From the NCBI GenBank assembly GCA_977017645.1, contig OZ360245.1, forward strand, positions 38,254,001-38,318,000: DNA of 64,000 nucleotides. Direction: 5' to 3'. This stretch comes from Torpedo marmorata. Lineage: Eukaryota. A program made the translations under genes and the position numbers. Each line of letters opens with the position of its first letter. Positions within the stretch are counted from its first letter, which is position 1. Shown piece by piece: positions 1 to 64,000 of this stretch. The notes under the pieces are model-generated. The model was given only the letters and a program-made list of their open reading frames with translations. It was not told where the DNA came from and did no database searches.

Positions 1-160
1 AGGAAAATGCTGTGTCAATACATGTCTTCTGGTCTTTGAAGTTAATTTGTTTGTAGATTTGTGGGTTTGTCAGTTTGTGGACAGCTTTTTACTGAAGACT
101 GCGAGGCCCCGAAAACTGGGTTGAGAATATCCAAAATCACTTCTCTCACGACTCTAATGG

Positions 161-1068
161 CACTGCTTTTCTCGTTATACACCCATGACTGTGTGGCCAG
201 GCATAATTCCAATGCCATCTACAAGTTTGCCGATGACACCACAGTTGTCGGCAGAATCACAAACGGCAATGAGGAAGCATACAGGAGGGAGGTAGATCAG
301 CTCGTTGAATGGTGTAATGACAACAACCTTGCGCTCAATGTCAACAAAACCAAGGAGATGACTGTGGACTTCAGTAGGAAGTCAGGGGAACACGACCCAG
401 TCCTCATCGAGGGCTCAGTAGTGGAGAGGGTCAAGAACTTCAAATTCCTGGGTGTCAACATCTCCGAGGATCTGTCCTGGAGCCTCCACGTTGATGCAAT
501 CACAAAGAAGGCTCGCCAGCGGCTATACTTTGTGAGATGTCTGAGGAGATTCGGTATGTCACCGAAGACTCTCGTAAACTTCTACAGGTGTACCGTGGAG
601 AGCATTCTGGCTGGTTGCATCACTGCCTGGTATGGAGGCGCCAACTCTCAGGACAAGAATAAACTCCAGAGGGTTGTTGACTCAGCCTTTGACATCACAG
701 GCACCAGACTTCACTCCATCGAGGACATCTACATGAGGCGGTGTCTTAAAAAATCAGCCTCTATCCTCAAAGACCCCCACCACCCAAGCCATGCCCTCTT
801 CACTCTGCTACCATCGGGAAAAAGGTACAGGAGCCTAAAGAGGAGCACTCAACAGCACAAGGACAGCTTCTTCCCTGCTGCCATCAGATTCCTGAATAAT
901 CAATGAACCAAAGACACTGCCTTACCTTTTGTGCATTATTATTTATATATATATATTTTTATAGTAATGTCGTAAGATGGTTATAATATGAATGTTAATT
1001 GCACTATGATGCTGCCGCAAAACACCGAATTTCATGACTTGTTCATGACAATAAATTCTGATTCTGAT
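161..1068 (+). mobile_element. Rex1/Babar-type LINE, 5'-truncated 3' fragment (C-terminal half of RT plus 3' UTR)
   Basis: ORF 61..906 contains LLFSLYTHDC..IYKFADDTTVVG (RT catalytic FADD), KFLGV and KKARQRLYF; ends in AATAAA + (TTCTGA)n tail near 1050-1068; near-identical copy at 58867-59900 (-). Confidence 0.9.
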
Positions 1069-1779
1069 TAATGGGAGGTGACCTTGAGGCCATCAGTTTG
1101 GGTTGGACATGGATCCTATGAACCATTTTCCTTCTTCAGATTGGATGCAGAACAGTACAATGTTCTTTCAAAATATCAGTGAAGAAATTAAAAAAATTGT
1201 CTGCTCGTTTCACTAACGTGAGCCAATCACCCGCAGTATTTATACACTTTGGTTATAGAGAGTGAGTCAAGTGACTGTCTATTGAGTGCAGAGGTTAATG
1301 TTTATTTTTGGAGTTAACTGTGCTGGTTTGTGTTGGCCAAAGCTCTGGTCGAACCTTTGTGGATTGAAGAATGTGAGATATTTGTACTTTTAGTATCAAG
1401 GGCCTGTAAAGGAAAGCATGTTAACCGTGTTTATGTTGACAGACTGGGTCATAAATACTTGTGGTTTAATTGTAAAAATATTACATATTGATAGGAGCTG
1501 GCACCATGAATCTGTTAGCATTTCAGCTTGACTGAATGCTGAATTGAGGAATACTATGTGGGAGGTTTTCACCACTCGTTAATTTTCTTTGCCAGTCTCA
1601 TGCCCTCTCTTCCCCCTCTAAGCATCTTAACTCATGGTATGTAAAGTGAAAAAATCCTCTGCTCTCTCGATCGCTTTGATTAACATGAGCTTGAGAGATC
1701 ACTTTAAAATCCCCCTCTGGTTTACTCTTCCACCTCTGCCATCACTCCATTTCTTACATTACTTTCCACGTAACTGAGG

Positions 1780-1912
1780 GCAGCCTTTTTACTATTTCTG
1801 CTTACCATCCAGGGACCTGCACCATCCTTCCCAGTGAAGCAGCGATTCACGTACGTTGCAATTGGTGCTCCTGACGTGGTCTCTTCAACACTGGAGAAAC
1901 CGACTGCAGTTT
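1780..1912 (+). mobile_element. Degenerate Penelope-like element GIY-YIG endonuclease fragment
   Basis: CCAGGGACC..TTCCCAGTGAAGCAGCGATTCAC and CTCTTCAACACTGGAGAAACC resemble 51490-51600 of the better-preserved PLE copy. Confidence 0.5.
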
Positions 1913-1924
1913 GAATGGGGGCGA

Positions 1925-2170
1925 AGAGTCAACACGCAGGAGGGAGATTGAAAACTTGGCTGAATGGTGTACGTCTCACTCAATGTCACCAAAACCAAGG
2001 AGCTGATTGTAGACTTTAGGAAAGGAAAACCAGAGATGTATGAGCCAGTGATCAGAGGTGGAGAGGGTGAGCAAATTTAAATTCCTGGGAGTCATGATCT
2101 CAGAGGACTTTTCCTGGACCCAACCTACTAATGTCATTGTGAAGAAAGCACGTCAGCGCCTCTACTTTCT
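1925..2170 (+). mobile_element. Rex1/Babar RT fragment (second subfamily)
   Basis: Aligns by eye with 56670-56920 (GAGATTGAAAACTTGGCTGA..AAGAAAGCACGTCAGCGCCTCTACTT). Confidence 0.8.
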
Positions 2171-2536
2171 ATTCCTTTCACGATTCATCCTTGTGCTACT
2201 GTCATTTACCCATTGTATTTCCTGCATGTTCTAAGCCTGTCAAGTGCACAGCACCCAGTGATGACTTATTGACTGAAATTGGATCATTGTTCAACAAGGA
2301 ATACATCACACTGAAAGTGAATCATGCATGATTTAGTGAATCTCTGCTGGGACCTTGTTTTCATAATTTATACATCTCGACCCCACCCCTCAAGTCACTT
2401 CAATGGGTTCCAAATCTCTTTTTATCAGCAACCAGGGAACACTGATTTTTTTTTTTTGTCCACAGATGTCTCGAAATAATCCCCAGTGCTGCCTGTTTCC
2501 ACAATGCATGATACCACCCAGTTACATAGCACAGTT

Positions 2537-2753
2537 GAAGTGAAACACGAAAGTCTGCAGATGCTGCGATTGCAGTCAAAGCACAGAATTGGCGGAGGAA
2601 CTCAGCCGGTCTCGCAGCGTCCATAGGAGGTGAAGATATGTTCCCGAAGTTTCGGGCCTGAGCCATTCTCAGGCTCGAAACGTCAGTAGTATATATTTAC
2701 CTCCTGTGGACACTGCGAGACCGGCTGAGTTCCTCCAGCATTTCTGTGTTTTG
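2537..2753. mobile_element. Fold-back (inverted) PLE pseudo-LTR insertion
   Basis: Imperfect inverted arms meeting at TTTCGGGCCTGAG-CCATT-CTCAGGCTCGAAAC; 13-bp TSD ACATAGCACAGTT at 2524-2536 and 2754-2766. Confidence 0.85.
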
Positions 2754-3084
2754 ACATAGCACAGTTCACCTGTTCCTTGCATAAGGTGTGGATGTCACGG
2801 CAGAATCCTTTTAAACACCCTCCCAGCAGGCAGCAGGGCTCGTGCGTCTGCCATTGACAAACATGCAAGTCAATGTTTAATGCTCCTTCAAGGGAGAAAA
2901 GCGCAATAAAGTCCCTTAAAACGAGGATGTCCGATTCCTTGATTTATTTTTGGTGACCACCACCCCCATTTGTCACATTATATCTGGTGCAGCAAGAACG
3001 GTTCAAAAGCAAGCAGTCTAACAGGTCAACGCAAACGTACATACAGCTGTATGAAGTAGAAAGGCAAGAACACAATTAGAATTA

Positions 3085-3325
3085 GTTTTTTTAAGGTGAA
3101 TGGAGCAAAGTTTAGGGAGATGTCAGAGGAAAGTGTTTTTACACAGAGTGGTGGGTGCCTGGAATGTGTTGCTGGGTGGTGGAGGCTAGTACAATAGGGA
3201 TCTTTAAAAGACTCTTAAATAGGCACATGGATGTAAGAAAAATAGAGGGCTGTGAGGTAGGGAAGGATTAGATTGCTGTGGAGAAGGCTTACATAGTGGG
3301 CCGAAGGGTCTGTAGTGTGCAGTTG
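3085..3325 (+). mobile_element. CR1 LINE 3' end
   Basis: TTTTTACACAGAGTGGTGGGTGCCTGGAAT..GGGCCGAAGGGTCTGTAGTGTGC, the CR1 3' terminus seen in other copies here. Confidence 0.8.
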
Positions 3326-4403
3326 GCATTGGTGAAATCAAATTTCTAGTCAAATGTCTATCTATCCATCCTCTGTCAAAAGAAGAGATTATCCCTCGTG
3401 CTACATGGTGTCCGATTGAGGAGTCAACTCTGCCTCCTGCTGGAGAAAAACAGCAGTTCTTTGAAGGAATGAAATGTGTCATTCTGCGTTGCAGCAAATC
3501 TGGGACTTATTGGTTCAAGCTGTTTCGACAGCTGCAAACTTTGATTTGCTCTGCTGCATAATGTGGCATTAACCAACCAAAGGGGTACTTTACTGAGGCC
3601 TTCTAAACATAAGGCTAATTTGCATATTTTGCCTTCAGAGTTACAAAGCTGACAAATTGATTCTTTGGGGATATTAAATGTGCATTATATTTATTCAAAT
3701 GAACCCTTTTGGGATAGTAAATGTGCATTACATGTCATTTTCTAACCCTTGAGGCCTAATTAAGTTGAGCATATGATGCATTACTTCATAATTTTAGAAT
3801 AACTGGTTTTAAAAGTTTGTCACTCTCGCTTAGGGTTAGCACAAATGGCAAATAAGATAGCTTTGGTGTTGCAATCAACATTACAAATTGCCTTTGTAGT
3901 CATATTTCATCAGTAGAGAAAGCGTCGTTGTGATAAGGACCGAACATATGGAGTCAGAGTGTTGCCAGAGATTGCCAGTTGGAAAGCTGGCACTACTCAG
4001 TACTGACGTTGCACGTACATGACACAAGCTGAAAAAAAATCAGCTTACTCTTTAAAAAAAAATTTTTTTCGTGGAATGTCCTCTCCAGTCAGGAAGGTTT
4101 CAGGATTGTTCCTCGAGTTCTCAAACTTCGAGTTCCAAGTCCATGTTTTCGAACAAGGAATTCATACATGAAGTTCTGGAAATGTAAACTGGACCCTACT
4201 TTATTGAATCAGTGGAAGGAGAATTAATCCTACAGTCCGGCAAAGTGATCTGTAGAGCAAATATTAGAAATGTGTGTCCTGTTCATTGAGGCTTGGTCAA
4301 TTTTGTGAAACGAGAAGTCTTAACTGCAATAAGAGAGAATGTAATTCAATTCTAAAATAAAAGAGAACACCCAAGACAATCTTCCTGACTCTGGGATTTA
4401 TTC

Positions 4404-5157
4404 TCAAGATTCAAGATTCAATTTATTGTCATTGTAATAAAACAGTGTCCTATTACATGAAATTTCTTTTTGCCTGCTGCAAGGCAGACAGAGAAATTGC
4501 CTAAACGTCTCTAACATTCCTTACAGTCAGAGAAAGAGAAGCAAAAGAGAGTCCCCCCCCAGAGTCACCGAGTGTCCGTAGATTCGCCTCCAGCGCTTCC
4601 GCAGCCACAGAGTCCAGTCCAAACCATCGGCAACCCGAACCTTCGACACGGTCAGGAACCCTTCAGCACCCCCTCGCATCCCGGTTCTGATACCTGGTAC
4701 TCCTCCAGCCAGTTCGAGCCAGTCTCCAGCAGTCCGCAGCCTGGCGCGAGTCTCCCGCCAGCAGTCTCCAGCAGCCCACAGCCTCCGCGGGCTCCTCGCC
4801 TCGAGTCGCCAGCAGCCCGCCGCATGCACAGGTCCTTCAGCTTCAGAGCCCCTCAGTGGTCCGCCGCCGTGGTCACCGTCCCGTGGGTCGTCTCCTCCAC
4901 TTCTCCTTCTCAGACGGGGGGGGGTGATCTTCCCGTCCTCTGGTGCCCTGCTCCAGTCCTCCGCTTCCCCGGAGTGTGCAGCCCCTCGTGGCTGCTGCTG
5001 ATTAATATGTGCTGCCATCAAAGCCCGTGCGGAGCCGACGGCAGTCGACTGGGCGGCTGGACCCCGCGGGAGCGCTGCATCTCCCTCCCTTGCTCCCCGC
5101 GGGCCCGCACCAGCGGCAGCGCTGCCGCTACAGCGGCTCCGGCAGCGCCGCTATTTT
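4404..5157 (-). mobile_element. Non-coding GC-rich retroposon with (TCTTGAA)n tail, probably a non-autonomous LINE partner
   Basis: On the - strand it starts AAAATAGCGGCGCTGCC and ends GACAATAAATTGAA(TCTTGAA)n; a second 5'-truncated copy lies at about 61308-61610. Confidence 0.7.
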
Positions 5158-6383
5158 AGTAATCAGCATGGTAATCAGGAAATCTATTTAGAAATTCCTT
5201 AAATGGGATACCGAGCTCATGAGATGTGAATATAAATGTGTGAATACATTCCTCCTGTGGAAGGTTTGCATGTGCCAGGCACCCCTAAATCTTGTAGAAT
5301 TTCAGCAAATGGCAAAATTAAACAATTTGCTCACTCATATTTCAGAATGATAATTTTCTGAAAGTTTTGAAGTTTGTCACCAAATAATCACAGATCTACT
5401 GAAAAGGCAGCGATTTGTTTTTTTGCAGTTTTTTTCTGTTGTCTGTTGATATTTTATACTGCTTTCCCTTTTACTGAAGGCTTGAGACCTCCTCTGGGTT
5501 TGATTTCACAGATTACAAGTTTAGACAATGCAGTTCAAGTCCTGTATCTTTTAACTACTCCCTGCCTGAGAAAAATTAGAACTAGTTGGGTGAAGTACAA
5601 CTTGGATTTAAGCGTTATTCCTCTTGAAGTAATGAATATTCATCCCAATACCTGCCTAAATTTAGCATAGATCAAACATTTGCAACAGAGATTTAAACAT
5701 TCAAAGTTATCTCTGTCAGCAAAAGGATAATTTGCAGAGGAAATGGGGAAGGAATCGTTCAGTCAGGACAGGGATAATCTGCAAAGAAAATAGGGAAGTA
5801 AAATCCGAAATAATGGACAAGTGAAATTAACCTTAAGAACATATTTGAGACCAAACGCAGTTCCTTGTTGCTGTTTTGGGGTGATATACTTACAAATATC
5901 AATAGCTGATCCAGTGAGAAGGAATGCCCAATGATATTTGCAAGCATCCAAGCCCAGAGAACAGCTTGTGCGTGGAGTTTTGAGGTGTCTGCCTGATGCA
6001 ATCCAACCTGTAAGGCCTTTGAGCATCTAATTTTGTCAGCATGGACTGTGGGCCATTGGTCTTGAGTACATGCAAGGCCCAAGTTAGAAGGATTTTTCTG
6101 TGTCCGTGAAGACTGAAGTTGTTCAGCCTCTGTTTAGTTTTGCTTTGATCCTTTGGCCCCAGTTCTTATGGCCATCGTGTGAAAGGCACAAGCTTGATTA
6201 GGTAGTCAGCTTGTTGCTCCAGGCACGTACAGCCAAAGGTCCTGATGCCAATGCCCACATTCATTGAGATGCATTGTGATGTTGATATTGAGAGAAGAAC
6301 TAGCTTGGTGCATTAGGACACCTTTCTTGTGCTGATGACCATGACGGATGTGGTTTCTCCTACTTGAGCCCAGTGAATCAATA

Positions 6384-7148
6384 GGCTTTTCACACCGCCG
6401 AGTGTAAGTGGGCAAACCGGCCGATTTCCCGGGAACTTACCTGGAAAACGTGCAGTCTGAAAAGGCCCAACCTTGCATGGCAGGTCAAAATCGACCGGGC
6501 TCCGAGACCTAGTCAGGGGGGTACTCTCGGAGCCCGGACGAGTTAACCCGGCAACTGTCTTCTGGCGGTCTGAAAAAGCAAATGGCTTACCTGGTAAGAT
6601 TACTGACGTCAGCGCTTGCGTCACATAAAACCCATAACAATAGATATAAGAGATACAACGATATAAATGTTACTTTAACGATGCCAAAGGGAACTAAGCC
6701 ACAATATTAAAAGTATTTTAAAATTGAAAAATTGTAGCTTACCGAAATAAAAAAAAAACGGGCCCGCTCAGGATGGCGGCTCAATGCGGGATCAATGGCC
6801 ATTTTTTTTACCCATAATCCCCCACGCAGCTGGAACCGCTCTGCGTTTCCCTGGTGCTGGCAAAGTGGCAGAGTGGTTCCAGCTGCGTGGGAGATTATGG
6901 GTAACGAAGGCGGCCATTGATCCCGCATTGAGCCGCCGCCGCCCTGAGCGGGCCTGTTGTTTTTTGAAACATTTCCTGTGAGTGCGTAACACGTCACTCG
7001 CATCGTCATCGTTGGAGGCGGGACCGCCCTTAAAATGCCTGGTTGCTACTTCACCTGGTAAGTTAGGCTGCAGTCTGAAAGAACCTGGAGGTCCAGGCTT
7101 CCCTGGAACTTTTCCTGGGACACAAGACATCGGCGGTGTGAAAAGGCC
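6384..7148. mobile_element. MITE with GGC(C)TTTTCACACCGCCGA terminal inverted repeats, PIF/Harbinger-like
   Basis: Left GGCTTTTCACACCGCCGA and right TCGGCGGTGTGAAAAGGCC, flanked by TA on both sides; non-coding; internal hairpin 6757-6957. Superfamily inferred from TIR resemblance. Confidence 0.8.
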
Positions 7149-7456
7149 TAGTGTTCAATTGCTGTTCTCGACCCTAGGAACAATGTGACCAATGAGGGAG
7201 AACCAGAGTGGAGACAAAACATCTTTGTTACGGTTTCCCTGAGAACAAAGAGCTTGCTTCATAGATTCGACCAATCATTTTGGGTTTTTTTAGTTTGTAT
7301 AATTTTGATGACCATGTGGCTTTCAGAGACCAAATGAATGGGTTGCAAACTGAAATAGACTGTTCCAGCATATGCACTTTCATTCATCTGATTTCTACTG
7401 TAACAATTTAATTAAAAAGATTCATCTTATTTTTTTTCTTTCTCTTCTCTCTACAG

Positions 7457-8102
7457 TTACTGACTTCAGTGTCAGTGCACTAACAACAAATGAAACCCGA
7501 GATGCAAGAGGACCAAATGTCCCCAAGATATCAGGGTTAGAACGAAGTCAGGAGAAGAGTCAGGAAGGTTCCAAAGAACAGCTGCTTGTGCTTTCTGTGG
7601 CGAAGGAGCCTGTTCCACAGGCTCAGATCCCACCTCAACCCCAGCCCCAATCCCAGTCCCTGTCCCAATCCCAATCCCAAATAAAACTCTGTTCTCCACT
7701 TCCTGCGCAGAACCAGATTCCACAGATTCCATCCCACTCACAGCCAAAGGTTCTGCCGCCATCCCAGGCTCAACCCCAAACCCAATCGCAACCCCTCCTC
7801 CCGTCCCAGCCCCTCCTTCCGTCCCAGCCCCTCCTTCCGACCCAATCCGTACCTGTCCCTCAAACCCAACCCCAGCCCCAGTCCATATCTCAGCCCCCAA
7901 CTCAAGTGCAGGCTCAAACACCCCAGCACCAACCTCAAGCTCCCCAGCAGCAGCCTCAAGCTCCCCAGCACCAGCCTCACCCTCAGCCACCATCTCCCGC
8001 TCAGCCAGCTCTCCCAGCTCAACTTCCCTCTCGGCCAACATCGCGTAGCCTCCCCCAGTCTCTGTCAGTCTACAGCAGCAGCCTAAGTCTGAACAGCATA
8101 AG
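7457..8102 (+). CDS. AUTS2: AUTS2 coding exon (human exon 7 equivalent), Pro/Gln-rich
   Basis: Polypyrimidine tract + CTACAG| acceptor; encodes ..GPNVPKISGLERSQEKSQ..SLSVYSSSLSLNSI; AG|GTAAGA donor; phase 1 in, phase 2 out. Confidence 0.93.
7787..7985 (+). repeat. Coding minisatellites: 18-nt (SQPLLP)x3 and 21-nt (PQ[H/Q]QPQA)x~3
   Basis: CCCAGCCCCTCCTTCCGT-like units at about 7787-7840 and CCCCAGCA[C/G]CA[A/G]CCTCAAGCT units at 7921-7985. Confidence 0.85.
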
Positions 8103-8669
8103 GTAAGAACTTGAAACTGTTTATTGCTCTATGTATGTGTTCTGAAGATACTGAAGTTTCCCCAATAAGCTCTGGCAAGCAAATGTACTGATTTCCAACT
8201 TCAATTCACTTTATACTCAGTTTAGTTGTAAAGAATGAATGGTTTCAGCAGTGAGTGCTGTCTGAACAATCCAATGTGACATGATCACATTTGACATGAT
8301 CTTATGTGATGCAAGTGCAGAGAAAGTGTTAACTTCAAATACAAATTTTGTCCAATATTAAAATATTGACGTACAGCGATGGAAACAGAATGGTGTCTTA
8401 AAAGCACATAGAGGTAGCCAGGACTAGGGCAGATTGAATGCAAACACATAATCTGCAGTTCTCAGTGAATACTTCCCAAGTCTTCTCAAGTGAGACAACG
8501 CAGTCATTCTATTGAGGAGAAATGCAAAATAGTGGAAGGGACAAAAATAAAGAGGAAAAATTTAAGGATGCTTTTGGAAATACATAAATCATCAGACTTG
8601 CAGGAAATGCATCCCTAATGTTCTAGAAATGGTTCTGACCATCATCTCCCAATCTTGTCTCGGTACAAA

Positions 8670-8775
8670 CAAGATGCTGTGCAGAAATACTCGGCAGGTC
8701 AGGTAGCATCTATGGAGGGAGAAGCAGAACTAATGTTTTGGGATTGTGACCTTTCAAAAGAACCTTTCATCAGTT
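8670..8775 (-). mobile_element. Old PLE pseudo-LTR remnant
   Basis: GAAATACTCGGCAGGTCAGGTAGCATCTATGG..CCTTTCATCAG resembles the pLTR family. Confidence 0.55.
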
Positions 8776-9313
8776 CACGAGTTTAACTGATAGGTGTTTT
8801 GTTTGTCATATTGTTTCTTGTGAAACTCCATTTTAGTCCATTACATTGACAAATAACTTATCATTAAATGTAGTGGATCGACCATTAAATTAATTGATAA
8901 TATAAAAACTGGCTAAGCTCAGTTTGTTTATAGTTTCTCTCTGATAATGGTGCGGTGCTGTTGAAGATCCAGCTAACCGAAAGTCAAGCAAGTTACAGTA
9001 CTTAAATTCATTAATTTCTTATTTGTCAGGAGTTTGATTCTCCCTAGCATTTTTTTTTCTCTAGCGTAAAACACCGAAGAAACTTGCCAAATTCATCTGC
9101 AGTCTCACTGGTTTGAAAAACGACCTTTCTATTTACTCAGGTTCTACAAGCCCCATTTTCTTGAACCTATTCTTTCAAAGAGGCAGCATTCCAAATTGTC
9201 TTGTTTGGTCAGTCGAGATCACTGACTTCCTCTGACTTTAAATACAACTTCGCATGTGTGCTTTGCCTCATAAGATCAAGATAACAGTGCCGATCAACTT
9301 CCCAGCCTCAGGA

Positions 9314-9986
9314 GTAAAACACGAAAATCTGTAGACACCGTGGTTGAAGTAAAAAACACAAATGCTGGAGAAACTCAGCAGGTCAAACAGTGTCTTTTTT
9401 GTAGCAAAGGTAGAAATACATAACCGACGTTTCGGGCCTGAGCCCTTCATCAAAGTATGAGAAAATGCCGGCAGGTGTCTGAACAAAAGAGTGAGGGGGG
9501 GAAGGGGGGGTGGCAAAGGCAGGAGATGATAGGTGGACGTTAGACTTAGACTGGTTAACCATCTGAGTCCTAATAACAACAGTATACATATACTGTACTG
9601 GTGACAGAGTAAAATTGGCAATGTAATTACAGAGTAAAATTGGCAATGTAATTTGCCCATGCCCCATAATTCACTAAAGGTGTTCTAGGTCTAGCACCCA
9701 TTATGTGAATTACATTGCCAATTTTACTCTGTCACCAGTACAGTATATGTATACTGTTGTTATTAGGACTCAGATGGTTAACCAGTCTAAGTCTAACGTC
9801 CACCTATCATCTCCTGCCTTTGCCACCCCCCCTTCCCCCCCTCACTCTTTTGTTCAGACACCTGCCGGCATTTTCTCATACTTTGATGAAGGGCTCAGGC
9901 CCGAAACGTCGGTTATGTATTTCTACCTTTGCTACAAAAAAGACACTGTTTGACCTGCTGAGTTTCTCCAGCATTTGTGTTTTTTA
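9314..9986. mobile_element. PLE-derived fold-back insertion: perfect 279-bp inverted arms (9350-9628 / 9708-9986) with a 79-nt loop
   Basis: Arms read as exact reverse complements; 14-bp TSD TCCCAGCCTCAGGA at 9300-9313 and 9987-10000; pLTR part matches 46345-46540 and 51930-52156. Confidence 0.95.
9877..9917 (+). ncRNA. Minimal type I hammerhead-ribozyme motif in PLE pLTR (mirror copy at 9419-9459 on -)
   Basis: UUGAUGA (C3U core)-A-GGGC/UCAG/GCCC stem II-GAAA-CGUC; stem I CAUACU/GGU(U)AUG; palindromic ACGU stem III; predicted cleavage after GUC at 9910. Confidence 0.75.
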
Positions 9987-10234
9987 TCCCAGCCTCAGGA
10001 TCAGGATGTTCCACACTGCTCTTTACCAGCCTGCCCAAATCTCCGTGACCCATTCTCCTTATTGCAGCATCCATTCAGTAAGTGACATCCCACCCAGTCA
10101 CTGGAACACTACTGCTGGTTTCAGCGATAGAAGCTTCTATGCTGCATACTGAGATCTGCGAGAATTTTCAACATGAGTGTGGAGAATCGTTGCTGAAAGC
10201 AAAGTTTCAACACCGGGAAACCTGACCTTCACAT

Positions 10235-10480
10235 CTTCCTCCACCTCACCCATTTGTTTCTCCTCTCTCTCCTTCTGCCTCGGTCCACCATCCATCACCT
10301 CCCTCTGGTCCACCAATCCCCTGCTGGCCCCAGCCCTATCGCCTCCCACCCTGTACTCATTATTACCAGCTGTCTTTCCTCCACACTCGTGATGCTGAGG
10401 GACAGTTCTGGCCCGCAATGTTGACAATTCCTTTTTCTACCACTGATGCTGCTCGACCTGGAGTTCCTCCAGCTGGTTGT
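10235..10480 (+). mobile_element. Old PLE 3' region / pLTR remnant
   Basis: Pyrimidine-rich tract followed by GGCCCGCAATGTTGAC..GATGCTGCTCGACCTGGAGTTCCTCCAGC. Confidence 0.6.
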
Positions 10481-11134
10481 ATGTTGGTCATAATTGACAT
10501 TCTTGCCTTGCGTGCGACTTTCAAAAACAGCATCAAGGTTACACTGTATTTTTTGATGTCTGTTAATATCTTGTTTAGCTTCATCCCAAAATTACCACAA
10601 CTGTTTGGCGTCTGTATTCAACTTCCACTATTGTTTTCTTCCTCTCATCGTCCTTAGCTCTACCCATGGAGAGTCCATGTCATCCGAACTTGGATCTCTC
10701 CTCACTATTGAGTTAATCTCTCTAACTAGCACACAAGCTCAATTTCTTTTCCTTCAGTCCGGCGTTCTTAAATATTGAATACCCCTGGATGTTCAGTTCT
10801 CATTCTTGGTTCCTCGCACCCATGTCCATGTAATCTCAGCTATATCATTCCCATTTGCATCTAATTACATGATTAATTCACTTATGTTATTGTTAATGCT
10901 CTGCACTTTATGAAAAAGACTGACTTATTAAAGTCTTTAGTCTTTGTTACATTATTTTGCACTGTGGCCTTCTTTGGTTTTGCCTTTGATTTCTCCATCT
11001 TCCATGTTTGCTTTTCCTCTTTCCATCCTTTGTTTCCATTGTTCTTTGCCCTTCTTCTGTCTCCACTGTGCTGGATTCCCCTCCCTTGCTATTTTAGTTA
11101 GAACTGAATCCAACAGCTGGCAAATATTCCTCTT

Positions 11135-11330
11135 GGGAAACAAAGAATTGCTTGAGGAACTCAGCAGATCAGTCAGCATCCATGGGTAGAATCGGTCACT
11201 CAACATTTCAGCTGTGAACCCTTTATCAAGGCGAATATAGAATAGGTGAAATTACTTGCATAAAAGGGGAAAGAAGCTGGGGTAAGGGCCCAGAGTTCAC
11301 AGGACAGAAGGTGAGAGAGGTGGAAAGACA
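11135..11330 (-). mobile_element. Old PLE pLTR remnant
   Basis: GAGGAACTCAGCAGATCAGTCAGCATCCATGG..CCCTTTATCAAG followed by a purine-rich tract. Confidence 0.55.
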
Positions 11331-11449
11331 GGTAAAGGGAGAACCCTCTGAGGACATTGGTCCTGGACCTCCCTGTTCTGTGATCTCTCATGCGAGTGGT
11401 AAAGAGAGAAAAGGCAGTTAAAGGGTGTGCTCTCATGCAGCCCAAGGTA

Positions 11450-11850
11450 GGACATTACATAGTTCTGATTACCACAATACAGGAAAGATGTCATTGTGTT
11501 TGACATGTATGCAGCTGATATGATGATGTGAGAAGGGCTTGAGAATTATAGCAATGAGGAAAAATTTGATAGGCTGGAATTGTTATCTTTATAAACTGCG
11601 TGGCTTGTACAGAGAGTTTATTGAAGTGTATGATGTGATGAAGAATCTGTATACCTTGGAAATCAGGAGCCAGGTGTACAGAGATGTATTAATTAGTAGA
11701 TGCATTAGAAGGCGAGAGCTCTTTTCACCTGAGATTGTCAGTGCTTGGAATATAATCAATATCATGAACAGAACACTTCACTGAGTTTAAAAAAAAAATA
11801 CTTTAAGTGTCATAAACTGCAAGCCTATTTGGGCTAGTCTGAATACAGTG
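11450..11850 (+). mobile_element. Degenerate CR1 3' fragment
   Basis: TTCTGATTACCACAATACAGGAAAGATG..TTTATTGAAGTGTAT..GTCAGTGCTTGGAAT; ORF 11539 has the FIEVY-like CR1 motif. Confidence 0.6.
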
Positions 11851-12418
11851 GGGCAAAAGACATCAATAGAAAATATTTGTTCTACATATGCTATTTTGGT
11901 ACCTTGTATACAATTCATCATTAGGCTTTATTGCCTAGCAAAACTGTACGCTTGATGGATGATATTGAACAACTTTAATCCCCAAGTTCGTCCTTATGAC
12001 GTTCTGCAGCTTCGTTTCAAGAGACTAGCTTCCATGTTTGGTCAGTATTGGAGCCTGATCCCAACGTCCACATACTTCATAACAGTTCTCACTGCTAACA
12101 ATCAGCAACGGGAAATCCTCTTGAAGCTTCATTTGTTACCATTCTCTTTCAGAAAGTTCAACTCCCATTGAAATGCAACATTGCACTAGTAATTTTACTG
12201 CTGATTTAAAGAATTATTTAAATATGCACGATTGAGATTTGGGGGAGAAGAGTATTGTTCTTTTTTAACATGTGACAGAAGTCAACAAAGTTGTAGGATC
12301 AACAAATCATAAATCAGAATACCAATGTTGCAAGTGCCAATGTTGAGTGCAAATTGCCTGTGCTGCTTGTTTATGGATGTTATTTGTGCTTTTTGTTTCT
12401 TTCCCTCTCTTTTCACAG

Positions 12419-12672
12419 CAGCAGCAGAAGCAGCACTCCAGTCAAGCCTCAAGCCCCTCCAGCGCATATCTCCCATCACCCTTCCACTCCAAACTTCTCC
12501 TTGCCTCTGGGGGCCCACAATACTTCACACACCTTCACGCCGAGTCTGCAGCCTGCAAACCATTCACATCACCCCACCATGTTTGCCCCCCACACAGCTC
12601 TGCCACCACCTCCTCCACTGACATCAAGTGCACTTCAGGTTCCAGGACATCCTGCTGGAGCTGGGTACTCTG
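12419..12672 (+). CDS. AUTS2: AUTS2 coding exon (human exon 8 equivalent), 254 nt
   Basis: TTTCACAG| acceptor; [57 protein letters not shown]; G|GTAAGT donor; phase 2 in, phase 1 out. Confidence 0.95.
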
Positions 12673-13400
12673 GTAAGTGACATTCCTCCCGGCAGTGGCA
12701 GTTCAACAATACTGACATTTTGAAAACTGGAATATTTATCTCTCTTTTTCATTCCATTTGTGTCATTACAATCCATAAACTCCCAAATAAAGGAACTGCG
12801 GAGTAAAGACCAGTTGTCTAAGTATTGGGTAGTCCAAGCAGTGTAGGAATACAGTGCAATCCTTTCCTTACTGTATGAATTCACCACATTTTTAACCACA
12901 AAAGTTGTATGTCTTTCTGATACAATGGTATCCTTTAAGACTTGGTTATTTTTCCATGACTGTTGAAATTTGTGAAGCAACTAAAGTTATATAGCATGGA
13001 ACAGGCCACTTGGGCCAAATCATCCATGCTGACAAATTGGTACAAATTCATTGATCTGTCAGTCAATATGTGGAATGTAACCTTTAAATGATTCGGAAGC
13101 TTATTACCAATGATAGTTGTGACATGGGCATGTCCATTCCTATTACAGATGATCTTTAAGGATGGGGAATATTCTCCTTGTTTGGTACCACATCCTTAGT
13201 TTCATGAAGGTTGATATTTGTTTAGAGTTGTCCCAAGGTTGCAAATTTTAAAGCAAGTAAATAAAGCTTGACAAAGACAGATATTTTGTTGCTGGCATGC
13301 TAAGCCATCCAGAGACACTTTGATTGTTCTCTTGAATCTTTCATCTCACTTGCAGTGAGCATTGTGCTCCAATTCAGTGCTGGCAAAGTCCAGCCTGAAA

Positions 13401-14130
13401 TTTTTTTTTGGAATATTTTATTTAAGAAAATTTTCATCCATACATGTATAGTTTATAAAATACATAATAGAATATTAAATTATTACTTTATTTATACATG
13501 ATGGTATAAATCCCCACCCCCTCCCCCCAAACCAAAACCCCAGAAAGGAAAAAAGAAAATAAAAGAAGAGAAATAAAAAGAAAAGTATGAAGAAAGATAA
13601 AGCAACCTGGATATTAAGAAGTCGCTACCTACCACACGGTTCTAATTAGTTACGGTTTTTTTTTTCTAATTCTCTCAAGGAGATTAATGAGGTACTCGAG
13701 GTGGAGAAACATCTATAAATTTATTCCTACAGTTTGTAAATATGGGCGCCAAATTTTCAAAAATACATCATATTTGTTTCTTAAATTATAAGTAATCTTC
13801 TCAAGTGGGATACAACTACGCATTTCTGTATTCCACTGTTCCATACCCAAATGGGCGTCTGATTTCCAAGTTACTGCTATACATTTTTTTGCTACTGCTG
13901 ATGCGATTTTTACAAATTCTTTTTGATACATATTTAATTTCAATTTCGGTCTTATCCCCTTAATATTACCTAATAAATACGACAATGGATCTTGTGGAAA
14001 TTTAATTCCTATAATCTGCTCTCAAAAAGTTCTTAAGTCTATCCAAAAAGTTCTTACTTTAGGGCAAGACCAAGTAAAATGCATAAAAGTACCTATTTCC
14101 TGATTACATCTAAAACATTGATCTGATTGA
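13401..14130 (-). mobile_element. L1-clade LINE, 5'-truncated
   Basis: ORF 13713..13985 encodes an L1 ORF2 C-terminus (..IAVTWK..W..LEKITY..F.KIW.PY); poly(A) tail seen as a T run at 13401; 12-bp TSD TCCAGCCTGAAA at 13389-13400 and 14131-14142. Confidence 0.9.
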
Positions 14131-15680
14131 TCCAGCCTGAAACTTGAATGCAGATCCATTTGACTGATTTTTAACACTTCTATTTCTATGTTAAACATAG
14201 AATATTTCTTGCTTGATGAAGATCAAGGCTATTTCAGCAGAAAAAATTGGAAGAATTCCTTTGCAGCAAATCAGACTGCGATGCCACGAATGATCTGGCA
14301 CAACCTTGTGCTCAACAGTAGTTGCCTTGTGTCTAAAGCAAACCTTTTGCAGCTGTTTTAATTGTCTGCATAGGAATCAAAAGTTGGTTCTGAGGATACC
14401 TTTTGATTTTTCTCTTAAATAAGTGCAGCAGATAGAGGCTATCACTTGGAGATGGGGGCTGTTGGTGGGGAAATCAAGAGAGGTTGGGGTCTTGAAGGAT
14501 TATCTGGGAGAAACAACAGCAAATAAGGTGAAGGTAACACGGAGGAAAGGAGGCTGGATAGTGAGCAGTTTTGTGGGAATGGACTGAAGGAAATGGGAGA
14601 TTGGTACTGGAAACCAGAAAGGAGAAAGTTAAGGAGACAAGATTGCCATCTGGGGTTCTGGCTGTTTGTTTTGACAGACACATAAAAGGGAGGAACCAGC
14701 TGAAGCTTTGCTTCCTGCTCACAATTGAGAAACTTGCAGGCTCCATTCACGTGTTTCTGCAGTCAAGGCTGAAAAGGACAGGACAGAGGAGCTCAGGAGA
14801 CAAGTTACGGCAAAGAGAACGAGAACATGATTATATTTGGACGTGGACAGTTTTGGTAAAGAAGGATGACATTTGATAGTGATTGATATAATGCTGCTAA
14901 AGCTGTCATAGTAATCTCTGTCTGCATCCAAGCCAATAATTCAAGACCATCCTGTACGTTCAGCTGCAAATCGAAGAGTTGGGTGATGCAAGGGAAATGG
15001 AGAACAAAGATGTGATATTTTGACACCTTAAATTGTTCACCATAATGATATAAATAGCTCCTGTTAGGAGGAATGCGAAAGTACTTTACCCAATGAAATA
15101 GTGAGATACTTTCTGTAAAATATCTGTGCAATGGACATTATAGATAATAAGCTCTGATTGGTGATATCAGACTTCCATATCTAACTTTGAGGAAACACAT
15201 GATCTGTTTATATCTGCTTCAGTTTCAGTCAGAATTGAAACATAATACCACGTTGTGTGCTTTCTCTCGAAATCTATTTGACCAGTTGGGGTTTCTCAGT
15301 TTGGTGACAGTTCCTCAGATTCTGGGACCATTTTGCATTTTTCAGTTAATCCATTACTTTTCTAACTTTGTTAGCTTTAGTTTCTACACCAGTAAAAAAT
15401 AGTTTCTTCGGCCAAGCAACAGATTTGTCATTCTTTAGTTTCAACTACATCTTCCATTGCATCCATGCTAAATGTCGCTGAAGTGAATTTAATGCAAATT
15501 GTGTGCAAAAATTGATATTACACACCACTGAAGGTGATTAATGGTTTGTATTAACCTAATGTAGACAACTGCTGTTCATTCATAACGAACTTGTCAGCTG
15601 AGAATGCTTGCTTTTCACTCTCCGTGTGAATGAAGTGTTAATCAAGCTTTAAAGAAATATTTTCATATCAATTAACTATA

Positions 15681-16322
15681 CAGGTGCTTATCCTTTTATC
15701 CGGAATCCTTGGGACAAGACACTTTTCGGAATTTGGATTTTTTCGGATTATAGAATTTTAGAGGCAGAGTTCTCTGCTGCTGCCGGGAGGCCGACACGGG
15801 TACTGGTCCTGACCTGCCAGGAGGCTGACGATGGATCCGCCCCTGCCGGGGGGCCGACACCGCACTGCTCCTGCCGGGAGGCCGACATCGGATATGCTCC
15901 TGACCTGCCGGGAGGCCGACGTCGGTTTCAGTCCTGACCTGCCGAGAGGCCGACACCAGCACCGCTCCTGCAATGTGATTTGGAACGCATGCGCAGATTT
16001 CGTCGCGCTCTCTCCCTCTTCCATCTCTCTCCCTCCCCAGCGACGGCAATCTGCGCATGCGTTCCAAATCGGAGGCGCTGGGCGGGGGGAGGGGGTGTTG
16101 CAGCAGCGTCCGTACCTGTACGACGTCTCCGCTGCTGCTGGGAGGCCAACGTCCCCGACGTTCCACTAGCTACCGACGCGGACTGACACGGGATTTTCAA
16201 GCGTGAGTTAAGTGTAGGTCGCGTCGGGTCATGTTCGGTGAGCACATGACATCCAAGGAAAAAATTTTTGGTTTTCGGAGGGTTTCGGTTTTTGGAATTC
16301 CGGATAAAAAGATAAGCATCTG
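15681..16322. mobile_element. Tc1/mariner-pogo-type MITE
   Basis: TA TSD; TIRs CAGGTGCTTATCCTTTTATCCGGAAT / ATTCCGGATAAAAAGATAAGCATCTG; internal CCTGCCGGGAGGCCGAC repeats. Confidence 0.88.
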
Positions 16323-16810
16323 TATCTATATCTGAAGCTTCACTCAAACCTCAGAAACCCAGAATATAGTGGAACAGTAGTTCATCATAGTTTTCCATGA
16401 ATTAGATTGACATACCATCACCATCTGCATGTCGTTTATAGGATTAATGATGTTCTGCCCTGATCTTATTTGGTGACTAAAAGTGCATCATGTTCTCAGC
16501 TGGTTAGACAAGGCCGTGCAGCAAAGTTTGTTGCTTTGACTAGATGTAGTTAACTGAGTGCATTGCTGGACCTCCAAGATTTATCCCATTTATGTTTTCA
16601 GAGCTCCTCAAAAGGATGGCCAGCAATACCCAGAGAATGATATTAATTCCTGAGTATTCAAAGTGTTATACGCTCCATGAGAGTCATCAGAATAGAAGGC
16701 ACTTTCACTGCAGCAGTAAAACACACAGCAGTTCAGTTGGCTGAATTGCTTTTGTTTTGTTTTCAAGCAGATTCTGCTAACATTCATTGGATTGATGGAG
16801 ATCTATTGAT

Positions 16811-17071
16811 TAAATTAATTTTTTAAAATTTAAATTTAGACATACAGCACGGTAACAGGCCATTTCGGCCCACGAGTCTGTGCCGTCCAATTTACACCCA
16901 ATTAACCTACACCCCTGGTACATTTCGAACGGTGGGAGGAAACTGGAGCCCCCGGGGAAAACCCACGCAGACACGGGGAGAACGTACAAACTCCTTACAG
17001 ACAGCGCGGGATTCAAACCCAGGTCCCGATCGCTGGCGCTGTAAAGGCATTGCGCTAACCGCTACGCCAAC
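16811..17071 (-). mobile_element. tRNA-derived V-SINE (HE1-like)
   Basis: - strand: A-box-like TGGCGTAGCGG, B-box-like GGTTTGAATCC, V-domain GTTCTCCCCGTGTCTGCGTGGGTTT, CR1-like tail GGGCCGAAATGGCCTGTT. Confidence 0.9.
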
Positions 17072-17287
17072 AATTAGTTAGCTCAAATGTTTTGACCAGT
17101 TCTAAATGTGCAGTATGCTCATTGCTACACTGCAAAATGTTCATTTTTATTTCCAATTTGCATCCAAATATTTTGCTGATTTTTGGCACAAGTATGCGCA
17201 GAATGCAGAAATCCATTTACTTTTGAGCTATTGGCTCCATTGAAAGTGTTGCTACTTTGTTAGTCATACTGTGCTTTAACCACATGA

Positions 17288-17719
<432 letters not shown>

Positions 17720-18639
17720 TGAAGCCTGTTTGGACTACTACTTTGTATCCAGTTATTAGCCAGATGAGGCCATAAAAACGAGTTTCTTTGATGCTGATTG
17801 GAACCATTAATACAAAGCACATCCTTCCTAGTCTTCTTAAAATATTTGTGTTGGTTTAAGTTTAAGATAGCAGAGCAATGAATTGTGATCAGCCTCTACA
17901 ACTATGAATGAATACTGGGAATTTGGACTGCATTGCTCATAATTTTCCGACCCTTGGATCAAGTGGGGGGAAAATCGGTCCTGATTTCCTGCTCTGTTCC
18001 TCTGACAGTCGGAGTGTATCAGCAGAAAAGTGAAGGCAGAAAGGCAAGGCAGGCTAATGATGGAGTGCAAATGTATTTTGTGTAAAGTTTCTGCAATACA
18101 TCTTCAGTTTCATAAAAGAATTCTTCTGCGCATCAAGGTGCTATAGTTCCAATGGCAGCTGTTGCTGCCATTCTCCTTGCACCTTGAGTTGCTCCGCAAG
18201 AAGAGTAAGGACTTTTGTGTGTGAGTTGGCATTCATTCTCTGAATTGGTGGAATCGTGAAGTATTTTGACCCTGAGACTCAAATGCTTTAACAGTGCAAT
18301 ATGGTGGCTACAAGGAACAAGGTACAAAATGGATTATACATAATCCCTCAGATTTACCTCAGATTTGAACCCACTGTAACTAAGGGGTTAGTGCAATAAA
18401 TGCAAGGCCTGCCTTAAGAAGTGATTTAAGAGATTTGTGCCTTTGATGTTCCAGCTCTCCTGCGTGAAGGGGACTGAAAAGGTGCCATGTACATTTTTTC
18501 TTATGGCAGAGAATTTACCTTTTATTGCAAATCAAGTTCGTACCAGCTCACAGAGCAAATCTGTTCCCTACAAATTCTCCCTGAATTTGATTCTTCCCAT
18601 GTTCCTATCAACTCCTCCCAGATTCTACAATTTACTTAT

Positions 18640-18931
18640 GGAGTGGTCAATTAATTAACCAACCTATACATTCTTGGAGATGATGTGAAGCAACTGGAGG
18701 GTCGAGGAAAGCCTGCACGGTCACAGGGAGAAGGTACAATTCCACCCTGTGAAACAAGAAAGTCACTGTGATTGTAGTAAATACACAAAAGTGCTGAAGG
18801 AACTCAGCATGTCCCGTAGGGTCTACAGGAGGCAAAGATATTGACTTCTCCGGTTTCCATTGGCAATCCCTCCTCGCCTCTCTCTCGTTCCCTACCCTTA
18901 TGTCTCCTTTCCTCCAGTACCCCTCCCCTTG

Positions 18932-18968
<37 letters not shown>

Positions 18969-19325
18969 TTTCGCATCCCTCTGTCTCCTTTCTTCCAGCA
19001 CTGCATTCACAAAGCTATTCCCTTACCCTGATCAGTTTTCATCTTTTCTCCCCTGCCCTCCTATTAATGTCCTGTTGGTCTGTGCCTCTCTTCCCTCCTC
19101 ACCCACCTTTTTATTCAGGCGCCTGCCTGGCTTTTACTCATATTTTGATGAAGGGCTCAGGCCCGAAACGTTTGGTTGTATATTTTTGCCTCCAATGGAC
19201 GCTGCGGGACCTGGTGAGTTTCTCCAGCACTTCTGTGTATTTTCAATTCCACCCAGACAGCATTGGAGGTCCAGATTGAACTTGGGTTGTTGTGGGGCAA
19301 CAGCTCTATTAGCCATGGCTGTGCT
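18640..19325 (-). mobile_element. Old V-SINE interrupted by a PLE insertion
   Basis: AATTAACCAACC..CACAGGGAGAAGGTACAATTCCACCC[PLE]AGACAGCATTGGAGGTCCAGATTGAAC. Confidence 0.65.
18748..19243. mobile_element. PLE 3' fragment with inverted pLTR piece; hammerhead motif at 19145-19172 (+)
   Basis: 11-bp TSD CAATTCCACCC at 18737-18747 and 19244-19254; TTGATGAAGGGCTCAGGCCCGAAACGTT; internal (CT)n at about 18931-18968. Confidence 0.85.
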
Positions 19326-19679
19326 TAGGGAAGAGCAGAGAAAACTAAAAATGGAGAACTTTCAAGAGCAAACATCTCCTCAACTGACCACCTTATCCTC
19401 GAGTTGTATTTCTCCACAGAAATGAAGCCGTGTCTGTTCCAAGTCATTCAGTGCAGCTCAGGCTTCTGTTTCCATCCTGTTGTGGAGGTTCCCTTTCTCA
19501 GTTAGGCCAGTCTACTTGCTGAGGATCTCAATGTGGGAGTCAGAAGTGACGATAATATCGGGCAATGTAGCTGAGGTTCGCTGTGGCGTACTGTTTTCTG
19601 CAGAACCTGAGGACCACAGCAAGAGCGAATGCAAATTTACTGACCATAACTTGTTTTACGTGCTTTGATTCCTTTGCAG

Positions 19680-19724
19680 TTTGACAAATACCCAACAAAA
19701 GTCGACCCTTTCTACCGACACAGT
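19680..19724 (+). CDS. AUTS2: AUTS2 45-nt exon (human exon 10 equivalent)
   Basis: CCTTTGCAG|TTT GAC..CAC AGT|GTGAGT encodes FDKYPTKVDPFYRHS; phase 0/0. Confidence 0.96.
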
Positions 19725-20289
19725 GTGAGTGAACTCACCATTACACCAAGCTTGCTCCACCCTTGAAGCACTGTGTTTATGTAAACTTTGGCGTGAGAGC
19801 TCTAGTTTGAAAGCTCATTTACCAAAATTTAAGAGGGAATTGAGTCCTTAACAGCTTATTTGTTTGAATTGATAACATTTAAAGATGTACTCTTCTGGTA
19901 ATGTTTCCAATATAGTGCATAAATGGTCAAGTTAGTTTACAGGTTGGGTAAAATGTGTTCCTTGTTGTTTAAATATGAGCAAAGGTAGTTGAAGTACCGG
20001 TACTTGTTTTATAAAACTAGGTACTGTGGATGCAGTAAATTTGAAATTAAAACTGTTTACGCAGTTTCTCTGCAGAGGCAATGAGAATGAGAACTCATGT
20101 TTCAAGTCAATGACCATTCATTTTTAAGTACTTATGTTGTTCTGGTCTGTAAAAATATTTTTGGTCTTTAATATTTTATTGAAATTTGAGTTAAACAACA
20201 TGGTGTCAAGGAAAATTTGCATACAGAGTATTCACTTTCAGGGTTGGATAAAATCTTACGGGAAATTAACGCTGAGTTCTTGTAGATTA

Positions 20290-20825
20290 GCGTCGTAGAG
20301 TTTTACAATAGAGAAACAGGTCTTTCAGCCACATTCGTTCATGTTGACCAAGCTAGTCCAATTTGCCTGTATTTGGCACACATCCCTCTAAACCTTTCCT
20401 ATCCATGTACCTGTCTAATTGTCTTTTAAACAGCACAATTATACCCACCTCCCTACCTCTACCGCTTCCTCTGGCAGCTTGTTCCAAATACCCATCACTC
20501 TCTGTGCGAAGAAGGTGCCCCTCAGGTCTCTTTTAAATTTTTCCACTCTCAGTTTAAATCTATGCCCTCTCGACTTAGATTCCCCTACTTTAGATTACAC
20601 ATCATAATTCTATAAACTACTGTAAACCACCCTTTCTATGCTACAGGAGAAAATCCCTGAGCCACTCCTAATTCAAACCCACCGATCCAGGTAACATTGT
20701 GAATGTTTTCTGAATCCTTTCCAGCTTCATGATATCTTTCCCATTGTCCGAGTCAAATTCCATTTGCCATTCCTTGGCCCACTTTCGCAGTTCATCCGGA
20801 TGCTGTTGTAATCTCAGATAACCTT
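20290..20825 (-). mobile_element. CR1 LINE 3' fragment (degenerate)
   Basis: ATAGAGAAACAGGTCTTTCAGCC..TCCATGTACCTGTCTAA..CTCTCTGTGCGAAGAAG..AAATTCCATTTGCCA. Confidence 0.75.
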
Positions 20826-21620
20826 AATTTTGAATTTTAGCCTTTGTCTCAGACACGTGGTATTGAGGCGTTGGAGAGGAGTCGGGTGGAGGATGGGCAA
20901 TAGCTGGTATTGTGTGGGCATGAGAGGGGAAATGCTACCATACCTGACAGCTGAGACTCAGAGCCCGTTCGGAGAGTACAGCACATCTCTGCTCGCCCAA
21001 CTATCGAACTGCTATCTGGGTTATCCCATCAGATGTTCTAATTCCAGGTGTCAGACCTGCAGCAATTCCTGCAGGAATCGGTGGTTGTTTTCTCCTCTGA
21101 TGGCATGCCATCCACATATTGTGTAAAGCCACAGACACTGGTGTCTGGCTTTTGTTTCCTCTGTTATGGACATTTCCTCTTGTCTCCCACAAGCCTCAAG
21201 TGATTCAGCTTCTCAGAAGTCAAGTAAACAGTTATGGTTGGCTCCAGGCATGGATAGCATTCATTACATACTATTAGAGATGCTTTAACCCTTTGATTCC
21301 AAGCTTCGCCTGCCTCTGATCAACCAGCTCAAGACTTTATGTACCAGGGAACTTAATTGTAATTTTTTGCTAATGTTATCAGTATGATTTTTGTTTTTTA
21401 TCCTGAATTTATAAAGATTGTAAATGAAGGAAGTCTTTAGAAACTCTGATTCTTTTTGGCCACCTTAGCTGTTGAGACCTGGTGAAGCCCAGATTTAAGA
21501 CCAAATCCATGCTGTGATAGCTAATCTCAACAAAGTGCTGTAGATAGATGGCAAATGGATGTCTTAAACTGAGAATGGGAAGGGGTAATGTTGTCTCGCT
21601 AATGTCTCTATTCTCTGGAG

Positions 21621-21868
21621 CAGCCATTCTCAACCTTGTTTTGGCTATGGTCCCCTTAGGACTCTGCTCAAAGTTTATACTCCCCCCCCCTTCCCTGTGA
21701 AGCAGTCAAGTTTAGTTTGTTTCTTCCATACTTCTCTCCGACTGTCTACATAAAAAACATAAAATCTATTTTATGATTTCAGTCTGTGGCCCCCCTTAAA
21801 TGTGCTGTGGCCCCCGGGTGGGGGGGGGGGGGGGGGAAGAGGCATATGGCCCTCGTTGAGAATGGCTG
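21621..21868. mobile_element. hAT (Charlie-like) MITE
   Basis: TIRs CAGCCATTCTCAAC / GTTGAGAATGGCTG; degenerate 8-bp TSD CTCTGGAG / CTCTATAG resembling the Charlie NTCTAGAN target. Confidence 0.8.
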
Positions 21869-22609
21869 CTCTATAGCACCATCTACAGCACTGTGCTGAA
21901 TCTTCAGTGGGTGCTGTACATCACCTTGGCCTTCCCTTCTGCTCTTGGATATCACCACAATCTTAAAGCACTATTATCCCATTAGAACTTGGCGGAAATT
22001 ATGCTGTGCTTTTTGTGCCTGAAGCCTAACTAAATTGCGAAATAACAAAAGCAGAGCCAAGACACAGCCGTGTCAGCTGATGAAGGTCGCATTGGGTACT
22101 GACCAAAAGGGGAACAAATGGTTGATACCCACGATCTTCACAGATCACTTTTGAAGATCAGTAAGTGACCAAAAACTAATAGGGAAAAGAAACTAAATAC
22201 AGAACCATTGGAAGCACGTGCTGGCCTGATAGAAAGTTGCCACTTTTGAGTTCTGTAGTATTTCAGGATTATTGGACCTGTAAATTAGATTAGATTAGAT
22301 ACACTTTATTGTCATTGTACCAGTGCAAAACAAGCCAATGAGATACAATTAGCGTCTAACCGGAAGTTAAAAAAAATAGTGCTATATATATTTTAAGTGC
22401 ATGTTTAGTTTGGATAAAAGCAAAACTGTCATAAAATGAAAAGGATAAGTGTTAACTTGTGGATTTGTGTATAAATGGTGCAATGATGAGATACATGGGC
22501 CAAAATGCCTGGTTTTGTCACCATTTCCAATGGAAGAACGAGCTTTTGTGTGAAAGAAGAGGAAAACCAGGTTCACTTCTTGCTGCTGGTTGCTGCTCAG
22601 TGACTTAGA

Positions 22610-23020
22610 CCTGAAATTTAGGAGAATGAGGGGGGGATCTCATTGAAACATTTTGAATGTTGAAAGGCACGAACAGAGTAGATGTAGAAAGGTTGTTTCC
22701 CACGGTGGGAGAGTCTAGGACAAGAGGGCACAACTTCAGGATTGAAGGGCGTCCACTTAGAACAAAAATGCGTAGGAATTTCTTCAGCCAGAGGGTGGTA
22801 AATCTGTGGAATTTGTTGCCACAGGTCGTTGTGGAGGCCAGGTCATTGGGTGTATTTAAGACAGAGATAGATAGGTTCTTGATTAGCCAGGGCATCAAAG
22901 GTTATGGGGAAAAAGACGGGCAATGGGGCTGAGTGGGAAAATGGATCAGTTCATGCTTAAATGGCGGGGCAGACTCGATGGGCTGAAGAGCCTGTTTCTG
23001 CTCCTATGTCTTATGGCCTT
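22610..23020 (+). mobile_element. CR1 LINE 3' fragment
   Basis: ORF 22657..22932 ..ESRTRGHNFRI..RRNFFSQRVVNLWNLLP..FKTEIDRFL; tail CCTATGTCTTATGG. Confidence 0.9.
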
Positions 23021-26000
23021 ATAATGTGCAGGTATCTGTTAGGTGCTTGTATGTGAGAAATAACTAAATTTAAAGAAGGGCCAGAGACCTACCGATACCT
23101 GTGGAAGGGCAGCTTGGCATGAAGCAATGGTTCTCGATGAGGCAGAGTGCATCCTGGGGAAGGAGAAGCTGAAGAACATTCTTTCATGATCCAACATTTT
23201 GTGTATAAATCATTGGGAAAATACTGCACTTCTGGCAATTGGATTTCAGTAAGAATTGTCAAGATCTTCTGATGTATGTCAAATTATTCTTAAAAGTCTT
23301 TACAGGATACTAACTATCATTTTTGAATAAAAACATAATGAACCAACAGAAAAGGATCAGGACTCTAAACAGCATGATCCAGAATAGATGGCGGGTGTGT
23401 TTTAGGTTAAAGGTCAATAGTAAAAGTATGTATTTTCCTTTTCCAAGATCAATTTTATTTATAAGGCTCTGCAACGGCAAAATATTTTCAATCTAATTTT
23501 TGTTGTAATGAGTGAATTTGCAAAGATATCATTGGAAGTAAAATGGATCTGGAACCAATAGATTCTCCAACACTTGATGTCCACGTCTCTTACTTTAATC
23601 TAAATGCACAGAAATAATACATCCTATCTGCTCACAAGAAGTCCACCTGCTTATTATTATCTGCCAGCAATGGGGACTTCAACCCAAGGAGTGCATTTTC
23701 AGGAAAAAAAAACTTGATCGGACATCTCAGTAATGAATGCACGGAGATGGTAACTCTCCTGTCAAAGAAAACAGTGAATTCATGCTTCAGCAATGGGATG
23801 GAACAATGGAACAAAAAATGCAGCTTGACTATGAATTGTCCATTTGCAACAGAGCCTATTCAAACTGAGAGCAGACACAGGAGGGGATAGTTTCCAATTC
23901 AACTTCAGTGCTGCACCTGGTGCTCATCATTGCATGTATTGTGCATTTTAATTCACATCAGAGCCCAGATTTGAGAAAGAATATCCTTTCTGATGATTTA
24001 AACAGCCTGGATATCAAAAGTGCATGGAAATGCTCTTGAACTAATCACAACAGTCAGAAATATAAAGGCTCCAATCTGTTTCATGGGCTGAATCCAATCA
24101 AGTTACCACTTTTACTTGCACTCCCACGCAGCTTCTTGCACTCAGTATTCTTTTTTTTGAAGAAGCAAAATTATCGTTTGTGATCACTAAAGTATTTAAA
24201 GTGATATTCTGAGTATTACAGGTGTCTGATAGCTTTGAATTGAGGCACAAGGAGTATCTATAAAGCAACAGGAATATCTTCCTAACAGACTTCGACTTGG
24301 TGCGATATTTAGGTTGAATATTGAAGTAAAGGCCTCATTAAAAAGTTTTGAGAGAAGTAGTGTTCATTATATAAATTTACACAGAATGTGAAACAGAAGA
24401 GTAACGTAAACATAACAGGAAAATAAGTCCAGATCTTGACCAGTAGATGGTTGTAAAGAAGACAAGAAGGTTGATGTGTGAGTCATGTATGAATCACTGG
24501 AGCTTTCGGGTTCTTAGAATGGTTAGAGCACCCTAGCCTTGGGTATTGGAAGTCTATCTGGGAAAATGTAAAGAGAGGTAAGAACTTTGCAGGTTTGGGA
24601 TCCCTGGAATTCAGTGGGTCATAGCAGGAGGACAGTGCGGCGAGGTTAGGTTCGAACCCAATGACCGTACAAAGAAAATAATAACTTGCTGATAATGATG
24701 TCATGAGTTTGTCGCAGGCCAGCCAGTGAAGAAAATGGCACCTAGAATGATATCCATTTGTCAAAAGGGTATGGCTTCTTTCAATCATTATAGATCTGAT
24801 TGGGTCCTTGCTTATCTACAAAAGGGTTGTTGTGCACCTGAGATCTCACTTTACAGACAGTGCTTCAAGGGTTATTAATCATTGCTGTGAGCTGCTCTTT
24901 GACTGTGCTAAGATCATTTGTATTCACACAGTAGAGCTGCTTTCCTACTTCATTCTCAAATCTCTTGCATCTAAAGCTTTGCTTGGTTATTGGTGTGCTT
25001 CCATGCAATACACGCACTCTGGTAAGTTGCTGATCAGTTGCAGAGCTTATAAGTAGTAACAAAGTGAAGCATGTTTGCCGACCAATGAATCCAGTGCTCT
25101 GAGGCCTGTCTACTATTTTTGTAGATCAACGTTCCACTCCAAAATAAAATGGAACATTTTATTGTAGAAATCACAACATTCTTGCCTTTGTGCAGTTTTA
25201 AACAATTAAAATATTTTTTTTTGAATCAAACAGGTAACTTCCTTAATTATGGATATCTTAGCCATCGATTAAATACTGCCACAACTGTATAAATTGAAAC
25301 TCAGGAGATAAGATGTCCTTTGAACACATTTCCTAGTTTTCAATTAAGTCAACATCATAATACTGTAAGGTTCTGTACAGGCCAATTACTGATTGGAAAG
25401 TGTTCAATTACTTGAAAATTCATCATTTATTTTTCTGTCTCATGTCTTGCACTTCTTTACACCTGCAGGTAATCTGACTGTTCCAAAATATCAAATTGTT
25501 AGTTTCAGAAAAAATATATTTTTATTATTATCAAATGAAATCTGAAAGATTTAGGAAACATTTATTTGCATATTGGGATGTCATAGAGCAAAGAACATGG
25601 TTTTCAGTTACAAGCAATGATCAGTCCTTACCTAAAGAGGATCAATCCGCAATCCATAGAATGCTTTGAGATTTTTGAACGAAACAGCATGTAGCTTTAA
25701 TTCACCCCCACTTTCCTGAAAGTTACTTTGAGAAAAGAGCTGAAATTCATAACAAAAAATAAAAATTAATCTTGATGCATACAAAAAGCCATAGGTGGTT
25801 TTTGAAGTCAGAGTTTTGTGCTTTAATCTGCTCAAGATTTGCATCCTTCACCCAGAAGTAGGATCAAAAGGGAATATCGTGTCTAGACAGACAACATTTT
25901 TCATAGAAAAACCAGGATCGAGTTAGATTTCATTGAACCCCATCTTCTGGAGATCACATCTGTTAAAAGTTAAGGGACATCCAGTTTCAGTATTTCTAAT

Positions 26001-27507
26001 AGGCCATTCTTTTTGGAAAGCCAATTGAAACATTACCTATTTAATAAACAGTGCTGAGCTTACTTGATCATAACTTTAGATGGTAATCAATGGAAGCTAT
26101 GTGTCCCACATTTTAAGGGGCTGTATCCCTCAGCAAATTTTATGCAAGGCATGGCAGAATTTCCTCACTGGCTGTTATGAAGAAGTTTCTTTATTTGACC
26201 GTAGTCAAAATATTTGACTTAATTCAGTTACTACTTCTAAGCTTAGTTCTCCATGCCAATAATCAGTAACAGCCATACTTTTTCTTTGCCGCTATTGCTG
26301 CTTTCCATTGCGCTGGATTTATCTGCAGCATACACACTTCCACAAACTAAGCCTTGTTCTGGATAGTGCTTGGACCTGGAATTAAAGATGCAAGTCCAAA
26401 GGTTGACCATTCAACCAGGGTAAAAGCCCCTAAGGTGAAGACATGCCTGATGTGATCAGGGTTTGGAATTTTCATTAATCCTGTGTTACATCGTATTTGT
26501 TGGGTCCACATTTTAAGATAAATTTTAGCTGGGTAAGAGCATCAGAGCAAAAATGTTTTTCCGTACATAGTTGAAATATACTGTGAATTTGCCAGTGCTA
26601 ACTAACACCAATCTCTAAAGTTTTGGCCTCTATCCTTTATGTAGCTCAAATTTATTCCCAAATTGTTAGATCTGATTGGTAGGTGGCCTCATGGTGAAAT
26701 GAACAAATTGAATTGCTGCCTTAAAATCATAGAGGATATAGAAGCTTTTGTAGATGAGAAAGTGATGCAGTTGGAACGGTAAGTGACAATTCTGGACAAA
26801 TCCAATCCATTTTTCTTGTAATAATACTTCTCATGCCCAATTAACCATGAGTGATTTCCTCCATCCGTCTACGGAAAATACCATGTGACGGCTAATATTT
26901 CCCCAAAGAGGAATAAGGCAAATCTAAGGAAAGGCTGCCATTTACTTTTGTATACCTCTGTGTCCAACGCACAAGTGTTATTGGCCGAGCATTTGGTACA
27001 GATAAATTTCAACTGCTCTCTCATCAATAGTCCAAGCATGGGTTATTAAATTAGAACCTGTAACATTTTACAAACCCAGTACTCAGATGTAATGTCTAAT
27101 ATGGTGGAAAAATAGTTTGTTTTGTGTGTGCATTGTAAAATCTCCATAAATCTCAGGTTCTCGCACTCCCCATTACACACATTGGTTGCTAATAATCCTT
27201 GCCTATTGCATTTTTACTTCTGGCAGGAGATGACTTCACCAGCATTCTTTAAACGATGCATACTCGTCTACAGATCCTTTGACTATGTTCCCATTTATTT
27301 ACCATGGGAACCCTAAATTGACTCTGAAGAGAAAGCTTGTCAATCAGGTCTCGTAAAAAAGTTTTAAAAGCTGATCCATGGTACACATGGAGTTGAGGCA
27401 GGCCACCTACTTTATTTTGCAGTGTTTTCTTTTTTACCTGACAATTATTAAAGTACTAGCACTGTGATAAGTTGAAGCATTTCTCTTTCACAGAGAGTAT
27501 AAAATTA

Positions 27508-28097
27508 CACTGGACGACAAATTTTTTCAAAAGGTTTGCTTCCTGAAAAAAAATGGAGATTATGATAGACAACTTCAAGCTGAACACAAAGATAATGTCA
27601 GATTTTCCGTATCACGTAGGAAGTTGGAGAAACATTAAATGAACTTTTATTGTATTTAGCATGTTTAATCGCATAATAATGCTGACACATTGCGTTAGTT
27701 CACTGATTTTCGTTTGTACTCAGCATCTGATGCCTCTCATGTCAGTGTCCAACAATAGTCAGGCAGCATTAACGGATTCCAGTTGCCCTGATACTGCTTT
27801 TCCATGGTCGCAATGTCTTGGTGAAACCTTTCACCATGTTCGTCACTGACTGCACCGAGATCAACAGGGAAGAAGTCCAAGTGCGAATGCAGAAAATGAA
27901 TTTTCAATGACATGTTGCACTTCATGGTTTTGTATGCTTGAAGTAGACTTAAAATATGACAGGAAAACATAAAAATAGGTTATATCTAAAACACGGTCCA
28001 TGATTGGAAATTTTTAAGGTGATTTCTTGATCAGCAGCCCAAAATCCATAAAATACACCCAGAAGTGTTCAGGAAGCATAATCTTCGTTCTCCAGTG
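27508..28097 (-). mobile_element. Internally deleted Chapaev3 (CMC superfamily) DNA transposon
   Basis: CACTGGA..TCCAGTG termini, TTA TSD (27505-27507, 28098-28100); ORF 27737..27970 CNMSLKIHFLHSHLDFFP..SDEHGERFHQDI..DYCW, a Chapaev3-type transposase C-terminus. Confidence 0.85.
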
Positions 28098-28989
28098 TTA
28101 TCTGTTACAAGCTTGAAATCACAAAATGTAAGCAAGGAATTAGTGTTTGCTCCATCGTATCCAAAGGGATTTGAATGCACCCAGAGCTATGTGATTTAAT
28201 CTAAAGACAACTTCCTGTACAGATTACAAACATGCCCCATTAGGTTGTGGAGACAAGCGTTTGAACAAGAAAGCAAGCATTGGCATAGCTTATTTTTTCT
28301 GATCCGAGAGAAGTTTATGATCAAAACCTTGCCGTTGCTCTTGATGGAAATAACAGGAATTGAATAAAAGTAATCTCCATCCCATTCAAATTCAAGGGAA
28401 GAACTATTTAGACAGAGCCATTTCAGTTTTTGCAGATTCCATTTGTATTTAGCTACTTGGGATCCAGCATGCATCTGAATTATGCTAATAGAGCAATGTT
28501 ACCATAAAAATATATTAGTATGCTCAGAAAGGGCCTGTGCCAAGGTTTCCATGTGAAGTGCTTCATTGCCAGGGGGAACATGTGGAGAGCTTAGACCTAT
28601 AAAGAACCTTTTTCAAGAGCACAATATTCCCTCGTGTTTGTCAATGTTAGCACACACGGCCATTAGCAACAGGAGGGAGATGTGGTGAAAGATCATCAAG
28701 TGTTTGCCCTTTTTACAGTGGCGTAGAGATAAACAGTTCATTTTAGAAAGGGTTTGCGATCTTTGGAGGCACCCATTTATTCTTTCAGCCTTCATAGAAG
28801 CAAAACGAAAAAATCTGCTTTGCTGATCAGCTTAAAAATGCTGGTGAAACCAAAACCTGATTCGAAGGAATCTTGCGTTTTAAATTGAGCAGGTGGCGCG
28901 TTACAGGAAAGGTGCTAAATGCTTTGCTCGCTGCACTTGATTGTTGAATTCAGCAAATCTGAAGCATTCCTCCTTTTTCTTTTCCACAG

Positions 28990-29085
28990 TTGTTTCATTC
29001 CTATCCTCCATCCATGGCTGGAATTTCTCCCATGATTCCACCTACAGGTCCTTTTGGTTCCCTGCAAGGAGCATTTCAGCCAAAG
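28990..29085 (+). CDS. AUTS2: AUTS2 96-nt exon (human exon 11 equivalent)
   Basis: TTTCCACAG|..AAG|GTAACC; [32 protein letters not shown]; phase 0/0. Confidence 0.96.
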
Positions 29086-29332
29086 GTAACCCTGTAATCC
29101 CTTTGCCAATATCTTTTTCTTTGCAGTCCTGTTGTTCAATGTGAGCGTCATCAATCATCGAAGGCCTTGAACTGTTGTTACTTGAATTCTGAAATGAGGT
29201 GAATCATGGCACTTTGAATCATAATCACCAATTTCATTTAACTCTGAATCACTTCCATATTCCGAACTAATTTTTCAATTTATCAAACAGGGAAATAAAT
29301 TTGGTAAACTCTTGATTTGGGGAAAGAGAAAA

Positions 29333-29512
29333 CCAGCACCAGCGACCGGGACCGGGTTTGAATCCCGCGCTGTCTGTAAGGAGTTTATGTTCCCCCCGTA
29401 TCTGCGTGGGTTTCCTCCCACTGTTGTGGGTTAATTGGGCATAATTGGGGCTCGTGGGCTAGAAAGGCCTGTTACCGTGCTGTATGTATGTCTAAATTTT
29501 TAAATTTAAATT
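29333..29512 (+). mobile_element. V-SINE, truncated
   Basis: GGGTTTGAATCCCGCGCTGTCTGTAAGGAG..GGCCTGTTACCGTGCTGTATG..TAAATTT. Confidence 0.85.
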
Positions 29513-30573
29513 CCTGCCTTCATTTATACATCAATTACTATTTAAAAAGAAGTCTTGGCACTTTTAAGTATTGATATTTGTGCATCTGCTTCAGAAAGTA
29601 TAAAATTATAAGCAATTACAATTGGGAGTCATTGTTATTGTAGAAATATGTTTCCTTTAGAATTCCAAGTAAAATTTCATAAGGATTTGAGATTTCGGTA
29701 GTAACCAGGGGAGGGGAGTGGAGTGGGGGTTGGGTGCACTGTGGCACTGGGGTGGAAGGAGGTATCACGTGAGTGGTGACAGTGATGGGGAATGCTGAGC
29801 CATGGGGCAGTGATGGTGGTGAGGCAGGGGGTAGTGATGGTGGTGAGGCAGGGGGTGGAGTTGGTGGTGGGGGAAGTGTAGTGACCCCAGCAGTGGGGGA
29901 TTTGGGTGACACAGTTCGGATGGTGATGTTGGTGGAGGGGGGAGATTAGCATCCGTAAACGCTTTGGAGAATCAGGGAAAGTTGGGCAGTGCAGCACGGG
30001 GGAGATGCCATTCAGCTTGCAGGTGTAACCCAGCACAATGCACATTGAGATTTAAAAACCTACATTGTCTTGAAGCCGTGTCGCAAATGGGTCAGTTATT
30101 TGACTGTTATCTTCTTGCTCTGTGTGCCTAATTTCTCTGCAAGCTAACAAATAAATATGACTGCTGGTTTTAGTCAGCTGCTGGCATTTTCCAACATGGA
30201 GCATTTGGGGGTGAAGAGGTTGGGGAATGTGCTCAAAGACTAAAACCTGCAGATGATGAGACAACAACAAGAAGTTTGAAATGCATAGCAGGTCAGGCAG
30301 CATCTGCAGAGACAGGAAGGCTGAGCTACTTTGTATTCGAACTGCTCACTTCTGACAGTAACAGGAAAGTGGACGATGCGGTGTGTGGTCTCTGCACTTT
30401 CCAATACATTCCACGATGAAAGGGTAACTGTTAGCTGTGACTGATGCTCCATTCTCTCTCTGAGGACAGTTAAGAATCTTGCTTCACACTGTTCCGTGGT
30501 TAGAGTCAGCCTTGTTAATTGGTAAAGTGCGTTGTGGAAAGGCCAGAATTGTGAAGGCCACATTCAGGTTGGA

Positions 30574-32050
30574 TAGAACCATAGAACAATACAGCACAGA
30601 AACAGGCCCTTTGGCCCTTCTAATCTGTGACGAACCGTTTTTTTGCCTAGTCCCACTGACCTGCACCCTGACCATAGCCCTCCATACCTCTCCAATCCAT
30701 GTACCTGTCCAAATTCTTCTTAAAGATGAAAATTAAACCCGCATTCACCACTTCAGCTGGCACCTCGTTCCACAATCCCACCACTGTCTGTGTGAAGAAG
30801 TTCCCCCTAATCTTCCTTCTAAACCTTTCCCCTTTCACCCTTAACCCATGTCCTCTGGTTTACATCTCACCTACCCTCAGTGGAAAAAACCTACCTACAT
30901 TTACTCTGTCTAGACCCCCTCATAATTTTACCTCATTCTTCTACGCTCCAGGGAATAAAGTCCTAACCTGTTTAACCTTTCCCTGTAACTCTGTTCCTGA
31001 AGTCCGGGCAACATCCTAGTAAATCTTCTCTGCACTCTTTCTATCTTATTGATATCTTTCCTGTACTTAGGTGACCAAAACTGCACACAATACTCCAAAT
31101 TTGGCCTCACTAATGTCTTGTACATATGAAGGCCAATATGCCAAAAGCTCACTTTACAACCCTATCTGCCTGTGACGCCACTTTTAGAGAATTATGTATC
31201 TGTATTCCCAGATCCCTCTGTTCTACCGCACACCACAGTGCCCTACCATTTACCATGTAAATATGTCCTTTCTTGGTTTGTCCTTCCAAAATGCAACACC
31301 TCACACTTGTCTGCATTAAATTCCATCTGCCATTCTTCACCCCATTTTTTCAGCTGGTCCAGATCCCTCTGCAAGCTTTGAAAGCCTTCCTCGCTGTCCA
31401 CAACACCTCCAATCTTTGTGTCATCTGCAAATTTGCTGATCCAATTTACCACATTATCATCCAGATCATTGATATAGAAGACAAACAACAATGGTCCCAG
31501 TACCGATCCCTGAGGCACATCACTAGTCACAGGTCTCCAGTCTGAGAAGCAATCATCCACTACCACTCTCTGGCTTCTCCCGTGTAGCCAATGTCGAATC
31601 CATTTGACTACCTCGCTATGAATACCTAGCGTCTGAACCTTTCTGACTAACCTCCCATGTGTGCCTTGTCAAACGCCTTACTAAAGTCCATGTTGTCAAC
31701 ATCCACAACCCTTTCTTTCATCAACTTTCCTGGTAACCTCCTTGAAAAACTCTATAAGATTGATTAAACATGACCTACCACGCACAAAGCCATGTTGACT
31801 ATCCCTAATCAGTCTCTGGCTATCCAAATACTTGTATACCCGATCCTTAAGAACACCTTCCAATAACTTACCTACTAAAGACATCAGGCTCATCGGTCTA
31901 TAATTTCCAGGGTTACTTTTGGAGTCTTTTTTAAACAATGGAACAACGTGAGCTACCTTCCAATCCTCCGGCACCACACCTGTGGCTAAGGCCATTTAAA
32001 ATATTTCTGCCAGAGCTCCTGCAATTTCTACACTAGCCTCCCTCAAGGTC
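30574..32050 (-). mobile_element. CR1 LINE, RT region plus 3' end, frameshifted
   Basis: - strand ORFs: PEDWK.A.V.PLFKK..NYRP.SL, QHGF, VPQGSVLGPLLF..YINDLD..ISKFADDTK, LEYCVQFWSP; GTTCTATGGTTCTA tail. Confidence 0.95.
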
Positions 32051-33972
32051 TTTGTTTATCTCAATGTAACCTATCTGAAAAGTTAACAAAATATGTATGT
32101 TTTCTTTACATCTTCATTTTATTTGAAGAATATTTCATGAATCTTGGTTATATTATCATGAGGATGTGTTGCCTTATGCATCTAGTAATTCTTCACGTTT
32201 TACCAAGTCAGCTGAAATGCTCAGTGAAGTATCTTTTCAGTTCTCCACAAGGAAATTGTTCCAATAAAAAAATGCATCATTAGTTGTCACACTGTGGGAT
32301 AATGCTTCCAGTCGCCCTGGCTGGCATGCTGAGTGACTCACACTGGTGAGGAATCCCAGCTAAATGAAGAATGATTGCGCTATCGAGGGGTAAAAGCGAT
32401 GTTAAAACCAAAATATCTCTTAAATAAATTTCACATCCTGTACACCTCTTCCTAAAATTTTAAAATTTCTAGATCTGCTTTCAATTATTATCTTGAGCAG
32501 CATCCAATCATAGGCAGATTGTTTTGTCCTCAGATTTATTATAACCGATCAGTCTTTAAAAACGTACACCCTGATTTGTTTTGATTCTCACATACTGTTG
32601 ACAGTCTGATTGTTCCGATCTTCAAGATTTTCAAACTATTTTTATTAAGTGTTAAACCAAGTAAGAAGTAAACAAGCCTGAGCAATAATGAACCTCAAAT
32701 TTACACTTCTGCCTGGAAAACTGATGAACTCATTATTTGATCTCATCTTTTACAGCTTAATTTTGTAAAAGCATTACCTTGATCTCCATATCAAAATTGA
32801 TAAATTAAAACAATTCAATTTGAGGACTGTTTGGTGTGAGTAATCCTTGGGATTTATCTTCTTGACTGTTAATTTCATATTATGGTGGATTTTATGCTGC
32901 ACAAGGAAATATTACAGATACATTCCAGTAATCTGGCTCGAAACTGTGGATTTCTTATAAGCAGCTTTTACTCTTTAATTCTTACATTCTAACTTTAAAC
33001 GCAGCAAGGTTAAATGAGCTGCCAGCTACAGCGGCAAAGTTTCACGTCCACCATTTTAAGCTACCTTATTGAACTCCTGAAGTGTATTCTCTTGTGATTT
33101 CTTAGTAAACTGTGGGAAATCACATAATGGTTAACTGAATGAAGGGAGGGTTTGTCGGTATGTTAACCCACTGTGTTTCTAATAATGAGATATATCTTTA
33201 AATAGAGCCCATTCTTTGAAAATCCAACGTAAAGGGAGTTTGGACAGTTCCAAAGGTAGTTCTTTTTGGCTGTGAGCCGCAAGCTGTATTGTGCTCATCT
33301 TAACAGTGCAAAACAGATGTGAAGCTAAAGAAAGGGTTGGTTCATAATTTTCCTGAGATTTCAAGAAAATAAGATCAACGTGGCAGTTGCAGAACTGCTC
33401 AAATTCAGGCATTTATCCAACTCGGAGAGAATGGTGGTTGTTTCCATGTAGTTTGACATTGCTTGGACAAGCTCTGAGAGGAAAACTACGGGGTAGGGAT
33501 AGGGAAATGTTTTTGGAGTTCAATCTGTTGGAGGAGCCTTTCCTGCAAAGTGGGATCAACACACACACACACACTGTTAGACAGTGCAAATGGTCAGCAC
33601 AGACATGGCAGGCTTACGGGCCTGTTTCTCTGCTGGACTGTTCTACAACAGTGTCTTTGCCGACTGAAATGGGAATCGTGACTCTTGTGAACATTCATAC
33701 TCCTGGCCACAATTTTGCAAGTTTTCCGAAAGCAGTGGACCAAAGAGGTCAGTGGAACGTTGGCGTCACAACCAAAATCGGAGAACCCTGTCCTTTCCAG
33801 TGAATAGAAAGCACCAGGAATGTGTAGGAATAAGGTGCAGTTTCCTCCTCAGAGTGTGGCCCTTTGTTCTACAGTTTCTGGTCTAAATTAAACATTTCAC
33901 CTGCTCCACAAAGCTGCCAGAAACAGTTTTGTGATCTTCCACTTTAATAGGCTGTTCTGTCTTCCTCCACAG

Positions 33973-34044
33973 ACCTCCAACCCCATTGATGTGGCAGGAA
34001 GACCTGGAGCTGTTCCCCATACCCTCCTGCAGAAAGATCCCAGG
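33973..34044 (+). CDS. AUTS2: AUTS2 72-nt exon (human exon 12 equivalent)
   Basis: CTCCACAG|..AGG|GTATTT; [24 protein letters not shown]; phase 0/0. Confidence 0.95.
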
Positions 34045-35534
34045 GTATTTGTTGCTTGATTTCTATCAAAGCTATCTCTTCATAATCCAACTTTAATTTG
34101 TGCAGTAACCTTGGATAACCTGTTTCTTTTAACATCTACCATATTGTCAAGCTGCTAGGAAAGGTTTTAAATGTTTGATTAAACCAATGCATTGTCTGTA
34201 GTGGGATTGCAAGTATTTCCTTTAAGTGTTAATGGTATCCATTCATTTTCCTCCCTGGTGAAGTGACCTGTCAATTCTAACACTCATGTGTCATGGTGAT
34301 AGGTGGGGACTGATTTCAGAGCTGCAGAAACATTTAAGACTCCAGGCAAAATGACCAACATTAGAATAAAATTAAACGATCAGAAGAATTAACAACAAAC
34401 AAGAACATTTATTATGTTATGAAATGTTCAGCTTGAAAAAGGATGGGAAGATATTCAGGAATTATTTTCAAGAGGGAATGAGATAAGGGGGAGAGAATGT
34501 ATAGAGCCATGGAGAAAGGGCAAGGGAGTGGGAGCTCTGTTCAGATCTCAGTGGAAGCGCCTTAGGCAGAGTAGTCACTGTGCGAATGCATGATTCCATT
34601 TGTATCAGAAAGGAAGGAAAGTAAATAGGTTTGAGCAAAAGGCACGAAAGTAAGTTCGAGTGGTTCCATTGGAAGAAATGGAGGTAACGTAAGCATGTTG
34701 GGCCAAACGGCATCATTCAATGCTGTACTTCTATGGAGGTGAGAAAATGGCACAGCTGGCATTGCTATCTTTGTGTGATAGATGTGCACCCCTGTATCAG
34801 AATGGCCAGCTGCACATCATTCTCGACTCAAGTCCCTGCACTGCATTTCAACGTAAAAACTTGGGCGCTGGCGTGATTAGTATTCTGCCTTCACTCAAGC
34901 CTTTGTTTCATCCGAGACTTGGTGAGGACAAGGTTGAAGTGACTCTGGGTCAGTTTAGGGTTGAGGAGATGTCTCATAAAGCAAATGTTGGTGTTTTCTG
35001 ATCCTACAGACAAATTGTCGTCTAAATAAGGTATGGGTTATTTTCCCAATTGACTGCGCTGTTTAATATTCTGCACTAATTAGCACTCATTAAAGAATCT
35101 TGCTCGAAAGGTGCAGAAGGACACACGACGTGGGATTTGACAGTGTCACTCAATTAGAGGAGAAGCTGGTCATCTGAGACTTGAGTAATGCTCTTCATGC
35201 AGGGCAGGGCGTCCGTAAATATCCAAGACATGTAATACTTGACAAGGCAATGCTTGACACTGTCTGAGGACAAAAGATTTCTGCGGTAGTTATGTTTCAT
35301 GTTCTGTGAATTAAGATGAGATGGCAAAGTAATTTGAATAAATTTCAATTGGTGCACTCAAGCAGCTGTGAAACCAGTATCAATCTACTCACGGGTGACA
35401 CTGAGCTTTAAAAATTCCATTCCCAATTTAGAGACATAAAGGGACTTGACTTTTTATACCCTAAATCAGCACATGAAAGGTTAAACTGGTATCACTCCCA
35501 GTCTCTCACAGACACATCAGTTCATTACCAAATA

Positions 35535-35744
35535 CAGTAAAATCCCCATGATCTGGAATCCAAGCCTCAAGCAACCGGCAAAAAAAATCACGGAAAATAA
35601 ATAGGTAAAACATACAGAAGTTTAAAATTGGCACGCCTCACCGTCAGTTCGCCAATCACGCAACATGCAATCTCAAGCCACTGGAAAATTCACTTATCCG
35701 GCATCTACCAATCCCCATTGGAGCCGATAACAGGGGTTTTACTG
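35535..35744. mobile_element. pogo/Tigger-like MITE
   Basis: TA TSD; TIRs CAGTAAAATCCCC / GGGGTTTTACTG. Confidence 0.8.
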
Positions 35745-38074
35745 TATTCAGTGCAGCAGTCTTTGTACAGGCACAGAACACAATGAGAAGTGTCGGAGTC
35801 TTGAGTTAAGTGAATGGTGATGCACATGGTGATGAGCAGAACTGATAGACCTTTAATGGAGTTTACTTTCATTCAGTGAAGGATGTTTTAGTATTAATAA
35901 ATCATAAGCTGTGTACCTTAGGCTGCCTTTATTTTGGCATCTGAATTAAACTTGAACATTCAAAAAACTGCTACCTCCACCATGTCCCATCTGTCCGTCA
36001 CCCCTGGAGTTTGCTGACCTCCACTGATCTTCACCTTGGTTTTCAAATTCTCCGCCTTCTCAGGTCCCACTGTGGCGACAGCTTTCCCCTATCTCAGCCG
36101 CCTTCTCCTCTCCTACCACCTTCTTAGGACTCCACTGTCCTCCAGGCTCAATGTCTTGTACATCCCCAATTGTGATCTCTTACCACTGACGGGCATGCCT
36201 TATGTAATCTAGGTCCAGGACTCTGGAATTCGCAGAACATCTGCTCTAAAGTCACACTCAATGTGATAACTCTCCTCTGGAGAACCTTGGGACATTTTTA
36301 CTTCATTAGAGGTCCTACGTAAATGCAAATCGTTTTTGTTTTCAAACTCTCTGTCTTGATAGGCAGTAAGCTAATGAGAGTGCTTTGAGGTTTTGGAAGG
36401 AACTTCAGCTGAAGCCGACTAGCTGAGAGATACAAGGCAGAGGAAACCCTGCACTCTTAGATGTAGCTTCAAATTCTGGGGAGAGAGGAGTTGTGGTATG
36501 TGTAAACTTTACACTTAATTTGTGTGTATAAATGTAGACCCAGCACGGGTGACAGGAAATGTGTTAGGTAACAGTGAGCAGTTCATTTTACAAGGTCCAT
36601 GGATGTAGAGAAGGGCTGGTTATGCCTGTTGCATTATAGGCTGAGGTGTAGAGTGAAGATTTCTGTTCATGGTGTCATAAATAAAACAGCTTAATGAATC
36701 ACACAGTTCATCAATTTGCTAAGTATGTTTATCTAACATATGATCCATAAAAAAGTGATAAAGAGTAATTTTTTACTGAATATCCTTGTTATTCAGTTCT
36801 CCTTCATTGGTCTTTACTAATAAAGATATATTACAATATAGATTGGAATAGAATGAGGAAAGTTTGTTTTATTGCACTAATTTGAATAGAGATACAGAAA
36901 TAGTTGAGCACCGGAAAGAGCAAACGTTAGCATATTCCCATCTCTGCAGAAACATTGACAGGGACTTGGAGGTGTTAGAAGGATTACTTGCGTGTGAGCT
37001 CATCAGAACTGGTAACCGGAACCCCTCATTCAGAATTATTTTCTCTCTTATCCACTTGACGAGTTTGAGAGCTCATGTCGGAAGGTCATGGGGCACCCAA
37101 AAAAGTCAGAGTTCAGGTTGGGAAGGTTGTTGGAACCATCTGGTCAAGCTTTGCCCTTGAGAAGCTTGGCCCACTACCTTGGAGTAAGATTTAAGGCATG
37201 CAAGTTGATCAAAAACAATTAAAACAGGAGTTGATTGAGAGAAAGGAGGAATGGGATCTAATTTCTGACTTTTTAACCTCTTTTTGCCTCTCTGCGCATT
37301 CAGGGTGTTTAAACTCCTGCCCTCTTGTCAGTTCTGTAAAGGAATAATGTTGATAAAAAATACTTTAGAAGTTTATGAAGGGAACATGTGTTCAGTCTGG
37401 AGAAAGGAAATATCAGGAAAATAATCCAAAAAAAATTGAAGAGGTAGATAGAGGAGTCTGGGAGAGAATTACTGGATCCAAAAAGGCACAATGCAGCGGA
37501 GTCATTAAGTTAGCCACCTTGCACGGTAAGCTGTGAGCATTTGAATGTTTGTCTGCTACTTGTAATCAAGCAAACTGGCACCAATGAGTGAGGCTGTGAC
37601 CCTGGAAAGGAAGGGGCTGTGAGTGTTTGTGTGAACATTTACTGCTCACTCAAACTCATCTGGTTTAGTGAAGGTGACTTTTACTTTGAACTGGAACTAT
37701 TCCCAATGTGGCGCATTTGCCAAAATACTTCAAGACGTAAGGGAATAAAATAAAAACGAGTGAAAAGAATTCAGTTTTTCTGTTCAGTCGGATTCTAGCA
37801 CACAAGGATCACATTTTAGAATTGTTTTTGGCATTCAAAGAGGATCTAATCCAATGGTGAAAAGCATGAAGAGTTCTCCACACCAAAAATTATTAGCAAA
37901 GAACAGAAGGTCAGACAATTGTATAAAACTTGTGATTATATTTTCTAATAATGATTCATCTAAAAGTAAAATGTTAACATTTTAAATTACTGACTAACGA
38001 GGTAATAAAAATTGCAATTATTGTTGTGCTTTGACTGACAAGCGTGTAACTGAGCTGTCACTCTTTGTTTGCAG

Positions 38075-38104
38075 TTGACAGATCCATTCAGACCAATGCT
38101 GAGG
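38075..38104 (+). CDS. AUTS2: AUTS2 30-nt exon (human exon 13 equivalent)
   Basis: GTTTGCAG|TTG ACA GAT CCA TTC AGA CCA ATG CTG AGG|GTAAGA = LTDPFRPMLR. Confidence 0.95.
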
Positions 38105-38915
38105 GTAAGAATTTTTCCTCTGGAATTATAATCCGTCTGTTTGTCCCCTCTGAGAATGAAAGTTGATGAATGATTGAGAAATTATTGCTGTAAATTAGAT
38201 CACCAAGCCCCTGTTATTTCAGCACGCTGTGATTGAAAACAGAGTGAAGTGTGACAATGACCATTTTCAGGTCATTTTGTGACTGAGTAGAAATTGAACC
38301 GGCCACTTCGCTTGCTGAGCCTCTCACGATTTCCGCAAGAAATGCACAACAGCTTAAAAGGAGAATTGCAGCACTTGGGATGGGTAGGTTGGGAGAGGCC
38401 ATGCTCACAAGCACTCACAGGAGATCAGTTATGCATTTCATTGTGATTTTCCAATTTTCTTAAAAATAAACGTGCATGAGATTTCTCAATCATTTTCACA
38501 ACAGAAGTGGGTGCTATTGAATGCTTTTGGAAAGTGGCAGAGGTGTGGTTGTAGAACTTGAACCCAGGATAAGAATTTTTGATTAAATTGCGGGAGGTGC
38601 GTGACAACAAATTGCGGGAGGTCAACAAATTGCGACTGGAAGTCTGATTGGAAGTGGACCGTTTAGGACGTCGGTGGTTTGGTTTGATGTTGTTCAATAG
38701 GTTGTCCACTCTTCCTTTTTAAAAGATCCAAAGGCTTACAGCTGCAGCAAATTTTAATCCAGAGGTTTGATGTACAGAGGGAAGACTGCATTGAGTAACA
38801 GCAGCAACCTATGTTAGCAGCTATTAGAATGGATTCATGAAGGGGAATCAAAGTGGACCTCTCTATTGGAAGTCTGAGCCAAAATATCCATTGTTTATAT
38901 CTGAGGTTGATGTGA

Positions 38916-39071
<156 letters not shown>

Positions 39072-39794
39072 TGAGTGCTACCTTAAATGCCTTGTGCTCA
39101 CCACTCATTCTGTGGGCGAGGGAGTTACAGGAGCTGGACTGACTGAGAGGAGTGGGTGTTCTAAACCACACGAGTCACTCAACCTATAAGGAAAACTTCA
39201 TTCTAATATCTTCCCTGCAATAGTGCCATTGTTCATTTCCTTCCTTTGCGTGAGTTTTTATTGTAATTATACTTCATGCGGGAGCCCACTTACATTTGTT
39301 TCAGAGCTGTTTTCCAATGGTGTATTGGGACTTGGTTGAAGTTCACTGGAAGGCAATAATTTGTGGACCATTATGGGGAGGCTCCAAATATATCGTGAGA
39401 TACTTTGTTCCTTCTCCCTGCCGCAGTTGATCAAACGTTTGATCATTTCCACTTCCCTCTGCTGAACTTCTCAAGAACCCCAGTTGAGGCCGATGGATTG
39501 GACATTTTGCTTGTAGTTCTCAAGGGGAACTGTGTGAAATGAGTTTGGTTCATCTCCATCCACGCCGTTGTGGCCATGAATTGAGAGAGGGAACTCATCT
39601 TGAAACTAAACTGAGATTCTAGAATCATTAACATGGAAAATCATACATAAGTTGGAGTAAGACAACCTGTACCAAGGTTCAGGTGCTTTGTTAGTTTGTG
39701 TAAGAGGGATTTATGTTATACTTACTGTGCTTGGGAGTGCACAAGCAGTGTCTAAAGTGGGTAAAGTTTGATCTTGGTAGTAATGGTCTAACCC

Positions 39795-39969
39795 TGTACA
39801 CAAAAGTGCTGGAGAAACTCAGCAGGTCATCAAAAGCAAAAGAAGGGCTCAGGCCCGAAACGTTGCCTGCCTTTTGCTTTTTCTGGATGGTGCGCGGCCA
39901 GCTGCATTTCTCCAGTTCTTTTGTGTACTGCACTAGGCCCCAGCATGTGCAGATTTCCTGTTTACATCC
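39795..39969. mobile_element. Short fold-back PLE pLTR insertion
   Basis: TACACAAAAGTGCTGGAGAAA..TTTCTCCAGTTCTTTTGTGTA inverted arms; degenerate 13-bp TSD AATGGTCTAACCC / AATGGTCCGACCC. Confidence 0.8.
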
Positions 39970-40499
39970 AATGGTCCGACCCCGGTAGTGATAAGTTCTG
40001 GTGATTCACAAACGCTGGCGAATAGTGTCAATGAATTGGACTGTGTCAGACTTGAATACATGGGCCCCAGTAGAGGAAAACTGTGAACACTATCAGTTCC
40101 AAATGAAGAAAATAATAAACAAAATACAGTCGTCAGAAGGTTTTATAAAAAAGCACCACATTTCATCCCATGTCCAGTTGTAGGTTAATGCTATGCAGTG
40201 ACAACTTCCTCCCAGTGTGGGATGGTAGTGTTCACTCCACATCCTGCTCATTCTTATTTGAAAGGTATGGAAGGTGCCTTTGGAGTGGTCTGGGCTGATG
40301 ACTGAGACATGAGTTGACACACCATTTGAATTCTGGAGTAAAAAGCTTGTAACGGCACTGATTTACCACAGCTTACAAACAAATAAAGAATACACTCACT
40401 CGTTTCTTTCAGCACACCATGAAGTCGACTTTCTTTTATTATTCACTAGACACAACATTGCATTCTTCAACTCCCCAAACACCACCCAGCCAAACCCCT

Positions 40500-40683
40500 C
40501 TGACCTTCTCATTGGCTCACCGCCACACGGGTGATCCTGACACTCACTCTCCTCCTCCTGCGTCTGAGATTCATCACCTGTATACTGACACTTAACACAC
40601 CCGCGCATGCGTGCTTTTACTCCCGCGTGTCACATCGCTTATGTCACCAGCGGCGGCCGGCACCGCTCCCGGCGAAGGTAAGT
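40500..40683 (+). promoter_or_regulatory. Candidate internal promoter / alternative first exon (CpG cluster ending at a consensus splice donor)
   Basis: About 19 CpGs within 40520-40710; ATTGG (reverse CCAAT) 40511; NRF1-like CGCGCATGCGTG 40602-40613; GAAG|GTAAGT at 40677/40678; no TE hallmark seen. Confidence 0.5.
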
Positions 40684-41140
40684 ACGCGACCGTGACAAGC
40701 ACTGCGAACCATATGATGCATTATCATAAAAACATATTTTTTTACGTTAGGGGAAGGAAGTTGTTAACCTTACTTGGTCTGGTCTGTGATTCCACACCCA
40801 CATCCGTTCCTCCTTCAGCCATCCACTGGAAGTAAACCTCTCCATACATCCTTCTTTAAAAAAAAATGTATCGAATTAACCCAAATTGGAATAAAAAATG
40901 CTTTAATTGCTTAAAAATTGGATGATTGAAGCCATTTTGAATTCAGATTAGATGGAACACGAGCTTATTGTGTGTTGTTTGTTCGTGTTCTTTCAAAATT
41001 TCTGTGGGAGAATTTGCTCACACTGTGCCTGTCACTCTTCGGAGTGGTGCCAAGGGGGACGGGGGTGGGGGGGAAGGATTTTAAAAGGAAAATGGAACAA
41101 GGTGAAAGGTATCAAGCAATTTTGTGCTTGCCTCTTGCAG

Positions 41141-41282
41141 CAACAGATACAGTCAGATCCACACAAACTCGACTTCGGCCTGAAACCAGAGTTCCTGAGC
41201 AGACCACCGGGTCCCAACATGTTTGGAGCTATCCACCATCCCCATGAGCTGGCACGTCCTGCAACCCTCTTCTCCACTGCCG
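41141..41282 (+). CDS. AUTS2: AUTS2 142-nt exon (human exon 15 equivalent)
   Basis: CTCTTGCAG|..G|GTAAGG; [47 protein letters not shown]; phase 0 in, phase 1 out. Confidence 0.97.
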
Positions 41283-41834
41283 GTAAGGAATAGCTGTTAA
41301 TTGTGTGATTGTCGTCGCAGGGGTCACAAACTGCTCAGTCTGTGTAAGCCACGAACAGTTCCCTTTTGACACCAAAGGTCCTGTTATCCATGCAGTCACC
41401 ACCAGATGGCACCACGGGCATTCCCTTGAATTCCATTGTGCAGAGAACAGTTCTTTCAAGTAAAAAGACACTACACATTCGGTGTATATTTTAAAATATA
41501 TTGTTAGATTTTTAAAAAATATTCACTTTCAGCAATGCATACATTGAAAAACCTTCTGTTTATAGAGCATGTTAAATAGCATCACAGCCAAATATTTTTA
41601 AGGTGAAATCACTGCTGTATGAAATGCTGTATCCAAATTGTACAAGGAAAACTCCCAAAAATAATGCATTGATTGAGGGATAACTTTGGAGTAACTTCCC
41701 ATGTTGTGTCACACTTGCATTAAGGAGTAGTTGGGTTTTCATTTCAAAGTCTCATCCAAAGGTCACCACTTCCAATATTCATGCACTCCTTACATGCACA
41801 TCTCATTGTTCCCTGGACTGCCAGCTTGAATGTC

Positions 41835-42252
41835 CACAGAACATAGAAATCACAGCAAAGTACAGGCTCTTCAGCCCACAGTGTTGTGCCGACCTAATTA
41901 CCTACTCCAACAACTGCCTAGAATTTTCCTCCTGCATTAATCGTCCATTTTTCTCAGTTCCACGTACCTATCTAATAGTCTCTTAAACGATTCTATTGTA
42001 CCAGCCTCCACCACCGTTGCCGGCAGCACATTCCATGCGCCTACCCCTCTCTGTGTGAAAAACGTACCTCTTACACCCTCCCTCCCCCCTCCGTACTTAT
42101 TCCCAAGCACCATAAATCTTTGCCCCCTTGTTTTAGCCATTTCAGCCCTGGGAGAAAGCCTCTGGCCGTCCACACGATCAATGCCTCTCATCATCTTATA
42201 CACCTCTATCAGGTCACGCTCCAAGGAGAAAAGACCAAGTTCACTCAACTTA
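41835..42252 (-). mobile_element. CR1 LINE 3' fragment
   Basis: ORF 41937..42248 LGLFSLE..DLIEVYKMMRGIDRVD..TRG..FFTQR.V.AWN.LP. Confidence 0.9.
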
Positions 42253-42989
42253 TATTGAGTGCCTCACACAATGCTTGAAGTTGCAATATTTCATGTAGTG
42301 AAATACTCTCCCCCCCACCCCCAAACTGAACAACAGCTGATGCCAACAATAAGCAGGCTAAATGCTTGACAGGGAAATTGAGTGGAAAAAAAAGCTCCGT
42401 ACTTTTTTACAATGGTGACTGCACTTCCACAGTTATTTTTTGTGAAGTGTTTTGAGATGTTCTGAGGTATGGGAAGGTGTTTAAATAAATACAATGTTTA
42501 ATTTCTTAAAAAGTAAAACAAGACTGCCTCTGAATCATGCCTGTTCTATTCCTGTCATCTTGGCTTCCCCTCCCTAGGAATTTTCTGGGACTACTCTCGC
42601 TTTCTCATGAATATATTAAAGACCAAATACTCAACTGGTCATCCCTCAGTAAATAAAACCAGAAAGGAGTGTCAAAGCCCCAATAGTTAGGAGCAAAAAT
42701 CATGAAGCTTCCCTTTTCTTGGTCTCCCTCTTTGTCCGCTCTCTCTCTTTCTCCACTGATCCACCTTTTTCTCCCTCTTCCCTTGACTTTTTCTATTTAT
42801 CTCTCTTTCCTGCCCCCTGCATTTATATCTGGGCCACCCTTTGTTTCTCAGTCTGCAGCTGGTAGTCCACTTCTCGGGCCCTTTCATGACCGCACACCTT
42901 TGGACAGGCAAACAGATAGTTTCCACCACAACATTTTCCCAAGGGAAAATAGAATAGTCTATGGATCGGGATGTAAATACAGCAAGTAA

Positions 42990-43745
42990 TTCAGTAGCTA
43001 CAGGGATAGAGCATAAAAATATGAAAGTTTTGCTCCAACTGTATGGGCATTGCGAGACGACTCACAGACTATTATGCAGATTTGGTCTCCCTATTTACGT
43101 GTGGATGTGCCTCTGTTGGACGCAGGTTATTGAGAGTGCACTTGGCTGGTTGCCAGGATAGAGGGCACGTCTTATGGGCAAAAAAAGGTTGAGCAAGTTG
43201 GCCTGAATTTGCTGATCCTTTGAAAAGTGAGATGAGATCTCACTGGATGTTTCCGCTCGTTGGAATATCTGGAAGCAAGGGATGTAGTTTCAAACAAGGG
43301 GTCAATGGTTCAGGATGAAGACGAGGAGGAATTTCTTAGACATACAGCATACATACAGAACGGTTATAGGCCCTTCCGGCCCATGAGCCCGTGCCGCCCA
43401 AATATACCCAATTAACCGACAACCCACTCGTACGTTTTGAAGAGTGGGAGGAAACCGGAGATCCCGGAGGAAACCCACGCAGACACGGGGAGAACATACA
43501 AACTCTTAACAGACAGCAGCGGATTCGAACCCAGGTCGCTGGCACTGTAACAGTGTTGCGTCAACCGCTACGCTAACTGTTCTCAGGGAGAATTCTGAAT
43601 CTTAGGAGTTCTCAACCCAGGGCAGCCAAGGAGGCCAAGCCTTTGAATGTACTCGAGGATGAGACAGAAAGGTTTTTTGGATTATCGTGGAGTCGATGGT
43701 TACAGGGAACTAGAGTTGAACGCACAATCAGATCAGCTATGAAAT
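42990..43745 (+). mobile_element. Old CR1 fragment with a nested V-SINE
   Basis: GGGATAGAGCATAAAAAT..TTTGGTCTCCCTATTTA..AGGAGGAATTTCT[SINE]TTCTCAGGGAG..AGATCAGCTATGA. Confidence 0.65.
43336..43579 (-). mobile_element. V-SINE
   Basis: Same consensus as 16811-17071. Confidence 0.9.
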
Positions 43746-44010
43746 GCTGTAGTCAACTTGCACATATATTTATATATTTGCATTCCTATTTCTGTTTAAT
43801 ATGAATCAATTCTGCAATTAAACTCCCAGCCTGGTACTTAATAATGTAGTTTGTAGTCTGAGGTAACTTAAAATTTTTATTTTATTTTTAAATGTTAAAT
43901 TTTTGGGGGGGGGGGGGTGAAAATATATCACATGTATTTTGATAATTTTGCATTTTATAATATGTATTATCGAGTGATTTAAAATTTTAAATAAAATATT
44001 TTAAAAAAAA

Positions 44011-44274
44011 TTAAAATTTTACATTTAGACGTACAGCACGGTAACAGGCCATTTCGGCCCACGAGTCCGTGCCGCCCAATTTACACCCCATTAACCTACA
44101 CCCCCGGTATGTTTTGAACGGTGGGAGGAAACCGGAGCCCCTGGAGAAACCCACGCAGACACGGGGAGAACGTACAAACTCCTTACAGACAGCGCGGGAT
44201 TTGAACCCCTGTCCGGACCCGATCGCTGGCGCTGTAAAGGCATTGCGCTAACCACTACGCCAACCGTGCCGCCC
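44011..44274 (-). mobile_element. V-SINE, full length
   Basis: - strand starts GGGCGGCACGGTTGGCGTAGTGGTTAGCGC; V-domain; CR1-like tail; abuts an A-tailed fragment at about 43905-44010. Confidence 0.92.
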
Positions 44275-44489
44275 TATAATGCAACTATAACTATAATGCA
44301 ACCGTAACTATAATGCAATGCACTGTCTCCATATCTCCGTAACATCTTCAAGAGGCAACAATTTAAGGAGTGCTTTATTTCACAAAGTGGTTCTATGAGT
44401 CCAGTGCAGAATGGTGCAGGTTGAAAGGTTTTAGTGCAGATGCTTCCCTGCTAATTCTGAGGAATGCTAACTGTGCTGTCTATTTGTAG

Positions 44490-44567
44490 GCACCACGCAT
44501 CCGACTGGAAACCCGTTTGGACCTTCTCCTCATCACAACAGCTTCCTGAGCCCGGCTGCTCATTTAG
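44490..44567 (+). CDS. AUTS2: AUTS2 78-nt exon (human exon 16 equivalent)
   Basis: ATTTGTAG|..TTA G|GTAATC; (G)[25 protein letters not shown]; phase 1/1. Confidence 0.95.
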
Positions 44568-45004
44568 GTAATCATGGCACGGCCTGTCCGCGGGGAAACC
44601 TCTGGGTAACCAGTTCACTGACACAAGCAATTCCCAGCAATCTGCAGGACTGCCTGCTCTGCCAAAGTGTGCCCTGGGGTGAATAGTTCCCTCTTAGGTG
44701 CAGCTGGTTCTGTCGAACTGGCTGAATTTATCATGTAAAAAAATATTCCATTCTTTAAGGTTCAGTGTAAATCTTGGATCTTATTTCAATGCACCATTCT
44801 ATGAATTGCTCATCAGTGGACTGTAACCCACGAAGTTATATAAATTTGCATTACACTGTTATAGATATCAAATTAAACTTCAGATATGTATTTGATGCAC
44901 CTCAGACCTCCCATGACAAGTTGATAAATATTGATGTCACAGAATGAACCTTGCCAGATCTTCCATCTGTCTTGTGCTTACGATTAGAAAACAATGCTGT
45001 TGCA

Positions 45005-45577
45005 AGGAGTTGGGATGTTATGGTGAGGTTGTAGAAGACATTGGTGAGGCCAAATTTGGAGTATTATGTGCAGTTCTGGTCGCCAAACTACAGGAAGGAT
45101 ATCAGTAAGATTGAAAGAGTGCAGAGAAGATGTTGCCGGGTCTTCAGGAGTTGAGTTACAGGGAAAGATTGAACAGGTTAGGACTTTATTCCTTGGAGCG
45201 TAGAAGAATGAGGGGAGATTTGATAGAGGTTTACAAAATTATGAGAGGTATAGACAGAGTAAATGCGAGTAGGCTCTTTCCACTTAGATTAGGAGAGATA
45301 AATACGAGAGGACATGGCTTTAGGGTGAAAGGGGAAAGGATTAGGGGGAACATCTTCACTCAGAGAGTGGTGGGAGTGTGGAATGAGCTGCCATCTGACG
45401 TGGTAAATGTGGGCTCACTCTTAAGTTTTGAGAATAAATTGGATAGATACATGGATGGGAGAGGTCTGGAGGGTTACGGAGTGGGTGCAGGTCAGTGGGA
45501 CTAGCGGAATGATGTTTCGGCACAGACTAGAAGGGCTGAATGGCCTGTTTCTGTGCTGTAGTGGTCTATGGTTCTAA
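45005..45577 (+). mobile_element. CR1 LINE 3' fragment
   Basis: ORF 45130..45504 LPGLQELSYRERLNRLGLYSLERRRMRGDLIEVYKI..; tail GTCTATGGTTCTA. Confidence 0.92.
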
Positions 45578-45987
45578 GGTGGGATGAAGGAATCAATCAT
45601 CTCTGATAATGGCCTGCAGTGGTAGGGAGTGGCAGGCGATGGCGCCGTTGAGACCACAAACCCAGCGGTTTCACTCATTGGTGTTGCTGCTCCGGTAATG
45701 GCAAACGTTACTGACAAGCATTTAATGGGGCATCGAGAGGGACCATGGGCTGGGTGCCGGGAAGAAGACTGCTGGAGTCTTCCTTTTGGCCGAAAGTATT
45801 ATTTAAAGTCAGAAGTCCTTGGCAATCTTCAGAAAATTTGGTGCAGCTGCCCAATAACTTTCGCTATCCAATGTCCATTTTATGGGATGTGGACATGGCT
45901 GGCAAGGCCAGCTTCTTTTTTTGCACATCCCTGATGGCCCTAGAGAAAGTATCGACGAGCTGACATCATGAGGCCACTGTAGTCCTT

Positions 45988-46237
45988 TTTAATTTTTTAA
46001 AAATTTAGACACGGTAACAGGCCATTTCGGCCCACGAGTCCGTGCCGCCCAATTTACTCCCAATTAACCTACACCCCCGGTGCGTTTTGAAGGGTGGGAG
46101 GAAACCGGAGCCCCCGGGGAAAACCCACGCAGACACGGGGAGAACGTACAAACTCCTTACAGACAGGATTCGAACCCCGGTCCCGATCGCTGGTGCTGTA
46201 ATGGTGTTGCGCTGACCGCTACGCCAACCGTGCCGCT
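45988..46237 (-). mobile_element. V-SINE, within an older LINE remnant (about 45880-46800)
   Basis: Same consensus as 44011-44274. Confidence 0.9.
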
Positions 46238-46344
46238 TCTGGTAAAGATCTTCCCACAATGCTGTTGGGTTGAAAGCTCCAGAATGTTTGAATGCAGGGA
46301 TGATGAAGAAATGGCAATCGATGGCCAGGTCATGATGGTGTGCT

Positions 46345-46691
46345 TGTAAAAAAACACAAATGCTGGAGAAACTCAGCAGGTCAAACAGTGTCTTTTATGC
46401 AGCAAAGGTAGAAATACATAACCGACGTTTCGGGCTTGAGCCCTTCATCAAAGTATGAGAAAATGCCGGCAGGCGTCCGAACAAAAGAGTGAGGGAGGGG
46501 GAAGGGGGGGTGGCAAAGGCAGGAGATGATAGGTGGAGAAAGGAGGGAGGGGACAGCAGCAAAGAGGGGGAGGAGGGATGGCTGGGTGGGTGGAAAAAAA
46601 ACTGGAAGGACAGGTAAGGGGGGAGGGGAAGGAAAAGGCAAGCAGGTTTAGTGGATAGCAGAATGGTTTAGTAGAAAGTAGAAAGAAAAAG
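46345..46691 (-). mobile_element. PLE 3' UTR/pLTR, 5'-truncated; hammerhead motif at 46417-46457 (-)
   Basis: Reverse complement of about 51800-52120; 14-bp TSD CATGATGGTGTGCT at 46331-46344 and 46692-46705. Confidence 0.92.
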
Positions 46692-47137
46692 CATGATGGT
46701 GTGCTGGTGGAAGGGGGACCCTGCAGATGGTGGTGATGCCATGTTCCTGGTCCTTGGTGCTGGAGGTCACGGGTTTGGGAGGTGCAGTGAGAGTATCCCA
46801 GAAGAGGGACGGTGGGGAACTTTGACACAACATCAGCCGGGGAGTGGACAGATAAGATGCTGGAAGAGCTGTCAGTCAAGTTCTTGAGTAGACAAGTGAG
46901 GAACTACAGTGGAACAGGTGCAGAAAGAACAGCTACCATGCCGGAGATTGTATCACATGACTTTGTCCCTCCAATCAGCCTTCCTGCCACAGAGCAGTGC
47001 TTTCAACAGTCAATTAGAAAGGGAACCGGGTCTCGTTATCATGTGAGATGTGACTGTGCCAGAACACCACTGCCACCCTACTCCAGTACATCTATGAGCA
47101 ATAAGCAGAGCACATTGAAGTAAAACTTGTTTATTGT

Positions 47138-47378
47138 TTTAAATTTTAATTTAAAGATGCAGCACAGTAACAGGCCCCTGTGGCCCACAAACCCGTGCTG
47201 CCCAAATACGCCCAATATACCTACCAACTCTAGACATTTTGCAATATGGGAAGAAACCAGAGCACCCAGGGAAAACCCACATCGACATGGAGAGAACATG
47301 CAAACTCCTTACAGAGAGTACCGGATTTGAACCCGGATCGCTGGCGCTGTAATAGCGTTGCGCTAAGCGTTACGCCCT
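47138..47378 (-). mobile_element. V-SINE (diverged)
   Basis: CAGCACAGTAACAGGCCC..GAGAACATGCAAACTCCTTACAGA..GGATTTGAACCC. Confidence 0.85.
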
Positions 47379-47620
47379 TAGTTCTGGAATGTGACGCCTG
47401 GGTTGCTTCCTGAGGTGTTCAGATATTTCTCCTCATTTCCTGCAGGCTCAGGGTAGCCCCTTCTTAGGAGCTGGGAAAGGTGCAGGGTTAAATGGAGCCT
47501 CTCACCCCAGCCCAAAGTTTCAAATCTCATTGTTTTGAGCAGAGCTGTTCAGGTCAAGGATGATCACACAGTCCATTGGAGCATCTCCATGGCAACAAAC
47601 AATCAAAGTTTTTGAGAACC

Positions 47621-48230
47621 TAGGAGTTGAGTTACAGGGAAAGATTAAACAGGTTAGGACTTTAGGGAAAGACTTTAGGGAAAGACTTTAGGGAAAGACT
47701 TTAGGGAAAGATTTTAGGGAAAGGCTTGAGGGAAAGATTAGGACAGGTTAGGACTTTAGGGAAAGACTTCAGGGAAAGATTTTGAGAACCAAGGAGTTGA
47801 GTTACAGGAAAAGATTAAACAGGTTAGGACTTTATTCCTTGGAGCGTTGAAGAATGAGGGGAGATTTAATAGACATTTACAAAATTATGAGGGGTATAGA
47901 CAGAGTAAATGCGAGTAGGTTCTTTCCACTGAGATTAGGAGAGATAAATACAAGAGGACATGGCTTTAGGGTGAAAGGGGAAAGGTTTAGGGGGAACATT
48001 AGGGGGGAACCTTTTCACTCAGAGAGTGGTGGGAGTGTGAAACGAGCTGCCATCTGATGTGGTAAATGCCGGCTCACTCTGAAGTTTTAAAAATAAACTG
48101 GATAGATACATGGATGGGAGAGGTCTGGAGGGTTATGGAATGGGTGCAGGTCAGTGGGACTAGCGGTATGGTGTTTTCGGCACAGACTAGAAGGGCCTGT
48201 TTTCTGTGCTGTAGCGTTCTATGGTGCTAG
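47621..48230 (+). mobile_element. CR1 3' fragment with a tandem-repeat scar at its 5' junction
   Basis: 47792-48230 matches 45146-45577; 47621-47790 is a patchwork of CTTTAGGGAAAGA 13-mers and duplicated junction sequence. Confidence 0.9.
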
Positions 48231-48449
48231 GGCATTACGTGATGGGCCACGATCGTCGTGTTTAATGAGATAACTTCAGAAGAGAACTAGCATTTCAAAA
48301 CAGTGCCTCTGTTTTGTTCTGCAGACCACTGAGGGTAGCAGAATTGTGTTCCACCATAGTCTGCAACCTTGTAGACCAGCTGTGACAGGAGAAAGTCCAA
48401 CCAATGGTATTGACATCGACAAATGCGGGCACATCAACATCATAAACGT

Positions 48450-48800
48450 CTCAATGAGACGCTGGAGGAACCCAGAGGGTCAGGCAGCAGCCATGGGTAG
48501 AAATGGTCAGTCAATGTTTTGGGTCGGGACCCTTTATCGAGACTGAGGTAAATAGGAGGTGATATTACAAATAAAAAGGGGGGAAAGAAACTGGGGGAGG
48601 GGCCAAGAGGTGATAGGGTATAGGACCGGAGGTGTGAGATAGAGGGACCATGAGGAAGGGGCGGCGATGGGGAAAGGTAAGCACAGGTATAGGTAAAGAA
48701 GTAATGGAAACAGTGGAATCAGGTTGAGGTTACGTGAAATTTGAAAATTGACGTTGATGCCATAAGGTTTAATGCCGTGTTGCTGTGTTCCTCAAGTTTA
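48450..48800 (-). mobile_element. Old PLE pLTR/3' region
   Basis: GCTGGAGGAACCCAGAGGGTCAGGCAGCA..TTTTGGGTCGGGACCCTTTATC followed by a purine-rich tract. Confidence 0.65.
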
Positions 48801-49019
48801 TGATTGTTCCCGCCCATTCCCCAATCCAGTGGTTCTCAACCTTTTTTTCCACTCACATACCACCTTAAGTAATCCTTTACTAACCACAGAGCACCGATGG
48901 CTCCTACTGCTGCTAGCTCATTGTTTGCTCAAGATTCCAGCATCTTCAGTCTTTGTGTTCTTCTTTGTAATAAAGGTAAAAATTAACTAGCATCTCAACT
49001 AGACGGACCAAGTAAGTTC

Positions 49020-49345
49020 CAGTTAAGGTCAGAGGCTGGGAATCCAGGTGACAGTGACTCACTTTCTGATCTCAGTGACGTTCCACCGTCTGCAAGGTAC
49101 GCGGGGAGCATGATGGAATATTGTCTGCTTTTTCTCGACCGCCGAGAGTGAAGAGATCTTCCTGGGAACACCACTAGTTGCAGGTTCCCCTCCAAGCCAC
49201 GCACCATCCTGGCCTGGAAATATATCACCTGTCCTTCCTCTTCGAAATCCTGGAAAATCCCACGCAACAGCATTGTGAGCCAATCTCCGCCAGCAGGTGT
49301 GCAACGGAAGAAGATGGCTCTCCACCTCTGTCTCTGGTGGCTTGC
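49020..49345 (+). mobile_element. Old LINE (CR1-group) 3' remnant
   Basis: CCACCGTCTGCAAGG..TGATGGAATA..CCCCTCCAAGCCACGCACCATCCTGGCCTGGAAATATATC; reverse-related to about 46250-46345 plus 46706-46740. Confidence 0.55.
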
Positions 49346-50698
49346 TCGTGATGTCTTGATCACAGCAGACAAACAAAGAAATAAGGTCCCTCATTTCATC
49401 AGTGAAGCATTCATTGAACGCAAGAACAGAAGAATGTGGCAGGAAGAGCAACAAATGGTCCAAGAAATGGTGTGGGCTAGCCTGGTGAATCTACAACGGA
49501 AGACCCAGTGTGTCTTGATCTCTTGAAGCACCTTGTAATAGGCAGGGTGAAGTGCCCCCTTCCCCACTCCACTCCTCTCCCCCCACGCCATGGTTCAAAA
49601 GGAGCTCTGCAGTCTTACCATAATCCCCCAGGGACAATTAAACAGGGAACGGGAGAGAGAAGGTCTCTGAACATCCTCACCAATAGCAGAACCCAGCAGC
49701 TGATGGGAAGCCACTAACAGTTCGGTCAGGTGACAGTTACTCTCGCCGGGCCACTCGACTCCAGACCTTGTCAACCACGGAACAAGTCTGAATTCCAGAA
49801 CCAGGAAGAGATGGAGGGTCGAGTGGCCATCCTTGGCACCGCAGTAATATTAGACGAGCGCTGCACTGAGCAGCCCTGATCAAGCGGCACACCCATTGGA
49901 CAGCAGGGACAAAACTCTACCCTGCAAGATGGTTGCCAACCATCTCAGCCCCAGGGGTTCCTCAGGGCAGTGTTCTTGTCTCAACCATCTTTCAGCTGCT
50001 TCAGGAAGGGTTCTCCCTCCATCATCGGACCGGAAGCGGAGATGCTTGCTGAGAAGACATGTTGTTATGTCCCACCCTTTTCTCATCCCAAAGAACTCTC
50101 TGCCTCCACGCCAGAAGACCTGTGCATCATTCAAACTTGGGTTGCTCAACACCAAGTCAAATTTGTGCCACCCGAGTGGGAGGAAGTGACTTCCCACAAA
50201 ACTCTCAATGGCCATTACGGAATGGGTATTGAATTCTCGTCTTGCCGGCAGCACCCAAATCTGTGGGGAAATTTAAAAAAGGTTATCTCTTGAAAAGGAA
50301 TGTGAGCAGTATGTGGCAATACCGCTGACCCGCCTGTTGGTGGCACTGCTGAGCTCAGTGTGCAATGCCTGCACCATCAGCAAAGAGCTGCAACCTGGTG
50401 GATTTTGAATGAAATGCTTTTCAAGTGATTTATGAAATGCCAGGAATATTAATGCTATAAAGGCTCTAAATCCTGTAAGTAAATAATTTATGTCCAAAGA
50501 AACTTGAGGAATAGAGCTGGCACCCACTCAACCAATATGGAAGTTGGGGCAGTATTTTTGTGTCTTCTTATGCTTTGTGAGTTGAGGCAGTGTGACGATG
50601 CCCAATGCCCGGAGCAGGTGTTAATCCCTTCAGCTTATTTCCTGTTATCCATTCCCTTCACCAAATTTGGCTTTCCCGAATGGTTCGAGGAGAATCAA

Positions 50699-50868
50699 GA
50701 AGTAAAACACGAAAGCGTGCAGACACCGTGGTTGAAGTAAAAACACAAATGCTGGAGAAACTCAGCAGGTCAGCTCAAGCCCGAAACGTCGGTTCTGTAT
50801 CTTTATCTTTGCTACATAAAGGACACTGTTTGACCTGCTGAGTTTCTCCAGCGTTTGTGTTTTTACTT
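50699..50868. mobile_element. Short fold-back PLE pLTR insertion
   Basis: AAGTAAAAACACAAATGCTGGAGAAACTCAGCAGGTCA / TGACCTGCTGAGTTTCTCCAGCGTTTGTGTTTTTACTT arms; 12-bp TSD GAGGAGAATCAA at 50687-50698 and 50869-50880. Confidence 0.9.
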
Positions 50869-51139
50869 GAGGAGAATCAAACTTTGTGTGGCGTAACCAG
50901 TGGTGTTCAAAGGCTGTTCAGCACTCCGACCTCATGCAACCACACCCCCGCCTCCCCTTTGTTGCATTGCCTCTACTTATGTCGTTTATTGAATTAATGG
51001 GGTTTGAATGTGTGGGAAGTAAATGCAACTGGCTCCCAGCACTCGAGTAGGTGTTTGATGTGAACAGCTGACAGTGAGGCCACTGGACTAAGATGCAATG
51101 TTAACAAAGCATCTCAGCTCCTTTGTATTTGATGATTTA

Positions 51140-52241
51140 ATTTTTTTTAAAATTTAGACATACAGCACGGTAACAGGCCCTTCTGGCCCAAGAGCCCAAA
51201 TGCACCCAATTAACCTACAACCCCCTGTACGTTTTTGAAGGGTGGGAGGAAACCCATGCAGACTCAGGGAGAACATACAAACTCCTTACAGACACTTCCG
51301 GCACTTACTACAGGATCCCACCACCAGACACATTTTTCCTTCTCCTCCCCTCTCAGCCTTCCGCAGGGACCGCTCCCTCCGCGATTCCCTCGTGCACTCA
51401 ACCCTCCCCACCCATCGCACCCCCGGCACCTTCCCCTGTGCCCGCAGGAGGTGCAACACCTGCGCCCACACCTCCCCCCTCACCACGGTCCGGGGCCCCA
51501 AACAGGCCTTTCAAGTGAAACTACACTTCACTTGTACATCCAGAGAACTTATTTACTGCATCCGGTGCTCCCTTTGTGGCTTTCTCTACATCGGAGAGAC
51601 CGGTCGTAGATTGGGAGATTGCTTTGCTGAGCACCTCCTCTCCGTTCGCAACAACCGCGACCTCCCAGTAGCCAGCCATTTCAATTCCGAGTCACACTCC
51701 CACACTCACATGTCTGTCCCACCCAGGCTACCCGCAAATTGGAGGAACAACATCTCATTTTCCGTCTGGGCACTCTCCAGCCAGATGGCATTAACATTGA
51801 CTTTTCTGCTTTCCACTAAACCTGCTTGTCTTTTCCTTCCCCCCTCCCCCTTCACCTGTCCTTCCTGTTTTTTCCACCCACCCAGCCATCCCTCCTCCCC
51901 CTCTTTGCTGCTGTCTCCTCCCTCCTTTCTCCACCTATCATCTCCTGCCTTTGCCACCCCCCTTCCCCCCCCTCACTCTTTTGTTCGGATGCCTGCCGGC
52001 ATTTTCTTATACTTTGATGAAGGGCTCAGGCCCGAAACGTCGGTTATGTATTTCTACCTTTGCTACATAAAAGACACTGTCTGACCTGCTGAGTTTCTCC
52101 AGCATTTGTGTTTTTTTACTTCAACCACGGTGTCTACATATTTTCGTGTTTTACTTTCCTTACAGACAGCGCCGGATTCGAACCCCAGTCGCTGGCGCTG
52201 TGACAGTGTTGCGCTAACCGCTACGCTGAGCGTGCCACCCT
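51140..52241 (-). mobile_element. V-SINE split by a PLE insertion
   Basis: 3' part at 51140-51294 and 5' tRNA-like part at 52157-52241. Confidence 0.88.
51295..52156 (+). mobile_element. Penelope-like retroelement 3' part: Cys-rich linker + GIY-YIG endonuclease + pLTR with hammerhead (52008-52048)
   Basis: ORF 51242..: AFRRDRSLRDSLVHS..C.RRRCNTC..FTCTSRELIYCIRCSLCGFLYIGETGRRL..EH..VASHF; 12-bp TSD TCCTTACAGACA at 51283-51294 and 52157-52168. Confidence 0.95.
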
Positions 52242-52439
52242 TGATAAACAATATTAGTGATGAATCTTTGGAAGATCAGCACAATTAATGAATAATTGGA
52301 AGATTACCAGCACTTTAAGAATATCAACATAATGCAGAAAGTATTGTCACGAAACTATACAACAAATACCCAAACTTTTTGACCGAAGGGGGAAATTCTT
52401 AACCATCACAGAGAATAGATAATGACATTTTTTTTTAAA

Positions 52440-52625
52440 AAGTTCCAGATGCTGGAAGCTAAAGTCAAACCAAAAAGTGCTGGAAATAGTGGGTAAAGCT
52501 ACATCTGTGAGGAGAGAAACAGCTAACATTGAAGGATCGTTGACCTGAAATGTTAACTCTGTTTCTCTTTCCGCAGATACTGCCTGATCTGCTGAGTGGA
52601 TAACCAGGATTTTCTGGTTTTATTA
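52440..52625. mobile_element. Old fold-back PLE pLTR insertion
   Basis: AAACCAAAAAGTGCTGG..ATCTGTGAGGAGAGAAACAGCTAACATT / AATGTTAACTCTGTTTCTCTTTCCGCAGAT..CCAGGATTTTCTGGTTT. Confidence 0.65.
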
Positions 52626-53081
52626 CCAAGAACAGATGATCGAATCATTAATCTCATCTGTTGTGTGAGAGGCCTTGCTGCGTGCAATGCCATTCTATTA
52701 ACCTCCAAACCACAGTGGCTATAAATCAGTTTATGAGTTATGAACGAGTTGTCAGGATATGTCGGGGAATTGGACTGAGTGGGAGAGGAGCTTGGTAATT
52801 AATATTGAGGTGAGATGTGCCAATGGAACTGTTAAGAAGGTCCACTTGCATCGGGATGCATTGGGCAGAGATGCACACATGCAACCTTCTGAAGCTGAAC
52901 TTGTTTGATTCAAGAAATCGAGTCCAAAATCAGAGCAGAGCCACAAGTTAGAGACTTATCCAGGTGACTCGTCTGATGATCAGCTCAGCTGATCACACTA
53001 CATGAGTTCACAATGGGACCCCACTCTCTATGTGATCTCGTGTGTATCCAGTCGGAGGTAGAGGATGAAACTGAGTAGTTT

Positions 53082-53306
53082 AATGAATCTGTGGAATTCG
53101 CTGCCCATTGAAGCAGTAGCGGCTACCTCAGTAAATATATTTGAGACAAGGTTGGATAGATTTTTACAAAGTGGGGGAATTAAGGGATATGGGGAAAAGG
53201 CAGGTAGGTGGAGATGAGCCTATCATCAGATCAGCCATGATCTCATTGAATGGTGGAGCAGGCTCGACGGGCCGGATGGCCGACTCCTGCTCCTATTTCT
53301 TATGTT
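53082..53306 (+). mobile_element. CR1 3' end
   Basis: AATCTGTGGAATTCGCTGCCC..CTCCTGCTCCTATTTCTTATGTT; same subfamily as 59902-60108. Confidence 0.88.
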
Positions 53307-53779
53307 TCCAGTTTCAGAGCAGCGCATCTTTGTAAAACCTCGGTCTTGTACAAATGTGTGTTTTTGCTGCAAAGTTTTCTCTTCTCATGCTGTTCTTAAT
53401 CCTTCTCAGTGACCTGCTCTCAGTCCCCAGACAAGAGGTGGCAGTGGGAACCAGCGACTGAATTTTCACGGGTTGCATTTGAGACAGTTTTCGACCGTGC
53501 CAGGGAGAATCTCTTTTGTTTACTGCCTGCAGTTAGTTTTGTTTCTGTGGGAGGGTGACAGGCCTGGACCTGCTAGCATGTGTGGTTAGTTTCAGGGACA
53601 CCTCAGGTGGGGATTTGGGTGTTGAATTGTCAGGGAATCTGATTGAGGACTCGCCACAATAATAATTTACTGTGCTGATAGGTAGGGTGGGAGGAGTGGC
53701 ATGTGATGGAGGGGACAAAATTCAGAGCTGAAATTGTGCATGCCCACTACAGACCACATTAGTAATGTTTAGTTAAGAT

Positions 53780-54615
53780 GGGAGGATGGGATCTCCAGTA
53801 CAGTAAATGGTATCCGAGGAGGGTTTTGTTTCACGCAGAAAATGTTTGATATCTGCAGTGTGCTGCTCAAGGAGGTGGTGGAATCAGATGCAATTATGAT
53901 GCTTTAGAAGCATTTAGACAGACATTTAAATGGGCAAGGCACAGAAGGGCACGGTACTAATGAGGGGAATGCAGATGGGCAGAAGGGTCAGCATGGACAT
54001 GTGGCCACTGTGCTGTACAACCCCATGACTATGTCTCTATGACCTGAAAAGAATTGATATACCACTGACAAAGATATTAATTTCCCGTGTTCATTGGAGT
54101 GCCGTCAAATAATGAAGCGATATGCAATAATGTTATGTTTGGATCAATAAATATGAGTTTGTTACTATTTAACGAAAGCTCAGGTGTCATTAGTGTTTCA
54201 AGATGGCAACTGCAAGCACGTGCATGTGGTGACTCCAGAGTGGAGAGAGGGCTGGCAGTGCCCACTGTGTAGTTCACGGAGTCAAACCGAGCCCATCTCT
54301 TGCTTGTCATTAGCACCGCAGCTTTGATCTCTGACACCCACCCAACCGATCACGTGCTCGGCAACGTGACGTGAATGGTCAGAGAGCAGAGGGTTAAGGT
54401 GAGAGGGGAAAGATTTAGCAAGGGGCCCGAGGGGCAGCTTCTTCACCCAGAGGGTGGAGGGAGGTACAATGACAACTTTTAAAAGGCATTCAGATAGGTA
54501 CACCACCGATTGGGATCTTGGCCAACCTGGACCAGCTCAGGAAGACGATTGGCATGAATGAGTTGGGCCAAAAGCCCTGCTTCCATGGTAACTGTTTAAC
54601 TCTGACTCTATGAAG
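53780..54615 (+). mobile_element. Two degenerate CR1 3' fragments (about 53780-54040 and 54380-54615)
   Basis: TTTCACGCAGA..CATTTAGACAGACAT and AAGGTGAGAGGGGAAAGATTTA..TTCACCCAGAGGGTGG..ACTCTATGA. Confidence 0.65.
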
Positions 54616-54845
54616 TCTTTTTGCATTTTATCATCAGTTATTGAAAGATTGTACCCATGGCATAAAGGTTACATGCTGGGTGATTTCTCCTAGCTAAATC
54701 ACTGCATGTATGTGGTGCTTCTGGCATTGATCCAATGTGCAGGAATCTGCAGGGCAGCAGTGAATGAAGAACATTTTGGTGACCATGACTAATGTAGAAG
54801 CCACATGATATCACACACGGTGTATTAGGGAAGGATCACACAGAA

Positions 54846-57563
54846 CACACCAGACACCGCTATCCGACCAGACGGTTTCACCATCCATAGACTGGATCGG
54901 AACTCGGATTCTGGAAAAGAGAGAGGAGGCGGTGTGTGCTTTTTCGTTAATACAGGGTGGTGCACGGATATTGGAGTTATGTCGACCTCCTGCTCTATTG
55001 CCTTAGAGCAAATCTCAATTAAATGCAGACCCTTCTATCTACCCCGTGAGTTCTCATCTGTGATTCTCACTGGAGTTTACATCCCTCCCGATGCCGATTA
55101 CAAGCAGGCACTCGCGGAGCTGCATGATGTCAGTAAACAAGAGACGGCCCAGCCCGACGCACTACAAATCTTAGTCGGCGACTTTAACCAGGCCTGTGTC
55201 AAGAAAACACTGCCTAACTACCACCAGCATGTAACCTGCTGTACCAGAGGTCCCAGCACACTTGATCACTGCTACACCAAGATAAGTAAGGCCTACCGTT
55301 CTTTACCGAGACCGCACTTTGGCAAGTCTGATCACCTGGCTGTGCTCCTTCTGCCTTCATACAGACAGAGTCTAAAGAGAGAGGCTCCGGAGATCAGGAC
55401 AGCTAGAAGGTGGTCACAGGAGGATGAAGAATGGTTACAGGACTTCCTCGAGTCAGCGGATTGGGCAGTGTTCAAGAACTCTGCTGAGAATCCGAACTAG
55501 TACACCGAGGCTGTCACACACTTTATCAAAACAGCTGTGGATGAGTGTGTCCCGACCAAATCATTCAGGGTGTTCCCCAATCAGAAGCCCTGGATGAACA
55601 GTGAAATCCAGAACCTGCTGAGAGCCAGATCACAGGCATTTAAGTCCAGAAATCCAGATCAGTACAGCAGGAGCAGGTATGACCTCCGGAAGGCTATCTC
55701 CCGGGCGAAGTGGAGATTCTGGATGAAAATGGAAACAATAAGGGACACCCGACAGCTGTGGCAGGGTCTGAATGCCATAACCTATTGCAAAACCAAATCC
55801 GGTAAAGTAGCTGACGGCAAAGCTTCTCTCCCAGAGGAACTCATTGCCTTCTACGTCCGATTTGATGACAGTAACAGTGAAGAACCACCCCTCCGCACCC
55901 CCACGTCCTCTGACGATCCCACCCTGTCTGTATCTGAGGATGACGTGCGTGCTGCCTTCAGGAGAGTGATTCTGCGGAAAGCATCCAGCCCGGATGGAGT
56001 ACCTGGCCGAGTATTAAAGATCTGTGCTGATCAACGTACCAAGGTATTCACGGATATCTTCAATAGCTCACTCCAGCAGGGCGTGGTACCCACCTGTTTC
56101 AAACAGGCGTCAATCATACCGGTGCCCAAGAAGAGTGCAGTAACCTGCCTTAACGACTATCGATCAGTAGCACTTACATCAACAGTGATGAAGTGTTTTG
56201 AAAGGCTGGTGATGAAGCATATCAGCTCCTGTCTGAGCGGTGACATGGATCCACTCCAGTTCGCCTATCGCGGCAACAGGTCTACGGCGGATGCCATCTC
56301 ACTGGCCCTACACAAAGCCCTGGAACACCTGGACAGCAAAGATGCATGCATCAGGATGCTCTTTATCGACTACAGTTCGGCATTTAATGCCATCATCCCC
56401 TCAAAACTGATCAGCAAACTCCAAGACCTGGGAGTTAACACCCTACTGCGTAATTGGATCATGGATTTCCTCACCTCCAGACCACAATCAGTGAAGATTG
56501 GTAAGAACATCTCCTCCACAATCTCCATCAGTACTGGAGCACCACAGGGCTGTGTTATTAGCCCCCTGCTCTACTCACTTTACACCTACGACTATAGCTC
56601 GGTACGACAATAACACCATCTACAAATTTGCCGATGATACCACAGTAGTAGGTTGTATAAAGGATGGATGGAGATTGAAAACCTGGCTGACTGGCACACC
56701 AAAAACAACCTTGCACTCAATGTCACCAAAACTAAGGTGCTGATTGTTGACTTCAGGAAAGGAAAGCCAGAGGTATACAATCCAGTGATCATTGGGGGAT
56801 CAGGGGTGGAGAGGGTGAGCAAATTTAGGTTCTTGGGAGTCACTATCTCGGAGGATCTTTCCTGGACCCAACACACCAATGGCATCGTGAAGAAAGCATG
56901 TCAGCGCCTCTACTTCCTCAGGAGCTTGCAAAGGTTTGGTATGACACCAGAAACCCTGACAAATTTCTACAGATGTGTGGTGGAAAGTATGCTGACCGGC
57001 TGCATCACGGTCTGGTATGGGAACACCAATACCCCTGAGCGTAAAGCCCTCCAAAAGGTAGTGGACACAGCCCAGGACATAACTGGCAAAACCCTCCCCA
57101 CTATTGAGTACATCTGCAGGGAACGCTGCCGTCGGAGGGCAGCAGCAATCATCAAAGACCCACATCACCCAGCGCATGCTCTGTTCTTGCTGCTGCCATC
57201 AGGAGAGAGGTATAGGTGCCACAAAACTCGCACCACCAGGTTTAGGAACAGCTGCTACCCCTCTACCATCAGAATCCTCAACGACAAAGTCAAATCAGAA
57301 CTCATTTAAGGACTCTTGCTCGTGCACTTTATTGATTTTTTTCTTTGCTCTCTCTGTATTGCACAGTCAGTTCCATTTTCAGTTTCATTCGTTACCTGTT
57401 AGCAATTCTTTTGATTGTTTACATGTTTACGCTGTGTACAGTTTACTTTTGCACTACCAATTAGTGGTAATTCTGCTGCGCCCGCAGGAAAAAAGAATCT
57501 CACGGTTGTATGTGACGTCATGTATGTACTCTGACAATAAATCTGAAATCTGATCTGAATCTG
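54846..57563 (+). mobile_element. Rex1/Babar LINE with APE endonuclease + RT, disrupted
   Basis: ORF 54934: GVYIPP..GDFN..TLDHCY..SDH (APE); ORF 55537: PDGVPG..LNDYR.VALTS..QFAY..DYSSAFN..GAPQGCV; YKFADD in a shifted frame; stop at 55498 and frameshifts near 56590-56670; AATAAA(TCTGAA)n-like tail. Confidence 0.95.
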
Positions 57564-57727
57564 GATCCGACATGGAACAGAATATGACTGGGAGATGGAG
57601 TGGAGGGAGTGAGGGTGGGCAAGGAGGAGAAGGATTCGTACCAGGAGCCTGAATTCATCTGCGAGGAGCATATGTGAGAGATTTGCACTGCGATAAGTAT
57701 CTCTTCACTGAAATCCGTCACTTACTG

Positions 57728-57897
57728 AGCAAGACGCAAACTGCTGGTGGAGCTCAGCAGGTCAGGCAGCATCCGTGGAGGAAAATGGACAGTCGACATT
57801 TCGGGTCGAAACCCTGCTTCACCCCTGACTGACTTTTGTTCCTCAAGCAATTTGCTTTTTGCTCCAGAATCCAGCATCTGCAGTCTCTCGAGTCTTC
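57728..57897. mobile_element. Old fold-back PLE pLTR insertion
   Basis: GCTGGTGGAGCTCAGCAGGTCAGGCAGCATC..TTTCGGGTCGAAACCC..CCAGCATCTGCAGTCTCTC. Confidence 0.6.
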
Positions 57898-58519
57898 TGT
57901 CACTTACTGCACTTCCTGAGAGAAGATTTTGCTTTGCAACAGATGTCAAAGTGACTGTGGCAGTAAATGTCTATGTGTTGGACTCCTCCGATTCAGAGCT
58001 TGAAGATCTTCTCAATAGTTAACACTGTTCTGTTGGAGAGGGCCAAATTAGAATTCACGTCTCTTGTTCACGACCACCGGCCGCACAGCGCACACAACCT
58101 TCCCATGATGCACGGTGCCTTTGACTGCACCCACTTGGCTTTGCAGCATGCATGTCAACCTTGCCCTGCTCTGGAACCATAAGGGGGTTCACTTGGTTTG
58201 ACTGCACACAGCAGAACATGCAGGCCAGAGAATTTCATCAATGAAACTTGATGCCTCCGTTCTGTGACATCTCTCTGTGCCAGATGTATTTTGAGCCACC
58301 TCAGCAAAATAGAATGTGGCAACTTCTTATTCCCTGACAACATAGAAGGACGGCATTTTAGCCCATGGGGTCTACGTTGGCTGACGGAGCAATCTCAAAT
58401 GAACAAAGTGCTGATATGTGAGCTTGTGTTAAGCTCCATCGGAACAGTAGGACCAAGGTCCAAGTTGTTCAGGACAGAGAATTAAAGTGACAGATGATTG
58501 GAAGCTCAGGGGCATACTT

Positions 58520-60110
58520 GTGGATCAGACACAAAAGCTTTACCCAATCTGTATTGGGTCTTCTTGAGGAAGGATGTACTGGCTTTGGAGGCGGTGCAGA
58601 GGAGGTTCACCAGGTTGATTCCAGAGATGAGTGGGTTAGCCTATGAGTCGTCTGGGACTGTACTCGCTGGAATTTAGAAGAATGAGAGGGGATCTTAAGG
58701 AAACATATAAAATTATGAAAGGCATAGATAAGATAGAGGTAGGTAAGTTGTTTCCATTGGTGGGGGAGACTAGAACTAGGGGACATAGCTTCAGGATTCA
58801 AGGTAGTAGATTTAGGACAGAGATGAGGAGGAACTGCTTTTCCCAGAGGGTGGTGAATCTGTGGAATCAGAATCAGAATTTATTGTCATGAACAAGTCAT
58901 GAAATTCGGTGTTTTGCGGCAGCATCATAGTGCAATTAACATTCATATTAACCATCTTACAACATTACTATAAAAATTATAAATTATAATTATAAATTAA
59001 ATTATAAAAAATTATATATTTATAATTTATAAAAAATTATATGTTTATAATTTATAAAAATAGTAAGGTAGTGTCTTTGGTTCATTGATTATTCAGGAAT
59101 CTGATGGAAGCTGTCCTTGTGCCGTTGAGTGCTCGTCTTTAGGCTCCTGTACCCTTTTCCCGATGGAAGCAGAGTGAAGAGGGCATGGCCTGGGTGGTGG
59201 GGGTCTTTGAGGATAGAGGCTGCTTTATTAAGACACCGCCTCATGTAGATGTCCTCGATGGAGTGAAGTTTGGTGCCTGTGATGTCACAGGCCGAGTTAA
59301 CAACCCTCTGGAGTTTACTCTTGTCCTGGGAGTTGGCGCCTCCATACCAGGCAGTGATGCAACCAGCCAGAATGCTCTCCACGGTACACCTGTAGAAGTT
59401 TACGAGAGTCTTTGGTGACATACCGAATCTCCGCAGTCACCTCACAAAGTATAGCCGCTGATGAGCCTTCTTTGTGATTGCATCAACATGGATGCTCCAG
59501 GACAAATCCTCGGAGATGTTAACACCCAGGAATTTGAAGTTCTTGACCCTCTCCACTACTGAGCCCTCGATGAGGACTGGGTCGTGTTCCCCTGACTTCC
59601 TCCTGAAGTCCACAATCATCTCTTTGGTTTTGCTGACGTTGAGCTCAAGGTTGTTGCCATTACACCATTCAACGAGCTGATCTATCTCCCTCCTGTACGC
59701 TTCCTCATTGCCGTTTGTGATTCTGCCGACAACTGTGGTGTCATCGGCAAACTTGTAGATGGCATTGGAATTGTGTCTGGCCACACAGTCATGGGTGTAT
59801 AATGAGAAGAGCAGTGGACTAAGCACGCATCCTTGGGGTGCGCCTGTGTTGACAATCAGTGAGGAGGAGACATTGTTTCCAATTCGTACTGACTGTGGTC
59901 ATGAATTCGCTGCCCATTGGAAGGTACCTCAGTAAATATATTTAAGACAAGGTTGGATTGGTTTTTACATAATAAGGAAATTAATGTATCTGTGGAAAAG
60001 ACAGGTAGGTGGAGATGAGCCTATCATCAGATCAGCCATGATCACATTGAATGGTGGAGCAGGCTTGACAGGCCGGATGGCCTACTCCTGCTCCTATTTC
60101 TTATGTTCTT
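58520..60110 (+). mobile_element. CR1 3' fragment interrupted by a Rex1 insertion
   Basis: ORF 58643 LGLYSLEFRRMRGDLKETYKI..FSQRVVNLWN stops at the Rex1 tail; CR1 resumes with GAATTCGCTGCCC at about 59903. Confidence 0.88.
58867..59900 (-). mobile_element. Rex1/Babar LINE 3' fragment, same subfamily as 161-1068
   Basis: ORFs 59437..59826 and 59089..59421 nearly identical to ORF 61..906; (TTCTGA)n tail. Confidence 0.93.
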
Positions 60111-60173
60111 CCCAGTGTAAATAAGTCCATACAATTTAGCACCAATGTATTTTTACTATTATGAATTGGAGGT

Positions 60174-60242
60174 CAGATTCAGATTTATTGTCAGAGTACA
60201 TAAATTATATCACATACAACCCTGAGATTCTTTTTCCTGCGG
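60174..60242 (-). mobile_element. Rex1 extreme 3' end (subfamily of 54846-57563)
   Basis: Reverse complement of about 57482-57550. Confidence 0.8.
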
Positions 60243-61307
60243 TGTGCAGCTGAGGGAAAGCAAATGCTCTTCGCTCTTCAAATAATAATACTGAGAGACA
60301 AAGTGGAGATCGGATTTAATATTATGAAGAAGACTTAACAGGGAAGAAATGGAGATGGTTTCCACGTGAACATGGAGTTCAAAGTGTACAACAGTCCAAT
60401 AAGAGAAATTCAGGAGGGAATTTCCTTACCCAGGTGTTCAGAATATGGAAGGGGCACACTGAGTCGTTCAGATAGAGAAGGCAGCTTTAAAGAAAGTTAG
60501 TTCAATATAAGCTCTCCGATATATCCTCTGCTACCATGACCAATAGCGACACACCAATAAAAGAAAACAGGGCCAGAAGCACAGAGTACTGCCAGTCTGT
60601 GGGAATGTCTGTTACTGTAGTAACAGATAAGTTGGAATGTAACTGGTTTCTGGAGTTTGGAAGATTATTCACGTAACTCCTTAAAATGCACGAGTTTGTT
60701 TTGTGCAAGGAAGGGAAAGAGAGCTTGAAAGTGATAGACACAGTCAGTGATTTCCACATAATGATATAATGGTATAAATTTAGTGCAAGTAAAGAAAATG
60801 GTCCAATGCTGGTCTTGCTTCAAAACATTCTAGGAAATTCCTAATCACAGCATCTTGATGTTAAAAGCCTTGAATGTCCTTACTATCCACTGTGTTCATG
60901 AGCCAAGCTCCCTCCGCCCTTTCCACAGTGGCAGACTGAGTACCTGTATGCAGCCTGCAGTGATCCACATTAAATTCTCTGCTAGTTCAGTTCAGTTTAG
61001 TGCACTGATATTTGATTTCTACATGTAGGCTTTATAACAATTGTATAAAATCATACCAGGGGTTAAAGCAGATTTTGAGGGCAGACAACATTAATGAGTT
61101 TGCTTCCTTCATAACTCAAATACATGAAACCTTTAGCACCTTCTTTTTTTAATCGTTTATGTGGACTTGTTCAGTGCTTTTATCGAAACTATAAATGTAT
61201 ACGATTTCTTTGGGAGTTCTTGGGACTGACCCAAGGGGAAAGGGGTTCTCTCTGTTTAATAGGAATTAGAATTGGGCTGGTGCTTTTTACAGCACATGCA
61301 CTGAGAA

Positions 61308-61610
61308 ATCAAGATTCAATAAAGACAGTGCAATATTACACAAAATTTGTTTTCGTCTGCCGTAAGGCAGTCAGATTCGCCATCGGCAGAAATTGCCTGA
61401 AGCGCCTCTTACAGTCAGAGAAAGAGAAGCAAAAGAGAGTCCCCTCAGAGTCACCGAGTGTCCATGGATTCGCCTCCAGCGCTCCCGCAGCCCCTGCAGC
61501 CACACAGAGTCCAGTCCAAACAATCAGCAGCCTGAGCTCCAGATCCGAACCTCCGACATGATCAGGAACCCTTCAGCGCCCTCGGCACCCTCTCGCATCC
61601 CAGTTCCATC
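61308..61610 (-). mobile_element. Second, truncated copy of the 4404-5157 retroposon
   Basis: Shares TTACAGTCAGAGAAAGAGAAGCAAAAGAGAGTCCCC..CAGAGTCACCGAGTGTCC..CAGGAACCCTTCAGC. Confidence 0.85.
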
Positions 61611-62069
61611 GATAATTAGTCCTCCAGCATCGTTCTCCAAATTAGTCCTCCAAATCTTTCCTCAGTGTGAGGAAAGAAGTCTTTTTAAATAAGGATATGG
61701 TTTGGATTCCAAACATCCACCCATTGCCAGGATTGGCATATACTATTTAAATTGTTACTTTTTTGAAGGAGAGCAGAAATAAAAATTAAACCAGCCCAAA
61801 CCTCAGAAGGCGTTTCATTTCCTGAGAATAGGCCCCAGTGAAACTTCCCTTTTGGACCTCTTAATCAAAATCTGATCTCTATCTTAAACTGATATCAATA
61901 GCAAAACTCTGCTCAGACCATTAGTGGCCAATCTAATTTCCTGTAATGTGACTTTAGTTAAGTCTGGGGATAATTTTGCATTGCATTTGGAACCACTTAA
62001 TTTTTTTTAAATTAAATGATTTTGATCAAATGTGTAACTTGTGGACACATATTGGTTTGTTTTTTTTAG

Positions 62070-62153
62070 AGCCATTTAATAGACCAAGTGGTTTGACTGG
62101 TCTGAGGTCCTTAAGTAACAGCGCCTTTGGTGGACTGGGGAATCCTTCTATCA
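62070..62153 (+). CDS. AUTS2: AUTS2 84-nt exon (human exon 17 equivalent)
   Basis: TTTTTTTAG|..ATC A|GTGAGT; (E)[27 protein letters not shown]; phase 1/1. Confidence 0.93.
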
Positions 62154-62697
62154 GTGAGTATTTCTGTCCTTTCGGTTCTTTGTATGACTCTCTCATGTTT
62201 TACTTTGAGAAGTGATACTTTGGCTGATAGTTGGACAGTACTGACCCAGTACTGTGAATAATAACATAGCCAGAACTATTTAAATGTGCAATAGCCAGAT
62301 CCATGCCAATGAACTATAACTAGATATATATCCACTACCAGATCATTACAGTTTAGTTCTGTGCGCATTACACTGGTGTGAAGTACATTTGTGCATTTCA
62401 CATGTGTCCATTATAAACTAACAGTGCCACATTGATATGTGTTGTATTATTCAGTGTTATACATGTGTATCACCCTTGTATGCATTTGTCCTTTGTGCTG
62501 CAGCAATGTACCTTATTTCAACTTGTGTAAAATATTCCTGTGCAAACCATAAACATATTAAACAAATCGTGTATTTGTTTATTACTTTGATATGGATTGC
62601 ATCTGTGTATATTTCACCTTTCTGTCAAACCTTTGTGTTATTGGTGGAATTCTTGGCCCACTTGACACATCCAATAAGCACCTCTTTTTCACATACA

Positions 62698-63160
62698 ATA
62701 CACAAAAGTGCTGGAGAAACTCAGCAGGTCACGCAGCATCTATAGGAAGTAAAGGGTAACCAGCATTTCGGGCCTGAACCTTTCGTCAAGGTATAAGCAT
62801 AATGCAGGCAGACGTCTGATTAAAAAGGTGGGGGGAGGAGAGGAGAGGAGGAAGGAAGGGGCAGGGGGAAGAGTACAGGCTGACTGGTAAGAGATTCTAG
62901 GTGGATATGGGTGGGAGGGTAGAAGAGGAAACAAAATCTGAGAAATGATTGGGGGAAGGGGTAGCTCTCTGAATGGAGAGGGAAGGGAAGGGGGTGGGGA
63001 GCTAGAGGAAAAGAGACCGAGGGATAGGGGAAGAGAGAGACCCAGGGGAGAGGTTTATTGGAAACTGGAGAAGTTGATATTTATGCCATATGGTTGGAAA
63101 GTGCCCAGACGGAATATTAGGTGTTGTTCTTTCAATTTGTGGGTAGCGTCGGTTTGGCCT
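62698..63160 (-). mobile_element. PLE pLTR/3' UTR and end of endonuclease region
   Basis: TACACAAAAGTGCTGGAGAAACTCAGCAGG..TTTCGGGCCTGAACCTTTCGTCAAG..GTGCCCAGACGGAATATTAGGTGTTG (reverse of about 51740-51780). Confidence 0.85.
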
Positions 63161-64000
63161 GTTTTGTCTGTTTTTTCCCGTTTAACCTCTTTTTCACATC
63201 TGTGTTGTGCAATTATGTCATGTGCAATTGTGTATAAATGTTAAGCATGTCTGCACCATAACTGTGTATTACCGTGTCAGCCATTTTTTTTGCATTTGAG
63301 TATGAGGTCTGTCTCTATTGCCATCTCCCTTCAGAGTGATTCAGAATGTCACCAAGTATTTTAAATTAAACCATATCACAGTTTTACATTTGACCATATC
63401 ACTGCTCCGTGTGTGTGTAATCTTATAACTTTCATGGTTTTACGATGCTCACGCAGTCATCGTGTGCATGTCATGTCTTGCCAAACCTGCCATTGATGGT
63501 GAGTTGAGCTATGGAATGTCAGCAGTTATTGAACAGAATGGCTGAGGGTTCAGTTCCATGACAGGTTATATGTTTTCCAAATAAACCATTGGAGGAACTC
63601 TAAAAGTGAGTTGGAAGCAATAGATTTTCTGAATTCTCCAAAAAACAAGATAAATGCCCCTGAATGCTCCAATTTAATCAGTAACCTTTACCCCTTCACC
63701 TGAGCCTGTGACAGTAGTGCCTCATTGTACTTGCAATAGACAGTCACTTGCAATATGTCCAGTTCTCTTACTGGACCTCATGTTTTAGATTTGATTTCAA
63801 TGATTCTTGGTTTTCAGTTTGCATTTGTTTCAGCTGTGAAAACCTTTTGATGCCCTTGCATAAATATTTGCTTTTGACGTTATGGATTGTTATTCTAGTT
63901 AAATTCAGAACAAACCTGTGACTGAGATGTCTATGTCCCCATGCCAATCAATCTTTGGGAGGCTAAATTTGGCTATTCATGGTTTTCAATCATAACGAAG

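Follow-up and report, generated by a model that had tools for sequence, protein, structure and literature searches.

A palindromic Penelope insertion in an AUTS2 intron of Torpedo marmorata mirrors non-element DNA and points to a probable origin from two target-primed cDNAs

An asymmetric palindrome in an AUTS2-family gene

The DNA analysed here, a stretch of 64,000 nucleotides from Torpedo marmorata (the window), carries a host gene of the AUTS2 family on the plus strand. The best named matches of its exon at 17342-17611 are to AUTS2, with fibrosin-like paralogues scoring lower, and the platypus AUTS2 protein aligns in nine collinear plus-strand pieces from 12579 to 62161 (tblastn, rows with at least 45% identity kept); Atlas gave no usable match for the AUTS2 exon. 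A candidate exon further upstream, outside the retained tblastn rows, ends near 8102 with an open frame and a donor-like sequence. Judged from these features it is a probable exon, and the insertion described below would occupy the intron between it and the mapped AUTS2 exons, in agreement with an earlier, sequence-only reading that had placed it in AUTS2. The probable exon (7354-8103) contains a long Pro/Gln-rich, repeat-like stretch for which no tblastn row was retained with any of three reference proteins. A separate 216-bp GC-rich palindrome at 6750-6965, 81% self-complementary and with A/T-rich ends, is unmatched to Penelope elements (PLEs) or to the rest of the window and looks MITE-like.

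The insertion itself is made up of the following parts; X1 to X4 denote four runs whose contigs we aligned to positions 8500-9711.

9300-9313, no strand: left target-site duplication (TSD), 14 bp, identical to 9987-10000
9314-9349, minus strand: 36-bp PLE tail, on the left arm only; 35 of 36 positions identical to the family copy ending at 52154
9350-9537, minus strand: left pLTR arm, the PLE 3′ end, antisense on the plus strand and 5′-truncated at 9537; 96% identical to 46349-46537 and 51930-52116
9538-9628, minus strand: left copy of the non-PLE core, 91 bp, unmatched elsewhere in the window; cover comes from one X1 contig and, in part, from X2
9629-9653, no strand: insertion-specific 25-bp tandem duplication where the two halves meet, exactly 9604-9628; 9629-9651 uncovered in X1
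9652-9707, plus strand: spacer, continuing the source sequence and collinear with the right arm; seen in X1 (record 8) and X2 (about 9651-9711)
9708-9798, plus strand: right copy of the non-PLE core, exact reverse complement of 9538-9628
9799-9986, plus strand: right pLTR arm in PLE sense, ending at the tail-less family terminus; on the strand of the GIY-YIG-coding copy
9877-9917, plus strand: minimal hammerhead-like motif with ATG 9886 within its core, from sequence and the fold of stems I and II
9987-10000, no strand: right TSD, 14 bp, identical to 9300-9313

The two arms, 9350-9628 and 9708-9986, are exact reverse complements at 279 of 279 positions, with no extension outward or inward, and the absence of any difference over 279 bp puts arm divergence below 1.1%. 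The flanking duplications agree at 14/14 positions and enclose the whole unit. The sequence-only reading was thus right about the perfect palindrome, its TSD and a single young PLE insertion with non-PLE DNA doubled inside. It had taken the arms as the full insertion, though, and overlooked the tail at 9314-9349; this PLE sequence is found on the left side only and makes the unit asymmetric, with a true extent of 9314-9986 (673 bp).

PLE-family similarity stops at 9537, as the same reading had noted, where the copies at 46349-46537 and 51930-52155 carry on with other sequence. Likewise, 9538-9707 has no match of at least 12 nt elsewhere within the 64-kb window, the longest shared words being 11-mers, and the 25-bp duplication proved exact. 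The small loop hairpin described there indeed folds (9667-9712, z −2.6, reached by 2 of 200 shuffles). Note that the TT at 9652-9653 is compatible with both neighbouring sides.

The insertion derives from an endonuclease-bearing PLE

The longest family copy in the window (51239-52156, plus strand) is 96% identical to the focal insertion over the pLTR, and its ORF comprises a Cys-rich stretch and the C-terminus of a GIY-YIG endonuclease. Its Atlas feature scores are 0.95-0.96, in clusters with PF01541 on 18-27% of members; a Pfam scan of five peptides, including that of this copy, returned 0 families at E 0.1. All PLE copies in the window are truncated before the RT. Because the right arm lies on the same strand as the ORF of this copy, it reads in PLE sense.

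Both ends of the insertion are family termini, as seen from the positions at which family contigs end: among the rows listed, these pile up at 9313/9314 (754 + 177 in X1, 575 + 250 in X2, 606 in X4) and at 9351, the left-arm counterpart of the right end (219 in X2, 241 in X4). The outer ends lie at +101 and +137 from ATG 9886, which sits in the hammerhead core and from which an open frame runs through the tail. The hammerhead-like motif has the core and stems I and II in the layout of PMC4209133, with U instead of C at core position 3 together with G8; the Rfam hammerhead models gave no match for the insertion.

With a GIY-YIG endonuclease, a tail of 30-40 bp, an inverted 5′-truncated copy and a TSD around the unit, this is an endonuclease-bearing PLE insertion, and its combination of tail, inverted truncated copy and TSD matches the architecture published for PLEs (PMC3846280; PMC8557442). 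A Cys-rich domain between RT and endonuclease is a clade feature named in PMC3846280, and the Cys-rich stretch preceding the endonuclease here suggests Neptune rather than Poseidon. A MITE or foldback DNA transposon was rejected: the ends are asymmetric retroelement 3′ ends, and the complete unit occurs once in the window, while the four runs did not show it.

Two side observations concern the contigs that map to this family. In three runs, family contigs show recurring joints at pLTR positions 9388-9393 and 9437-9445, the latter in the hammerhead stem II region, which suggests preferred stop or join points of inverted arms. Moreover, contig depth in X1 and X2 rises thousands-fold over a short stretch at about 8690-8720, which also shows joints to the pLTR; this stretch is probably an old fragment of a related repeat.

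One relative carries the core and spacer already joined to PLE, and the AUTS2 site of relatives looks empty

Over the listed flank contigs, X1, X2 and X4 diverge from the window by about 2.5%, 4% and 8%, which makes them relatives and not the individual sequenced here. These are the three runs with cover of the site, and in each the flank contigs cease to align at 9313, leaving unaligned remainders of 124 (X1), 175 (X2) and 1010 letters (X4). Since a filled allele would run on into the tail, contigs that end here look empty, and from these alignment ends, on the left flank side, we infer that the AUTS2 site is empty in X1, X2 and X4.

The insertion-specific junctions 9313/9314, 9628/9629 and 9986/9987 were seen in none of the four runs, the best of which shares 0.39 of the sampled words with no run reaching half. 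This is what an assembly or read fold-back artefact would also look like, but such an origin is hardly credible: the flanks differ, the perfect TSD sits at the very base where the relatives' contigs stop, the asymmetry is exactly the family tail, and two older units with the same layout lie in the window.

The most informative contig is X1 record 8 (252 nt, depth 35.6). Of its letters, 118 align to 9511-9628 on the minus strand, two of them mismatching, and this arm part is joined to 9707 on the opposite strand, where 56 letters correspond to the spacer 9652-9707. Read in order, the contig consists of 78 unaligned letters, spacer, core and 27 nt of pLTR; that is, it reproduces window positions 9652-9825 in one orientation and with no mirror. 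Its core/PLE breakpoint is that of the focal insertion, so that the same non-element DNA is joined to the element at the same point in a relative, as expected of 5′ transduction; the PLE side counts 27 letters, below our 31-letter bridging standard, which is usual contig behaviour on entering a high-copy repeat. X1 cover falls in bins 9607-9628, 9652-9688 and 9689-9707, with 9629-9651 empty. X2 is covered over about 9651-9711 plus some 30 nt of core, with a gap between and a single depth of 19.6 (flank 36). The core is uncovered in X3 and X4, where flank depth is only 2-4 in X4 and X3 is without any flank cover. The fraction scanned was 92% of X1 and 55% of X2, for 101,459 and 41,287 aligned records, respectively.

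Contig depth separates the core from the family. A depth of 35.6 against roughly 10^7 over the pLTR marks the core as low-copy and outside the family, and with one contig's depth per run in X1 and X2 it agrees with the earlier view that the inner segment is no regular family part. We therefore rejected the idea of a regular PLE subfamily segment; in addition, 14 X3 contigs at 9537 stay in family sequence. A related but distinct explanation is that core, spacer and truncated pLTR form a small non-autonomous PLE lineage of few copies, of which the insertion is one member. The depth of 35.6 in X1, compared with 9.4-13.4 for single flank contigs and 24.1 at a two-contig overlap, and the presence of the sequence in two relatives would suit such a lineage. 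Contig depth is not copy number, however, and on the core it comes from only one contig in each of X1 and X2, that of X2 (19.6) being below its flank, with no core cover in X4 or X3. We consider this lineage improbable.

Instead, core and spacer were likely joined to a truncated PLE before this insertion, at the source locus. The carried DNA could be plain source flank or older junction filler, depending on the nature of the 78 upstream letters, which could be a PLE arm. The sequence-only reading had placed three steps within this insertion: a switch of the RT from PLE RNA to foreign template, a stutter, and snap-back priming on its own cDNA. The core indeed occurs neither in the family nor elsewhere in the window, and R2 has extra-template junctions as well as snap-backs (PMC11371274). 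Yet the core/PLE junction, with the upstream spacer, already exists in the relative X1 (divergence about 2.5%), where the AUTS2 site looks empty. This speaks against its acquisition through template switching at the time of insertion; the spacer, moreover, continues the tail-less arm. Such a switch could have made the source chimera earlier, but as an account of this insertion we regard it as very improbable.

The existence of core and spacer in relatives also led us to reject scrambled filler made in this insertion, a rejection that holds for this event and not for the origin of the source junction. The filler tests themselves were weak and mixed: 14 of 500 shuffles matched the DNA fold of the 91-nt core, as did 31 of 600 host windows, and for local repeats one of nine settings placed 9 of 1008 host windows level with the core or above it, with mostly unremarkable results for the rest. 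The 54-nt spacer alone was ordinary (240/500), and RNA of 9652-9830 in source orientation was not unusually structured (z −0.12). Exact 25-30 nt words from core and spacer had 0 matches in metagenome contigs, viral contigs and prokaryote genomes.

A probable origin from two cDNAs of one chimeric template

We think it probable that a chimeric source copy retrotransposed by way of two independent target-primed cDNAs, yielding the 673-bp PLE insertion with its one-sided 36-bp tail and 14-bp TSD. A read-through RNA from the source would contain, in this order, upstream DNA, spacer, core, truncated pLTR and tail. PLE protein acting in trans would cut both target strands with nicks 14 bp apart. One strand would then be extended from the tail start site through 9628, with a stutter back of 25 nt, while synthesis on the other would begin at the pLTR-end start site and copy core and spacer as far as about 9652. 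Finally, the cDNA ends would be joined via a 2-nt TT/AA overlap. Both stops of the left cDNA (9628, then 9653) fall on the same base, which lies a few nucleotides inside the spacer stem; there the cDNA presumably stalled and was joined.

Several elements of this scheme have precedents. A PLE protein studied in purified form can nick and extend both strands; it is predicted to dimerize, and it starts reverse transcription at two sites that bound the tail (PMC11167929); mobilisation of host DNA in trans by pLTRs has also been described (PMC3846280). Because both cDNAs would copy one chimeric template, the foreign core would be mirrored without any template switch. Furthermore, three substitutions (9399, 9476 and 9480) are present on both arms and differ from both young PLE copies in the window. 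Two of them are minority states among the family contigs of X1 and X3, and the T at 9399 has a frequency of at most 5% among those of all four runs. Such shared substitutions are expected if an aged source was copied twice, but homogenisation after insertion would give the same picture.

With the tail on the left arm and the spacer continuing the right one, neither arm contains the other, and the snap-back signature of one arm holding all of the other plus the spacer is absent. If started at the tail, a cDNA would contain the spacer reversed; if started at the tail-less site, it would have no template for the tail. Two cDNAs fit both. Snap-back on its own cDNA, as the sequence-only reading had it, is thus hard to fit.

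The main alternative would start from the same chimeric source, form the second arm by fold-back (snap-back or self-priming), and then trim the hairpin by endonuclease or flip the spacer later. Head-to-head PLE palindromes have been hypothesised to arise by self-priming (PMC3846280), the tail has been explained by an endonuclease that resolves the intermediate (PMC8557442), and cDNA snap-back is documented in R2 insertions (PMC11371274). The 2-nt overlap at the junction suits snap-back as well as end-joining. Nevertheless, a target-primed cDNA is fixed to the target by its 5′ end and cannot lose its tail, a cDNA from the tail-less site has no template for one, and in vitro work traced the tail to a pair of RT start sites (PMC11167929). 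We regard fold-back as unlikely, though well short of negligible.

Two further TSD-bounded units in the window, of the same superfamily, have a tail and an inverted pLTR and bear on the same choice.

50685-50880 (unit 50700-50866), no strand: second TSD-bounded tail plus inverted pLTR unit; TSD 14 bp with 1 mismatch
2522-2766 (unit 2537-2752), no strand: third TSD-bounded unit, older; TSD 15 bp with 1 mismatch

In the unit at 50685-50880, the tail arm spans reference positions 1-76 and the tail-less arm 42-133, the latter reaching 57 nt further inward. Its polarity is that of the focal unit with an arm overlap of only about 35 bp, which counts against fold-back. The older unit, with a tail arm of reference 1-138 against a tail-less arm of 38-132, has a tail arm reaching about 6 nt further inward and thus the opposite polarity, the one that fold-back predicts. 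Overall, the tail-less arm reaches further inward in two of the three units; in this small sample, the 2-to-1 split fits mixed outcomes. No TSD was found for seven of the ten boundary pairs tried in the window. As an aside, short PLE pieces of 33 bp and about 90 bp lie in inverted orientation on either side of 12 bp of unrelated sequence at 39797-39930, where a TSD was not found with the settings used.

Apart from the one unit with fold-back polarity, further considerations weigh against two cDNAs. The anole PLE required in vitro RNA beyond the start sites, namely the first 172 nt of the ORF (PMC11167929), and a copy that ends at the tail and lacks this RNA may be a poor template. It is also conceivable that, once inserted, inverted repeats as perfect as these (279 bp) flipped their spacer and homogenised.

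Alternatively, a single-arm insertion may have been duplicated and inverted later by a DNA repair or replication event. The complete identity of the arms is compatible with this, as are the 25-bp duplication and the 2-nt overlap, which are common at repair junctions. Such an event offers no source for the 36-bp tail, though, and both outer ends are family termini with a TSD that bounds the whole unit, making a repair origin highly improbable.

Relation to known insertions

The carrying of upstream flank by read-through transcription is familiar as 5′ transduction in SVA and L1. In L1 twin priming, two target strands prime as well, with the second cDNA starting internally, inverting the 5′ part and leaving the 3′ end undoubled. 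By comparison, both cDNAs here would begin at the 3′ end, so that everything upstream is doubled.

Among PLEs, the closest likeness is to endonuclease-bearing insertions such as Pen2a_Av, with head-to-head 5′-truncated copies, a 30-40 bp tail at one end and a TSD (PMC3846280, PMC8557442); the tail is 31 bp in Pen2a_Av and 36 bp here. In contrast with the published PLE insertions as described in these sources, both arms here include a non-PLE stretch of 91 bp, whose one-directional chimeric form is visible in a relative. The capture of DNA by pLTRs in Adineta vaga (PMC3846280; PMC6431247) is similar in that non-PLE DNA moved in trans, bounded by a TSD and with an empty allele elsewhere. Cargo in that rotifer includes an NRPS gene, Pen1 spacers and unrelated sequence between solo pLTRs, and an N-rich ORF insert has been described as partly inverted, upstream of a pLTR (PMC3846280). 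According to these accounts the A. vaga cargo sits between pLTRs in one copy, unlike here, where it is mirrored and the source junction is identified. The base architecture and pLTR capture of host DNA are therefore already known (PMC3846280; PMC6431247).

The biochemistry of the anole Poseidon PAc agrees with the focal unit in that two RT starts bound the tail, the ORF begins from the hammerhead, and both strands are nicked and extended; one PAc site lies at 111-118, compared with termini at +101 and +137 from the ATG here (PMC11167929). The derivation of head-to-head insertions from two cDNAs is made here and does not appear in the portions of that paper available to us. R2 snap-back likewise places an inverted cDNA copy at the 5′ junction, but according to the text available its second arm is a sub-copy of the first, whereas here each arm has sequence that the other lacks (PMC11371274).

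In PMC8557442 the origin of head-to-head inverted PLE insertions is stated as unresolved, self-priming having been proposed in PMC3846280. Our literature search, with most subscription papers and supplements outside its scope, found no mirrored host DNA in a PLE palindrome, no two-cDNA model and no use of tail-versus-spacer polarity as a mechanism test. The available parts of PMC9977147 and bioRxiv 2026.07.22.740005 contain nothing on mirrored host DNA or a two-cDNA origin either.

RNA of the insertion and implications

A 279-bp stem in AUTS2 pre-mRNA had been foreseen by the sequence-only reading, and the predicted fold of the unit's RNA gives this long stem, a trivial outcome for a perfect inverted repeat. 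Rfam returned 0 matches at the gathering threshold, the best of 13 sub-threshold hits scoring 59.8 against 139 bits and being driven by the hairpin; the insertion thus matches no known miRNA or structured RNA family at Rfam's gathering score. Most likely, the element has no function and the 279-bp intronic RNA stem is a by-product. As a separate observation, positions 9799-9857 of the right arm, read on the AUTS2 strand, form a long pyrimidine-rich tract that ends in CAG, with AG at 9856-9857. This is a possible cryptic splice acceptor, which would be buried in the RNA stem.

The insertion shows a route from non-element DNA to a perfect intronic inverted repeat. Because a relative reveals how the insertion's unique tag was originally oriented, the models become separable: fold-back from a target-primed cDNA puts tail and spacer on the same arm, and two primings do not. 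This polarity test is applicable to thousands of copies in PLE-rich assemblies. More tentatively, and with the odds somewhat against it, PLEs may routinely prime from both target strands, such that a truncated copy under an upstream host promoter would, in a single step, export its 5′ flank in the form of a long and perfect inverted repeat. If routine dual priming is true, the side of the spacer relative to the tail would read out the integration mechanism genome-wide, and PLE-rich vertebrate genomes would acquire hairpin RNAs of host sequence that could silence the donor locus or direct editing against it.
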